In this document: positions 1-64,000 of the stretch, in pieces | Numbering within the stretch: the stretch's first letter is position 1 | How the letters are laid out: every line of letters begins with the position of its first letter | Position numbers and translations under genes: made by a program | The notes under the pieces: generated by a model | What the model was told of the DNA's origin: nothing | Databases searched by the model: none | Seen by the model: only the letters and a program-made list of their open reading frames with translations | DNA from: an uncultured Planctomycetaceae bacterium | GTDB lineage: Bacteria > Planctomycetota > Planctomycetia > Isosphaerales > Isosphaeraceae | DNA length: 64,000 nt | Direction of reading: 5' to 3' | NCBI GenBank assembly: GCA_963833985.1 | Contig: CAWIAD010000002.1 | Span: forward strand, 5,408,001 to 5,472,000

Positions 1-326
1 ACGTCGTTGCGGACTCCGATCGGGCAGATCAGCTTGTCCATGCAGAGCTTTTCGGGCAGCAGGCTGGCCAGGTCCTTGTCGATCTCCGCCCCCTCGGCCA
101 GGGGGTGCACGAGGGGGAGATACAGGTCCTCGGCGTAGAGGGTGGCGATCTCCTGGTCGTCCAGGTAGCTGTTCTTGATGAGCCAGACCTCGGCAACGGT
201 ACCTGGTCCGGACTTCTCAATCTGGTCCGCGAAGTCCTCGATTTGCTTGGGCTCGAACCGCAGGCGGCGGGCCAGGAGCTCCAGGATCAGGGGCTGAACG
301 CCGGTGGTGTCGAAGACGGTGTTCAT
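1..326 (-). CDS. N-terminus of probable GspE/PilB-family assembly ATPase (partial, runs off window)
   Basis: Manual translation from ATG at 326: MNTVFDTTGVQPLILELL...EIATLYAEDLYLPLV...LLPEKLCMDKLICPIG resembles the GspE/PilB N-domain. It lies downstream of the pilM/N/O-like genes. No ATPase motifs are visible in the window. Confidence 0.55.
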   Translation of the reverse strand, partial: MNTVFDTTGVQPLILELLARRLRFEPKQIEDFADQIEKSGPGTVAEVWLIKNSYLDDQEIATLYAEDLYLPLVHPLAEGAEIDKDLASLLPEKLCMDKLICPIGVRND

Positions 327-502
327 GGAAGTTCCGCAAGGTCCCGGAGTGCCGATCAGCGACGCGTCGTGAACCGCTTGTCCCCTTGGGAAACCAGAGC
401 CATGGTCAGGTCATGGCGACGGGACAGGAAACGCTCCCGCCGCCGGAGGTTGCGCAAGGGGGCCAAGCAAGGGGGCAAGCCAGTTGAGATTCATGGGCGC
501 GT

Positions 503-1147
503 TCAGTCCTGCTGGAGCACCCGGGCCGCCCGGGAACGCCTGTCCGAGCGCCACCGGCCAGTCCGGGCAGAGCTTCCGGCCGCGCTCCGCGGGGGGGCGG
601 CACCGGCGCGCGCGCCTCCGCGCGATCGGGCGGTGGCCATGAAGCGGCTCGGGTAGGCCAGCGCATAGCGTTTGCCATTGGCTTCCAGGGTGGCCTGGTT
701 GGGAGTGACGTCGGCAAGGATGAAGGCCAGGGCCTTGCCGTCGCTGCTCTCGAGTGGCTGACCCTGCCGGTAGAGCCTGCCATTGATGGACGCGTACCTG
801 GTGTGGCCCTGGATGAACGTGGCGTTCAAGGTGAGGTTGCCGACGAACGTGGCGAACGGGTCGACCGGGGCAGCTACGGTCCCGGCGAGCTTGCCGCCGG
901 CCTTGCGAGTGGGCTGGACGATGGCCACAAACGGATTTCGCCGGCGCGCGCCGGAGGGACCGCCCGGCGCGGCGGTGGCCGCCGCTCCCGCGGTGTTAGA
1001 CCCGGGCCGGGCGCTCGTGGATTTCGCCTCCCCCGGTTGGGGTTGCGGCGAAGCCGGCCTGGCAGGCTCGATCGAGTAGGCCGCATAGGCCATGACCGCG
1101 GCCATGATCAGGGTGGGGGCCAGCTTCAGTAGTGCCGAGGTGTTCAT
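503..1147 (-). CDS. Membrane-anchored pilus/T2SS accessory protein (PilP/GspC-like)
   Basis: N-terminal TM, RRNPF motif, then a beta-rich LNATFIQG..YASINGRLY..G domain. Overlaps the pilO-like stop. Confidence 0.5.
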   Translation of the reverse strand: MNTSALLKLAPTLIMAAVMAYAAYSIEPARPASPQPQPGEAKSTSARPGSNTAGAAATAAPGGPSGARRRNPFVAIVQPTRKAGGKLAGTVAAPVDPFATFVGNLTLNATFIQGHTRYASINGRLYRQGQPLESSDGKALAFILADVTPNQATLEANGKRYALAYPSRFMATARSRGGARAGAAPPRSAAGSSARTGRWRSDRRSRAARVLQQD

Positions 1148-1734
1148 CGCCGGGCCTCCGGCCTGGCGGACGTGGCCGCGTCGGGGGCCGGACCGGTTTT
1201 TTCCTTCTCCGCCAGGCAGAGCAGGTCCACCTGGACGTTGAGCCTGCCGTCCTTGGCCGGGTCGACCCGCAGGGTGTCGATCCGCAGCAGCCGGATGTCG
1301 TTCTCGACCCAGCGCAGGAACCCGTCGAGGTTCTCGTACGACCCTTCCATTTGCAGCCGCATTCCAATGTTGTCGAACGCGCCGAGATCCCTGGTCTTGA
1401 TGGGCCTGAGGTCAATGATCTTCAAGGGCGACTGACGGACGTGCTCCAGCACGTACTGGTTGAGCTCGTTCTGGCCCCAGTGCTCGGGGATGCGCACCTG
1501 GTAGGGGGAGAGCGTCGCGCGCAGCGCCTCGATCTGGTGGGCGATGGCGGCGCGCTTCTGTTCGCTCTCGGCGCGGGCCGAGGTCAGGGTGATCTGCTCG
1601 TTGGTCGGGCCGTAGAAGCCGAAGTACCATGAGGCCAGCAGCGCTGCGCAGACCAGGAACCGCAGCCGGATGGGGTTGCGTAACTGGGCCAGCGCCTTGC
1701 GCTTCAAGGGTGTGCCCGACGCCTTCTCGCTCAT
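1144..1734 (-). CDS. PilO/GspM-like protein
   Basis: TM helix, coiled coil, MRLQMEGSYENLDGFLRWVE..RLLRIDTL signature. Confidence 0.7.
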   Translation of the reverse strand: MSEKASGTPLKRKALAQLRNPIRLRFLVCAALLASWYFGFYGPTNEQITLTSARAESEQKRAAIAHQIEALRATLSPYQVRIPEHWGQNELNQYVLEHVRQSPLKIIDLRPIKTRDLGAFDNIGMRLQMEGSYENLDGFLRWVENDIRLLRIDTLRVDPAKDGRLNVQVDLLCLAEKEKTGPAPDAATSARPEARR

Positions 1735-3257
1735 CGCGGTCTGGCTCCCTTGGCTGGTTCCACCCGGGGCATGCAGACCACGCTGAACTGGGCGGCCTTG
1801 CCCGAGCCGAAACCGCTCGAGCCAGTGCGCAGGCCGGAGACCTCGATGCTGGGAAACTCGCGCAGGATGGTCGCCTCGGCGCGGAGTGCCGAGAGGAACG
1901 TGTCGATCTCTCCCGGCATGGCGCCGTCCTCGGCCAGCGGAGTGGAGAAGTTGACGACCAGTTGCAGCTTGCCCTTGTTCTGGTTCCCCTTGGTGGGGGC
2001 CTCGAACTCACCGCTGCCGTTCAGGGAGGTGATGATCGTGGTCGGCGGCGCGGCCGCGGCAATCGTGTGCAGCTTGCCCGACCAGAGGACCCGGGATTTC
2101 TGGAACGCTTCGAGCACGCGGATCCGCTCCTCCAGCCCCCGCTTCTGGGTTTCGAGCTTGGGCTGGTCCTGGTCCTTGAGCCAGGTGAAAGCCTGGACCT
2201 TGGAGCTGGCGTTCCTGAGCAGCGTATCCGCGTCGGCCGCCACGCCGCCGACCATGAGCGAAACGCCGGCCGCCAGCACGGCCTGGAAGGCCAGGTCGGC
2301 CCAGGGGAAGATCTCGTGGATGGGGACCTCCGGCCGGAACTCCCGCGCCAGGTTGTGGCCTCCGGTCTCGGCCAGGGGGTTGTTCAGCGCCACGCCCAGG
2401 GCCGCGGCAGAAAGGCTGTAGTCGGGCGCTCCGGCGCGCACCAGGCGGGCGCTGTGCGCTTGTGGAAGTCGTCCGGGTCGATGGCGAGCGTCAGCTCGGG
2501 CCGGCCGTGGATGAACACGGTGTCGATCGGGGTGCTCACGCGCGTATGCCGCCCCAGCATCCAGAGCGTCGAGTAGGACGCCAGGATGGACGCAGCCTCA
2601 TCGCCCTCGGACAGGTCGAAGGCATGCCAGAAGAGCGGCTGGGCGCCGGCGACCTCCATGCCCAGGGCCTGCTTCGGGCCCAGGAAGAAGCGGAGGCAGA
2701 GCTTCGAGCCGCGGGGGGGCGGTGCCGTCGCGGCCGCGGAGCGCAGCAGGCCCATGGGGGCCGGTTCGATCACGGCCACCCGGGTGTCAAGCCGCGCCAG
2801 CAGCTCGGCCAGGGGGACGATCACCGCCCGGGGACAGGCCGACAGGCAGGCCAGCGGCTGCTTGTTGCACTCAACCTTCAGCAGATCGATGATCCGATCC
2901 TCGGCGCGGAGGTTGGTGGCCTGCACGGCCTCGAGGAAGAAATTCTGGGGCGGCGCCAGGCGGTTGGCCGGGGTGATCGGCACCGTTGCCTGGAAGAGGC
3001 GCGACTCGGCCAGGCCGACCTGCACCCAGGGCCGGTGTCCCTTGCCGCTGGCCCGAGCCCGCGCAGGCGGCAGCCAGGGCTCGAGCATCGGCCGCAGCGT
3101 CTCCTCAATTGAATCCGCAGTGCATTCGCGCAGGCTCGTGCGCGATCTCCCGGCGGCCCGCCAGCGTCGTCGCCACGACGCTCATGGCCACCTGCTGTTG
3201 ATCGATCACCAGGCCGATCGCCGGCCGGTAGCGCAGCCATTTCGAGGGGACGTTCAT
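1731..3257 (-). CDS. PilM/PilN-like fusion protein (about 2 apparent frameshifts)
   Basis: ATG at 3257 (MNVPSKWLRYRPAIGLVID), continuing through ORFs 2384..3088 and 1731..2441 (AALGVAL..NLAREF, TM, coiled coil, PilN-like C-terminus). Confidence 0.55.
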
Positions 3258-3547
3258 GATCAGGCTTGTTCACGAGAGCGACCGGGGCCAGTGCGCAACC
3301 TCTTGGTCCGCGCAGTGCATCCATCTCAGAAGCCTAGGACAGATTCAGAACCCGTCAAATCGACGGCCCGCGCTGTCCGCCCGCAGCGCTCGGGGCGTAC
3401 GAGGCAAGTCAGGTCGCCCGGGTGCGACATTCCTGCCGCAGCCGCCGGGGCGTGGCCTACGCTTGAAATGAGAGCCGCGCTGGCCGTGAGTGCCACGTCG
3501 TTGCGCCGGCATGATCATTTCGACAACCCGAGCTGGGGAGGTGCCTC

Positions 3548-4642
3548 TTGCCGTTTGAGGAATGGGTGGTCGCGCATGCCCGCGTCTCCAAGAAGCCGCA
3601 CAGGGGGGCCAAGCTGGAGGACACCCTCGCCTTCTTCCACCAGCTCTCCACCCTGGTGACCTCCGGGACACCGCTCTTGCAGGCCCTGAAGATTGCCTCG
3701 GCCCAGTGCGAGAGCACCAGGCTGCGCGCCATCCTGGAGCAGATCACCATCCGGGTGTCGTCCGGCAGCACCTTCCACTCGGCGGCGGCGAGCTATCCGC
3801 AGATCTTCGAGTTCCAGTGGATCGAGGCCATCCGCACCGGCGAGGTGACCGGCAAGATGTCCCAGGTGCTGGTGGAGCTGAACAAGCAGATCCGCGACGC
3901 CCGGGAGACCAAGCGCAAGGTGAAAGCGTCGCTCATGTACCCGATGATTCTCATCTGCGTCGCGGTGATCGCCGTGACGGTCATGCTCTGGATGGTGGTG
4001 CCCACCTTCGCCAAGATGTTCAAGGACATGGATGCCAAGCTTCCGGCCATCACCCAGTACGTGGTCGACGCGTCGGACTTCATCGTTCATTACGGGCTCT
4101 ACATCCTGGTCACCGTGGTGGTCGTGGTCCTGGTGTTCAAGAAGTTCATGAAGACCGAGAACGGCAAGCGGTACGTCGGCGGGTCGCTCATGGTGCTGCC
4201 CAGCGTGGGCGAGCTGATGGTTCAGATGGCGATGTACAAGTTCGCCTCGAACCTGTCGCTGCTCTTGAAGAGCGGCGTGCCAATGCTGGAAACGATCAAC
4301 ACCGTCAAGGGGATCTTCCAGAACGATCCGCTCTACCGTGACGCCCTGGAACGGGTCAGCGCCCGGGTCGCGGCCGGCAAGGCGCTCTACCTCTCGCTCC
4401 AGGAGACGGGTCTGTTCCTGCCGATGCTCACCAGCATGGTCCAGGTGGGCGAGGAGTCGGGCCAGCTCGCCGCGGTCATGGAGCAGATCGCCCCCTTCTT
4501 CAAGGAGAAGATGGAGACAATGGTGCTGAAGGTGACCAAGATGCTCGAGCCCATCATCATCATGTTCATGGGCATATCGATCGCCGGCTTGATGCTGGCC
4601 ATCTACATGCCCATGTTCGAGATGGCAGGCAACGTCAAGTGA
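3548..4642 (+). CDS. pilC: Type II secretion F / PilC inner-membrane platform protein
   Basis: FFHQLSTLVTSGTPLLQAL, GEVTGKM, KASLMYP, GEESGQL, LEPIII..IYMPMF motifs. Confidence 0.92.
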   Translation: MPFEEWVVAHARVSKKPHRGAKLEDTLAFFHQLSTLVTSGTPLLQALKIASAQCESTRLRAILEQITIRVSSGSTFHSAAASYPQIFEFQWIEAIRTGEVTGKMSQVLVELNKQIRDARETKRKVKASLMYPMILICVAVIAVTVMLWMVVPTFAKMFKDMDAKLPAITQYVVDASDFIVHYGLYILVTVVVVVLVFKKFMKTENGKRYVGGSLMVLPSVGELMVQMAMYKFASNLSLLLKSGVPMLETINTVKGIFQNDPLYRDALERVSARVAAGKALYLSLQETGLFLPMLTSMVQVGEESGQLAAVMEQIAPFFKEKMETMVLKVTKMLEPIIIMFMGISIAGLMLAIYMPMFEMAGNVK

Positions 4643-5124
4643 GCGGCGATATTGAACACGGGGAACACCGGTGGAGCACGATTCTCTTGCGATGCGGTAG
4701 CAGAATCCTGGCAGGTCGAAGAGCGTACACGCTGGTCGAGATGACCATCGTACTCACCGTGATGGCGATCCTCATCTCGATGGCCATGCCGCGGTTCTCG
4801 CGGTCGCTGGAATCGGCCAAGGCGGACGTGGCCGGCGCCAACCTGCGAGCCATCTGGGCGGCCGAGCGGCTGTACTGGCTGGATCATCGCAATTACACCA
4901 GCAGCCTCGACACCCTGGTCAGCCAGAACCTGCTAGACCCCTCGATCACGGCGAACACGTCCTATAGTTACCTTGTCACCACGGCGGACAGCGCCACGTT
5001 CAGCGCGACGGCGCAGCGACTGAACGGCTCGTGGTCCGGATCGTTCACGATTGATCAGACCGGGGCGATCAGCGGCAACCTGACGTGCCCGGGCCAGGAC
5101 TCCATTGTGGTTGGCTTCCAGTGA
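4639..5124 (+). CDS. Type IV pilin / pseudopilin
   Basis: RRAYTLVEM prepilin cleavage motif followed by a hydrophobic helix. Confidence 0.85.
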   Translation: MSGDIEHGEHRWSTILLRCGSRILAGRRAYTLVEMTIVLTVMAILISMAMPRFSRSLESAKADVAGANLRAIWAAERLYWLDHRNYTSSLDTLVSQNLLDPSITANTSYSYLVTTADSATFSATAQRLNGSWSGSFTIDQTGAISGNLTCPGQDSIVVGFQ

Positions 5125-5137
5125 TGCCGGGAGACTC

Positions 5138-5590
5138 ATGAAGCGCGCAGGCGGTTTCTTTGCAGGTCCAGGCCGAGGGCGGCGCCGCGGGGCATCGCTG
5201 CTGGAGGTCCAGATTGCCTTCGCCGTGCTGGGCATCGGCCTGGCGGGGCTTTGCCCGTTCGTGGTCACGCAGCTGCGGCAAGTGACGCGGCTGGAGTCGC
5301 GACTGGCCGCCAACAGGTATGTCTCCACCTATGTCTACGAACCGAGCGGGCCGGTCGTCAGGCCCGGCTCGGGTACGGTGTATTACCTGGTTCCCTGGAA
5401 CAACCCCTGGACGCAGAAGCTGACGACGCGGGCCCAGCTGCTCACGTCCCCGGCCAACTCCGGCGACCCGGCCGTCTCTACCCGGCCGGCCAGCGGCTTT
5501 CCCCACGTGACGCTGCCCCAGGCGGTCTCGCTCTCGCTGGACGGCAACGGCACCGTCACGAGCCTGACCGCCGTGGTCCAGGTGCAATGA
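5138..5590 (+). CDS. Minor pilin (PilV-like)
   Basis: RRGASLLEVQIAFAVLGIGL prepilin motif. Confidence 0.75.
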   Translation: MKRAGGFFAGPGRGRRRGASLLEVQIAFAVLGIGLAGLCPFVVTQLRQVTRLESRLAANRYVSTYVYEPSGPVVRPGSGTVYYLVPWNNPWTQKLTTRAQLLTSPANSGDPAVSTRPASGFPHVTLPQAVSLSLDGNGTVTSLTAVVQVQ

Positions 5591-5614
5591 ACGAAACACA
5601 ACGGCGACACAGCG

Positions 5615-6211
5615 ATGCACCTGAGCTGGCAACGCAAGAAAGGCCAATGCCCGCGATGCCGCGGCTTCACCATCATCGAGATGGTCGTGGCCACGTTCCT
5701 GACGGCGCTCCTGGCGGTGCTGCTGGCGGTGGCCATGGCCACGTTCGCCCGCCCGGCCGCCGAGGTCGACGGCCGCACCAAGCTGGCCCTCGAGGCAAGC
5801 ATCGCCGCCGAGAGCCTGGCCCGCGACCTCGGCGGCTTCCTCGCCGACAACTCGGGAACCCCCGGAACTCTCAACCAGTACCAGTTCACGAGCTGGTCGT
5901 TCTCGACCGATGGCTCGACGCTCTACCTCAACTACCAGGGAGCCTCCGGGCCCCCTCTGATCGTGACCTACCAGCAAGATCCACAGCACTACCAGCTTAT
6001 CCGCAACCAGCTCAGTACCGGCGTGCAAAACGTCGTGGCCCAGCATGTCACGTCGTTCCATGTCGCGGCCGATACCGCCAACCCGAACAACGTGCGGGTC
6101 CAGCTTGGCCTGACCTATCCGGACCCGTCGAGCACCCGCCTTTATCCCAGGTTTGAAGGCACCTACGTCTTGATCGGAGTTCCACCGCCGCCATGTCCCC
6201 CGCCCCGCTGA
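5615..6211 (+). CDS. Minor pilin (PilW/GspJ-like)
   Basis: RGFTIIEMVVA prepilin motif. Confidence 0.8.
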   Translation: MHLSWQRKKGQCPRCRGFTIIEMVVATFLTALLAVLLAVAMATFARPAAEVDGRTKLALEASIAAESLARDLGGFLADNSGTPGTLNQYQFTSWSFSTDGSTLYLNYQGASGPPLIVTYQQDPQHYQLIRNQLSTGVQNVVAQHVTSFHVAADTANPNNVRVQLGLTYPDPSSTRLYPRFEGTYVLIGVPPPPCPPPR

Positions 6212-6576
6212 GAGCCATGCTGCGCCGCGGCTACTCGCTGACGGTCGTCCTGCTCTTCCTGGTGCTCCTGTTCTGCCTGTGGGCCGCGGTCTACCGCACC
6301 ACGGCCAGCTTCCTTCGCACCGAGACCGTCCGCGTGAAGCGCAACGACCTGGACGAAGGGATGACGGCCGCCCTGGGCCAGGCGCTCTGGTACCTGGAAA
6401 CCAACCCCACGCTGGCCCGCAATGCCGTCACCTACGGGGTCACGGTCGCGGTGAGCCCAAGCAATCCCAATGGCCCGGATTACACCCTCACGTTCACTCC
6501 CACCAGCTCGCCCAGCAACGGCTGGAGCATCACCGTGAAGCCCGGCACGTACCCCACGCCCTTGCCAGGATCATGA
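6193..6576 (+). CDS. Minor pilin (PilX/GspK-like)
   Basis: RRGYSLTVVLL motif without Glu5, as in PilX/GspK. Last gene of the pilin run. Confidence 0.65.
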   Translation: MSPAPLRAMLRRGYSLTVVLLFLVLLFCLWAAVYRTTASFLRTETVRVKRNDLDEGMTAALGQALWYLETNPTLARNAVTYGVTVAVSPSNPNGPDYTLTFTPTSSPSNGWSITVKPGTYPTPLPGS

Positions 6577-6687
6577 GCCCGCCGCGCGCGGCACCCAGAC
6601 TCAGACCCGGCCGCAACGCGACGACCGCTCTGGCCGGCAACGCGTGAGAATCAGGGGCTCACCCCCGGGGACGCCTGGTCTCCTTGC

Positions 6688-6901
6688 GTGGGTCAAGATT
6701 CCAATCTTGACATTAATTGAGATAATCATAAATTGAATTGAAGAGACACGATCGGAATCGTGTCCCACGACAGAAGTGACACGATCGGAATCGTGTCCCA
6801 CGACAGAAGTGACACGATCGGAATCGTGTCCCACGACAGAAGTGACACGATCGGAATCGTGTCCCACGACGGAGGAGACACGATCCCAGGCTTGTACCAC
6901 G
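6688..6901. repeat. REP/REPIN-like cluster: one forward palindrome plus 4 tandem 33-bp inverted copies and one degenerate copy
   Basis: GTGG-GTCAAGAT-TCCA-ATCTTGAC at 6688-6711, an AT-rich spacer, then (GACACGATCGGAATCGTGTCCCACGACAGAAGT)x4 at 6745-6876. Confidence 0.85.
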
Positions 6902-7139
6902 AGGGCAAAGACGTGGTGTTTCCTCAGTTTCTGATTGTTCTCCATTCGGGGCGAACTTCCGGACTCAGTTTCCGCACAACCGGAACTATCATTGAAGGCC
7001 GCAGAGCCGTTGTGTCGAAATCAAGATCAGTTTTCGGTACGCCGCGCCCGTGATCGCGGCCGCCTGGTCCAACCGCGTTGCGAGCGGGCGGTCCCGGGAC
7101 GGCCCCTCGGAGCGCCGGTTCTGGAGGCAAGCCCGGGCC

Positions 7140-7865
7140 ATGCGTCAGTGCAAGCACATTCCACTGTTCGCCCTCATCGGTTCCAGCCTGCTGGCCAGCG
7201 GCTGCGGTGCGCTGGGATGGTATCGCGCCGTCGGCGACTTGCCCGGAATCGCCCCCAGCGACTACGCGTTCTACCGGTTCTGCGGCACATCCTCGCAGGT
7301 CTTCCAGTTTTCCTTGCCGCAGGTGCAGACCGCCGCGGTCCAGGCCCTTCTGGACCTGGGGTTCTACGACCTCGGACCTGCCAAACCGTGCGCTGACGGA
7401 GCGCTGGCGATGTTCGCACGGACCCAGGACGGCCGGCCCACCCGGATCACCTTCACGCCACAGAACACCATGACGAACATGCGGATCACGATCGGCCCGG
7501 CGCATGTGGGCGACGAGCTGCTCTCACGCGATGTGCTCCGCCGGGTGGCCCTCAATTTCGGCACGCTGCCGCGAGATTACATGCCGCTGGAGCCAATCCT
7601 GGCGCGGCGCATCAATCCACCGCGCATGGCGCGGCCCCTGGTGCAGCCTGAGCAGCCCATCACGCTTCAGGGCGAGGCTCTCCAGCCGGGCGAGACCCGC
7701 GCCCCTCAGCCGGAATTCACCGCACCCGTGACCGGAACCGGCTCCGGTGCCATCCCGCCACCCTTCGACCCGTATCGTTACGGGTATCCCATTCCGTTCT
7801 ATTCCCCCACACTTCCCTATCCTTACGGCAACCCCACCCCCGAGCAGACGATGAATCCGTACTGA
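7140..7865 (+). CDS. Putative lipoprotein (DUF3568-like) with Pro-rich tail
   Basis: LLASGC lipobox, then RITIGPAHVGDELLSRDVL. Confidence 0.55.
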   Translation: MRQCKHIPLFALIGSSLLASGCGALGWYRAVGDLPGIAPSDYAFYRFCGTSSQVFQFSLPQVQTAAVQALLDLGFYDLGPAKPCADGALAMFARTQDGRPTRITFTPQNTMTNMRITIGPAHVGDELLSRDVLRRVALNFGTLPRDYMPLEPILARRINPPRMARPLVQPEQPITLQGEALQPGETRAPQPEFTAPVTGTGSGAIPPPFDPYRYGYPIPFYSPTLPYPYGNPTPEQTMNPY

Positions 7866-8079
7866 GCATCCGAACAGATACCCTCAAAGTCGCTTTTATC
7901 GGAACCATCCTTAAGTTCGTCAGAGCGGGTGCCGACTTCTAAGAAAGAGAAAGCAAATCCCTCTTGCCGGGAGGCCGGCCCGACGCGGCCGGATCGATCT
8001 GCTCCTGGCCTCAAGGCGAGGCAATGTTGCCGGCCCATCGAGGTACGGACGTGTCCCGAATCGACAAGGATCAGTTCCC

Positions 8080-11053
8080 TTGAACCGGATGATCATCGCG
8101 GGGATCAAGCGACTGGTGCTGAGCCTGGGCCTGGTGGGCATGAGCCTGGCCGCGGCCGTGTTCGCCAAAGAGCCGGCGGCCACCGCCGGGGACGACGCGT
8201 CCACGGCACGTTCGCTCACTCTGCTGACCTCGCTCCTGAGCCAGGAAGGAGCGGCCGGCAGCCAGAGCCCGGGCCAGACGCCGCCACCTGCTCCGATGCC
8301 GGCGGCCGGCGCCGAAAGCGGCAGCGGCGCGGGCGGCCAGGTTCCCGGCGCGGCGCCCTTGCCTGTTCCAGAGCCGGCGCAGGCCGGTGCGGGAGCACCC
8401 GGTGAACCGGCCCAGCGCGCCACGCCCCCTCCTCCCGAGCCCGCGCCGCCGGGACTTCCCGAGAGACCGGCCGGCGCCCGGCGCGGGCCCAGGCTGCCAG
8501 CGACAGCCAGCCGCAAGAGGTCAAGTTTGATAACGAAGGCCTGGTCACCATGCACACCAGCGAGCTGGACGTCCGCCAGTTGCTGGAGCTGATCAGCCGC
8601 CGGAGCGGCCTGAACATCCTTATCTCTCCCAAGGTGAGCGGCACCATCACGGCCAATTTCGAGCGCGTGACGATCCAGGAACTGCTCCGCTCCGTGCTCA
8701 AGCTGGCCGAGCTCGTGGAGAAGGTGGAGGGCGGTATCCACTTCATCTACTCGCGCGAGGAGCTCAAGGCCGCCGCCGAAACCACCAAGAAAGAGCGGAT
8801 CGTCACCAAGGTCTACCGCCTGAACTATGTCCGTGCGGACGAGCTGATGGTCATGATCAGCCCGTTTCTGAGCAACGACGTGGGCAAGAAGCGATTCGCC
8901 ACGTCGGCGAATTACCTCTTCGGCATCAGCGAATCCTCCACGCTGGCCACAGGCGGCACCGGCGGCGTGGGCGGCTCGGCGGGCGGAGGCGGTGGCGGCG
9001 GCGCGGCGGGCGGCATCGCACCGGGCGGCGCGGGAACCATCCAGCGCGGCACCCAGCCCATCACGGGCGGTGCCTCGATGGCCAGCAACGACGTCGTCGT
9101 CATCCAGGATTACGAATCCAATCTCAAGATCATCGACCAGATCATCCAGCGGCTCGACGTCCAGCCGGTACAGGTGCTGATCGAAGCGGTGATCATCAGC
9201 ATCGAGCTGGATATCGACAAGCAGCTCGGCGTCAACTTCGCCCTGGTGGACAACCTGGGTCAGCAGCTCGGCACCATCGGCGCCGGAACGGCCATCAACG
9301 GCAATGTGGGATTCACGCCGGCCTCGGTGCTCACAGCCGCCGGCAAGCTTGCCGCCAGCACCACCGCGCCGGACCCCAGCGGCTTCGCATCGCCCGTCAA
9401 CGGCATCAAGTACGGGTTCGTCTCGAACAATATCACCGGCTTCATCCGCGCCCTGGAGAGCATTGGCAGCACCAAGATTCTGGCGAGCCCGCGGATCCTC
9501 GTGCTCAACAAGCAGCGTGCCGAGATCCAGCTTGGCTCGCGCCTCGGCTTCCGCTCGACGGTCACGCAGAACATCATCGGCACCACGCAGGCCGTGCAGT
9601 TCCTCAATACGGGCACGCTCCTGCGGCTGCGCCCCTTCGTCTCCAACGACGACGTCATCCGCATGGAGATTCACCCCGAACGGAGCGCGGGCGTTGTCGA
9701 TGCCACAACGGGCCTGCCCAGCCAGACGCTCGCGGAGCTGACGACCAACGTCATGGTTCCCAACGGTGCCACCCTGGTCATCGGCGGCCTCATGGAAGAC
9801 AACGACAATTACCAGATCACCGGCCTGCCCGGTCTGTCCAAGCTGCCCATCCTGGGATACCTGTTCGGGCGCGCGAGAAGATCGACCAGCGCCGCGAGCT
9901 GGTGGTCTTGCTCACGCCGCACATCTGGGCGCCGGCGCACGCGGGAACCAATCCGATGCCGCTGGCCATCAAGGACAGCAAGGGATTCGCGGAACGTCCC
10001 GGTGATGCCGCAACGGGAACCGCCAATGCTCCGGCCACAGCCACGGCCACGGCCTTCGCGCCCCAGCCGGCCACCGGAGACGTCTCATGGGCAAGGCCAG
10101 GCCAGGCACCGGCCGCCAGGCCCGCGCCGGATCGTGCCAGCGCCACGGGTCCGGAGACGCTCGATCCCGCCCCGGGCCTGGCCGTGGCCGACACGCTGGA
10201 GGCCCCCCAGGAGCTGCATCCGGCGGATCTGCTGGCCTCGTCAGCGGAGAAGACCGCGCCCGGCGGTGCCCGTGTCGACCCCATGGTGGCCCCGGCGTCC
10301 CTGGTGACCGCGCAGCCCACAGCGAACGTTGCGTCTCCCATGCCGTCAGCGGCGAACCGGACGCCCTTCGTTTCCTTGCCGGCCGAACCTTCCCTGAGAA
10401 TGCATACCGTGCATCGCGGTGAGGATTTCTCGTCGATCGCCCGGGCTTACTACGGCTCATCCCGCCTTGGCCGGTCGCTCTGGTGGGCGAACCGCAAGAC
10501 GGTCCCCTGGCCCGGCGCCCTGGCCGTGGGAACGAGGATCCTCATTCCGCCGCAGGAGCAGGTGGAAGGCCGCTCCTCCGGACGCTGGCCCGGCCGCGCG
10601 CAGGCATCCGCGCAGCCCCAGGTACAGTCCGGGCTTCCCCCTCAAGCATTGGCCCAGCCGCTGCCGCTGGCCCAGCCTCCACCGGAGAGCCGACCCCAGA
10701 CGTTCGCCCTGCCCAGGCCAGACATTCAACCCAGGCCGGCCCTGCCCAGGCCGGCCCTGCCCAGGCCGGACATTCAACCCAGGCCGGCCCTGCCTCAGCC
10801 GTCCCCGCCCGTGCACTCTCCGGTCCAGGCCGTGGCCGGCAGCGCCGCGCCCGAGGGCGGTTACGCCATCCACGTGGTCCGGCCGTACGAAACCCTGCGC
10901 GGCATCGCCCGCGACCGGCTGGGCGACCCGGCCCGGTTCGCCGAGATCGCCGAGCTGAACCGTGACTTGCTCGCCGCCGGCCGGTTCACGCCCGGCATGC
11001 GGCTCCTGCTCCCTCAGGACGCGCGCCCGCTTGCCCGCTCGGCAGACCGGTAG
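8080..11053 (+). CDS. Secretin (PilQ/GspD family) with C-terminal Pro-rich linker and two LysM-like domains (frameshifts near 8500 and 9875)
   Basis: Signal peptide, QVLIEAVI, KILASPRILVLNKQRAEIQLG, TLVIGGL, GLSKLPILGYLF. Frame-shifted continuation RRELVVLLTPHI, then HTVHRGEDFSSIARAYYG and HVVRPYETLRGIARDRLG. Confidence 0.8.
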
Positions 11054-11205
11054 ATTGAATCGCGTTCAGGATTGAGGCGGCCAGCGGGATTCACCTTTAC
11101 GGCCCGTCCCGCCGAGATATGATCCTGTCATCTCCTCCTTGAGCCGCACGTCCCACGTGAGCGCATTCCAATCAACTCGACCTGAACCTGGTAAGGGGCA
11201 AGACC

Positions 11206-12114
11206 ATGGCTCGGATCACGTTGCGCGCGGATCGGTTCGCCACCGAGGCGAGCCGCCAGGAATACCAGCAACTTGAAGGCGGCAACATTCTCTACTTCCC
11301 CACGGCGCCGCCGCTGGTCACGGCCGAGGAACGAACGTTCCTGGTCACCCAGCGGCAGATCGACGGCGGTCTGTTCAAGAACATCAGCTATCGGCCGATG
11401 GAAGACCGGCTGCGGGGCATTGACCAGAAGGACACGGCGAAGCTCAGGCGTGTTCACGAAACGATGCGTGCATTCTCCAGCCGAGCCGCCGGCTTCATGG
11501 AGTCGTTCCTGGGCCACTACGCGACGAGCTGGAAGATCGACTTCGCGAGCTTCCGACCCATCGAGGAGCAGGGCCGCAAGGCTTCCTTGCATGCGCACAA
11601 CGACCTGCTTCACTTCGACTCGTTCCCGACCCGGCCCTCGCACGGCGACCGGCTCTTGCGGATCTTCGTGAACATCCACCCCGAGCGGTCGCGGGTCTGG
11701 CTCACCTCGGACCCGTTCGAGGCGCTGGCGACCCGGTTCGCCGGCAAGGTGGGGCTGCAACGGACTCCGCGTCTGCTGGATACCTGGAAGCGCGCGGCCG
11801 TGAAGCTGGGCGCGGGAGTCGGCTTACCGGTGATCGATCGGCCGCCCTACGACGCCTACATGCTCAGGATCCATCATTCCATGAAGGAAGACGCCGCCTT
11901 CCAGGCGACTTGCCGCAAGGATCGCTGGGAGTTCCCTGCCGGCTCGGCCTGGATCGTCTTCACCGACGGCACCAGCCACGCTTGCCTGAGCGGCCAGTAC
12001 ATGCTGGAGCAGACCTTCATCATCCGCCGTTCCGGGCTGACCAGTCCCGAGCTGGCGCCGATCTCGATCCTGGAACGGATCGCCGCCTACCCCCTCGCCC
12101 GCCAAAGCGCCTGA
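11206..12114 (+). CDS. Kdo hydroxylase family protein (KdoO-like)
   Basis: KNISY, SFRP, LLHFDSFPTRP..GDRLLRIFVNIHP, YDAYML.IH..MKED..FQ, WIVFTD..SHACLSGQYMLEQTF. Confidence 0.8.
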   Translation: MARITLRADRFATEASRQEYQQLEGGNILYFPTAPPLVTAEERTFLVTQRQIDGGLFKNISYRPMEDRLRGIDQKDTAKLRRVHETMRAFSSRAAGFMESFLGHYATSWKIDFASFRPIEEQGRKASLHAHNDLLHFDSFPTRPSHGDRLLRIFVNIHPERSRVWLTSDPFEALATRFAGKVGLQRTPRLLDTWKRAAVKLGAGVGLPVIDRPPYDAYMLRIHHSMKEDAAFQATCRKDRWEFPAGSAWIVFTDGTSHACLSGQYMLEQTFIIRRSGLTSPELAPISILERIAAYPLARQSA

Positions 12115-12230
12115 GACCGAGATCGGGTCGCTGCCGGGACGGCGTTTCCCGGACCTAAGCAGATCCGCAGAAGTCTTTGGACAGGATTGCCGTTCGCTTG
12201 CCCAGGGCTGAGAGCCCTGCCTGGCCGCTC

Positions 12231-12370
12231 TCCTCGTGGGGTACGATTCCAATCGTGCCTTCCCATTCTCGTGGGCTACGATTCCAATCGTGCCTTCCCA
12301 TTCTCGTGGGCTACGATTCCAATCGTGCCTTCCCATTCTCGTGGGCTACGATTCCAATCGTGCCTTCCCT
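12231..12370. repeat. 4 x 35-bp tandem REP-like palindromes
   Basis: (TTCTCGTGGGCTACGATTCCAATCGTGCCTTCCCA)x4, with the same GTGGG..ACGATTCCRATCGTG core as the 6.7-kb cluster. Confidence 0.9.
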
Positions 12371-12563
12371 GATCCATCAGATCGAAGAAGTGGCACGAAG
12401 TAGGGTCGAGGTGTGGCGCGGTGGGCTCGAGTCGATGGCTCGGCTGGGCCTCGTTTCCACACCCCGCTCATCAAACTGGATCGGCGGTTTTCCCGCATCC
12501 AGCTTTCGGACAAGGCTTGTCTCATCGGTTGAGTTCACACGTTCGCTCACGAAACCATCGCGG

Positions 12564-15500
12564 CTAGGTTCGTTGCAGCTGGTAAAGATGCAACTCCTGG
12601 TGCAGGTATCTGTCAGGGTAGCGTCTGAGCCCCTGACCCGGCACCTTGAACTTCGCACACAACCACTGACGTACCCGGTAGCGGACGTGGTGGTTGACTT
12701 GGCGATAGGCTGGGCTCACCGTTCCGATGCGAAAATAGTTGGACCAACCGCGTAACTTGCGATTGATCCGACCAATCTGCATCTCGACGTCCTGTCCAGT
12801 GGTCTGGCGCGTCGTCATCGCACTGATCTCGCTGCACAGCCGAATGATCTTCTTCCGCGATGGGCGTGACCCTATGTAGGATCGGCCCGTTCGTCGGTCG
12901 TAGTTCCGGCCGAGGGTATAACCCAGAAAGTCGAACGTCTCCTCAGGCAGGTGGCACAGCCGCGTCTTGGTCTCGTTCACCGTTAACTTCAGCCTGGACA
13001 TCATCTTCCGCATCACCGTCATGGCCTCTTCGGCCGTGCCGCGACAGCAGATGACGAAGTCGTCCGCATAGTTGACGATTCGCGCGACCAGACGCCGCTC
13101 GTGTCCACCAGTCTTCCATCCCTTCACAAATCGTCGCATGTAGATGTTGGACAACAATGGTGAGATCACGCCCCCAACAATGTTGCGAACTACGTTGTTG
13201 GGGGCCTTTCTCAAAAGGGGACGGACTGACCCGATACACGATGCGGACCTCCTGCTCGTCGATCTCGACCTTCTTCACCAAGGCCCGAACCACCTCCCGT
13301 CGCGTGGCCCAGTCCGGCTCTTGCAACCCTTGCGAGACGCGACGTGCGAACTCCTCCAACTGACCGATCACCAGTCGCAATTCCGCCTCTTGGGCGGCCT
13401 CGCCGATTCGTTGTCGATGCTCCTCCGCCAATCTCGAGAGGCGCGTCCTTGCCGCCGAGATCCGGGGCTCGAACTCCGATTTGTCGAGCAACCCGTCGCC
13501 GTAAGCATCGATTAATCGAGAAATCATCTTTTTCACATTATTTATCAATTTGCCGAGATGCTCCACCTCCTGATTCGGCCCGCCCTGGGCACCCTGCAGC
13601 CGCCGCTCGTACTCCTCCCGGACCCGCTCCGGCTCGGACAGGAGACCTCGTAAGTCCTCCCAGACGGCAGCGTCAAGGATATCGGTGCGGATCTGCTTGT
13701 TCCAGCAGAGGCGCTGCCCGCCGAAACGATAGGCGTCAGAGCCCGTGCAACGGTAGTACGCGTAGCGGACCCTACCCTTGCCCTCGAACGCGGCTCGGCT
13801 CGTCGGCTTGCCGTAGCAGCCGTAGCCGCAGCGCTTGCAGACGACCAGGCCCTGGAGCAGATATCGGCCACCGCCGGGCCGGTCGCGACGGCGTTGCCGG
13901 TTCTCTTCAAGCTGGGCCTGGACAGCCAGGAAGAGGTCTTCGCTCACCAGCCCGGGGACTTCAATGAAGATTTGATCTTCCGAGGATGTATCAACCCGTG
14001 AGACCGGTCGCCGGGAGTGTTCGGGGCGGCCTCGCTGCGGGCGGAGGCGTTGAGGTTTGAACTCACCTGAGCGCGTCTTGCCGAAGGCCGCGGTCCCCTT
14101 GTAGGCAGGGTTCTTGAGGATCAACCAGACCGTCGCGCGATCCCAGGCCGATTTCCCGGTCCGCGTCGGGATACTGTCGCGCCGGAGGCGTCGGCACACC
14201 TCGCCGATCGAGCACCGTTCCTGACCCACCCATTCGAAGATCTTCCGCACGACCCGGGACTCTTCAGCGAGGACCTGATAACGCGCCTCGCCACCTCCCT
14301 CGTGCTTGCCGATGTAACGGTAGCCGTACGGCGCGCCGCTGAGGACGTTGACCGAACCGCGGCGGGCGGCGTGTTGCTTGCCCCTGCGGCAACGCTCCAT
14401 GATCTTGGCGCGCTCGTATTCCGCGATCATTCCCTGGACCTGAAGCAGCAGGTCGGCTTCCGGACTGCGGCCGACGGGGTTGCGCAAGAAGACGACCTCG
14501 ACACCGCACCGGATAAGTTCCTCAAGGATCAAGACCTGATAGGCATACTTGCGTGAAAGTCGATCCGGATCGAGCATATAGAGGCGGTCGATGGCTCCAG
14601 CGGCGGCTTGGTCCCGAAGTCGCTCGAGTGCCGGTCGGGCCAGGATGTAACCGCTGACGCCGTCGTCCACGAAGTGCAGTTCGGGCTCGCATTCCAAGCC
14701 ATCAGTGGCGATCCGCTGAGTGACCGCCTCGAGCTGGCTGGCGATCGTGTCCTCCTTCTCCTGCTGCTCCCCCGAAACCCGGGCGTAGAGCGCCACGCGG
14801 AGATTGTCCGTGATCATGGTTTGTCAAACCCCCCCGACCTTGGACTGGATAGTGTGGACCACAGTCGCGTGGTTGCGGCTGGGTCGCGGCCGATCCAGGC
14901 GCTGCGAAACGACCGGGATCAAGACCTGATATGCACGCGCGATCAATTGCTCCTGAAGCCGAGTGAACTCGAAGTGGCGGGTGACAGGAGGACTGAACGT
15001 GGGCCTCCGTGGGGACGTGATCATGTCGACTCCTCCTCTCCGAGAGCGCGGCCGCCAGCCTGCCTTGGATCGGGATCGAGTCGGGGCTGCCATCCGTGCC
15101 CGTACTTCGGTCGAAGCCGCGATCTGGAAATGACAGAGTCAGGAATCAGGGACGATTTTGCAACATTGTTGGGGGCGTGATCGGTGCACCTTGCGGTGTA
15201 CCCATCCCCTGGTCTTTATTCCGGGTCGTTCGATGGCGCTGCCCCTTCCCGTCGGTTTCTTCCACCGGTGTTTCCAGCCACATCTTGATCAGCCGCAGGA
15301 CGCGACCGTCGCTGATGCGCCGTGACGCCGATTTCATTAACTCGGAATGGGGTATGCTATCGAAATATCCAGATAAGTTCGCGTCCACCACCTCGGTGTG
15401 CCCCGTCTTGAGCAGCCGTTCGACTTCGCGGACGGCGTCCAGGGCGCTGCGCTCCGGGCGGTAGGCGTGTTGTTCCGGCTCCAGGTCGGCCTCGAAGATC

Positions 15501-15877
15501 GGCTCCAAGACCAGCACCGCAGCCATCTGCACCACACGATCCTTGATGCAAGGAATGCCCAGCGGCCTTTGCTTGCCATCCCCTTTGGGGATGTACACGC
15601 GCCGCACCGCCTGGGGTTGATACGTCTCCTTACGAAGTTGTTCCGCCAGTTCGTCCAGCCATCGTTCCTTCCCGGACGCCTCGATGTCGGCGAAACTCTG
15701 GCCGTCGATCCCCGGCGCGCCGCCGTTGGCACGGCAGCGTTCGTAGGCGAATCCCAGAACGTCACGTCGATAAATCTTGTCGTACAGGACGTAGAACCGA
15801 TAGTTGGGCGCGTTCTTCGCTTTGGTGTGCAACGCCGTCTGCAACTTCCCGACCTTCAGTGGAGGTGATAGACTCAC
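12564..15877 (-). CDS. ltrA: Group II intron reverse transcriptase/maturase, interrupted at 13164-15182 (432 aa if rejoined, no endonuclease domain)
   Basis: N-part 15877-15179 (RRVYIPK, RPLGIP, DRVVQ, GTPQGAPI). C-part 13163-12564 (SPLLSNIY, YADD, FDFLGY, LRGWSNYF). The two parts join in frame at GATC. Confidence 0.92.
12943..14817 (-). CDS. Large serine recombinase (resolvase + recombinase + Zn-ribbon + coiled coil)
   Basis: ALYARVS catalytic Ser, DDGVSG..RPAL, DRLSR, APYGY, ILKNPAYKG, LLQGLVVCKRCG, YYRC. The ORF runs past the element end at residue 551. Confidence 0.95.
   Translation of the reverse strand: MITDNLRVALYARVSGEQQEKEDTIASQLEAVTQRIATDGLECEPELHFVDDGVSGYILARPALERLRDQAAAGAIDRLYMLDPDRLSRKYAYQVLILEELIRCGVEVVFLRNPVGRSPEADLLLQVQGMIAEYERAKIMERCRRGKQHAARRGSVNVLSGAPYGYRYIGKHEGGGEARYQVLAEESRVVRKIFEWVGQERCSIGEVCRRLRRDSIPTRTGKSAWDRATVWLILKNPAYKGTAAFGKTRSGEFKPQRLRPQRGRPEHSRRPVSRVDTSSEDQIFIEVPGLVSEDLFLAVQAQLEENRQRRRDRPGGGRYLLQGLVVCKRCGYGCYGKPTSRAAFEGKGRVRYAYYRCTGSDAYRFGGQRLCWNKQIRTDILDAAVWEDLRGLLSEPERVREEYERRLQGAQGGPNQEVEHLGKLINNVKKMISRLIDAYGDGLLDKSEFEPRISAARTRLSRLAEEHRQRIGEAAQEAELRLVIGQLEEFARRVSQGLQEPDWATRREVVRALVKKVEIDEQEVRIVYRVSPSPFEKGPQQRSSQHCWGRDLTIVVQHLHATICEGMEDWWTRAASGRANRQLCGRLRHLLSRHGRRGHDGDAEDDVQAEVNGERDQDAAVPPA
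13164..15182 (-). mobile_element. Minimal serine-recombinase integrative element (2015 bp plus duplicated GATC core)
   Basis: Perfect 23-bp terminal inverted repeats GATCACGCCCCCAACAATGTTGC at 13164-13186 and 15160-15182. Carries two ORFs. Removal restores the RT. Confidence 0.9.
14824..15024 (-). CDS. 66-aa hypothetical protein of the recombinase element
   Basis: Strong RBS GAGGAGGAG before the ATG at 15024. Stop lies 6 nt before the recombinase start. Confidence 0.7.
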   Translation of the reverse strand: MITSPRRPTFSPPVTRHFEFTRLQEQLIARAYQVLIPVVSQRLDRPRPSRNHATVVHTIQSKVGGV

Positions 15878-16534
15878 GCCAATCTCCCGGCTGTCTGCCG
15901 CTTGTTGCGTTGACCTTGAACCAAGGCCCCTTCCCTCGACCGGAGTTACCCGGCGTCGACGGTACTACGGGCCTCTCCGCCACCCCAGGCAGCCCGGCCG
16001 GTCCCTCGCGGGCGTCCGGTTGAGGGTCACGCGCCCTCACCGCTTGGGGTTTCCCGTGTTGTGTTGATCTCCGTGTGCCGACATGCCGTCGTCAATACCC
16101 CGGTGGCCCGCTGGGTTCTGATCGCTCGTGGGGCGGCCTATTCCAACCGTTTCCCTTTCATCCCCAGCGACGGCGGCCTTCCCCATATTCCAGCAAGGTC
16201 GGCGACCACATTGGACTTTTCGAGGCCTGCTCAACGTTCACTCGCGTTACGGCCTGTCGGTTCGCTGCATCGCCAAGCGACACATCTGTCTCGAAGGCTC
16301 CGACGGTTTCGTCTCCTCCACCGCCGCTCCGATAGCTACCGGCTGGAGCGACCCAGTTGCCGGGTGGGAGTTACACCCACTGAAGACCAACACCTTTCCA
16401 CGGCGCACTGGAATCATGTCCCAAGAAGAGCGGCCTCCCGGCCATCCAGGATCGCATCAACCTGCTGAATGCCTGTCAAAGAACTATTGCGAACCTGCTT
16501 AGAGCGGTTATCACTCGGATCGCAGACTGAGACC

Positions 16535-16597
16535 GGGGGCAGGCATTCCTGCCTGCCGGAGCAGGCCTACCCTGGCAGACAGGAATGTCTGCTCCCC
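16535..16597. repeat. Second REP-like inverted doublet
   Basis: GGGGGCAGGCATTCCTGCCTGCC ... GGCAGACAGGAATGTCTGCTCCCC: two internally palindromic arms in inverted orientation. Confidence 0.7.
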
Positions 16598-16691
16598 TTC
16601 CAGGATCTCAGAAACCGCCTGCAACCCGTCAGAAAACCGCCCTAATGCGTTGGCCGGACCAGCACGGCTTTCTTGACCGGGACGCGGGCCT

Positions 16692-19600
16692 TCATGAGCG
16701 TCCGGGCGCGGGGGCCGCGGCCACCCTGGGCCGCGCCACGGGCACGACCCTGGGCCTGGGCTTCGGCTTGGGCCTGGGCGCCGGGGCCACTGGCCTGGGC
16801 CTTGGCTTTGGCTTGATTACGGGCCTGGCCGTCGACCTGGGATGAACCGCAACCGGCGCAGCGGACTTGACCTGGGGAGCCGGTGCGGTCGTTAAAATCA
16901 TCTGATCAATGGTGGCCGTCGCCGACGTCGCGTAATTGGAATCGCCCACGTAGACCGCGTGAACCATGTAATTGCCGGCGGTCAGAGTTGAGATCGTCAG
17001 GCTGGCCTTGCTTCCCGAAACCGGCACAGCGCCGATCATGCCGAACTGATCGTAGAAGACCACCGTTCCCGTCACGGGAATCGCCCCCAGCGACGAGGCA
17101 TTCACGTCCGCGGTGAACGTCACCGGTGCGCTGATCGCGGAGCGCAGGATCGCTCCTTCCAGCAACGACGCGGTGGGTGCCCGCTGCACCGTGTAGGTGC
17201 CGCCCTGGTACGAGATCGTGTAGTCCGTGGCGGCGGCGCCCGAGACCGAGATCGGGTAGCTGCCGGGCAGGCTGTTGACGTTGGCCGTGGTGGACAGGCT
17301 AGGCAGGACCGGCAGGCTGGCGGCCGTGTCGCCGTTGACCAGCCCGACGTAGCTGGCGCTCAGGCTCGGCCTGGTGCCGTACCCCTGGCTCGTGTTGTTG
17401 GCCTTGATCAGGAGGGGCGTCGGGGTGACGGCCAGCGTGGCGGATACGAACGTGAGCAGATAGTTCGGGGAGGCGAGCGTGCCCGTGCTGGGCGTGAGCG
17501 TGTAGGTTCCCACGTGGCTGGTGGTGAGGGCTGTCGTGGTGAACGAGGGCGCTCCGGCGACGCCGCTGTTTGCCAGGTCCTGCCCCTGGATGAACCCGGT
17601 CAGCGTGTACCCGAACGTGGGATTGGCAGCGCCGTAGGCCCGGCTGGCGTTCTGCGCCGTGATCGTCAGCGTGGCCCGGGTGACTGTGAACGTGCCCGTC
17701 TGGAAATTCGCGATGTCGAGCAGGTAGTTCGGGTTGGCGATCGTGAGCGTGCCCAGGGCCGCGGTGATCGGGTAGGTCCCCACCGAGTTGCCAATGTTGA
17801 CCTGTGTGCTCAGCGCGGGGGCCCCGGATAAAAGTGGATCCGGATCAGTGGCCGAGATCGCGGTCTGGGGCGGATCTTCCCGCACCAGGCTCCATCCCAG
17901 CCTTGGGTTTGGCGTGCCGAACGACCGTGAGACGTTGCTGGCCACCACGATCAGACGGGCCGAGAGCACCGTGAGCGTGGCGGGTTTCGTCGCGATCTGA
18001 AACGTATAGTTGCTCGCCGCCAGCGTGCCCTGGCTGATCGTGATGCCATACGTACCGACAGGACTGTCCGCCGTGGCTGTCGTGAACAAAAGCGCGGCTC
18101 CGGTCACGCCGCCGGTCGTCGCGTTCTCGCCGTTGGCGTAGCCGGTAATCGTGGACGGCAGGGGGATCGGGTTGGGAAGGCCGTAGTAGCGGCTGAAGTC
18201 GCTGGGCGTGACGGTCAGGGTCGCCTGTGTGATTTGCAGGGTCGCCGCTCCAGGCGCGAACGCGAAGGTGTAGTTCGTGGACTGGAGCGTTCCCTGGCTG
18301 GGAGTCCCGGCATAGCTGCCGACGGGGCTGCTCGCCGTGGCCGTGGTCGTGACGCCGGGCGTGCCTTTCACGTCGCTGGTCGCCTGCGTCTCGCCGTTGG
18401 CGAAACCGCTGATCGTGTACGATTGCGTGGTGGCCGTGGACGAGCCGTAGGGGCGGCTGGCGACCACGTCCGAGACGGTCAGCAGCACGGGCGTGACATT
18501 GAGCGTTCCGGACTGGAACGTGAACGTATAATTCAGCGCCCACAGCGAGCCGACCTGAATCGTGATCGCATAGGTCCCGACCGGGCTGGTGAGGTTCGCC
18601 AGCGTGGACACGCTGGGCAGCCCCGACAGCACCGCTTGATCCTGGCCGTTGACAAAGCCCGTGTAATCAAAGTCGGCCAGGGTCATGCTGGCCAGCTTGG
18701 CAGGATTGGCCTGGCCATAAAGACGGGTCAGGTCGGACGACGGCAGGTTCAGGGCGATCGTCAGAGGCGCCTGGGTGACCGCCAGCACGCCCCCGCGGAA
18801 CAGCGTCGGGTCCAGGGTGTAGTTCGCATTGGCGTAGGCCAGCGAGCCGGGCGCGATGTTGATTGCGTAATTGCCCACCGGGCTGGCGGGGCCGGCCGCG
18901 GTGGTCGTGAAAACGGGCGTGCCAGAGAGCAGCGACTGGTCCAGGAAATCACTCCCCACGAACCCCGTGATCCTGTACGTGAACGCCGGGTTCACATCGC
19001 CGTAGCTCCGGCTCTGGCTGACCGCCGTCACGACCAGGGGCGCCGATGTGATCTGGAGCGTCGCTGCTCCGGGTGCGAACGCGAAGCTGTAATTCGTGGA
19101 CTGGAGCGTTCCCAGATTGGGCGTGGCGGCATAGTTCCCCACGGGAGTGCTCGGGGTGGCCGTGGTCGTGAGGCCGGGCGTTCCCGTCACACCGCTGGTC
19201 GCGAGCGTCTGCCCGTTGGCGAACCCGGTGATCGTGAACGACTGCGTGGTCACCGTGGACGAGCCGTACACCTGGGTCGCAAGCACATTCGAGACCGTCA
19301 GTTGCACGGGCGTGACGTTGAGCGTACCGGTCTGGAACGTGAACGTGTAGTTCGGTGCCCGCAGCGAGCCGACCAGGAGAGTGATCGCGTAGGGCCCCAC
19401 CGGACTGGTGAGGTTGGCCACTGTGGAAACGCTGGGCGTGCCGGTCAGCACCGAGGGCATATCCTGATTCTCGCCGTTGACGAAGCCCATGTAGAGGAAG
19501 TTGTCCTTGGTCAGGCCGGTCAGGTCCGGATTGGCCTGGCCATAGGGCGCGTCAGGCTGGTGGGTGGCAAGTTGAGGGCGATGGTCAGAGGCGCCGGGAG

Positions 19601-21379
19601 GACCGTGAGCATGCCGCCCTGATACAGCGTCGGGTCCAGGATGTAGTTCGCATTCGCGTAGGCCAGCGAGCCGGGCGCGATGTTGATTGCGTAATTGCCC
19701 ACCGGGCTGGCGGGGCCGGCGACGGTGGTCGTGAAAACGGGCGTGCCCGAGAGCAGCGACTGGTCCAGGAAATCACTCCCCACGAACCCCGTGATCCTGT
19801 ACGTGAACGCCGGGTTCACATCGCCGTAGGTCCGGCTCTGGCTGACCGCCGTGACCGCCAGCTTGGCGGGCGACACGATCAGCGTGGTCGCGACCGAGGT
19901 GCTGGGCTGGAGGTCGTCATTGCCCGTGTAAACCACCACAACCTTGTGTATGCCTGCCGCCAGGTTATTGGGAGTGGTGCCGGTGCTGTTCAGGTTGACC
20001 GGGTTGCCGAAGGCCTGGCCGTCCACATAGACCTGGCAGGTGCCGGATGTGCTCACGTCCTGAGGGACAATGCCGGTCGACACGGTAAAGGTCAGAGTGA
20101 CGGGGCTGCCATAGGTCGTCGTCGTGGTATTGAGCTTGAACGACGTTGCGGTCGAGTATTTGAGACCGAGCAGCACGGCAGCCTGGGCATCCGACGGGTC
20201 GACGGTGGCCAGGTCGAGCCGCGGGTTGCCCAGGGAGGTCAAGTCGCCGTTGAAGTTGCCGACCGCCATTGCCGTGGGATTCGCGCTCGCCACGTAATCG
20301 ACCTGGGTGGCGAAGGTTCCATCACCATTGCCCGGAAGGACACCGATGGCGCCCCGCTTCGGTTCGGTGAACGCGATACTGACCTTGCCATCGCCGTCCA
20401 GGTCCGCAGCCACCACGGCGGACGGGTTATCCTTGAGCGACGTCTTGGTGTCGACCGGGACGTTCTGCTGGATCCCGAAGCTGCCGTCGCCATTACCGAG
20501 CGCAACGGTGACGCTGGCGGTCGCGGAATTGGCCGTGACGAGATCGAGCCGGCCGTCGCCGTTGAAGTCGCCCAGGGCCACACCGACCGGCCTGGAAACG
20601 GTGGAAACCAGGCTGTCCACGACCACGGTGATGGGCACGTCGAGCGTGGGCCGCAAGGTTCCGTCGCCGTTGCCCCGCAGCACGCTCACCGAATTCCCCA
20701 GCGTGTTCGCCGTGACCAGATCCAGCTTGCCGTCGTTGTTCAAATCGCCAATGGCCAGGGCGACGGGGTCCACGCCTGTACCGTAGTCCTGGTGGGGATG
20801 GAACGTTCCATTGCCATGACCTACCAGGACACTGACCGTGTTGTTGCCCGAGTTGGCGGTGATGATGTCGTTCTGGCCGTTGCCCAGGTTGGCCACCGCC
20901 ACGGCCTGCGGCGCCGAACCGGTTCCCGTGCTGTAGGCCACCGGCGCTCCAAAGGTGCCGTTGCCCTGGTTCAGCAGCACCCAGACCTCGTTCTCGGCAG
21001 GATCGGCCGCAATGATGTCCAGGCGGCCCGAGCCATCCACACTGGCCAGCGTGAGCCCGGAGAGGGAACTCGCGAACGGGGCGATGGACTGAAGCGTTCC
21101 GAACGACCCGTCGCCGTTGCCCGGGGCGATGGTGATCCCGCCGGCCGTCGTGGCGGTGACCAGGTCCGCCATGCCGTCGCCCGTCACGTCCCCCACGGCC
21201 ACGGCTGCGTTGCTGGCGCCGGTGTTGGACAGCCAGGGCGAGCCAAAGCTGAGCAGGCAGCGGTCTTCCAGAACGTCCAGCAGAGGCCGGACGCGGAACC
21301 GGCTGCGCGGGGTCCCGCGGGCGCTCTGGCTGTGCTGGAAAGGATACGCTGTCCTCGTTCTGGCGGAACGCCCTGACAT
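16692..21379 (-). CDS. Large surface protein: LEPRxLL-type leader, FG-GAP/VCBS repeats, Ig-like and multiple MBG domains, Pro/Arg tail (frameshift near 19520-19560)
   Basis: LDVLEDRCLLS, repeated GDxNxDGxxDLVTAN..VSVLxGNGDG, repeated SRxYGxxNPxF..ITGF..SPVGxYxI units. Confidence 0.85.
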
Positions 21380-21586
21380 GATGCAACCCCTGCGGCAAGA
21401 AGCCGTCTTCGCTTCCCCGGCGCGCGCTGCGCCCTCGCTTCAAGCCTAGGTCACGTCCTGGCGCTTTGCGCATCGAGCGAGGCCCGAAGGGACTGCCTCG
21501 ACTCAATGGCCTCCCACGGCGAGGAGCGCTTTATTGACCGGGAAGGGGCTGTGGATACGGAATGCCGGCCAGCCGGCTCTCGGGAT

Positions 21587-21829
21587 TCACAGGAGTGAGT
21601 CCTCGCGCCCTCGGCTACCACGGACACGAAGAAGCGTCATCAGCGGGTGGCTGGCAAGCTCGTCGTCCGGAATTGGCCTCTGGAGCAGTTCAAGGACCTG
21701 GGGGAGCGCACTGTCGAGATACATCTCCTCGGCCTCGTCCCAGTCTTTGGCCTTCCCTTCCAGGATGAGGCGAAGAACCGGATCGTCTGTCACTCCGGGC
21801 ACTGGCTCGCTCTCTTGAACGTTCTCCAT
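21587..21829 (-). CDS. Small hypothetical protein
   Basis: 80-aa ORF with natural composition, divergent from uvrA. Confidence 0.55.
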   Translation of the reverse strand: MENVQESEPVPGVTDDPVLRLILEGKAKDWDEAEEMYLDSALPQVLELLQRPIPDDELASHPLMTLLRVRGSRGREDSLL

Positions 21830-22024
21830 GACTCGTCCCCCGGGCGCCGCTAGCAGCGTCTTCCGTCCATTGTACGCAGGTCTGGGCTCCAGCCGAACCA
21901 GTCTCCGCGCGTCCTGGTTACAATGGGTATCTCTCGGTGGACATCCCTCGAAGACAGGCGTATACTATTCCTTCCTGGCACTGAATCGTCGAACCGCGGC
22001 AGAATCGAAAGGGACCTTCCAGGG

Positions 22025-28672
<6,648 letters not shown>

Positions 28673-28918
28673 CAGAAAGCCACCGCCCGGAATGCGTGCC
28701 GTTGCCCGGCCGCCGTGCCCGCAATCCGCTGGCCTTTCCGACCAGTGGCCGCTTGGCGTATCATTCAAGATGTCGGGATACGTGCGGGAAGGACCGGACC
28801 GGGAGAGGGAGATCCTTCTGGAACGGCGAACTCCGACGGCGGCGGGAAGGTTGGCACGGCCGTTCCAGGGCGCTGATTGCGCGGCACGCCGCGGGCCTGA
28901 TGCAGAGGTTAGCTGATC

Positions 28919-29428
28919 ATGACGCGACGCTCCCGAGGCCGTGAAGTCGCACTCCAGGTGCTCTACCAGGTCGAGCAGAACCCTGGGATGCCCGTCGCCG
29001 AGGTGCACCAGTTCATCAATCGCCGGACCCTCGGCGAGCCCAGGCTCGTCGAGTTCACGACTGCGCTGGTGGGCGGTGTGCGCGAGCATCAGCCCAGCAT
29101 CGACGCGATGATCCAGCAGGTCGCCGAGAACTGGCGCATCGACCGCATGGCCGCCATCGATCGCAATATCCTGCGGCTGGGGGCCTACGAGGTGCTCTTC
29201 TGCTCCGAAGTTCCCGCCAAGGTCGCCATCAACGAGGCCCTCGAGCTGGCCAAGCGGTACAGCACCTCGCAATCCAGCCGGTTCGTCAACGGCATCCTCG
29301 ACCGCGTGCTCCAGCTCCACGCCGGGGCCGCCGCCACGGAAGGTTCCGAGCACGCGGCCGCCGACACCCCGCAGACGCCTGAGCAGACGCCCGGCGACAC
29401 CGGGCTCGAAGACGAAGCCCCGCGATGA
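28919..29428 (+). CDS. nusB: Transcription antitermination factor NusB
   Basis: RSRGREVALQVLYQ, DRNILRLG, VAINEALELAKRY, FVNGILD. Confidence 0.95.
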   Translation: MTRRSRGREVALQVLYQVEQNPGMPVAEVHQFINRRTLGEPRLVEFTTALVGGVREHQPSIDAMIQQVAENWRIDRMAAIDRNILRLGAYEVLFCSEVPAKVAINEALELAKRYSTSQSSRFVNGILDRVLQLHAGAAATEGSEHAAADTPQTPEQTPGDTGLEDEAPR

Positions 29429-30298
29429 ACGGCCACTGGCGCGGCTTGCGAACAGTCCCCACGCGCGCAGGCCTGCGCCGAGTTCAGGGTGCGGACCTGC
29501 ACGTGCACACCACGCACTCCGACGGTGCCTGCGCCGGGCGAGGTGGTCCGAGCCGCGGCCGGCGTGGGCCTGGCCGCGCTGTCCATCACCGATCATGACA
29601 CGGTCTCTGCCCTGGCGACGGCCCGGCCGGAGGCCGTGCGGCTGGGTATCGAGCTGGTCAGCGGCGTGGAGCTGACCTGTGGCTTCGAGGGCCGCGAGGT
29701 GCATCTGCTTGGACACTTCGTCCGCGCGCAGGACGAACCGCTGGCGGCCGCACTGCACTGGCTGGCGGAAGGACGCCAGGAGCGAATGCGGTCGATGGCC
29801 CAGGCGCTTCGCCAGCAGGGCCTGGCCGTTGATCTGGACATGCTCAACCGCTGGTTCCCCCGCGCGGTCCTGGGCCGGCGGCACGCCGCCCTGTACCTGG
29901 TCCGCACCGGCCAGGTGGCCAGCGAACGCGCGGCGTTCCTCCAGTTCCTGGCGGATGGACGCCCGGCCGACGTGCCCAAGCCGCGGCTCGATGTGTACGC
30001 CGCGATCAACCTGGTGCGGGCGGCCGGTGGAGTGCCCGGCCTGGCGCATCCGCCGTTCGACCTGCGGCTGACCCAGCTTGATGCCCTGGCGAGAGCGAGG
30101 CTGGGGTCGATCGAGGTCGACGGACCGGGGATCTCGGCCCGTCTCGGCCGCCGCTTTTGTGACTGGGCCGCTCAGCTCGGCCTGGTCCCGATCGCCGGCA
30201 GCGACTTCCATGCTCCCGACCGGTCCGGGCGCTGGGTGGGCTCGATCGCGACGACCACCGTGAACCTGGAACGCCTGCGCCAGGCCTGCCGCGGTTGA
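29425..30298 (+). CDS. PHP-domain phosphoesterase (frameshift near 29530)
   Basis: ADLHVHTTHSDG in an alternate frame, then ITDHDT, GVEL, HLLG, LAHP, GSDFH. Confidence 0.85.
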
Positions 30299-30378
30299 GC
30301 CCTGTAGCGGTACCGGAACCGCGAGTCAACGGGGAAGACGCCCCGGTCGCTGGCCGCTGGCCGGGCCCGCGTGATTCC

Positions 30379-30792
30379 TCAGCGCACTCCGAGGGGGATC
30401 GTGGTCGATTTGCCGTTCAGGTCCACGGTCAGGAGGCCGTCCACCTCTCCCTTGGGAAAGAGGGCCGGGCCTGGCGGCGTGACCAGCCCGTCGCCCTCGC
30501 TCTTGAGCGTCACCTTCTTCTTGCCCACGGTGAGCGTTCCGGAGCTGGGTGCCGGCTCGAGGGGCGAGTTCATGTCCTTGAGGAAGTAGAACGTCGCCTC
30601 GCCGCTGACCGGCTCCTTGCTCGAGCCGGCCGTCTTCTTGACCACCTCCACGAAGCCCTGGTTGCCCGGTATCTTCACCAGGCTTCCTCCGTGCGGAGGA
30701 GGAGCGCCCGGGTTGGAAGTGTCAACGCCCTGGCTGCAACCGGCAACCAGCGCGGCGATGAGGACGCAGGCAGCGCGATGGGATCGGATCAT
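30379..30792 (-). CDS. Putative lipoprotein
   Basis: LVAGC lipobox and PPPHGG motif. Confidence 0.65.
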   Translation of the reverse strand: MIRSHRAACVLIAALVAGCSQGVDTSNPGAPPPHGGSLVKIPGNQGFVEVVKKTAGSSKEPVSGEATFYFLKDMNSPLEPAPSSGTLTVGKKKVTLKSEGDGLVTPPGPALFPKGEVDGLLTVDLNGKSTTIPLGVR

Positions 30793-30917
30793 CAGTGGAG
30801 TCTCTCCGTGTGCGACGCAAAAAAGCAAGCAACGCGGGACGGCCATGAGGAACCTGGCCATTCCCGGGTTGCTTGCTGAGGTTGAGATTGCCAGCCCCGC
30901 GGCCCGGCACGGTTTTC

Positions 30918-32111
30918 TCAGTAAGAGTCGCCGCTGATCACCTCGCCACCGGCGCGGGTGGAGAGCTGCTGGTAGACGCCAAGCTGCGCGGGAGTCGGCG
31001 GCGTGGTCGAGTTGTTCATGTTCAGCAGGTAGCTGCCCGTCTTGGAAGCGGGGGGCACGGCGGACACGGAGATGAACGTCGTGTTATCGGGCAGGGCGTC
31101 GCCGTAGCTGTCGGCATTGGCCAGGTTGAAGGTCCAGCTGCTCACCGAATTCTTGATGAACCGGACCGAGCCGTCGCAGAAGGCAAAGTTGGCCCCGCCG
31201 GGATGGAAGCTGCCGGCAACCGTCGGGAAATAGTAGCTGTCGTTGGTGTTGCCGCCGAAGGAGATGTTGTTGCCATTGCCGATGTTCAGCGGATACATCG
31301 TGGCGAAGAGGCTGTCATACCAGCGGCCCGAGTTCCACGCGTTGTCCGAGACGGCGTAACCGGGATCGAGCTTGTAGAGCAGCCCCTTGCTATGCTCGCC
31401 AAAGAGGAACGTGTTGCTGGTGCCGTCGGTGATGCTGGCGATCCGCACGGAGCTATCGTTGTAGATGGTGCCGTTGAAGTAGCCCAGCACCGAGCTCATC
31501 ATCAGGTGCGAGAAGCCGAAGGTGAACGTCCCCGCATTGCCGGCATAGCTGGTGTAGGCCTGCTGCCAGTTGCCCGGGATGAGCGTGCTGGAGCTGGTGT
31601 AGGGGGAATCAATGCCGCCGGAGGGGATCAGGTTCCAGCTCCAGCCGGGTGTGATCGAGGAGGAGCGGCTGCCGGGAATCGGGATGGTATCGTTCTGGAC
31701 ATCGCTCGGGCAGACGAGCGAGGCGACGCGTACGCCGCAGATGGTCAGGTTATTGACGTCGGCGGACATCAGGTTGAAGTTCACCGATGTGTACATCGGC
31801 GCCTGCTCGAGGTACGGGAGCATGAACACGAAGCAGCTCCAGCTCTCGGGGTAGGTGCCCCAGTGCGGGGGGTTGAATAGCTGGCCGGAGAACGAGCCGC
31901 CCGGGAAACAGCCGTTGGCCGACTCGTAGTTGCTGGCGGCCAGGGCAAGCTGCTTGAGGTTGTTGGTGCACTGCGCGCGGCGGGCCGCCTCACGGGCCGA
32001 CTGCACGGCCGGCAAGAGCAGCGAGATCAGCACGGCGATGATCGCGATCACCACCAGCAGCTCGATCAGCGTGAAACCGCCTGACCGGCGAGTAGAACTT
32101 GAAGTGATCAC
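30918..32111 (-). CDS. DUF1559 prepilin-type protein
   Basis: GFTLIELLVVIAIIAVLISLLLPAVQSAREAARR, CPSD, ITDGTSNT, HPGGANFAFCDGSV. Confidence 0.95.
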   Translation of the reverse strand: MITSSSTRRSGGFTLIELLVVIAIIAVLISLLLPAVQSAREAARRAQCTNNLKQLALAASNYESANGCFPGGSFSGQLFNPPHWGTYPESWSCFVFMLPYLEQAPMYTSVNFNLMSADVNNLTICGVRVASLVCPSDVQNDTIPIPGSRSSSITPGWSWNLIPSGGIDSPYTSSSTLIPGNWQQAYTSYAGNAGTFTFGFSHLMMSSVLGYFNGTIYNDSSVRIASITDGTSNTFLFGEHSKGLLYKLDPGYAVSDNAWNSGRWYDSLFATMYPLNIGNGNNISFGGNTNDSYYFPTVAGSFHPGGANFAFCDGSVRFIKNSVSSWTFNLANADSYGDALPDNTTFISVSAVPPASKTGSYLLNMNNSTTPPTPAQLGVYQQLSTRAGGEVISGDSY

Positions 32112-32595
32112 CAGCGAAAACTCCTTGAAACACGGTGCGTGAGGATGACCGCCTGAGGAATGGCTCGCTCCAGGTACAACACTTGCAGCGAGGCTCACTC
32201 CATCGGCTCCATGGAGCGGTCCAAAACGAGTAAACATATCCGTAAGTTTGCATGGGCCCATCCTCCCTGTATTGTAATCGTGAGGGATTGAGGTTTAGTT
32301 AAGATTTGAAGAAAAAAGCGTAGTTCATTGCACGCAAGGCGATGTGAGGGTTTGGTTGTTACTCAGGGAGATACCAGATATTCACACCCATTGTTTTCAG
32401 GATCGGCTTGCTTGTGAACGATGCTTAACGACCTGGCCGGGCGGCCCGGACCGATGCTCAGGCCGCTCCGGGATTTGAAGTTGGGCAAAGCGGGACCGAA
32501 CCAGAGCGCGGGAGGTTGTTGGCAGATGGCCGATTCGCTAAGGTGGCAGGGAGGGGCCGGCGGCAGGATCTGGCCTTGCCGGAGGTTATGTCAAA

Positions 32596-32826
32596 CCCAA
32601 TACTGTTGAAATAGCGATAAGTTTAGTACAGGCAGAAGTTTGTTCCTCGTTCCCACGCTCCGCGTGGGAATGCCGTCTGCGACGCTCCGCGTCGATTTGG
32701 CCCGTGCCGCTGGGAAATCCATGGGACGCAGAGCGTTCCGACCGGTGTTCCCACGCAGAGCGTGGGAACAAGTCTGTCGCAAAGCTCTTGCCTTCTTCTC
32801 GTAAACGCTATTTCAACGGTATTGGG
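32596..32826. repeat. REPIN/MITE-like element: 21-bp outer inverted repeats enclosing GTTCCCACGC(TCC/AGA)GCGTGGGAA palindromes
   Basis: CCCAATACTGTTGAAATAGCG (32596-32616) versus CGCTATTTCAACGGTATTGGG (32806-32826). Inner palindromes at about 32647-32672 and 32746-32772. Confidence 0.75.
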
Positions 32827-32840
32827 GTTAAACCGCCCGG

Positions 32841-33989
32841 GTGTCTGGGCGGTCGGGGCTGAGCGGGAGGATATGGGTGAGCAAGGTCCCTGATCGGGCG
32901 GCGCTGGTGCTGGCGGCGGCCCTGGCGTTACTGCTCCCATGCTTGAACCTGTTCGGCACGACGGGCCGGGCCCAGGAATCCGCCGGTGCCGGCGGCCGCG
33001 GCACGGCTGCGACGGCGGCCGCGGATGACGGCGGCGAGGCGGCCGACGGTGCCGCCCCCGCCGGCGAAAGCCGGTCCGGCGTGCGGGGCAACAATTCGAT
33101 GTGGGGCTGGGCGGTCCGCGCCTCCGGCCCGATTGGCCTGGTCATCGCCGCGATGTCGTTCTACCTGATTGCCCTGGTGGTCTGGATGGCCCTCCGCTAC
33201 CGCGGCTCCGTCGCCATGCCGGGACCGCTGGTGCGCGAGCTCCACGAGCTGCTGGATCAGAAGAAGTACAGCGATGCCTATCACCGGCTGGCGAACGACG
33301 ACTCCCTGTTCGCTCGGATCTTGATCGCCGGCGTACGCAAGCTGCCGGGAGGTTTGCCACTGGCGCAGCGCGCCATGGAGATGGCCAATGAAAATGCCAC
33401 CATGGAGATGGAGCATCGCACCACCTACCTGGCCACTGTGGGGACGATCGGACCCATGATCGGCCTGGTGGGCACCGTCTACGGCATGATCATGGCCTTC
33501 CGCGTCATCGCCCTGGAGGGCTCATCGCCCCAGGCCAACCAGCTTGCCGCGGGCATCTCCACCGCGCTCTTTGCCACGCTCGAGGGAATTGCCATTTCCA
33601 TCCCCGCGATCTTCTTCTACTCGCTGTTCCGCAACCGGATCGCGCGGCTGTCGCTGGAGGTGGCCATCGGGGCCGAGCCGCTGCTGGAGAAGTTCGCTCC
33701 GGGTGTGCGCCACAGGACGCCGGCGCCACACCGCCCGCGCCGCGGACGCCCACGGTTCCGATGCCCATGCCCATGGGAGGCGCCGCGGCGCACCCCCACC
33801 CGTTCGCCGTCAGTGCGGCCCTGGCGGCCGCGCCGACCGCCGCGAGCCCGCGCTCCGCCCTGCCGCCGGCACCCTCCGATTCGCCCTGATTCGGCCGGTA
33901 CTTTTGACAATCCGTTGCAGGACCAGGGTCAAACTTTCAATTATCGGCAACGGCCCACTCTGCCATTGCCTTTTTCCCCCGTTTCGTGA
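32841..33989 (+). CDS. MotA/TolQ/ExbB proton-channel protein (3' end uncertain)
   Basis: YLATVGTIGPMIGLVGTVYGMI..F and LAAGISTALFATLEG..IP. Confidence 0.88.
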   Translation: MSGRSGLSGRIWVSKVPDRAALVLAAALALLLPCLNLFGTTGRAQESAGAGGRGTAATAAADDGGEAADGAAPAGESRSGVRGNNSMWGWAVRASGPIGLVIAAMSFYLIALVVWMALRYRGSVAMPGPLVRELHELLDQKKYSDAYHRLANDDSLFARILIAGVRKLPGGLPLAQRAMEMANENATMEMEHRTTYLATVGTIGPMIGLVGTVYGMIMAFRVIALEGSSPQANQLAAGISTALFATLEGIAISIPAIFFYSLFRNRIARLSLEVAIGAEPLLEKFAPGVRHRTPAPHRPRRGRPRFRCPCPWEAPRRTPTRSPSVRPWRPRRPPRARAPPCRRHPPIRPDSAGTFDNPLQDQGQTFNYRQRPTLPLPFSPVS

Positions 33990-34298
33990 AAATGCCGCCA
34001 CCTGCACGCAACGCATCTCCTGCGAGACGGAACGACCCACTCGTACAAAACATGGGAAGTTCATGACCAGACCAGACGACGGAAAACCAGGGCGGGCCAT
34101 GTACCTGGTCCGCAAGGCGAGAAGGCGATGACGCCAGGGCCCCGGCCCGCGCGGTTCCGGCCCGAATGCTGGCGGCCGGCAATCACGCGGCGTGGACTCA
34201 GACACCCGGCATGGGCGAAAAGGAATTCGCGCCTGAGTCGGGCAAGCCGCATGGGACTGAGCGCGAAGTGAGACACGGCTGGCAAGGCAAGGAGGCGT

Positions 34299-35860
34299 AT
34301 GCCGATGGCACGCTGGTTCGTTGACCGTCTACCGGAACGAGGGATTCCCTCGGTGAGCCTGCGGAAGTTGCTGCCGAAGGCCCGGTTCGTGGGCTGCCCG
34401 GACTGGGAAGTCTCGGGCTGCACTGACGACCATCGCAGGTTGGATCCCGGGCAGGTCTTCGTCGCCGTCCGCGATGCGTCCTATGATGGCCACGCCTTCG
34501 TGCGCCAGGCCCTCGACCGCGGGGCGGCCGGCGTGGTCGTCGAGCAGCCCTGCCCCGAGGCCGGCCGGCTCCAGGTGGTCGTCGACGACTCTCGGTCCGC
34601 CCATGCCGTGATCTGCCAGGCCCTGGCCGGCGACCCGTCCGAGCGGCTCATGACCCTGGGAGTCACCGGCACCTTCGGCAGGACGGTCACCAGCCTCTTC
34701 GTCCATTCCATCCTGGAAGCCGCCGGCCTGCGGTGCGGCCTGGTCGGTTCCCTCGGCTGGTCCGACGGCAGGACCCGCCGCCCGGCGGGGACCGAGGTCT
34801 TGCGGCCGACGCACGCGTGGCCCGCAGGCGCAGCCGGGCTGGCTTCCATCTTGGCGTTCATGGTGGATCAGAGCTGTGCCGCCGGTGTCCTCGAGGTTTC
34901 CGCCGATGCCCTCGAGGCGCAATGCCTGGAGGGGGTCACCCTCCAGGCAGCCCTGGCGACGGACATCGGCGTTCCGTACGGCTTGCCCGCGAGCGCAACA
35001 CTCGAACGCCGGCGTGCCAAGGCCAGGCTGTTCCGCAAGATCGCACCCGGCGGGGCCGCCGTCGTCAATGCCGATGACCCGCACGCCGAGATCCTCGGTG
35101 GCGTCAACCTCGACGCGCGCCGCGTCACCTTCGGCATGAAGCATCTCAACCAGGTGGACGTCTCGGCCCGGATCCTGCGGGTCGACGCGGCCGGCTCACG
35201 GTTCGTGCTCCACGGTTTCGACCGTGCGGCGACCGTGGACCTGCGGCTCTATGGCCCCAGGCAGGTCGGTCACGCCGTGGCCGCCGCGGCGCTCGCCTGG
35301 GCCCTGGAGATCGACCTGGACGCCGTCGTCACCGGGCTGGAAGGTGTTGGCAACGTGGCCGGCCACCTGGAAGCGGTCGACGAGGGACAGCCATTCGACG
35401 TCCGGATCGACGCGGCCCGGACCGCCACACCGCTCTACCAGGCAATCCAGGCGCTCGCGCGGTGGCGGCCGGGCAGGTTCACTGCGTTCTGAGTGCCGAG
35501 GGGAACCAGGACCGGGCCACTCGCAGGACCCTGGCCGAAGCCGCGGAGCTCGGGGCGGACCGGGTGATCCTTACCCTGGGCAACCCCCGGACCGAGCCAG
35601 CCGCGCAGGTCCTGGACGACGTGCTGGGCGGCTTTCGCCGTCCGGGCAAGGTGCGTGTTGAGCCCGACCGCAGGGCCGCCATCGAGGCTGCTCTGACCGA
35701 CGCCCGCCCGGGGGATGCGGTTCTGATTGCCGGCAAGGGCCGCGACGCCTACCAGATCCTCGCCGACCGTGTCATTCCGTTTGACGACTTCGCCGTCGCC
35801 CGCGCCTTCCTCCAAGCCCAGCAGAGCCGCCCGCTTCGCACCAGCGGTCAGTCGGCGTGA
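34299..35860 (+). CDS. MurE-like Mur ligase with degenerate motifs (frameshift near 35460)
   Basis: DGHAFV..A..RGA, LGVTGTFGRT, LEVS, AVVNADD, DRRAAI..A, LIAGKG, FDD. Confidence 0.8.
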
Positions 35861-36151
35861 TGGAGTTTTCCACGACGATGTCCTCGGTCTGAAGGTGCGA
35901 AAGCAGGTGCGGAAGCGACCGGCGCTCGGTTTCCCCCGACGCGAGGATAACGACGTGCTTCCCCACGATTTCAGGCCCCGAAGCTATTTGTCTGGTAAAA
36001 CTCTCCGAGCCCGAACCCCGAAGCCAAAAAGAAAACCGCCCTGGTTCCTGCGTGATGAGCAAGGAACGGAGCGGTCTCATCGGTACGGAACCCCCTCCAC
36101 TCCCATTTTGGGGTCGAGAGTGGGGGGGCATTCAAGTCAGCACCTGTTGCT

Positions 36152-38803
36152 TCAGTGGCTGCCGACGGTCTCGAGGTCCTTCTCGGGTGCTGCGGCGCCG
36201 GAGAGCTCGCTCTCCATCTCGCGGAGTTCCTTGCTCTCGGTCTTGGACCGCCAGACGGCCCAGATGACGAGCAAGATGCCGATGACGCCGACCACGCCGT
36301 AGAGCCACCACTTGTCGTGATTGGCGATGATCCAGGCGATCGCCAGCAGCGACACCATGTTCATGACCTTGATCAGCGGGTTCAGCGCCGGGCCGGCCGT
36401 ATCCTTGAGCGGATCGCCGACGGTATCGCCGGTGACGGCCGCCTTGTGGCGCTCGGAGCCCTTGCCGGTGAACTCGGTGCGGGGCTCGTCCTCGATCAGC
36501 TTCTTGGCATTGTCCCAGGCGCCGCCGGCGTTGGCCATGAACACGGCGAGCAGTTGCCCGACGATGATCATGCCCGCCAGGTAGCCGGCCAGTGCCTGAG
36601 TGCCAAGATAGATGCCGACCAGAATCGGCACCACGATGGCCAGCAGCGCCGGGCCGATCAGCTCCTGCTGGGCAGATGCGGTGCAGATGTTGACCACCCG
36701 GCCGTAGTCGGGCTTCTTGGTACCGGCCCAGATCTCCTTGTCGCGGAACTGCATGCGGCATTCCTTGACGATCAGGAAGGCGGCACGGCCCACGGCGCGG
36801 ATCAGCATCGAGCTGAACAGGAACGGCACGCAGCCGCCGATCAGGGCGCCGATGAACACCCGCGGTGTCGCAACCGAGTACTGGCCGGCCTCGGTGAGGT
36901 ACTGGCTCAAGGGCAGGGTCGCGACCTTGTCCTCGCTACCCACCGCGACGACGGCGATGAAGCTGGCGAAGAGGCTGACGGCCGCGATCACGGCCGAGCC
37001 GATCGCGATGCCCTTGGTCTCGGCCTTGGTGGTGTTGCCCACCGCGTCGAGGTCGGCCAGGATCTGGCGGGCGTGCGCGTAGTTCTTTTCGCCCATCTCG
37101 GCCTTGTCATAACCCATCTCGCCGATGCCGTTGGCGTTGTCGGCCACCGGGCCGAACACGTCCATCGAGATCGTGTTGCCGGTCAGGGTCAGCATGCCGA
37201 TGCCGCACATCGCCACTCCATAGGCGACAAACAGCGGGCTGGAACCGGTGTAGATGAGCACGGACAAGAGGATGGCGATGGCAATGATCAGCGTGCCCAC
37301 CACGGCCGACTCATAGCCAACGGCGATGCCCTGGATGATGTTGGTCGCGTGACCGGTCTGGCACGCCTTGGCCATACTCTTGACCGGCTCGTACATGGTG
37401 TGCGTGTAGTAACTCGTGCACTTGTTCAGGGCGATCGCCAGGATGATGCCGATCAGGCATGTCCAGGCCGGGCGCATATCCAGGCCGTTGGACATCCCGA
37501 AGTTCGCCCAGACCGGCTGGGCCGCGGCGTCCAGAATGGGGCCGGGATAGCTCTGGGTGAAGTCCTTCAAGGGCCTGCCGGCTTTCACGGCGATATCGCG
37601 AGCGGCCTCGAAGTCGGGAGTGACCTTGAAGCCGTAGGCCGCCTGGGGATACTTGCGCATGTAGTCATCGTCGAAGTGCAGGTAGGCCAGCCCCAGCACC
37701 ATGAAGCCGACCACGCTGATGACCGAGCCGATCAAGAACCCGCGGTGGACCGAGTGCAGGGCCTCGTCGCTGGTGCTGTCGGCCCCGGCACGCACGCTGT
37801 AGGTGCTGATGATCGAGCCGACCACGCCGATGGCTCGCACCAGGAGCGGGAAGATCACGCCCTTGTGGCCGAAGCTGGCGTAGCCCAGGATCATGGCCGC
37901 GACGATCGTCACCTCGTAGCTCTCGAAGATGTCGGCCGCCATTCCGGCGCAGTCGCCCACGTTGTCCCCGACGTTGTCGGCGATGGTGGCCGCGTTGCGG
38001 GGGTCGTCCTCGGGAATATTCGCCTCGACCTTGCCCACCAGGTCGGCGCCCACGTCGGCCGCCTTGGTGTAAATGCCGCCGCCGACCCGCATGAACAGCG
38101 CCAGCAGCGTGCCGCCGAAGCCGAAGCCGAGCAGAACCTCATAGGCCTTCTCGCCGAAGACGATGAAGATCGTCGTGCCGCCGAGCAGGCCCAGGCCGTC
38201 GGTGAGCATGCCCGTGATGGTTCCGGTGCGGTAGCCAAGCTGAAGGGCGTTGCCATAGCTGGTTCGGGCCGCGGCCGCCACGCGGAGATTGCCCCGCACG
38301 GCCAGATTCATGCCCACGAACCCGACGAGCCAGGAGAACAGGGCCCCCAGGAAGAAGGCCGCCGCTCGACCGATCTGGACCGCGCCGCTGGTCTCGGCGG
38401 TGAAGTACAGAATCGCGGTGACCAGGAAGACCAGGGGCAGGAGGGCTACGGCCTGCCGCATGAGGTACGCCCAGGCACCCTCGCGCACGGCGTCAGCCAC
38501 ATCGCGCATCTTCTGGGTGCCCTGGTCGGCACCCAGCACCTGGCCGACGAGCATGCCGGCATAGCACAGGCCGGCCACCGCGATCAGCAGGGTCAGGATC
38601 AAACCGATCCGCTCGGGCAGGGCGTACTGGGTCAAAGGTGCGAACAACTCGAGGGTCGATTCCGATGCGGCAGGCGCCGCGGCCTCTGGAACGGCTGCGG
38701 CTGTCGGGGTCGTCGCCGGCGGCCCCTGTGCAAAAAGCATGGACGGCGCGGCCAGAACGGCCAGCGCTATCGCCGCGGAAAACAAGACTCGCCAACGTTG
38801 CAT
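36152..38803 (-). CDS. hppA: Membrane-bound pyrophosphatase, predicted K+-independent H+-pumping type
   Basis: DVGADLVGKVE, EDDPRN, DNVGDNVGD, GNTTKA (Lys at the K+-dependence site), GDTVGDPLKD. Confidence 0.95.
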   Translation of the reverse strand: MQRWRVLFSAAIALAVLAAPSMLFAQGPPATTPTAAAVPEAAAPAASESTLELFAPLTQYALPERIGLILTLLIAVAGLCYAGMLVGQVLGADQGTQKMRDVADAVREGAWAYLMRQAVALLPLVFLVTAILYFTAETSGAVQIGRAAAFFLGALFSWLVGFVGMNLAVRGNLRVAAAARTSYGNALQLGYRTGTITGMLTDGLGLLGGTTIFIVFGEKAYEVLLGFGFGGTLLALFMRVGGGIYTKAADVGADLVGKVEANIPEDDPRNAATIADNVGDNVGDCAGMAADIFESYEVTIVAAMILGYASFGHKGVIFPLLVRAIGVVGSIISTYSVRAGADSTSDEALHSVHRGFLIGSVISVVGFMVLGLAYLHFDDDYMRKYPQAAYGFKVTPDFEAARDIAVKAGRPLKDFTQSYPGPILDAAAQPVWANFGMSNGLDMRPAWTCLIGIILAIALNKCTSYYTHTMYEPVKSMAKACQTGHATNIIQGIAVGYESAVVGTLIIAIAILLSVLIYTGSSPLFVAYGVAMCGIGMLTLTGNTISMDVFGPVADNANGIGEMGYDKAEMGEKNYAHARQILADLDAVGNTTKAETKGIAIGSAVIAAVSLFASFIAVVAVGSEDKVATLPLSQYLTEAGQYSVATPRVFIGALIGGCVPFLFSSMLIRAVGRAAFLIVKECRMQFRDKEIWAGTKKPDYGRVVNICTASAQQELIGPALLAIVVPILVGIYLGTQALAGYLAGMIIVGQLLAVFMANAGGAWDNAKKLIEDEPRTEFTGKGSERHKAAVTGDTVGDPLKDTAGPALNPLIKVMNMVSLLAIAWIIANHDKWWLYGVVGVIGILLVIWAVWRSKTESKELREMESELSGAAAPEKDLETVGSH

Positions 38804-39422
38804 GATCCCTATCTCCAACTCTTTGAAAAATGGAACCAACACGCCTTGGGAGAGAATGTGTGTCGGTTGGTGGGAAGCTCGACCTTCCAGGCCATCGTTT
38901 GGCCAGTCTCACTCGCGGAGGGCGTTGCACGGCCCCTTCAGTGTCGTTCCTGGAGGCGACGGCAGCGTCGCGGCACGTGGGCTTCCCACCTCGTTGATCC
39001 TGAAGCGGTTCCAGGTCCAGTCACGTATTTTCTCCCTGATTAAACCTCAGCGGTCGGCCCAGCGAAAGAGTGTAGCGCGGATTTTGCCCGGGTTTAACTT
39101 TGGTTCAACCCCCTGCGGGCAAGCCAGGGAAGCCGCGGCCCGGTGTGGGTACCAGCCCAGGCGCGCAACCGCCCGGGCCGTACCGCGGAACCGCCCGGGC
39201 CGGGCCGGGGCCCCGGACCCAGCAACACCGGGTTGTCTTAAATTTGTTATAATTATGAACATTCGAATTTGGGGTTTACCTCCCGGGACCGCCCGATCGG
39301 TGATTTCGGGCTGTGAACCGGCTGCCCGAACTGGTAGATTTGACGCTCATTGCTTCGGGGGAATGACTCCCGCCCGCCACGGGCCTCACACCCAGGTACA
39401 GGGCATCACCGCGTCCTTCGTC

Positions 39423-42071
39423 ATGGATCCATCGCTGGCCCAGCACAACCTGGTGAAGCGAGCCGGCCGGCACGACGCCACGGCAATCTCGGCATGGCCG
39501 CGGCAGATCGGCAAGTACGAGGTCATCGACCGGCTGGGCAGCGGGGCGTTCGGCGTGGTCTACCGCTGCCACGACGCGGCGCTCGACCGCACGGTGGCCG
39601 TGAAGGTGCTCTCCACCGCGGGCCATGCCGATCCGGAGCTTCTGGAACGGTTCCAGCGCGAGTCGCGCGGCCGCGCGGATCTCGCACCCCCACATCGTGC
39701 CGGTCTTCGAGTCGGGCCTGGACGGCGAGTACCCGTACCTGGTGATGGAGCACGTGGAGGGCCAGTCGCTCGACCGGCTCATCGGCAGCCCGCGATTGAC
39801 CATGGAGACCGCGCTGCGGGTGGTTTTCCACCTGGCCCAGGCGCTCGAGGCGGCCCATGAGCAAGGCGTGGTGCATCGCGACATCAAGCCGGCCAACGTG
39901 CTCATCGACCATGCGGGCCGTCCCAAGCTGACCGATTTCGGCCTGGCGCGGCTGGCCACTGACCCGGCGGGCCTCTCCCGGAGCGGCGACCTGCTGGGCA
40001 CGCCGCGCTACATGTCGCCCGAGCAGGTGCTGCTGGGCCACGGTGAGGTGGACCACCGGACCGACATCTACTCGCTGGGAGCCATCATGTATGAGCTGCT
40101 CTCCGGCGTGCCCGCGGCCGACGGCCCCAACGCCATGGCCGTGCTCCGCAAGATCAGCGACGACGAGCCGGTGCCGTTGCGGCAGTACAAGCCGGAGCTA
40201 CCCGAAGAGGTGGCGGCCATCTGCCAGCGGATGATGACCAGGGACCGCGACCTGCGTTACCAGACCGCCGGCGCGGTGGCCACCGACATCCAGGCCTTCA
40301 TGCTGCGGAAGATGCTAGGCACTCCCGAGATCGAGCTGCTGGCCGACCTGCCCGCGCCCCGGCCCAGGCGCTGGGGCCGGCCGCGGCCGCGCTCTGCCTG
40401 GGCGCTGGCCACCGCAGTCGCGGCCGTCTTCCTGCTGGTCGGGTTCGCGGCCGCCCGGCTCACGCTGCCTTCCGGGTCCCGGGTCAGGAACCCGCAGCCG
40501 CCGGCACCGGCCATCGACGTCAAGCGGCTGGTGGCGCGGGGCCGCGCCGAGCTGCAAACGCTCTCCTCGGCGGCCGACGCGCGCACCTACCATGACGGCG
40601 TGGCGGACCTGCTGGAAGACCTGAACGCGGCCATCAAGCAATATGCCGAGGATCCCGAGCTGCGGCTCGTGCGGGGCAAGCTGCTGCGCCGCGCCGGCGA
40701 ATACCTCGCCGCGATTGCCGACCTGGACAAGGCCGCGGCGCTGGACCAGCTGGAGGTGGTCCTGGAGCGCGCCCTGGCGCATTACCACTGGGAGCACCTG
40801 TACCTTGGCTCGCTCCCCGAGCCGCTCTTGCGGCCCGCGGCGTCGGCCAGCAGCCGTGCGGACCTGTTGCGGCTGGCGGCCGCGGCCGACCCGGAGCTCC
40901 AGCTCTTTGGTCGCATGGCCGAGGCCCTCTTTGCCGGCCGCATGGCCGAGGCCCTCGGTCTTGCCCAGCAGAAGCAGGTGCGCGGCAAGGAAAGCCTGAA
41001 GGCCGACCTGCTCATGCTTCAGGCCGACGCGTTCGGCACGGCGGCTCAGGCCGCCCACCAGCAAGCCCTGACGGCGCCCGAGAACAGGCGGGCCGATCTC
41101 CGCGAACAGCGCGACGAGTTCGACGCGCGCGCGGCCCAGGCCGTGCGGCGCGGCCTGGAAGACAGCCCGCACCACCTGGGCCTGCTGTTCCTGCGTGCCG
41201 GCGGCTGGCACCGCCGTATCGTCTGGGAAGCGGCCGACGGCGACGAGCCGGACCGGACGATCCAGCGCCATCGCTCCGGGTTCGAGTCCGCCTACCAGCG
41301 CTTCCGGGCCGCCTCGCCCCGCATCGGCGTGGAATCATCCACCGGCAGGGCCGTGCTCCTGCTCAACTACGGCCGCCAGGACCTGGCGCTCGACCAGCTT
41401 GTGGAGGCGGCCGCGCGGCGAGCCTGCCGCCGCCGGTCGCCGCCCTGCACGCCTGGCTCCAGCTCCAGTCGCCGCCCGACGGCGAGCTCTCGCCGGCCCA
41501 CGCCGGGCAGGTCCTCCAGCACCTGGAGCCCGCGTTCGAGTCGCCGCCCGATGAGTTCTCGCTCTACCTGGTTCGCGCCTTGACTCACGCGGCCATCGGC
41601 CGCTGGCAGGAAGCGCGCCGCGATCTGATCGACGGCAAGCGGCGCTACCGCCGCGGCAACTGGCCGCCCGCCGAGGGAAGCTACGCCGACTGGTGCCGCG
41701 ACGTCGTTTCGCCCCCGGTCAAGTTCCTTGACTCCACCATCGTCATCCTCTGGAACCTGCCGACGCCGCCCGAGATCCGCATCCGGCTGCAAGACGAGCT
41801 GATCCGCGGACTCACCGGCCCCGACGAATCGCTCCGCCGCGGCCTGCCCCCCGCCGAGCTGAAGATGCTCACAGGCTGGGGCCATTACCGCCTGGCCCGC
41901 TTCTGGGCCGACAAGGATGATCGCGCCAACGTGCTCAAGCACGCCCGGCTGGCGCTGGCTTGCCGCCTGCCGAACCTGGGCGTCACCACCTTCAAGGATG
42001 ATCCTGTCATCCAGGCATGGAACAACGAGGCCGATTTCGCCTCCCTCTACGCCGAATTCGCCGGGCCATGA
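39423..42071 (+). CDS. Membrane Ser/Thr protein kinase with helical-repeat C-terminus (frameshifts near 39670 and 41420)
   Basis: LGSGAFGVVY, VAVK, HRDIKPAN, DFG, GTPRYMSPEQ, TM segment. Confidence 0.88.
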
Positions 42072-42658
42072 GCCAAGCCGAGCCGAACGAGGATGTGCTG
42101 GTGGCCCGCGCCCGGGCCGGCGAGGCCGACGCCTTCGCCGAGCTCGCCCAGCGCCATCGGGCGTCGCTGGTGCGCCTGGCCTCGTTCCTGACCGGAGACT
42201 TCGATGAGGCCGAAAGCATCGCGCAGGAGGCGTTCACCCGGGCCTTCGTCGGAATCTCCGGCTACGACCCCGGGACTCCGTTCCTTGCCTGGCTTCGCGG
42301 GATTGTCCTGAACCTGGTTCGCGAGCACCAGCGGCGTCTCAAGCGGCACGCGACCGTGACGGACCCGGCCCGTCTTGCCCAGGCCCCCGGCGCGGAGGGA
42401 TCGCGGCAAGGCGTGCTCTCGAACATCCTCCGCGATGAGCAAGCGACGCGGCTCTGGCTGGCCGTCGGCCAGCTTCCCGAGTCCTATCGCGAAGCCGTCG
42501 TCCTCCATTACGTCGAGGGCCTGGACTACGCCCAGATTAGCCAGATTACCGGCGTTTCCGAAGGTGCCCTGCGTGTCCGCGCCCAGCGCGGCCGTAACCT
42601 GCTGCGCGGCCAGCTTGGCCCCGTGGTGGATACCTGGCTGATTCGCACCAGGAAGTAA
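42068..42658 (+). CDS. ECF sigma-70 factor
   Basis: AESIAQEAF, FLAWL, LPESYREAVVLHYVEGLDY..I, VR..RGR. Confidence 0.92.
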   Translation: MSQAEPNEDVLVARARAGEADAFAELAQRHRASLVRLASFLTGDFDEAESIAQEAFTRAFVGISGYDPGTPFLAWLRGIVLNLVREHQRRLKRHATVTDPARLAQAPGAEGSRQGVLSNILRDEQATRLWLAVGQLPESYREAVVLHYVEGLDYAQISQITGVSEGALRVRAQRGRNLLRGQLGPVVDTWLIRTRK

Positions 42659-42874
42659 ACAGGCGCGGCGGACGGGGACGGCGCGGCGGAGAGCGGCCCG
42701 GAGAGAGGCACGGCGGTCAGCGCCGGCTTTCTCTGTAACATTTCGGCGAGTGCGGCAAACCTCATGCAGTAGGACGCGCGGCTGGCGTGAGACGATTCGC
42801 CCGGCGCGCGATGAATTGATGCTCCGGTGTACATCTTGGGATGGAACCCGATGGATGTCCCTGGGAGACCCTGC

Positions 42875-45725
42875 ATGTTTGCTCGCCTTGCGGTTTTCAC
42901 AGGCCTTACCGGCCTGCTATTGCTTGTGCCTTTGGCCCGCTCCGACGAATTCGAGCTTTTCGAGAAGACGGTCCGGCCGGTTCTGGTTGAGCATTGCTAC
43001 AGGTGCCATTCGGACAGGCAGCAGAAGGGGGGCATCCGGCTCGACGGTCCCACGCATCTGACCAGCGACGGCGACGGTGCAGGTCCGCTGGTGGTGGCGG
43101 GCGACCCCGAGCAAAGCCGACTGATCCAGGTGCTGCGCTACACGGAGGAGCCGAAGATGCCGCCGGCGGGCAAGCTGCCGGAGGAGGCGATCGCCGCCCT
43201 GACCACATGGGTGAAAAAGGGAGCACGCTGGCCGGCCGAGAACATCCAGGTTGCCAAGAAGGCCAGGGCTGAAGACCACTGGGCGTTCCGGCCGGTCCGT
43301 GCTCCGTCGCTTCCGGCCGTCAGCGCGGCCAACTGGCCTGCGGGCGAGATCGACCGCTTCATCCTGGCGAAGCTGGAGTCGAAGAACCTCACGCCTTCAG
43401 AACCCGCCGACCGCCGCACCCTGATGCGCCGCGTCACCTTCGACCTCACGGGATTGCCGCCCAGCGCCGGGGACCTCGAGGCATTCCGCGGTGATCCCTC
43501 GCCGGAAGCCTACACCGCGCTGGTGGACCGGCTGCTGGCCTCTCCACAGTTTGGCGAGCGCTGGGGCAGACACTGGCTGGACGTGGCCCGGTACGCCGAC
43601 TCGAAGGGCCCGGTCGCCAGCGGCGAGACGGCGTATCCCGCGGCCGCCACCTACCGCGACTGGGTGGTGCGCGCCTTCAACGCCGACCTGCCCTATGACC
43701 AGTTCCTCATCAAGCAGATCGCCGCGGACGGCCAGCTCCGGATCCTGAACCACCCGGACACCGCGGCCCTGGGCTTCTTGACGCTCGGCCGCAAGTTCGA
43801 GGGGAGCGAGCCGGACATCATCGACGACCGCCTCGATGTGATCTTCCGCGGCACCCAGGGGCTGTCGATCGGCTGGCGCGGTGCCATGACCACAAGTACG
43901 ACCCGATCGCCATCCGCGATTACTACGGCCTCTACGGCGTCTTCGCCGGTGCCCAGGAACGCGACGCGGCCATCATCACCGGGCCGGATGCGCGGCTGAA
44001 GGCTCAGGCGCACGCCGCCGAGCTGTGCGCCCGCACGCGTGACCTGGACCGGTTCCTCGAGGCCGAGCGGAAGCGCGTCTTCGGTGATCATCGCCGCAAG
44101 GCGGACCTGTACCTGATGGCCGCGCAGCAAGACCAGGGCAAGCCGCCCGAGGCCGCGGCTGCCCGGCCGGGCCTGCGCCCGACGGCCTGCATGCGGACGT
44201 CATCGTGCTCTACCGGACGCTGCTGGAAGGCACCCGGGCCGAGCATCATCGCGTGATGACGCCGTGGCACGCCTTCGCGGCGCTCAAGCCGGAGGAGTTT
44301 ACGACCAGGGGCAAGGAGCTGGCGGCGAGGTTCGCGGCCAACGCCAGCGAAGACAAGGCGCTCAATACGCGGATCGCCCAGCTCTTCGCGGGCAAGGCAC
44401 CGGCAAACCTGGGCGACGTGGCCGGCCGCTACGGCAAGCTCTTTGCCACGATCGCACGCAAATGGGAGAAGGCTCTTGCCGACGCCGACCGGGCCGACCG
44501 CGAACGCCCCGCGGCGCTGGATGGCGAGGCCGAGGAGGAGCTCCGCCAGCTCATCTTCGACCCGGGCGGGCCGCTCGACGATCGCACGGCCGGCGACGTG
44601 AAGGACCGGCTGGAAGGCGAGCGCAGGGCCAGGTACGACGAGCTCAAGAAGGCCGTGGAAGACTGGCGGGATGACCCCTCCGCGCCGCCCCTGGCGAGGA
44701 TCCTGGAGGACGCTGACGAACCTCCCCTGACGCGGGTGTTCCGCCGCGGCAAGCCGGAGGACCCCGGCGACGAGGTGCCCCGGCGGTTCCTGCCCGTGCT
44801 GGCCGGCCCGAATGCCCCCCCGTTCAGCGACGGCACCGGCCGCTACGACCTGGCGAAGGCGATCGCCAGCAAGGCCAACCCGCTCACGGCCCGGGTGTGG
44901 GTGAACCGGGTCTGGGGTCACTTGCTGGGCCATGGGCTGGTGGCCACGCCCGGCGACTTCGGCACCCGCTCGGCACCGCCGTCGCATCCGGAGCTGCTCG
45001 ACTGGCTGGCGAATTCGCTCATGGCCGAGGGCTGGTCCAGCAAGCGGCTGATCCGCAGGATCGTGCTTTCACGCACCTACCAGCAGGCGAGCGCCGACCG
45101 GCCGGAAATGAAAACCGTCGACCCCGCCAACGAGCTCTTCTGGCGGCAGAACCGCAAGCGGCTGGAGCTGGAGCCGCTCCGCGATGCCATGCTGGCGGCT
45201 TCGGGACAGCTTGACCCGGCCACGGGTGGGCGCTCGATCGACGTCGCCGCGCACCCGGATTCCCGCCGCCGGACCCTCTACCTGGCCGTGAAGCGCGAGA
45301 GCCTGCCGGCGTTCTTCCGAGCCTTCGACTTCGCCAACCCGGACCTGCACACACCCGAGCGGCACGAGACGACCGTGCCCCAGCAGGCACTCTTCCTGCT
45401 CAACGGCCGTTTCGTCGCCGCGCAGGCCCAGGCGCTGGCGCGGCGCGCGGGCGAGGCATCGGCACGAGACAGAGACGACGACGAAACGTTCATTGAGCGC
45501 GCTTTTGGCTGCGCTCTGGGCCGCGCTCCGAGCCGGGACGACCGCGACCAGGCCCTGGCCTTCCTTCGGGCCGCGGCCGCACTGGAGCCGGCCGGGTCGG
45601 AACGATCCTGCGCCGACACGGTCGTGGAGCCCCCAGCCTCCGAGGCAGCCGCCCGGCACCTCTCGCCCCGCGAGAAGCTCGCGCAGGTGCTGCTGCTCTG
45701 CAACGAGTTCACGTATCTGGATTGA
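42875..45725 (+). CDS. Planctomycete cytochrome c / DUF1549 / DUF1553 protein (frameshifts near 43875 and 44190)
   Basis: [55 protein letters not shown]. Confidence 0.9.
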
Positions 45726-45771
45726 CCGCGGGTTGACCGTGGATTGCATACCCGGCGAGAGGAGCTGGCAG

Positions 45772-47210
45772 ATGGCGGATCATCAGGAGCAAGGGACGGA
45801 CGAGACGCGCACGCTCTCGCTCTCGCGCCGGGCCTGGCTGGCACAGACCGGTTGCGGGTTCGGCGGCCTGGCACTCGCGGCGATGATGGCGGAACGCGCC
45901 CGCGCCGGGAGGCGGACACCGGGTCGAAACCTGCGGCGGCAGTGCCGGCACCGGGCAAGCCGCACTTCACGCCCAGGGCCAGACAGGTGATCCATGTCTT
46001 CCTGGAGGGCGGGCCCAGCCACGTCGACCTTTTTGACCCGAAGCCGGAACTCTCAAGGCAGGACGGGAAGCCCATCACGGTGCCCGGCGAGAACCGCAAG
46101 GCGCCGGCCTTCGGCACGGCGTTTCCCTTCTCACGGCATGGAAAATCGGGCCTGGAGCTGAGCGCTGCGCTGCCGCACCTGGGTGCGCTGGCCGACGACC
46201 TGTGCGTGGTCCGCTCGATGTACTGCGAGGAGGCCGCCCACGACGCCGCGATGCTGCTGATGAACTGCGGCAATGCCCGGCTGGCCCGGCCCAGCGCCGG
46301 GTCGTGGATCACCTATGGCCTGGGCCGCGAGGACCAGAACCTGCCCGAGTTCGTGGTGCTCTATGACGGCAGCCCGCCGGTCAAGGGCGTGGAGAACTGG
46401 CAGGCGGCGTTCCTGCCGGCCACCTGCCAGGCAACGGCCGTGGACACCCGGCATCGCGACGTGGGACGGCTGCTGGAGAACATCCACAGTCCATTCGCCA
46501 CGGCGGCCGAGCAGAGGCTCCAGCTCGACCTGCTGAACCACCTCAACCGCGGGCACGCCGCCGGCCGGGCCGACGACCCGCGGCTGGAGGCGCGCATCAA
46601 GTCGTTCGAGCTGGCCTATCGCATGCAGACCGCGGCCACCGACGCCTTCGACCTGGCGCGTGAGCCAGCCCCGGTGCAGGAGCTCTACGGCGACACGTCC
46701 GTGGGCCGGCAATGCCTGATGGCCCGCCGGCTCATCGAGCGCGGGGTGCGCTTCGTGCAGGTGTACAGCCCGGGCTGGGACCATCACGATACGCTCACCG
46801 ACAGCCTCCGCGAGAAGACCAAGGGGCTGGACCGCGCCGTGGCCGGGCTGCTCACCGATCTGAAGCGCCGCAGCCTGCTGGCTGACACGCTGGTGGTGAT
46901 CGGCGGCGAGTTCGGCCGCACGCCCGTGGCCGACGGCATCTTCGTCTCCAAGAAGCCGGGCCGAGGGCACAACAACCGCGGGTTCAGCACCATTCTGGCC
47001 GGCGGCGGAGTGAAGGGCGGCCATGCGCACGGGAAGACCGACGAGTTCGGCTTCCAGGCCGTCGAGGGGAAGGTCCACGTCCATGACCTGCACGCCACGA
47101 TGCTGCACCTGCTGGGCCTGGACCACACGCGCCTGACGTATCGCTACGCCGGCCGCGATTTCCGCCTCACCGACGTGCACGGGAACGTTGTCCGGGAGAT
47201 CCTGGCGTAA
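45772..47210 (+). CDS. DUF1501 protein with Tat signal (frameshift near 45910)
   Basis: SRRAWL..GCGFGGLAL, GGPSHVDLFDPKP, GEFGRTP, HVHDLHAT..LLGLDH, FRLTDV. Confidence 0.9.
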
Positions 47211-47272
47211 CCACGCGCCGAGGGCCGAGGTGCGCCGCACCCGTGCTGCCGCGTCCCTTCAGTCCTCTTCAC

Positions 47273-47391
47273 TTGGGACAATGTTCTATGCTTGTCACAC
47301 ACAGATATTATTGTGAGAATCTATTTGACTGAGAGAAGAGAGACGTGACAAGAATGGAAGTGACACGATCGGTATCGTGTCCCACGACGGA
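47273..47391. repeat. Third REPIN-like locus of the GTGGG..ACGAT..ATCGTG family
   Basis: GAAGTGACACGATCGGTATCGTGTCCCACGACGGA (about 47357-47391) is nearly identical to the 6.8-kb units. A degenerate forward arm lies at 47273-47296. Located between convergent genes. Confidence 0.8.
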
Positions 47392-47399
47392 TGCTCACC

Positions 47400-48506
47400 T
47401 CACGAGTTCTCCTCGCTCCACGACCCCAGCCAGAGGTCGATGGGGCGCTTGATGCCGGTGGGGCGGAAGGGCAGGCCGACCTTCGCTCCCATGCGGGCCG
47501 AGCGGTAACCGGCCAGCAGCACTTCCTGGACGATGCGGCCGTCCTCGCCCGTGGCGATGGGCGTCTCCTTGCCGCGAACGCACCGGGCGAAGTGGTGCAT
47601 CTCCTGCGGGAAGCCGTAGTTCCAGAGCTCCTCGAAGACGGGGTATGACCACCCCTTCGTCGTGGGGGCCTTCTCCACGGCGTAGCCGTAGCCGGTCTCG
47701 CTGTAGGTGGGCAGGGAATTGCCCATGTGCAGGTTGGCGTAGGTCAGGCCCGCGTCGCCGTAAACCTCCACGCGGTCGTCCATGCCCCCGCGCCGCGCCC
47801 AGCTATTCTCCACCAGGCCCACGGCTCCACCTTCGAATTCGAGAATGCACACCGAGTCGTCCTCGCCCTGCGTCCTGGCACCGTGCACGTGCGTGGCCAT
47901 CTGGCAGTAGACGCTCCGGATCGGGGCCCGGTTCAGGAACCAGTAGCAGAAGGCGATGCCGTGGCAGCCCATGTCCATGAACACCCCTCCGCCAGACCTG
48001 TGCACGTCCCAGAACCAGTCGGCGTGGGGGCCGAAGTGCTTCTCGCTCTGCTTCACCATGTAGACCTTGCCAAACGCTCCCTCGTCGGCCATGCGTTTGG
48101 CCTGCACGTACTTGGGCGTGAAGAAGAGCTCCTCGGCATACATGAGCAGCACGCCCTGGCGGTGGCAGACGTCGATCATCAGGTCGGCCTCCTCGAGCGT
48201 CATGCAGAGGGGCTTCTCGCAGACGATGTGCTTGCCTGCACTGGCGGCGTCGATGGTCATGCGCGCGTGCAGCGCGTTGGGCGCGGCGATGGTGACCATC
48301 TCGATGTCGGGCTCGGCGAGCATGGCCCGGTAGTCGTGAAAGACGCGCGGGATGCCGTAGCGGGCGGCCAGGGCCTCGGGGTTGCCCGGCGTGGGCGAGG
48401 CCACGGCGACGACCTCGGCCTCGTCCGGCATGATCTGGAACGCGGCCGCGTGGATGTCGGCCTCGAACCGCGAGCCGATGATTCCCACCTTCACCTTGCC
48501 GGCCAT
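47400..48506 (-). CDS. Gfo/Idh/MocA oxidoreductase
   Basis: VGIIG, HIVCEKP, GGGVFMDMGCH. Confidence 0.9.
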   Translation of the reverse strand: MAGKVKVGIIGSRFEADIHAAAFQIMPDEAEVVAVASPTPGNPEALAARYGIPRVFHDYRAMLAEPDIEMVTIAAPNALHARMTIDAASAGKHIVCEKPLCMTLEEADLMIDVCHRQGVLLMYAEELFFTPKYVQAKRMADEGAFGKVYMVKQSEKHFGPHADWFWDVHRSGGGVFMDMGCHGIAFCYWFLNRAPIRSVYCQMATHVHGARTQGEDDSVCILEFEGGAVGLVENSWARRGGMDDRVEVYGDAGLTYANLHMGNSLPTYSETGYGYAVEKAPTTKGWSYPVFEELWNYGFPQEMHHFARCVRGKETPIATGEDGRIVQEVLLAGYRSARMGAKVGLPFRPTGIKRPIDLWLGSWSEENS

Positions 48507-48579
48507 GATGCTGGATCTCCCCGGGTGCTCGTTCTGCCGCGGGCCGGAGTGCGCCGCGTACACTCAGGTCTCGCCTCGT

Positions 48580-48614
48580 CGTGTCGTGTCGTGTCGTGTC
48601 GTGTCGTGTCGTGT
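48580..48614. repeat. (CGTGT)7 simple sequence repeat
   Basis: Read directly. Intergenic between two co-oriented oxidoreductase genes. Confidence 0.9.
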
Positions 48615-48620
48615 GGCGTC

Positions 48621-49946
48621 TCACCAGCCCGTGCGGTATTCCCTCTGGATGTACGGTGCTGCCTCGGGACAGCCCGGGACAGTCATCGTCGCGGCGTCCC
48701 AGTGCACCGACTTGCCGGTGCGCAGCGCCAGGTTGGCCACGAGCATGGTCTCGGTGAGCCGGGATGCGAAGCCGTCGAACCGGCAGAAGGCTGGCGGCCC
48801 GCCCCGGCAGGCGGCCAGCCATTCCTGGTGGTGGCTCTCGCGCGGGGCGCGGGGCACCGAAGGTGCGGGCGGTTTGAAATCACGGTAGCGTTCCTCGGGC
48901 AGCAGCGACCACTCGCCGCCGGTCCATTCCGCCGAGGAGAGCGTTCCCCGGGTGCCCACCACGATCGCGCCGTTGTCGGCCAGCTTGCGGCCGCCCACCA
49001 GATCGGCCGGGGGCTTCTGGCCGCCGTCGTACCAGAACAGAGTGATCGGCCCTTGGCATGCGCGCGCGGCGAACTGGAGCTTGAGCCGCGACCAGACGGG
49101 GAAAGTTTCGGGCTTCAGGCCCGAGGTCGCAACGATCTCGGCGGAGACCGGCGGCTCCAGCTCGAGCGCGGCGAAGGGCATCGCCACGTTGTGGATGCCC
49201 ATATCGCCCACGGCGCCGGTGCCGAAGTCTTTCCAGCCCCGCCAGACGAACGGGCAGTAGGCGGGATGGTAGGGCCGCGCGGGTGCGACGCCCAGCCAGA
49301 GGTTCCAGTCCAGGCCGCTGCGCACGGCGGGTGCACCACCGGGGCGGTCGATTCCCTGGGGCCACCAGCCGGCGGGCCGGTCGGTCCAGACGTGCAGCTC
49401 GCGGACCTCGCCGAGCACTCCCGAGCGCAGGACCTCGATCCCCGCGCGGCTGCCGTCGCCGGCCATGCCCTGGGTGCCCATCTGGGTGGCCAGCTTCTTC
49501 TCCGCGGCCATGCGCGCCATGGTGCGCGCCTCGGCGATGCTCCAGGTGAGCGGCTTCTCGCAGTAGACGTGCTTGCCCAGCTCCATGGCTGCCAGGCTTA
49601 CCGGAGCGTGCATGTGGTCCGGAATGCTCACGGCGACCGCATCGATCCGGGCATGCATGGCGTCCAGCAGCTTGCGGTAATCGCGGAACCGCTGGGCGTT
49701 GGGAAGCTTGCTGAAGGCCCCGGCCGCGCGGTTGTCGTCGACATCGCACAGCGCAACGATGTTCTCGCCGAGCAATCGCTCCAGGTTCTCGGCCCCCTGC
49801 CCTCCACAGCCGATGATCGCGATGTTGAGCCGTTCGTTGGGACTTTTCGCCCGGACCGGGCGAGCCTGCCCGGCCAGCCCCAGGCTTGCCACGGCCGCGC
49901 CGCCCAGCACAGAGACCAGCTCGCGGCGATTCCAGGTTCTTTTCAT
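48621..49946 (-). CDS. Tat-exported Gfo/Idh/MocA oxidoreductase
   Basis: NRRELV Tat motif, IGCGGQG, PDHMH, HVYCEKP, WRGW.DFG.G..GDMG.H. Confidence 0.9.
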   Translation of the reverse strand: MKRTWNRRELVSVLGGAAVASLGLAGQARPVRAKSPNERLNIAIIGCGGQGAENLERLLGENIVALCDVDDNRAAGAFSKLPNAQRFRDYRKLLDAMHARIDAVAVSIPDHMHAPVSLAAMELGKHVYCEKPLTWSIAEARTMARMAAEKKLATQMGTQGMAGDGSRAGIEVLRSGVLGEVRELHVWTDRPAGWWPQGIDRPGGAPAVRSGLDWNLWLGVAPARPYHPAYCPFVWRGWKDFGTGAVGDMGIHNVAMPFAALELEPPVSAEIVATSGLKPETFPVWSRLKLQFAARACQGPITLFWYDGGQKPPADLVGGRKLADNGAIVVGTRGTLSSAEWTGGEWSLLPEERYRDFKPPAPSVPRAPRESHHQEWLAACRGGPPAFCRFDGFASRLTETMLVANLALRTGKSVHWDAATMTVPGCPEAAPYIQREYRTGW

Positions 49947-50198
49947 GGTCGTGCGTCCTTCCGCCCTTGCGCTACAATGGCAAGGAGCCCAGCAATGCGC
50001 GAAGCGCTCCGGGATGCGGCTCCCCTCCCCGCTGATCGTAGAGCATTCACCAGCGGCTCACAACCATGCGCCAGGGCGCCAGGGTTTCCAACCTTTCCCG
50101 GGACTGCGTGTTGCTCTAGAATTCGATGGGCCTTCCAGGCACACACACGGTTCGCGTTGGTTTCCAGAACCGAGCAACAACAGGGCGGCTGCTCGCTC

Positions 50199-50667
50199 AT
50201 GGCTTCACGTTCCACCAGCATGCTCAGTCCGAACCTCACGCCGTTGCTGGACGTGGTGCTCCAGCTCATCACGTTCTTCATGATGCTCGTCCATTTCGGC
50301 AGCAAGCTCGAGGGGGCCAATCTTGTGGTGCGGCTGCCGGTCGCGCCGGCGGCCCTGCCGGGATCGGACCTGACGATCGACCGCCTGCCGGTCGCGCTCG
50401 ACCGGCGGGGAGGGCTGCGGCATGGCGGCAAGGTCATGGCGGGCGCGGCGGCCTCGGCCTGGTGGGCCGAGCAGGCGCGCATCCGCCGCGCCGGGCGCGA
50501 CCTGCTGCCGGCCGACGACTCGGCCCACGGCGAGCTGCCCACGGTGGTGATCCTGCGAGCTGATCGCGACGCCTCCTACGGCACGGTCAGGCGGCACGCT
50601 GGCCCAGGCGCAGGAGCAGGGTTTCGCCCAGTTCAGCCTGGTGGTGTTGCGGAGAAAGCAGCCATGA
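50199..50667 (+). CDS. ExbD/TolR protein (frameshift near 50595)
   Basis: NLTPLLDVVLQLITFFM and ILRAD..ASYG.V. Confidence 0.8.
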
Positions 50668-51285
50668 GTCTCGGCATGGGCATGCCTGCTTTCAACGCAA
50701 GGACGCCGGGCGGGATGGCCGAAGCGTCCGCGGACGCCGTGGCGCCACGCTCGCGGCGGTATCGTCCGGGGCCGCCCGACGAGGTGTTCTTCCCGGTGAC
50801 GCCGATGCTCGACATGGCATTCCAGCTCCTGGCCTTCTTCATCCTGACGTTCAAGGCGCCGACGGCGGAGACGCACATCGACCTGCAACTGCCGGCCACG
50901 CCCGCGGCCTTGCCCTCCGCACGGGCCGGCAGGGCTCGGCCCAACCCGGCGCGGGCCGTGGACGCCGACCTGGAAAACGACCTGCTCGTGCGGGCCGAGG
51001 CCGACGACCTGGGCGACCTGTCGGCCTTGCGGCTGGGCGAGGCCGTCTTGCCAGACCTGGAAGCGCTGGGCAGCCGCCTGCACCGCTACACCCAGCTTCT
51101 GGGCAGCCGACCGCTCCGCGTCCGGCTGGTCGCTGACGACCGCCTGCGCTACGAGCCCGCCGCGCAAATCATCGCCGTGTGCTCGGCCGCCGGGGTCTCC
51201 TCCGTGCGCGCTGGCGCAGCCCGGCGGCATTCCCGCCCTGCGCGATCTGCCGCGAGTCACACCTGCGAAGGACGGCTCACGATGA
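50664..51285 (+). CDS. Second ExbD/TolR protein (3' end uncertain)
   Basis: VTPMLDMAFQLLAFFILTF and LVADDRLRY. Confidence 0.8.
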
Positions 51286-52091
51286 GACTCGGACTCGCCA
51301 TGCTCTGCCGCGGCGCGGTTCTCGCCTGCATGCTGTGGATGGTGGGCGGCGGGACGGCGGGCGCCCGGACCGAGGACGACGAGCCGGTCTCGGGCCTGAG
51401 CCTGGCCGACCTGGAGGCGTACTCCGCGGCACTTCAGGGAAAAGGGACCGGCGGCAACCGCGAAGAACCTTCAGAGCCGCCCCGGCCCGTGACCTTTCGC
51501 GACCTCTGGGACCATCCCGAGACCTGGCAAGGCCGGCGCGTGCAGGTGCAAGGGCAGGTTGTCCGGGTCTTTCGCCAGCAGGCCGTGGGCCGCTTCCCCG
51601 CACTCGTGGAAGCCTGGCTGAGCACGCCCCGGAAGAACCTGCTGTGCACGGTCTTCCCCGCCGGCCAGGGGCCGGAAGCCGGCCAGAAGGTTGCCTTCAC
51701 CGGCACGTTCCTGCGGACCATCCGCTACACCGGCGACGATGCGCCGCGGCTGGCCCCGTGCATTGTGGGCGACCGCCCCCCTGCTCCCTTGCCGGCGGTC
51801 GCAGCAACAGGCAGGCCGGCGGCGTTCGACTGGCGGGACCTCGTCACCAGCGCTCCGCCGACGGGCGAGGGCTTCTTCAGCTCCTGGTCGCCGCTGGGCT
51901 GGATCGCGGGAAGCATCCTGGGCGTGACCGGGGTTGTGCTGCTGGTCTGGCGGCACTGGCGCGGAGCGGCCGAGGGCAACATTGGTGCGGGTGGACACAA
52001 CGCTGACGGGACGACGGCACAGGACCCGCCGCTGGATTTCCTTGAACCGGAGCCGATCCATGGAACCGTTCCCGACGCGCGACCCCATTGA
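51282..52091 (+). CDS. Hypothetical exported/membrane protein
   Basis: Signal peptide, OB-fold-like DLWDHPETWQGRRVQVQG, C-terminal TM. Confidence 0.55.
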   Translation: MRLGLAMLCRGAVLACMLWMVGGGTAGARTEDDEPVSGLSLADLEAYSAALQGKGTGGNREEPSEPPRPVTFRDLWDHPETWQGRRVQVQGQVVRVFRQQAVGRFPALVEAWLSTPRKNLLCTVFPAGQGPEAGQKVAFTGTFLRTIRYTGDDAPRLAPCIVGDRPPAPLPAVAATGRPAAFDWRDLVTSAPPTGEGFFSSWSPLGWIAGSILGVTGVVLLVWRHWRGAAEGNIGAGGHNADGTTAQDPPLDFLEPEPIHGTVPDARPH

Positions 52092-53277
52092 AGGGCTGCA
52101 CTTCACGTTCCACTCGGACAGGGCGAACCCGGAAGTCGAGGAGCAGCCCACCCCCCGGCGTGAGCGTCCCGCCAGGCACGATAACGGGGACGGCAGCGCC
52201 GGCAGCGACGGCAGCGACGGCGACGACGACGAGGGCCGGCTCCACTGGCGTGTGCTTCGTTTGGGTGAGACGCCGCTCACCGATCCCCGATCGCTGGGAG
52301 GCTCGGCCTTCGTGCACGTTCTGCTGGTCGCACTCGCGCTCCTGACCGTTCAGAACGTGTCGATCCTGCGCACGCGCGAAACGGCCCCGACACTCAAGGG
52401 CGAGATCGACACGGTGGACAACCGCGCCGATGCCAGCAAGCCGGTTGGTGATGGTGGAGGATCTCCGGGCGAGATGGGTGGCCTGGGGAGCGTGGCCTTC
52501 GTGGCGCCCGCCGCCGGGAATGATCCCGAGGGTCCTGGTCCGGATGCGGCCGCGGACGCCTTGCTGAACGAGATCCTGCCCAGGAAGGCCGAGTTGCCGG
52601 ATGATGCGCTGCGGCGCGCCCTGCCCGGCCCGCAGACCACGGGCATCGGCCTGGTTCCTGGTCCGGGCCTGGGTGGAGGGGGCGGCGCGGGCGGCGGTTC
52701 GGGGGGCGGAGTGGGCAAGGGCATCGGGCCGGGGACGGAATTCTTTGGTGCCCGCGAGCATGCCCATTCCTTCGCCTACGTGATCGACTGCTCCGGCAGC
52801 ATGGCCCTGCGCAGCTCGCTGATCGTGGCCAAGCACGAGCTGCTGGCCAGCCTGAACCAGCTTCCGCCGGACGCCCGGTTCTCGGTGATCTTCTACAACG
52901 AGCGGGCCCGCGTCTTCTCGGATCCGCACGGGCAGCAAGGGATGATGCCGGCCACGGCGGCCAACAAGGTGCGGGTGCGCACCCAGCTTCAAGGCGTTTT
53001 GCCCGATGGCGGCACCGACCACATGGTGGCCCTGCGCACGGCGCTCGGGCTCAAGCCCGAGGTCGTCTTCTTCCTCACCGACGCCGACCAGATGGACGAC
53101 AACGACGTGAACCATGTCTTGACCGAGGTGCACGGCAGCCGGATCCAGGCCGTTGAGTTTGGCATCGGCCCGCATATTGGCCGCCAGACCCCGCTCAACC
53201 GCCTGGCCGTGACCACCGGCGGATCGTACCGGTTCATCGACGTGACGAGTTTCCCCAGGTCGGCATCAGGATATTGA
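52060..53277 (+). CDS. vWA-domain membrane protein
   Basis: TM with SAFVH, Gly-rich linker, YVIDCSGSM MIDAS motif, GGT, FFLTD. Confidence 0.85.
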   Translation: MEPFPTRDPIEGLHFTFHSDRANPEVEEQPTPRRERPARHDNGDGSAGSDGSDGDDDEGRLHWRVLRLGETPLTDPRSLGGSAFVHVLLVALALLTVQNVSILRTRETAPTLKGEIDTVDNRADASKPVGDGGGSPGEMGGLGSVAFVAPAAGNDPEGPGPDAAADALLNEILPRKAELPDDALRRALPGPQTTGIGLVPGPGLGGGGGAGGGSGGGVGKGIGPGTEFFGAREHAHSFAYVIDCSGSMALRSSLIVAKHELLASLNQLPPDARFSVIFYNERARVFSDPHGQQGMMPATAANKVRVRTQLQGVLPDGGTDHMVALRTALGLKPEVVFFLTDADQMDDNDVNHVLTEVHGSRIQAVEFGIGPHIGRQTPLNRLAVTTGGSYRFIDVTSFPRSASGY

Positions 53278-53370
53278 GCCCCGCCTGGTGGACACGTACC
53301 ACGTCAGGGACTGGTGGCCGAATGCCAAACGAGGGGGCAAGGCTCTGGGGCACGGCTCTGAAAAGACGGC

Positions 53371-55344
53371 TCAGGGCGTGACAATCGGGAACATCGGCTC
53401 GAAGGAGTCCATGAGGGCCAGGAGCTCGGCCAGCTTGCGGCGGTCGCCTTCAATCCGGATGCTTCCGGTCCGGATCTCCTGCTCCAGGGTCGTCGTGCCG
53501 GTCAAGACCTGGTCGAGCGTGGCGCGGCGGAATGTGATACTGGCGTCGGCCGAGGGGAGCCGTGTCCCGACGGTGTAGGTCAACGCCGCGTTCTCCAGCG
53601 TCACTGCATAGGTCTCACCGGTATCGCTGAACAACCAGTTCATGGTGATACGCTTGCCTTCGGCCTTCGGTCCGTTCAGCCGAATGCCCAGGTAGTCAAG
53701 CAGCAGGTCGACGGGCATGGCACGAAGGGTGTCGCGGCTGTCGACCCGTGCCGCGATGGCTTTGGGTACGCCTTCCCGAAGCTCGCGGGCGCCCATGAGG
53801 TATTCATTCCGCCAGATCGGGTCTTCCGTCTGGTAGCCAAGCTGTTCCAGGGCCGCCGCCTGAAGCTCGCGGGCCTGGCGGTTTTCTGGGTCCGCAAAGA
53901 CGACGTGGTTCATCACCTGGGCCACCCAGCGATATTCTCCCCGGGCGAATGATTCGCGTGCCCGGGCGATCACGGCCGCGGATCCGCCCATGTAAGCGAC
54001 ATAGTTCTTCGCCGCCTCCACCGGAGGCAGAGGATGGAGGTTCGCCGGGTTGGAATCGTACCAGCCGAGATAGCGCTGGTAGACGGCCTTGGCGTTGTGA
54101 TTGACCGAGCCGTAATAGCCGCGGTTGTACCACTCGCGGTCCAGGCTGCGGGGAAGCCGGAGCATCTCGGCGACCTCCAGCATGGTGAAGCCGTGATTCA
54201 TGAGCCGCAACGACTGGTCGTGGATGTACTTGTAAAGGTCGCGCTGCTGCTTCAGGTAGGCGACGACCTGGCTCTGCCCCCAGGTCGGCCACTGGTGCTG
54301 CGCGAAGACGACATCGGACTGATCGCCGAAGAGGGCCACGCATTCATTCAGGGTTTTCCACCAGCTCCGGGCGTCGCGCACCTGGGCTCCGCGCAGCGTG
54401 TACAGGTTGTGCAGCGTGTGCACCGCGTCCTCCGCCGCGCAGAGGGCCCGAAACTGCGGAAAGTGGATGAGGAACTCGGCGGGAGCCTCCGTCCGGGGTG
54501 CCATCTGGAACGTCATCTTCACGCCGTCGATGGTGCGCGTTTCTCCCGTCTTCCTGATCAGGTCGGTCGGCGGAATGAGCGTGACCGTGCCAACCGAGGT
54601 GGTCTTGCCCAGGCCGCTGTCGAGCTGCCCCCTGATCCCTTTCGGCAGCAAGATTCCGAACATATAGATCGCTCTCCGGCCCATCGCGTTGCCGGCGAAG
54701 ACGTTCTCGCTGACCGCCTCCTCGAGAAAACCTTCGGGAGCGAGGATCGAGACCTTCCCCGCCTTCACGGCTGCCTCGGAAACGACGCCCTTGACCCCGC
54801 CGTAATGGTCGACGTGGCTATGCGTGTAGATGACCGCAACCACTTCCCTGCGCGGGCGGTGCCGGTAATACAGGTCCATCCCCGCCCGGGCCGCCTCCAT
54901 CGAGACCAGGGGGTCGATGACGATCAGCCCGTGATCGCCCTCGATGATGTCCATGTTCGAGATGTCGAACCCGCGCACCTGGTAGATGCGGTCGGTCACC
55001 TGGAAGAGACCGTGATTCAGGTTCAACCGGGCCACCCGCCAGAGGCTGGGGTTCACCGTCGGTGGGCACTCATCCTTGAGGAATGCGTAATCCTTCAGGC
55101 TCCAGACCACCCGGCCGTCGCTGGTGGTGATCGTGGCATCGGGCAAGGTGCCCACGAAGCCCCGGCGCGCCGCCACGAAATCATTCTGGTCCTGAAATGG
55201 TAACTGCTCGGTGACACGGACATTGGCGTCGCGGGTCGCCGCGGTCGCGTCCTCCTGGCCTCGGGCTCGATGCGCCGGCAGGGCCAGGCCCAGGAGCAAT
55301 GCCGTCCAGAACCCCCCGCCCAGAACGATCCTGCGCCCGTTCAT
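53371..55344 (-). CDS. Alkyl/aryl sulfatase (SdsA1/BDS1-like MBL fold with SCP2 C-domain)
   Basis: IYQVRGFDISN, THSHVDHYGG, HNLYTLRGAQVRD, RGYYGS. Confidence 0.92.
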   Translation of the reverse strand: MNGRRIVLGGGFWTALLLGLALPAHRARGQEDATAATRDANVRVTEQLPFQDQNDFVAARRGFVGTLPDATITTSDGRVVWSLKDYAFLKDECPPTVNPSLWRVARLNLNHGLFQVTDRIYQVRGFDISNMDIIEGDHGLIVIDPLVSMEAARAGMDLYYRHRPRREVVAVIYTHSHVDHYGGVKGVVSEAAVKAGKVSILAPEGFLEEAVSENVFAGNAMGRRAIYMFGILLPKGIRGQLDSGLGKTTSVGTVTLIPPTDLIRKTGETRTIDGVKMTFQMAPRTEAPAEFLIHFPQFRALCAAEDAVHTLHNLYTLRGAQVRDARSWWKTLNECVALFGDQSDVVFAQHQWPTWGQSQVVAYLKQQRDLYKYIHDQSLRLMNHGFTMLEVAEMLRLPRSLDREWYNRGYYGSVNHNAKAVYQRYLGWYDSNPANLHPLPPVEAAKNYVAYMGGSAAVIARARESFARGEYRWVAQVMNHVVFADPENRQARELQAAALEQLGYQTEDPIWRNEYLMGARELREGVPKAIAARVDSRDTLRAMPVDLLLDYLGIRLNGPKAEGKRITMNWLFSDTGETYAVTLENAALTYTVGTRLPSADASITFRRATLDQVLTGTTTLEQEIRTGSIRIEGDRRKLAELLALMDSFEPMFPIVTP

Positions 55345-55560
55345 GAAAGCACCTCCACGCCGTGCCCGAAGCCAGGCTTCTCGCCAAAGTTGAAGTTTCA
55401 GATGGCTATATTAATCGAGCGGCGGGGTGAATGCCCGGGTTCACCGGCGCGAGTTGAGGGACCGGTGCAAAGTTGACGCGGGAAAAAACCGGGCCCGCAC
55501 TGCGCGCCTTTTCATGCCGCGCGGTGCGGGCCGTGCTCGGGCCGGCCAGGAGGTCGTCAG

Positions 55561-57243
55561 TCAGATCGAAACCAGGTCCTGCCCTTCCCCGTCGACCAGC
55601 GAGAGCAGGAGCGAGCGGCTCTTGTCGCGCGATTCGCCGATAGCGGTGACGTAGACCGCGGGGTCATCCTTCACCGGGCATTCGTGCTCGCAGATGCCGC
55701 AGCCAATGCACTTCTCGGCGTCGATGTAGGGCCGCTTGAGCTGGAGCGTGGCGCCCCAGCGGTCGGTGACCTCGACGTTGCGGGTGAAGATCGCCTTGGG
55801 GCTGACCGGGCAAACCTCCTCGCAGACCACGCAGCTTGTGTCCATGGCCCAGGGGAGGCAGCGGCCCTGGTTGTAGAAGGCGGTGCCGGTCTTGACCGGT
55901 CCCTTGACCTCGAACGGGCCGATGCCCAGCTTCTCGGCGATCGAGATCTCGCGGATGGCGCCCGTGGGGCAAACCTGGCTACAGAGCGTGCAGTTCAGCT
56001 CGCACCAGCCCATCTTGGAGATCATGATGGGCGTCCAGAGGCCCTCCAGGCCCGCCTCGAACATGGCCGGCTGGAGCACGTTCGTGGGGCAGACGCGGAT
56101 GCACTGGTCGCACTTGATGCAGCGCCGCAGGAACTCGTCCTCGGCCACCGAGCCGGGCGGGCGGATCACGCTCCGGCTGAAGTTCTTCTTGACGCCGCCG
56201 GAGGCCCGCGTCATCGGGAAGAAGAAGAGGCCGAAGAGACCGGCCAGGACGAGCTCGCGGCGACCCACCGCCGGGTAGGTCACCTCGCTGGCCTTGCGCG
56301 GCAGGAATCGGAATGAGAGTGCGTCGTGCGGGCAATCTTCGATGCAGTTCAGGCACACGAAGCACTCACTCTTGCGCAGGTCGGTATGCGGGTCGGAAGC
56401 GCCTTCGCAGCTCTTCAAGCAGAGGTCGCAATCGGTGCAGCGTACCGGGTCGCGATCGATGCGCCAGAGCGAGAACCGGCTGAAGATGCCCAGCAGCGCG
56501 CCGAGCGGGCAGATCGCCCGGCAGAAGAAGCGGGGAATCCACCAGTTGGCGAACAGGAAGCCAAGGAAGATGAGTCCCACGACCCACGCCTGCCAGTACT
56601 CGCGGGGCTCTGTGTAGACGCTCTCGGTGGCCTTGTTCACGGTGGGCAGGACGCTGGTGGTCATGGAGCGGACGGTGAGCGCGATCGGGTCTAGCAAGCC
56701 GATCTGCAACGAGCTGTTGTTGAGCTTGTGATCCTCGGCCGCTTGCGCGACCCCTGCGCCCACGGCCGCAAAGACGCGGGGCAGCCCCGTCTGTTTCAGC
56801 TCTCCTCCGCGGTAAACCTGCCAGATCTTGCCCGGGGCGTCGATGGTGGTGGGAATGATCCAGAGGCCGGCCATGGCAATCATCACGGCCAGGATGTAGT
56901 ACTTGATGGCGTAGATCTTGCGGTAGCGGTTCACCTCGATCATCTGCTTGGTGTTCCGCCGGTTGCCGATGACGCCGAAGAGGTGGTGCAGGATGCCGAA
57001 GGGGCACATCCAGTTGCACCAGACCCGCCCGAGCATCATGGTGATGGCAATGACCACCAGCCCCCACACCAGGTTGCGGTAAATGGTATGGGTGGTGAGC
57101 GCCGTGGCGACGGCCACCAGCGGCGTGGCTTCGAGGAATAGCGACGCCGGCCACCCCTTGAGGTAGCGCAGGTCGGTGATCAGCAGGAAGAAGAGGAAGA
57201 GCCCCAGGAAGAGCACTTCATAAGCACGGCGAATCTTGACCAT
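55561..57243 (-). CDS. Membrane polyferredoxin (4Fe-4S binding, NapH/MauN + NapG-like)
   Basis: GRVWCNWMCPFG, RFFCRAICPLG, multiple CxxCxxCxxxCP, IRPPG. Confidence 0.9.
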   Translation of the reverse strand: MVKIRRAYEVLFLGLFLFFLLITDLRYLKGWPASLFLEATPLVAVATALTTHTIYRNLVWGLVVIAITMMLGRVWCNWMCPFGILHHLFGVIGNRRNTKQMIEVNRYRKIYAIKYYILAVMIAMAGLWIIPTTIDAPGKIWQVYRGGELKQTGLPRVFAAVGAGVAQAAEDHKLNNSSLQIGLLDPIALTVRSMTTSVLPTVNKATESVYTEPREYWQAWVVGLIFLGFLFANWWIPRFFCRAICPLGALLGIFSRFSLWRIDRDPVRCTDCDLCLKSCEGASDPHTDLRKSECFVCLNCIEDCPHDALSFRFLPRKASEVTYPAVGRRELVLAGLFGLFFFPMTRASGGVKKNFSRSVIRPPGSVAEDEFLRRCIKCDQCIRVCPTNVLQPAMFEAGLEGLWTPIMISKMGWCELNCTLCSQVCPTGAIREISIAEKLGIGPFEVKGPVKTGTAFYNQGRCLPWAMDTSCVVCEEVCPVSPKAIFTRNVEVTDRWGATLQLKRPYIDAEKCIGCGICEHECPVKDDPAVYVTAIGESRDKSRSLLLSLVDGEGQDLVSI

Positions 57244-57362
57244 CGGTCCCTCCAGCGGGGGGAGTGAAACGGGCTGGCGGCAGGCTGTTCATGTACTCGA
57301 GCGTCTCGGGATACAGTGCATGGGCGACGAGTGTCCAGAACATGGCGTCGCGATCGGGGCAT

Positions 57363-57701
57363 TCACAGGAACTCAACCCGATTCATGATGTCGGGAGGAT
57401 CGTAAATCTCCCAGATCAGTTCCAGGCAATCGATGATCTCCCTGATGGAACGGCTTGCAGGCTGGCAATAGGCGATCCCGTGGTGGGAGATCCCGCGGGC
57501 GGCGATTCGAAGGAAGTCGGCGTCCTGGGTAATAATCACGCGCTGTTCCTTGCTTGCGAACGCAAGATGCTCTTCGTCCGGAGCATGAAGCAAGCGTGCT
57601 TCCGCCGTGGTCGTCACGTCAATCCCCTTCTTTCGCAGTCCTGATGCAACGCGGGGGTCGCAATTCTCATCCAGGTGGAACCGTATCGCTCTGGGCATCA
57701 C
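57363..57701 (-). CDS. DUF5615 PIN-like toxin
   Basis: FHLDEN, GIDV, DEEHL..A..EQRVIITQDADF, HHGI. Confidence 0.85.
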   Translation of the reverse strand: MMPRAIRFHLDENCDPRVASGLRKKGIDVTTTAEARLLHAPDEEHLAFASKEQRVIITQDADFLRIAARGISHHGIAYCQPASRSIREIIDCLELIWEIYDPPDIMNRVEFL

Positions 57702-58005
57702 GCTCCGCCAGAATCTGCTCGAGACGAGACGAAGGATTCCTGGCCCTCACCTCCGCAACGAATGCCTCGTCCGCCTCCATCTGCTGGTGGATTTCCTCCC
57801 GGTGATCGTGGTAGTAGGCCAGTGCCGCATGGACATCGGCGGGCGTGATTCCCGGATAGGTTCTGGAAATCTCAGCGACCGAGATCCCCATCTGTTCGTG
57901 CCAGATGACGATATTCTGAACCGTGATCCGATGGCCCGCGATCCGCGGTTTGCCGCCGCAGACCCCCGGCGTGATTTCGATGTGCTCGGTGCTCAACCGG
58001 ACCAT
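57667..58005 (-). CDS. DUF433 antitoxin
   Basis: ITPGVCGGKPRIAGHRITV and YPGITPADVHAALAYY. Confidence 0.9.
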   Translation of the reverse strand: MVRLSTEHIEITPGVCGGKPRIAGHRITVQNIVIWHEQMGISVAEISRTYPGITPADVHAALAYYHDHREEIHQQMEADEAFVAEVRARNPSSRLEQILAERDAQSDTVPPG

Positions 58006-58097
58006 TTGAAATATGCCCCTCAGCCAAAGAGAATCCCGATCACATCGAGCACAGCCCCTCAATCAAAGAGAATCCCCTTGAGCTCGAGCACGAACCC

Positions 58098-58263
58098 GCC
58101 GTGGCGATGGCCACCAGCGGCGTGGCTTCCAGGAATAGCGACGCCGGCCACCCCTTGAGGTAACGCAGGTCGGTGATCAGCAGAAAGAAGAGGAAGAGCC
58201 CCAGGAAGAGCACTTCATAGGCACGGCGAATCTTAACCATCGGTCCCTCCAGCGGGGGGAGTG
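58098..58263 (-). pseudogene. Truncated duplicate of the polyferredoxin 5' end (166-bp direct repeat of 57101-57266)
   Basis: Same RBS and first ~48 codons (MVKIRRAYEV...). About 6 mismatches counted by eye. Confidence 0.85.
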
Positions 58264-58928
58264 GGTTTATGCTTGAGTTTCGGCTGCCAGCGATCGGCCC
58301 TGGCGAGCAATCGTGAGAGTGGCAAGGTGAAACCAGGCAAAAGGCCAGTCTCGTACGATTGGGATTCAGTCACGATGTCGTAAGTCGGGCCGGCCGGACC
58401 CTTGCGATAAACAGTCATGATGCGCCGGAAACGATCGATGATCCAGTATTCCTTGACGCCAGCGGCCAGGTACTCGTCGCGCTTCTCTTCGTAATCGCGA
58501 AGTGCGTCGCGGCGACGGGACGAGACGAACTCGACGACGATGGCGGGAACGTCTTGAGTGGTATCGGGAAGATGTCCCAGGCCCACCCAGATAGCGCGGT
58601 CGCATCGCCTCCGGTACGGAGTTCCAGGTACCGTGCGTTCCGGCATGGTCAGCCCGAATGGATCTTGTCGCGATGAAGACTCGAAGTGACTTCTCAGCAA
58701 GTGTCCCAGCTCGTCATTGGGGTCGACTTCGGCATCGCCGGCAGGTGGTGTCACCACAAGCACTCCGCGGATGACCTCGTAGCGGTAGCCCTTCACGAAC
58801 TGGGAGGGTGGCAGGGCGTCAAACTCCTCCACCGTCATGCGGTTACCGGCGGATTGCGGGCCGATCCGAGGCGCGCGGGTTCGGCGGTTTGTTCCGGGCG
58901 CTTCGGGTTGGGATTCGACAGTTGCCAT
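58233..58928 (-). CDS. Uma2 family endonuclease
   Basis: RYEVIRGVLVV, PAIVVEFVS, DYEEKRDEY..AGVKEYWIID, LLPGF. Confidence 0.88.
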   Translation of the reverse strand: MATVESQPEAPGTNRRTRAPRIGPQSAGNRMTVEEFDALPPSQFVKGYRYEVIRGVLVVTPPAGDAEVDPNDELGHLLRSHFESSSRQDPFGLTMPERTVPGTPYRRRCDRAIWVGLGHLPDTTQDVPAIVVEFVSSRRRDALRDYEEKRDEYLAAGVKEYWIIDRFRRIMTVYRKGPAGPTYDIVTESQSYETGLLPGFTLPLSRLLARADRWQPKLKHKPTPPAGGTDG

Positions 58929-58962
58929 GGTTTACCGGGAGACAAGCAAGGCTTGCGTGAGG

Positions 58963-59604
58963 TCAATCAAAAAGAATTCCCTTCAGGTCGAGCACGAACC
59001 CGGGCAGGACGTCTTCACCCGAGAGGGTCGCGGGCTTGTCCAATGTCTCGACGGGCCGGCCGGGGCGGTAGATCTCCACCGTGCCGCCGATCGGATCGAT
59101 CAGCCAGCCGAGACGGACGCCCTGGGCGAGATACTCTTGCATCTTGCCGCGCAGCTCCTTCATCGTATCGCTGGTCGAGCGCAGCTCGGCGACGAAGTCC
59201 GGGCAGACGTGGGAGAACTTCAGCCGCTCCTCCCGGGGAATCCGCGCCCACCGCTCCGAGGTCATCCAGGAGGCGTCCGGGCCGCGGATCGCCGAGTTCG
59301 GAAGCGTGAAACCCGCCGAGGAGTCGAACGCCACGCCAAGGTTGGTCTGGCGGTTCCAGATCCAGAGGAGGGCGGTGATGCTTGCGTTACGCTGGCTTCC
59401 ATCGGGTCCAGCAGGCGGCATGACGATCAATGCTCCCTCAGCCGTGCGCTCCAGCCGGAGCACCGGGTTCTCCTGGCAAAGCCGCCAGAAGTCCTCGTCG
59501 GAGACACGCAGGCGCACGTCCGGCGGGACGGACAGCGCCAGCGCCTGCCCCGAGCGGGCAAGGGCCTGGCTCTCCCCGGGATGATCCGTGATCAGCGTGC
59601 TCAT
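58963..59604 (-). CDS. Uma2 family endonuclease
   Basis: FDSSAGF, PDASW, CPDFVAELRS, LGWLIDP, VLPGFVLDL. Confidence 0.92.
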   Translation of the reverse strand: MSTLITDHPGESQALARSGQALALSVPPDVRLRVSDEDFWRLCQENPVLRLERTAEGALIVMPPAGPDGSQRNASITALLWIWNRQTNLGVAFDSSAGFTLPNSAIRGPDASWMTSERWARIPREERLKFSHVCPDFVAELRSTSDTMKELRGKMQEYLAQGVRLGWLIDPIGGTVEIYRPGRPVETLDKPATLSGEDVLPGFVLDLKGILFD

Positions 59605-59674
59605 GATCCCACTGCCTCGCCTCACTCCGCGCCACTTCTCATGCCGGACCGTGATCTCCCGCGGCCACTGCCCC

Positions 59675-60316
59675 TCAATCGAACAGGATACCCTTCAGGT
59701 CCAGTACAAAACCGGGCAAGACGTCCTCGCCAGAGAGGGTCGCGGGTCGCGCGAGCGTCTCGACGGGCCGGCCGGGACGGTAGATCTCGACCGTCTGTTC
59801 GATGGGATCGATCAGCCAGCCGAGTTTGGCTCCCTGCGCGATGTACTCGCCCATCTTCAGACGAACCTTTCCCTTCTTCCTGTCCGACCGGGAGCGCAGC
59901 TCGATGACGAAGTCGGGACAGATCGGGGAAAACTTCTCGTCCTTCTCCGCGGCCGTCAGGGCGTTCCAGCGCTCGTCAGAGATCCATGAGGTATCCGGCG
60001 ACCGGGTTGCTCCGCTGGGAAGCTTGAACCCGGCTGATGAATCAAAGGCTGTTCCCGTACCGTCGATCCTTGCCCAGACGACGACCTGGGCTGTCAGATT
60101 GGCGTTTCTCGCACCCGTCCCCCCGCTGGTGGGCGGCATGACTTCGAGGATGCCTTTCTCCGAACGCTCCATCCGGAGCTCGCGGTTTTCCTGGCAGAGA
60201 CGCCAGAAGTCCCGGTCGGAGACCCGGAGCCGTACGGTCGATGGGACGAGGAGATTTACGGCCCTCTCCGGTCGCCCGCGGCCAGTTCGAGGCTTGGCCT
60301 TCGATACCTGGCTCAT
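59675..60316 (-). CDS. Uma2 family endonuclease (paralog of the neighbour)
   Basis: Same motifs as the neighbour. Its ATG overlaps the DUF362 stop (ATGA). Confidence 0.92.
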   Translation of the reverse strand: MSQVSKAKPRTGRGRPERAVNLLVPSTVRLRVSDRDFWRLCQENRELRMERSEKGILEVMPPTSGGTGARNANLTAQVVVWARIDGTGTAFDSSAGFKLPSGATRSPDTSWISDERWNALTAAEKDEKFSPICPDFVIELRSRSDRKKGKVRLKMGEYIAQGAKLGWLIDPIEQTVEIYRPGRPVETLARPATLSGEDVLPGFVLDLKGILFD

Positions 60317-61419
60317 ACCGTGATCTCCTCGGTCCACTGCGGCCGCCAGTCCTGGCCCAGCCCGCGCTTGATGACCTTGTCGAGGTAGATGATGTCGCTC
60401 CGCCGCTTGTCCAGCAGGTGGGTGACGCACCAGCTATCAACGGACGTGTGGTCGGTGCCCACCACGATCGTGTCGCCCTTCTTCACATCGTTCAGGCTGC
60501 CGCCGGTCGGGCCGTTGCGCATCAGGAGCTTGCGGCCGTCGGCGATCACCAGCGACGGCTTCATCATGAGCGCGAAGTCGGAGATGATGCCGTGGATGTT
60601 CTGGTGGAACTGGTTGCGCGGGTTGCCCAGCAGGCCGTACCAGTTCTTCATGGTGACGGTGGCCTTGCAGAGGTTGTGGTCCTTCACGGGCGAGATGCCG
60701 ATGACCTTGGTGGCCTCGCGGAAGGGGCGGTAGAACATCCGCCAGGTGTGGGTGATCGTCTCGCCGCCGATGTAGAGCTGCTCGAAGTAGCTGTCCTTGG
60801 GGAGCATCAGCTCGGCCCCGGCGCGGACGGCGGCCTCACCCACCTTGGTCTTGTAGAAGCAGCTCTCGGGGTTGTTGATGGGGTTGTCGGCGACGATCAC
60901 CTTGCGTGCCCCGGCGCCCAGGCAGAGCTTGGTCACGGCGGCCACCGTGTCCGGCTGCGTGGTCGCGGCCAGGTCGGGGTTCTTGTCGAAGGCGACGTTC
61001 GGCTTGATCACCACCACGTCCCCCTTGCGGATGAAGGTGTCCACGCCGCCCATGGCGTCGAGCGCGGCCTTGACCATCTTCATCGCCTGCTCCTCGCGGG
61101 CCAGGAGCTCGGCCTCCTTGCTGGCGTGCTCCTCCGGATTGACCGGGCTGGAACGCACCACGACCAGGCTGGGACGGCTGGGAGAGAGCGTGATCGAGTA
61201 ATCCTTCAGCCGCACCGGCGGCGGCGGCTTGATGCCCTCCATGCCCCAGGTGTCGTGCAGCATCAGCCCTGCGCCACAGCGCCCCCGGCGACCAGACCGT
61301 AGCCGCCAACCTGGCGGACGAACTGCCTGCGCGAGAAGGGTTGCTCCGCCGGGTTGACGCCGCCAAGCCGCTCCAGGTTCTTGAGCTGGGTCCGGGTCAG
61401 TTTCTCGCTCATCGGTCAA
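60313..61419 (-). CDS. DUF362 protein (probable Tat signal, 5' frameshift)
   Basis: GDVVVIKPN, TTQP..V, KDHNLCKAT..MKN.YG, GPTGG. SRRQFVR appears in an alternate frame. Confidence 0.85.
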   Translation of the reverse strand: MTDERETDPDPAQEPGAAWRRQPGGATLLAQAVRPPGWRLRSGRRGRCGAGLMLHDTWGMEGIKPPPPVRLKDYSITLSPSRPSLVVVRSSPVNPEEHASKEAELLAREEQAMKMVKAALDAMGGVDTFIRKGDVVVIKPNVAFDKNPDLAATTQPDTVAAVTKLCLGAGARKVIVADNPINNPESCFYKTKVGEAAVRAGAELMLPKDSYFEQLYIGGETITHTWRMFYRPFREATKVIGISPVKDHNLCKATVTMKNWYGLLGNPRNQFHQNIHGIISDFALMMKPSLVIADGRKLLMRNGPTGGSLNDVKKGDTIVVGTDHTSVDSWCVTHLLDKRRSDIIYLDKVIKRGLGQDWRPQWTEEITV

Positions 61420-61467
61420 CCTCGGTAAGTGAAGGATCGAACGACTGCCGCCTGATCGCTTGCTTGC

Positions 61468-63234
61468 CTACTTGCCGCCGCTGATGGACGGCACGTGGGC
61501 CGGTAAGGATTTCGCCAGCGCCCGGGCGAACGCCTCGGCCGGATCCTGCCTGGTGGCGCCGTTGGCGCCGGCGATGGTGTTCCCCTTGCGGAAGATCACG
61601 TCGAAGAGGCCGATGCTCGAGCTGACGACCATCGTGTCGGCCCCTTCCGCCTGGAGCGTCTTCACCTCCGCACCGTCCTGCTTGACGCTGGAGAGGTACT
61701 TGTCGATCACCTCCTGCGCTTCCTTGTCATCAGCGTACGGCCGCACGAACCCCTGCCAGGTGACATCCCCCTTCTTGTAATCGGCCATGAAGACGTCGGA
61801 GAGGAAGCTGTAGCCGAAAACGTCCTGAGCGACGTACTTGTTGTCGCCCTGCTTGCCCGTGGCGGGCAGGAACTTGAAGTAGGTGGCCGGGGTGACCTCG
61901 GCGGCTGCGGCGGGTGCAGGGGCAGTTGCACTTCCGGCCGCGGCCGCGGGTCGGGGCTCGGGCTGGTTCCCGGCCGGCGCGGCGTCGCCCTCGCCAGGCT
62001 CAACCCCCGGCTCGGCGGCCGAGGCCACCGCCGGTGGGGCCGCACCGGCCGGCGCGGCTGCGCCGGGCTTCTGCTGCGCCGCCACGCGTCTGGCCAGCGC
62101 CAGCGCGAAGGCCGCGAACTTCGGGTCGTCCTGGGTGGAGACGATCTGGGTGTAATACTTGCCGGCGTAGAACAGGGTGCTCCCGGCGGTGCTGTAACCC
62201 TCGTCGCCCACGGGGATGACCTTCGCCTCGTCGGGCTTCTCCGAGCCATACTTGCCCAGCGCCTTGAGCGGATTGGCCATCTCGAAGACGTAAAGCTGGA
62301 TCTCGTTGTTCGGGTCCCCCGTGGGGTGGTAGAAGGTGTAGGCCATGCCCGTGACGCCGTACTGCAAGAAGCTCTCGGCACGGCCGTCGATCTTCTCGTA
62401 AAGGTTCTCGGCGTTGAACGTCTCGATGTACTTGCTGCCGGACTTCTCGGGCGTCCAGCCGGCGGGGAGGTCGGCGAGCGGCAGCATGGAGGCAATGGCC
62501 TTCTGCGGGTCGGGCACCGCGGCGATCTCGGCCGCGACCTGGGCCGGCGCCAGGCCGTTGCCGCTGCCTGCCGCGGGGAGAGCCACCGACGCCGGAGCCG
62601 GAGCTGCCGCAATGGCCACCGCTGGAGTCATCGCCACAGGGGAGGTCATCCCTTTCAGGGCGACCGGCGGAGCCGTGAAGTCCATGAGCTGTTGCGGTCC
62701 GTCCACGCCCACGCTACGGCGCACGCCGGCCAGCGATTGCAGGACGTTCGGAAACGACTGCGCCACCGCGGGCGATGTCCCGGCCACGGCACGCAGTGCA
62801 AGCATCGCCTCATCGAGCTTCTTGACGTTGTCGACCAGGTTCTTCCGCTCCAGGGCCAGATGTTCCATCTCGCGCTTCACCGCCGCGTCCGCCTCCTGCA
62901 CGCTTGCCAGCCCGCGGCCCTGCTCGAGCACGGACCAGTTCTTGTTCGGATCGAACTCGTAGCGGTTCTTGTCGAAGGTGCGGCTCTTGAGCACCAGGGC
63001 CGAGAAGATGGCGGGGATGGTCATGACCAGGATCATTCCGACCACGATGGATGAGAACGACGGGCGGAGCATGACCCGGCCCCGGCGGGCCTTGAACCAC
63101 TCCATCCGGCCCAGGATCGCGAAGGCCAGCGGTGTGCTTGCCAGTGCGATCAGTGCCGCGGTGAGCGCCAGCACCATGAGCGGATCGTCCGCGAATTCAT
63201 TACCGTACTTTGCCCACAGGCCCGTGACGTTCAT
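61468..63234 (-). CDS. Membrane protein with DUF6599-like domains
   Basis: Two TMs, FNAENLYEKIDGRAESFLQYG, YVFEM...ALG.Y. Upstream of DUF362. Confidence 0.6.
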   Translation of the reverse strand: MNVTGLWAKYGNEFADDPLMVLALTAALIALASTPLAFAILGRMEWFKARRGRVMLRPSFSSIVVGMILVMTIPAIFSALVLKSRTFDKNRYEFDPNKNWSVLEQGRGLASVQEADAAVKREMEHLALERKNLVDNVKKLDEAMLALRAVAGTSPAVAQSFPNVLQSLAGVRRSVGVDGPQQLMDFTAPPVALKGMTSPVAMTPAVAIAAAPAPASVALPAAGSGNGLAPAQVAAEIAAVPDPQKAIASMLPLADLPAGWTPEKSGSKYIETFNAENLYEKIDGRAESFLQYGVTGMAYTFYHPTGDPNNEIQLYVFEMANPLKALGKYGSEKPDEAKVIPVGDEGYSTAGSTLFYAGKYYTQIVSTQDDPKFAAFALALARRVAAQQKPGAAAPAGAAPPAVASAAEPGVEPGEGDAAPAGNQPEPRPAAAAGSATAPAPAAAAEVTPATYFKFLPATGKQGDNKYVAQDVFGYSFLSDVFMADYKKGDVTWQGFVRPYADDKEAQEVIDKYLSSVKQDGAEVKTLQAEGADTMVVSSSIGLFDVIFRKGNTIAGANGATRQDPAEAFARALAKSLPAHVPSISGGK

Positions 63235-63635
63235 CGTGCCACCGCCGTCGGTCCAGGAAGGAAGGAGATATCACACACCGTCGCAGGACCTGCAAGGTGC
63301 GTTGCCCGGATGCGGAAACCGGGAGAGGAGTGCAGGTTTTCGTTCGATCCGGGTTTACCGCAGTTCCGAGCGTCTGCCAGATCCGGCCAATCCACGCGAC
63401 CGGTTGCCCGGCCAGTGCCCTGAATTATAGCGAGCCCCGCGGGCGCCGGGCAATGCGCGAAGCCAGGCGGATCGACGTGGAACACGATTCCGATCCGGCC
63501 TCCACATGAGAAATGCGACAAGATTGGGGATCCTGGCCCAGGAGCGTTCCGCGATCGCGAGATCCGTAACGCGATCCGGCCATGGAAATGCGACAAGACT
63601 GCGATCTTGGCCCACGAAGGACGGCGGTGCTCGCT

Positions 63636-64000
63636 TCAAGCGAACAGCGACTCGACGAACGTGTCGGCGTCGAAGGGTTGCAGGTCGTCAAGCGCCTCGC
63701 CCACGCCAATGAATTTGATGGGCAGCTTCATGGTCTGGCGGACAGCGACCACGACGCCTCCCTTGGCGGTGCCGTCGAGCTTGGTCAGGATCACACCCGT
63801 GCAGCCGATGCTCCGGGTGAAAACCTCGGCCTGGCGGATGGCATTCTGGCCGCTCGTGCCGTCGAGCACCAGCAGCACCTCGTGCGGCGCCCGGGGATGA
63901 CGCGCTGGATCACGCTCTTGAGCTTCTCGAGCTCGCGCATCAGGTGAGTCTGCGTGTGCAGCCGGCCGGCGGTGTCCACGATCAGGACGTCGGTGCCGCG
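63636..64000 (-). CDS. ftsY: SRP receptor FtsY, C-terminal part (frameshift near 63890)
   Basis: [37 protein letters not shown]. Confidence 0.93.

Follow-up and report, generated by a model that had tools for sequence, protein, structure and literature searches.

A class F-like group II intron in a REP-type repeat of a planctomycete and the exon-binding code that matches the repeat

Organization of the locus

The window, a stretch of 64,000 nucleotides from an uncultured bacterium of the Isosphaeraceae, contains a group II intron with the hallmarks of this class of element, namely GUGYG...AY ends, the domain V catalytic triad, a predicted bulged A in domain VI and an RT/maturase ORF, the last of which is whole only in two other copies of this intron (Table 1). 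An intron with a long domain V and AGC triad had been proposed in a preliminary description of the window, and its boundaries, the Rfam D1D4-4 match at 16242-16382 (98.9 bits) and the 33-nt domain V bear this out. The 4.0-kb span is more than a plain intron, as its 4009 nt represent a 1994-nt intron plus a large serine recombinase element located inside the RT gene.

Table 1. Features of the intron, its target repeat and the inserted recombinase element (positions are those of the window)
Feature	Position	Strand	Remarks
Composite repeat element, ~480 bp	~12150-12399 and 16409-16640		between convergent genes; from blast depth
Four 35-bp units, sister repeat subtype	12233-12369	+	same loop, no GGAC
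Split GGAC-type repeat arm, 3′ half	12387-12399	-	5′ half at 16409-16426
IBS3 (+1)	12399	-	T in this copy, mismatch to EBS3 U
Group II intron	12400-16408	-	ends GTGCG...CCCTAC as in other copies in the genome; Rfam RF02003
Domain VI	12402-12464	-	from fold; predicted bulged A at 12406 (-7), bulge read off the sequence by eye
Domain V	12473-12505	-	33 nt, 9-bp lower stem, AGC triad; from fold and sequence
RT/maturase gene, 3′ part	12564-13164	-	YADD, X domain, without endonuclease domain; RVT_1, GIIM
Large serine recombinase element, 2017 bp	13165-15181	-	Resolvase, Recombinase and Zn ribbon domains
89-aa ORF in recombinase element	14824-15093
RT/maturase gene, 5′ part	15182-15877	-	GTG start at 15877; RVT_1, TIGR04416
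EBS3 U	16095	-	pairs with +1 in 45/50 relatives; permutation mean 20, maximum 31
Second UGGAAU	16140-16145	-	clade-specific hairpin; not EBS1
EBS1 UGGAAU	16187-16192	-	stem-loop, delta C just ahead at 16193; from covariation and consensus fold
EBS2 GUCC	16213-16216	-	extendable to 16211; covaries with IBS2
IBS1 ATTCCA	16409-16414	-	last 2 nt of 5′ arm plus 4-nt loop; 6/6 Watson-Crick with EBS1
IBS2 GGAC	16418-16421	-	positions -13 to -10, hairpin foot; invariant in 13/13 sites

The ends of the recombinase element are 22-bp inverted sequences that include a duplicated AT core, with the crossover at this 2-bp core and no longer duplication, while the recombinase gene starts at 14817 and reads outward from the element; both element junctions are spanned by short-read contigs without differences. 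Public sequencing runs covered at most 0.35 of the sequence words, and four DNA runs that were compared supported these junctions with no evidence of splicing. Eleven whole copies of the element are present in the genome, nine in this intron and two solo. Of the 12 whole intron copies, nine have the RT gene interrupted by it, at one identical nucleotide, and just two have the gene intact. Intact copies encode a protein of 432 aa in which RVT_1 and GIIM were the only domains detected. As compared to these, the RT of the present copy carries a D-to-N change in the VVDAD motif, which together with the split gene indicates that this copy is probably unable to move by itself. Among 20 related element loci, 17 lie in RT genes (8 genomes, both orientations), and the element appears from these sequences to target the PQG-x-x-ISP codons of intron RT genes.

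It is possible, at slightly less than an even chance, that the 4.0-kb composite of intron and element retrohomed as a unit by means of an intact RT acting in trans, the intron thereby carrying its own parasite. In keeping with such co-movement are the single insertion nucleotide, the C at intron position 1245 in all seven split copies of one orientation (A in both inverted and both intact copies), and the sharing of the D-to-N change by two split copies at different sites. However, the element reaches its motif on its own at the related loci, and the markers conflict, as copy C shares an element SNP with copy I but intron SNPs with copy A; these haplotypes, which gene conversion or assembly polishing could have blurred, fit neither co-movement nor independent insertion decisively.

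The intron interrupts one arm of a REP-type hairpin that forms part of the composite repeat element, which contains two palindrome families and has ~30 copies in the genome (30 paired copies, 23 with a span below 400 nt); blast depth is 30-60 in the flanks belonging to this element and 1 outside. The 31-nt repeat, as found at 6773-6803, has 128 genome matches at up to 7 mismatches as compared to none for the reversed pattern, and its hairpin comprises GTGG, an 8-bp stem and the 4-nt loop TCCR. A palindrome within the 21-65 nt range, many copies, an extragenic position, a GT(A/G)G foot and inverted doublets, the latter present in this genome and in metagenome loci, all fit REP/REPIN features; 21 of 25 empty target-type copies lie outside long ORFs, and matches are present in nine of 13 additional genomes from the genus. 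The joined flanks of the intron differ from the repeat at 5 of 31 positions, as had been counted in the preliminary description, which also correctly regarded the adjacent 35-bp array as the inverted partner of the split arm; this array belongs to a sister subtype that is never a target in this genome. The same description placed the insertion in the centre of the palindrome and took ATTCCA for its loop: the hairpin is indeed split, but at the junction of loop and 3′ arm, and the AT of ATTCCA belongs to the stem.

The exon-binding code

Both TGGAAT stretches listed in the preliminary description are present in the intron, although the one preferred there as EBS1 (16140-16145) proved to be the wrong loop. 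A fold of domain I from the single sequence, proposed there as a check, was uninformative (z -0.43); EBS1 was identified by covariation. Across 66 introns, 16187-16192 pairs with the last six exon nucleotides at 327 of 396 positions (83%) as compared to a permutation mean of 117 (30%) and maximum of 159, the permutation p-values for this and the other EBS elements being overstated since related introns share ancestry and are not independent samples; pairing drops beyond position -6, and the consensus fold places this stretch in a loop. The candidate at 16140-16145 was rejected, having paired at 60 of 234 positions (26%; 73 when shuffled) with no covariation with targets in the 66 introns. Its equivalent reads TGGAAT in 29 of these regardless of target and is missing in 26, and a search of the intron outside its ORF gave no partner complementary to it. 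EBS2 pairs at 165 of 264 positions at the best of eight offsets tried (permutation mean 94); among the closest relatives, each position is paired in 22-26 of 28.

Within this genome the code is followed with some latitude. The base at +1 is A in eight sites, G in two and T in three, and EBS3 is mismatched in 3 of the 13 copies, this one included; EBS1 pairing is weak in copy K, and copies A and D each contain two EBS1 mismatches. With EBS2 and EBS3 covarying as well as EBS1, the sequence comparisons argue for targeting by ordinary IIB base pairing and not by the hairpin sensing of IIC introns. Class C (IIC) introns possess a short domain V with a CGC triad. Membership of that class was rejected, in agreement with the preliminary description, on the covariation of EBS2, the insertion inside the hairpin, the hairpin-free site of copy E and the 33-nt domain V with AGC.

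An extruded DNA hairpin might nevertheless aid recognition, through a loop-loop contact between repeat and EBS1 on single-stranded DNA that would make the intron a IIB/IIC hybrid. This we regard as very improbable. In its favour, all four loop nucleotides fall within IBS1, folding is more stable for the GGAC-type unit than for two GGGT-type units (-8.6 versus -5.3 kcal/mol), and relatives L020 and L069 are likewise found in long palindromes. Against it, copy E has no palindrome at its site, most reconstructed sites of relatives are without a comparable hairpin, and none of the 71 hairpins that share the loop but lack GGAC is occupied. Once formed, the hairpin would also make most of IBS2, and some of IBS1, inaccessible.

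Occupied and empty sites

The genome contains 13 5′ ends and 13 3′ ends of the intron, each complete at its terminus, and 11 near-identical whole copies that differ by a handful of substitutions. Alignment of the flanks of all copies, another check proposed at the outset, placed 12 of 13 sites in the repeat, with up to 7 mismatches to the 31-nt sequence and in one register at the same base, one of the 12 being composed of two contig ends paired by assumption. Together with UGGAAU as EBS1, this upholds the main inference of the preliminary description, namely a non-IIC intron directed by its EBS into a multicopy extragenic repeat. The non-REP site that was held there to speak against it is represented by copy E only, which lies in a non-palindromic sequence with 16 mismatches to the repeat where EBS1 and EBS2 each pair 6/6; the corresponding stretch of the composite element is ATTGCC or ATTGCA/G in 15 of the 19 copies where it is readable.

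Empty repeat copies with an intact IBS1 number 95, of which 24 have GGAC and 71 do not, as compared to GGAC in 9 of 9 occupied repeat sites with intact IBS1 (p=1.4e-5). Only GGAC-type arms are occupied, probably because EBS2 (GUCC) reads GGAC, and the choice among repeat subtypes thus appears from sequence to be set by EBS2, which did not figure in the earlier reading.

A retrotransposer of loose specificity could use any site satisfying the EBS code, the repeat bias then reflecting survivors after purging of genic insertions. That 40 of 50 empty non-repeat sites of the form GGAC-N3-ATTCCR lie in long ORFs (on a crude ORF map) agrees with such purging, as does the occupancy of repeat versus non-repeat sites, where the excess is significant genome-wide (p=9e-4) but not for intergenic sites only (9:1 occupied versus 21:10 empty, p=0.24). 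We nonetheless consider this explanation unlikely, as purging alone leaves unexplained both the match of EBS1 and EBS2 to the repeat consensus and the presence of most of the clade in multicopy repeats of other families, and T-15, G-7 and T+2 are combined at no site among the 50 outside the repeat. The full code together with these three bases is found at 24 empty sites in the repeat and at none elsewhere, a count that is partly circular since the bases were derived from the occupied sites themselves.

We consider it very probable that the copies arose by retrohoming, in which a IIB intron that is class F-like and lacks an endonuclease selects one arm of a REP-type doublet through ordinary base pairing. 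The loop and the two stem bases ahead of it would be read by EBS1, the GGAC where the hairpin starts by EBS2 and the base at +1 by EBS3, a code that with T-15, G-7 and T+2 would be satisfied almost only by the repeat, so that spreading from one intergenic repeat copy to another would cost the genome little. Nine intron copies, this one included, have lost their own RT to the serine recombinase element, and further movement would need protein from the two intact copies or excision of the element. Retrohoming, complementation in trans and harmlessness of the insertions are what we infer from these patterns, as is priming at replication forks, which is established for endonuclease-less introns in the available part of PMC4424553. 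The GC skew of this genome was too flat for a leading/lagging strand reading. This combination of repeat and intron is known from one genome: none of 120 further genomes from the family had the EBS1 version seen here, and the 120 metagenome loci listed for the repeat contained no intron junction.

Related introns and known systems

The intron protein appears to group with class F (g3) when compared with g1, g2, D, F and unclassified references: identity to the best class F reference, Ni.ha.I1, is 51.6%, as compared to 30-37% for the others. In the RT phylogeny, proposed in the preliminary description for assigning the class, the relatives taken together have Ni.ha.I1 as their sister (SH-aLRT 95, in a quick tree with a long-branch warning). 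The literature is compared here from the available portions of the papers cited. Class F g3 (Ni.ha.I1) is similar in its 432-aa RT-X protein without endonuclease and its intron of ~1990 nt, yet those portions of PMC3552965 report no repeat targeting, and Ni.ha.I1 lies in an IS4 transposase gene.

In the clade around the intron, EBS2 remains directed at a GGG(A/T)C foot that agrees with the ends described for TIRYT (Y1 transposase) repeats, whereas EBS1 has been rewritten for at least five other repeat families; most members sit in multicopy repeats of these other families, and several targets adjoin Y1_Tnp genes. A 5′-end identity cut-off was discarded as clade definition since it divided the tree clade, and the main count is without it. 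Outgroup controls were mixed: in two lineages of Acidobacteriota the intron's site occurs 0-3 times per genome, whereas in a third, where the pattern is more degenerate, it occurs 21-31 times, so that multicopy targets also exist outside the clade. Tentatively, and with slightly less than even confidence, this may be a planctomycete-centred class F clade specialised on Y1 (TIRYT/RAYT-type) repeats, with EBS2 fixed on a GG(A/T)C foot and EBS1 rewritten per family, the intron riding repeat proliferation and in this genome also ferrying the RT-targeting recombinase element, giving three nested selfish layers. Clade targets start GGG(A/T)C and fit the TIR consensus GGGGWSAS, and the window's repeat resembles GT(A/G)G REPs in its GTGG foot and inverted doublets; in contrast, the available text on such repeats mentions no intron (PMC3733652, PMC6006769), and a cognate Y1 for the window's repeat was not found among the loci examined. 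Y1 genes flanked by this repeat were found at 0 of 37 loci (all 7 in this genome, and 30 of 91 matches in five relatives), and 27 Y1 queries gave no match among the 120 metagenome loci listed. An ORF ~600 nt from metagenome repeat copy L182 had no Pfam match, and 1 of its 30 matches in this genome lies within 3 kb of the repeat.

The closest precedent appears to be RmInt2 of Sinorhizobium meliloti GR4, a class D intron in the inverted repeats of ISRm17 (PMC4615759). This IIB intron, too, lacks an endonuclease and increases in number by homing to an inverted repeat present in many copies; it uses an EBS1/EBS2/EBS3 code, tolerates four EBS2 pairs, conserves T-15 and has U as EBS3, and it demonstrates this targeting logic experimentally, the 4-bp EBS2 and T-15 included (PMC4615759). 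It differs in protein class, the protein of the present intron being 31% identical to a class D reference, and in targeting the ends of an autonomous IS, as compared to a short non-coding palindrome family here and a clade that switches among several families. Class C introns also use intergenic, hairpin-forming sites and avoid genes, but insert downstream of a terminator or attC hairpin, lack EBS2 and have an EBS1 of just 3-4 bp (PMC7923331, PMC12584367), whereas this intron lies inside the hairpin and combines a long domain V with a 6-bp EBS1 and an EBS2 that covaries. The REP-targeting ISs ISPpu9, ISPpu10, ISPa11, ISPsy8, ISRm19 and ISRm22 similarly use a fixed REP position as a safe landing pad, but by DNA transposases where here the intron RNA targets; of nine copies listed for a P. 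putida group II intron, only two are close to REPs (PMC1525189).

The targeting chemistry itself appears ordinary. In this soil bacterium, where most copies of the intron carry a second mobile element that breaks its RT, the locus suggests that an intron lineage can secure harmless landing sites by reading short non-coding repeats multiplied by another enzyme. A natural control exists within one genome, where only 24 of 95 empty same-loop repeats are of the GGAC kind that gets occupied, and within the clade EBS1 has been retargeted naturally and repeatedly while EBS2 stayed fixed; how class F introns choose their targets would therefore be directly testable, and a multi-site intergenic insertion tool for planctomycetes is suggested.

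Boundaries, class and copies of the intron

The group II intron that the preliminary description placed inside a REP-type repeat is real: it has the terminal sequences given below, its domain I is matched by Rfam, and its domain V is 33 nt long and contains AGC. As had been described, joining the flanks gives a sequence with 5 mismatches in 31 to the repeat at 6773-6803.

Features of the window, including those within its group II intron
Feature	Coordinates	Strand	Remarks
Group II intron	12400-16408	minus	GTGCG at 5' end, CCCTAC at 3' end
Large serine recombinase element	13165-15181		2017 bp; 22-bp inverted ends, AT core; also encodes an 89-aa ORF
EBS1 (TGGAAT)	16187-16192
Rejected EBS1 candidate (TGGAAT)	16140-16145
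EBS2 (GUCC)	16213-16216
EBS3 (U)	16095
Composite intergenic element	12150-12399 and 16409-16640		~480 bp, ~30 copies; two palindrome families joined
Second palindrome family	16509-16640		50-60 blast hits; similar to repeats next to a Y1 transposase (Y1_Tnp) gene at C1:1082471 of the same genome
Empty GGAC-type repeat units	6740-6904 (four in tandem) and 47357		candidate unused targets
UvrA-like coding regions	21923-27900		two, adjoining, 72-80% alike; may be a single split gene or a tandem pair

Intact copies encode a 432-aa RT-X protein without endonuclease, which is 51.6% identical to that of Ni.ha.I1, listed as class F, g3 in Table S2 of PMC3552965, and 30-37% identical to g1, g2, class D and unclassified references. 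The phylogeny called for to assign the class, a quick tree of 55 rows built without class E or named class C references, grouped all relatives with Ni.ha.I1 (SH-aLRT 95). The intron's nearest named relatives come from Planctomycetota, many from Isosphaeraceae, which points to a planctomycete host.

In the 31-nt repeat unit GTGG is followed by an 8-bp stem that closes a TCCR loop, and the intron lies between loop and 3' arm. It has 128 matches in the source genome (G000) at up to 7 mismatches, as against none for the reversed pattern, in a census that misses some of the sister subtype, the window's own 12.2-kb units being beyond the cut-off. The repeat was found in 9 of 13 congeners, and no Y1 gene belonging to the window's own repeat was found among 37 Y1 loci of G000 and five relatives or in the 120 metagenome loci listed for the repeat. 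For the composite element that contains the unit, 30 paired copies were counted, of which 23 are short and empty; it houses 9 of the 13 intron copies of G000. These copies (13 5' ends and 13 3' ends) comprise 12 whole introns and one divided between two contig ends, the pairing of which is assumed. Location within the repeat held for 12 of the 13 sites, all with at most 7 mismatches and in identical register, and failed for copy E, whose site has 16 mismatches yet retains GGAC, GATTCCA and T+2. One copy (C2:2143754-2149057), 3 kb from an intact copy, carries in the 3' part of its RT gene an extra insertion of 1.3 kb, whose 411-aa ORF is transposase-like and presumably of ISAs1 type. A diverged 1165-nt copy with an internal deletion (C2:4627313-4628477) includes part of another recombinase element.

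Exon-binding sites and choice of targets

To assess covariation, domain I of 69 relatives was aligned with that of copy K and of the window copy. Five rows were dropped because the 5' end was misplaced, the intron was in tandem or the flank was too short, which left 66 introns. The complementarity of a TGGAAT EBS1 to the repeat loop holds for the second such motif, which paired with the final six bases of the exon at 327 of 396 positions, against 117 on average and at most 159 after permutation, and, after collapse to 44 types, at 222 of 264 (77 permuted). The loop originally preferred is ruled out, as it paired at 60 of 234 positions (73 permuted) and reads TGGAAT in 29 rows irrespective of target while missing in 26. 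The contrast is plain, although the rows are kin and the p-values consequently overstated. EBS2 paired with exon positions -13 to -10 at 165 of 264 positions (94 permuted) in the best of 8 register offsets, the following three showing a weaker signal, and EBS3 paired with exon position +1 in 45 of 50 relatives (20 permuted). EBS1 pairing is imperfect in copies A, D and K, and EBS3 is mismatched at 3 of 13 sites. The EBS1 loop of the window's intron, UGGAAUA, is identical over 7 nt to the hairpin loop that lies 47 nt downstream and is invariant in the clade; this may be chance, or EBS1 may have been rewritten from that loop.

Among repeat copies with intact IBS1, GGAC is present in 9/9 occupied sites, as against 24 empty copies with it and 71 without (p=1.4e-5), and the right-loop hairpin is therefore insufficient; since copy E sits at a non-palindromic site, nor is a hairpin required. 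Evidence for a preference over non-repeat sites is weaker: empty GGAC-N3-ATTCCR sites number 25 in repeats and 50 elsewhere, and occupied ones 9 and 1 (p=9e-4), but 40 of those 50 lie in long ORFs and restriction to intergenic sites gives p=0.24. T-15, G-7 and T+2 are each present in 13/13 occupied sites, and adding them to the motif reduces the empty sites to 24 in repeats and none elsewhere, a count that is partly circular.

The proposal of a non-IIC intron directed at a multicopy repeat was upheld, as EBS1, EBS2 and EBS3 covary with the targets; the targeting chemistry is ordinary IIB, and the kind of target is undescribed. In the literature covered, which leaves out most subscription journals, no report was found of group II introns that home into repeats of the REP or TIRYT (Y1 transposase-associated) kind, and the available text of PMC7306698 mentions neither palindromes nor repeats. 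RmInt2 in the inverted repeats of ISRm17 (PMC4615759) is the direct precedent for repeat homing.

A recombinase element within the RT gene

The intron harbours a nested parasite that the preliminary description overlooked. This serine recombinase element occupies one and the same nucleotide in 9 of 12 whole intron copies, in 2 of which it is inverted relative to the other 7, the remaining introns being intact (2) or deleted (1), and G000 has 2 solo copies; short-read contigs span both junctions without differences. Of 26 related loci in other genomes 20 have the end sequence in common, and in 17 of these, from 8 genomes, the RT gene is split at the PQG-x-x-ISP codons (judged by eye, one from its flank alone); the element thus specialises in the RT genes of group II introns. 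At loci L293 and L300 the same half of the RT gene lies to either side, pointing to rearrangement between copies. No stop codon ends the recombinase frame within the element, and the open frames are 575-626 aa long depending on context. The window copy's RT also has a D-to-N change in VVDAD, affecting what we take to be a catalytic aspartate. With regard to movement of the 4.0-kb form as a unit, intron position 1245 follows element orientation but other markers conflict. No report of an intron RT gene as target of this recombinase type was found in the same literature, again without most subscription journals, and the available main text of PMC10083194 does not mention reverse transcriptase.

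Probable repeat targeting among relatives

Head-to-tail or nested introns occur at L018, L019, L060 and L074, and at L016, L065 and L110. An ORF family without Pfam match (L182:47-859 and 30 tblastn hits in G000, ~77% identity between copies) has a CAYIDLNP motif that we take to resemble Y1-type nucleases. In an Acidobacteriota lineage of the intron (L048, L050-L052, L054), the target motif has 21-31 matches per genome, could encode NGDFS and is possibly a repeated coding motif.

The protein of the window's intron falls within a 20-row clade (SH-aLRT 99), the 19 other rows of which have GGG(A/T)C immediately 5' of IBS1 (15), variants (3) or a tandem intron (1), whereas outside the clade this foot was seen in 1 of 26 labelled rows, itself a nested intron (all by eye). 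The foot is compatible with the TIRYT end consensus GGGGWSAS given in PMC3733652 and PMC6006769. The motifs targeted by clade members are present in multiple copies: the first has 154 matches in the genome of L001, 31 in that of L018 and 153 in that of L020, where controls gave 9-11, and 56 in genome G006 (control 7); the second 34 in G011 and 27 in G006, but merely 4 and 0 in those of L012 and L015; the third 17, 12, 7, 3 and 1; and the fourth 8-26 in five genomes. Y1_Tnp genes adjoin three of these four families or a fifth (L059), the repeats forming inverted pairs ~730 bp apart by Y1_Tnp at L143 and L147 and inverted arrays around two Y1_Tnp genes of G000, while at L083 a Y1_Tnp match starts 33 nt past the intron. 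Counter-examples are L068, which is not in the clade and likewise adjoins a Y1 gene, and one outgroup lineage with 21-31 target-like sites. The failure to find a Y1 gene for the window's own repeat also counts against a simple picture, as does the EBS1 version of the window's intron, which was found in 0 of 120 other genomes of the family despite the presence of the repeat in 9 of 13 congeners. Taken across the clade, the pattern is suggestive.

Follow-up and report, generated by a model that had tools for sequence, protein, structure and literature searches.

A cargo-free 2-kb serine-recombinase element in the reverse transcriptase gene of a group II intron, with its attachment site inside its own recombinase gene

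The window (the whole stretch of DNA that was analysed, 64,000 nucleotides) contains a group II intron on the reverse strand at 12400..16408, with GTGCG...CTAC ends and a length of 4009 nt with an insert in its reverse transcriptase (RT) gene and 1994 nt without it. The 5′ end was the same in 11 genomic copies with differing exons, and the 3′ end was the same in 10 of the 11 (only 10 were readable). The domain 1 region (16242..16382, reverse strand) was detected with the Rfam model RF02003 at 98.9 bits (gathering score, 49), and domains 5 and 6 (12400..12520, reverse strand) were recognized as a D5-D6 fold (z = -3.78), with D5 at about 12472-12505 and its AGC triad. A search with RF00029 gave 41.2 bits on an empty copy of the intron and no match on the window copy, which has private changes in the D5-D6 region. 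D1, D5-D6, GUGYG...AC ends, and an RT/maturase ORF, by which group II introns are defined, were all found in the host. The intron was inserted into a REP/MITE-like host repeat; one arm (12155..12399, with 35-bp tandem units) occurs at 41 loci in the genome, and the other (16409..16506, with inverted termini shared with the first arm) at 31 loci.

The RT/maturase gene is split into a 5′ half running up to ...GTPQGAPI (15179..15877, reverse strand; positions 1-127 of Pfam RVT_1) and a 3′ half from SPLLSNIY onward that includes YADD (12564..13163, reverse strand; RVT_1 121-205 and GIIM), the insert lying at the Ile codon of QGAP-I-SPLL. Removal of 2015 bp in silico gave a 432-aa RT frame that reads GTPQGAPISPLL, contains YADD, and has one terminal stop, as an earlier note on this DNA had stated. 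Two empty copies of the same intron are present elsewhere in the genome, each encoding a 432-aa RT (Pfam RVT_1 and GIIM in the empty copy), so the restored read-through is real, and the empty RT allele that the earlier note had proposed to look for exists in nature. The window halves differed from the empty-copy RT by only 1 and 3 residues, in line with the claim that neither half is decayed. At the level of sequence, and with the empty alleles at hand, the further claim that excision restores the RT is thus true; excision itself was not observed.

The mobile element (13164..15182, reverse strand) measures 2019 bp including both GATC, which corresponds to a net insert of 2015 bp, and is one of 11 near-identical genomic copies. 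Its left end (15160..15182, reverse strand) consists of a 23-bp inverted repeat that contains the crossover core (the AT within GATC), and its right end (13164..13205, reverse strand) of a 23-bp inverted repeat at 13164-13186 and an inner inverted 14-bp copy at 13192-13205. The coordinates, the GATC cores (13164-13167 and 15179-15182), and the perfect 23-bp inverted repeat given previously were all exact. The family consensus of the element end is ATCACGCC(C/T)CCAACAATGTTGC. Within the 2015 bp, only a recombinase, a tail frame, and a 66-aa ORF were found; there were no cargo, mobilisation, or conjugation genes and no TnpB, and a promoter scan gave no sigma-70-like site. The earlier note had listed only the recombinase and the 66-aa ORF, both of which are present, and had overlooked the third, start-less coding frame at 15021-15182.

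The 11 genomic copies are 99.95-100% identical and have the same ends, except for the crossover bases of two off-target copies; one further remnant (81%) was found in the genome. Nine of the copies occupy the same GATC of the same intron, seven oriented as in the window and two inverted. One off-target copy has its core AT within CATG; the second, with AT at one end and TT at the other, carries a 1-bp insertion that frameshifts the recombinase. The core is AT on both sides in 10 of the 11 copies. Filled, inverted, empty, and off-target alleles are thus all present in one genome.

The body of the large serine recombinase (13164..14817, reverse strand) comprises the catalytic Ser15 (within YARVS), the recombinase region, a Zn ribbon, and a coiled coil, and has no stop within the element. 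The Pfam domains Resolvase (PF00239), Recombinase (PF07508), and Zn-ribbon (PF13408) were detected, with the catalytic domain first, in a protein of at least 545 aa. An AlphaFold2 model of the body had a mean pLDDT of 77.5 and a pTM of 0.51, and its best Foldseek matches were serine integrases (E, 1e-21); the catalytic Ser, recombinase, and Zn-ribbon/coiled-coil regions that define large serine recombinases are accordingly all present. The ORF passes the right end of the element and crosses the 3′ half of the RT gene in a different frame, as far as 12943, giving 624 aa, and an in-element stop was found in none of the 105 intact recombinase homologues with a located right end. Adjacent to the recombinase lies the 66-aa ORF (14824..15024, reverse strand; FEPxRL...AYxxLxP), which because of this position is a candidate recombination directionality factor. 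Its motif was present in 116 of 133 left ends, and the alignment agrees; no match was obtained in a Pfam search, and in the ESM Atlas it matched only unnamed clusters (score, at most 0.88).

The start-less frame (15021..15182, reverse strand) would form the C-terminal tail of the recombinase, with which it is in frame solely across the junction of a circle. It starts at the crossover, no conserved start codon was seen in the alignment, and in the window its stop overlaps the ATG of the 66-aa ORF, an overlap also seen in 28 of 79 modelled circles. When the element ends were joined in silico, in a model that excluded 14 loci from named, cultured Proteobacteria, the recombinase frame continued in 78 of the 79 circles for 33 codons or more into a related peptide, with the consensus AxNNVAKxxLxxxxxIxRxxLRPxYGxGF and a conserved length of about 35-55 aa in the family; the modelled circle form of the window recombinase has 603 aa. 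The unjoined left ends served as a control: of 121 unique ends, 2 have a stop in the tail frame, whereas each of the other five frames is interrupted in 39-113 of them. The synonymous fraction of the tail frame was 0.71 (vs. 0.18 and 0.10; 70 ungapped ends, which are related sequences and not independent), and third codon positions vary most in this frame. Judged from these substitution patterns, the tail frame is under purifying selection, and a circular intermediate would thereby be implied.

In the window, the RT 5′ half runs into the element in a different frame and meets a stop within a few codons; a circle, or a tandem, would therefore be the simple route to tail expression. Tail-bearing proteins were collected from the best 120 of 183 and the best 150 of 432 database matches. 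Among the 234 listed, a recombinase body precedes the tail in one, ORF P0007, in which the recombinase C-end is followed by the tail with one codon more at the junction than in the simple model; the others checked are without the body, and no full-length natural recombinase (about 600 aa) with the tail was found among the 234. No name for the tail was obtained from Pfam and the ESM Atlas. As read from the DNA, the attachment site of the recombinase was shown to lie within its own gene, which would be split by integration, and the integrated form was shown to encode a predicted recombinase with a target-derived tail; the gene appears to be complete solely in the excised circle. The integrated form loses the short tail alone and need not be inactive, since the catalytic, recombinase, Zn-ribbon, and coiled-coil regions, that is, all canonical domains, are kept.

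For the family survey, loci were taken as the best 80 of 548 genome matches (79 fetched) and the best 80 of 577 metagenome matches (80 fetched), together with three viral loci; this choice of best matches leans towards close relatives. Element ends were located with a weight matrix, and each flank was read on its own for an RT junction. Loci without a scored end or with a flank of less than 32 nt were left out (8 of 79 genome loci and 6 of 80 metagenome loci), as were the loci with G handles, because these may overlap loci already counted. The ends were conserved across the family and lay about 2.0 kb apart. Among these best matches, the QGxx-(I/L)-SP codon was the site of an RT junction in 51 of the 71 genome loci that could be evaluated and in 58 of the 74 such metagenome loci, which provides the count of interrupted RT codons among homologue flanks that had been suggested earlier; about a quarter of the evaluable loci had no RT junction by the motif test, nor did any of the three viral loci. 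The background of a slightly stricter motif test was 161 matches in 158,000 random positions. Counted by genome, across several phyla, homologues occupied this RT codon in 41 of the 57 that could be evaluated, records of cultured isolates included, which bears out the idea of a hyperparasite of group II introns. According to the record titles, the carriers belong to Planctomycetota, Chloroflexota, Acidobacteriota, Proteobacteria, and a spirochaete. Among the matches listed, the closest named recombinases belong to Planctomycetota (an assembly of Planctomycetaceae, 97%; Singulisphaera acidiphila, 82%), which makes a planctomycete host probable. A copy on plasmid pDK1 is annotated solely as fragments of a "recombinase family protein".

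The target logo tracks the invariant bases of the QG..SP.L.N codons, and the RT motif is itself weakly symmetric, with C positions in common with the element arm. Forward and reverse insertions in the family numbered 24 and 25, as expected because the donor site is symmetric. RT-targeting members are spread all over the recombinase tree, at identities as low as about 45%, and the RT genes that they interrupt are as little as about 30% identical to that of the window. Small clades of the tree use non-RT targets. Elements were found within IS256-family transposases (L057 and L061, by Pfam), at intron domain 5 (L067, in which a partial RF00029 match below threshold ends at the element, and L034, judged by eye), in a Fic gene (L027), and in a sulfatase gene (L002); the targets of L049, L146, and L158 we take to be IS5-like and other transposases. 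In one genome (G010), one empty and two filled alleles of a single intron coexist. In another (G007), elements 98-99.7% identical to each other occupy different RTs and one non-RT site; the element therefore moves as DNA, independently of the intron. Taken together, the element was shown to be symmetric around a 2-bp core and multi-copy, to insert in either orientation, and to prefer the QGxx-(I/L)-SP codons of RT genes, with occasional use of look-alike sites.

G007 also contains two inverted element copies about 13 kb apart that carry reciprocal hybrids of two introns, and at a third locus one native intron pairing, with halves 99.9% identical to the hybrid halves. If the assembly is right, inversion between element copies would explain these hybrids. 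Seventeen family loci carry the same RT half in both flanks and may be further cases of inversion, or chimeras.

The reading that we prefer, and consider quite probable, is that of an autonomous element of insertion-sequence size, which its own large serine recombinase moves by way of a circle that has a palindromic attP and in which the recombinase is completed before integration into RT motifs in either orientation. The element would excise as a circle carrying this attP, and precise excision would leave the RT intact. Circularisation would complete the recombinase (603 aa here), and the circle would integrate into another RT gene in either orientation. The direction of recombination may be set by the 66-aa protein and by whether the tail is present, for which we see about an even chance. 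The element would in this way be a parasite of another mobile element, whose target is conserved, multi-copy, and dispensable. The search for a circle and an empty allele, suggested in the earlier note, yielded the empty introns; neither the genome nor the 162 loci contained a circle junction. In four low-coverage public runs, no joint of the element ends was present among the joints listed; no more than 0.37 of the words occurred in the best holders, in short, low-depth contigs, and no listed piece spans the stretch, so these runs are uninformative on excision. Among the 49 loci with both RT halves, the core was identical on both sides in 31 and different in 18, the latter contrary to strict serine-integrase chemistry; the unequal cores may reflect tolerance of mismatches, later recombination, or chimeric assembly.

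An origin of the whole arrangement in misassembly is extremely improbable. Both contigs of the genome begin at the element-RT junction, six of nine copies of one G007 intron break there, and some of the 17 loci whose two flanks carry the same RT half are probably chimeric; against this, the same junction is present at nine different genomic loci with unique flanks, which makes misassembly of the window locus unlikely, and it recurs in 41 genomes that include cultured isolates. The arrangement observed here is thereby confirmed as real in the genome. Little more credit can be given to the explanation that a relaxed, multi-targeting transposon hits RT genes because these are abundant and match a loose motif by chance. 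The off-target copies (two of 11 here, and those in the sulfatase and Fic genes elsewhere) would fit such targeting, as would a second RT gene in the genome, 35% identical, which is unoccupied. However, 109 of the 145 evaluable genome and metagenome loci are at one RT codon, RT targeting extends throughout the recombinase tree to about 45% identity, and the logo follows the QG..SP.L.N codons, by which chance targeting is already largely refuted. Just as doubtful is the proposal of a reversible DNA switch, domesticated like skin in sigK, that gates the supply of maturase and the mobility of the intron. In its favour, the frame would be restored by precise excision, neither RT half is decayed, and nine of the 11 complete intron copies in the genome are interrupted, so that intron activity is probably reduced. 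A switch of this kind is nevertheless contradicted by the many copies in both orientations, of which two of 11 are off-target and one has a frameshifted recombinase, and by the related clades in IS256-family transposases, in a Fic gene, and in intron D5; the empty copies, moreover, already provide RT, and recent insertion accounts for the undamaged halves, given copies that are 99.95-100% identical.

More weight, though still clearly less than an even chance, is given to the possibility that, besides movement as DNA, the 4.0-kb RNA of intron plus element undergoes retrotransposition, the two empty copies providing RT in trans, and that the seven forward copies arose in this way. Some 15 nt from the crossover, a silent site of the intron is C in all seven forward copies and A in the two inverted and two empty copies, a linkage with odds of 1 in 330 under independence; the exon junctions of the seven forward copies differ and their intron ends are precise, orientation is unbiased (24:25) over the family as a whole, and domain IV is described in the available text of a published study as the place that best tolerates cargo (PMC3898094). 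The same text states that inserts of more than 1000 nt may sharply cut mobility efficiency (PMC3898094). The seven copies vary at nine sites in the 1994 nt of the intron vs. two in the 2015 nt of the element (two-sided p = 0.065), and the element therefore looks younger than the intron; element and intron SNPs occur in all four combinations, and these mosaic haplotypes point to gene conversion or to consensus mixing in the assembly. The 7:2 orientation is by itself not significant (p = 0.18), and the SNP linkage is equally explained by gene conversion from one filled copy, and a better target allele would also give it. The suggestion of the earlier note that the element travels as RNA cargo thus gains from the SNP common to the forward copies and loses from the lower variability of the element and the mosaic haplotypes.

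Returning to movement as a DNA circle, the fullest form of our interpretation is held tentatively, with a confidence slightly short of even. It supposes an undescribed and widespread family of minimal serine-recombinase elements that parasitises conserved motifs of mobile elements, with its direction set by a DNA-rearrangement switch through a C-terminal module gained solely in the circle. Its members may also ride group II retrotransposition as a 2-kb cargo, and recombination between copies would swap the 5′ and 3′ halves of unrelated introns to give hybrid RTs. Such elements would add a layer to the ecology of mobile DNA, as specialists by which the RT genes of group II introns are disabled in many phyla, and they may account for part of the many truncated RT annotations. 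If the reading is true, a serine integrase would control direction by completing its own gene upon excision, a form of control known so far, to our knowledge, from tyrosine integrases only. Recombination between copies would be a route by which RT and ribozyme halves are shuffled among introns. More than 100 natural enzyme-site pairs, each with a palindromic donor and a motif-defined target, could be used in the study and engineering of integrase specificity, and the present genome is a good test case, since filled, inverted, empty, and off-target alleles coexist in it.

No account of this arrangement was found in the open full-text literature; most subscription journals and ISfinder were outside the scope of the search, and absence is not proven. 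The element family is not described in the available parts of PMC9203015 and PMC4853749, and a term search of the accessible text of PMC10083194 and its eight text supplements gave no description of the arrangement.

Several known systems share part of these features. The clostridial transposons Tn4451/Tn4453 (TnpX) and Tn5397 are moved via a circular intermediate, and those of the Tn5397/Tn4451 type are 6-21 kb long, carry genes for resistance and transfer, and have ends that are not palindromic and a recombinase gene that is intact. As in Tn5397, Tn4451, and Tn4453, one large serine recombinase would serve for both integration and excision at a 2-bp core, and copies are present at several sites, with catalysis by the recombinase predicted. 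Unlike Tn5397 and Tn4451, the present element is 2 kb long and cargo-free, has perfect inverted ends and a recombinase gene split at its attachment site, and targets a mobile element; Tn5397 carries an intron, whereas here the element is carried by one. TndX of Tn5397 is a large serine recombinase that prefers a sequence within Fic-domain genes, also a conserved coding motif, according to the available text of a previous report (PMC4430133).

The "suicidal" integrases of the SSV type (SSV1, pTN3, and pT26-2) have attP within the integrase gene, which is split into N and C parts by integration; in the part of the source available, these are tyrosine recombinases restricted to archaea, inactivated by the split, which is proposed to regulate direction (PMC7253208). 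The attachment site lies within the recombinase gene here as well, but the enzyme is a serine recombinase of bacteria, and its integrated part retains the canonical domains, with only a short tail lost. In the myxophage Mx8, the C-terminus of a tyrosine integrase is altered on integration. The skin, SP-beta, and fdxN elements are single-copy, lie in one orientation in a host gene, and are excised with developmental timing. Like skin/SpoIVCA in sigK, SP-beta/SprA in spsM, and fdxN/XisF, the present element is a serine-recombinase element within a coding sequence whose frame would be restored by excision; unlike them, it is present at 11 copies in two orientations and in the gene of a selfish intron.

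IS607-family elements combine insertion-sequence size with serine chemistry, often together with TnpB, and their transposases have the DNA-binding domain at the N terminus. Their enzymes, in the accessible descriptions, are small, have their domains in inverted order, and show little target specificity, whereas the present recombinase has at least 545 aa, the domain order of large integrases, and a specific target. Multi-targeting large serine recombinases (Durrant et al. 2022; e.g., Cp36 and the DUF4368 clade) use several sites per genome with relaxed specificity and many unrelated target genes, and DUF4368 is present in 63% of the multi-targeting clade, as given in the text available (PMC10083194). 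The present family likewise occupies several sites per genome; it is set apart from the DUF4368 clade by domain and by targets, as a Pfam search of the recombinase gave no match to DUF4368 and about three quarters of the evaluable loci are at one RT codon. The element is thus a variant of a recombinase-driven transposon that is unusual in target and gene layout: it would function like Tn5397/Tn4451 and has the gene layout of the archaeal suicidal integrases, but lacks defining features of each.

The element lies within a group II intron that itself lies within a REP/MITE-like repeat, giving three levels of nesting. The host repeat surrounds the intron at window positions 12155-12399 and 16409-16506, has inverted termini and tandem 35-bp units, and was found at 31-41 loci. 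It is adjoined by a gene of the Kdo hydroxylase family (window 11206-12114), which has no relation to the element. A long hairpin was located immediately outside the repeat (window 16524-16607), and sequences related to it occur at 12107-12143 and 17236-17272; the hairpin's weak scores against miRNA families of Rfam were at chance level.

Domain 5 of the window intron (about 12472-12505) carries a two-base change that is private to this copy and keeps the pairing. The Rfam model RF00029 scored on an empty copy of the intron, and gave no match on the window copy.

Elsewhere in the source genome, an older intron relic (G000:C2:4627293-4628492, 87-94% identical) retains the right end of an element that has diverged (81%), and the association of element and intron is therefore older than the current burst of near-identical copies. 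In one inverted composite (L213, G000:C2:2147541-2148825), the 3' half of the RT gene is interrupted by an extra insert of about 1.3 kb. One off-target copy (L210, G000:C1:1741772-1743790) adjoins a reading frame that matches HNH_3 weakly, and the copy's site shares CCGCAAG with the RT site, at an equal distance from the core in both.

In a second genome, two element copies (L192 and L176, G007:C63:111591-128989) form an inverted pair separated by about 13 kb, and their flanks, compared with those of locus L165, are reciprocal hybrids of two different introns. Judged from these sequences, inversion between the two copies would have exchanged the RT halves of the introns.

Among the relatives, one sister clade (L067:2619-2650 and L034) has inserted into group II introns at the catalytic domain 5 and not in the RT gene. 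At three loci of a single genome (L006, L010 and L012), a REP-like palindrome directly abuts the element end on one side; at L012 the opposite flank is RT-like. Another sister clade (L057, L061 and L062) targets a conserved motif in transposase genes of IS256 (Mutator family), and further clades (L049, L095, L117, L145, L146 and L158) show recurrent non-RT junction peptides that may represent motifs of other transposases.
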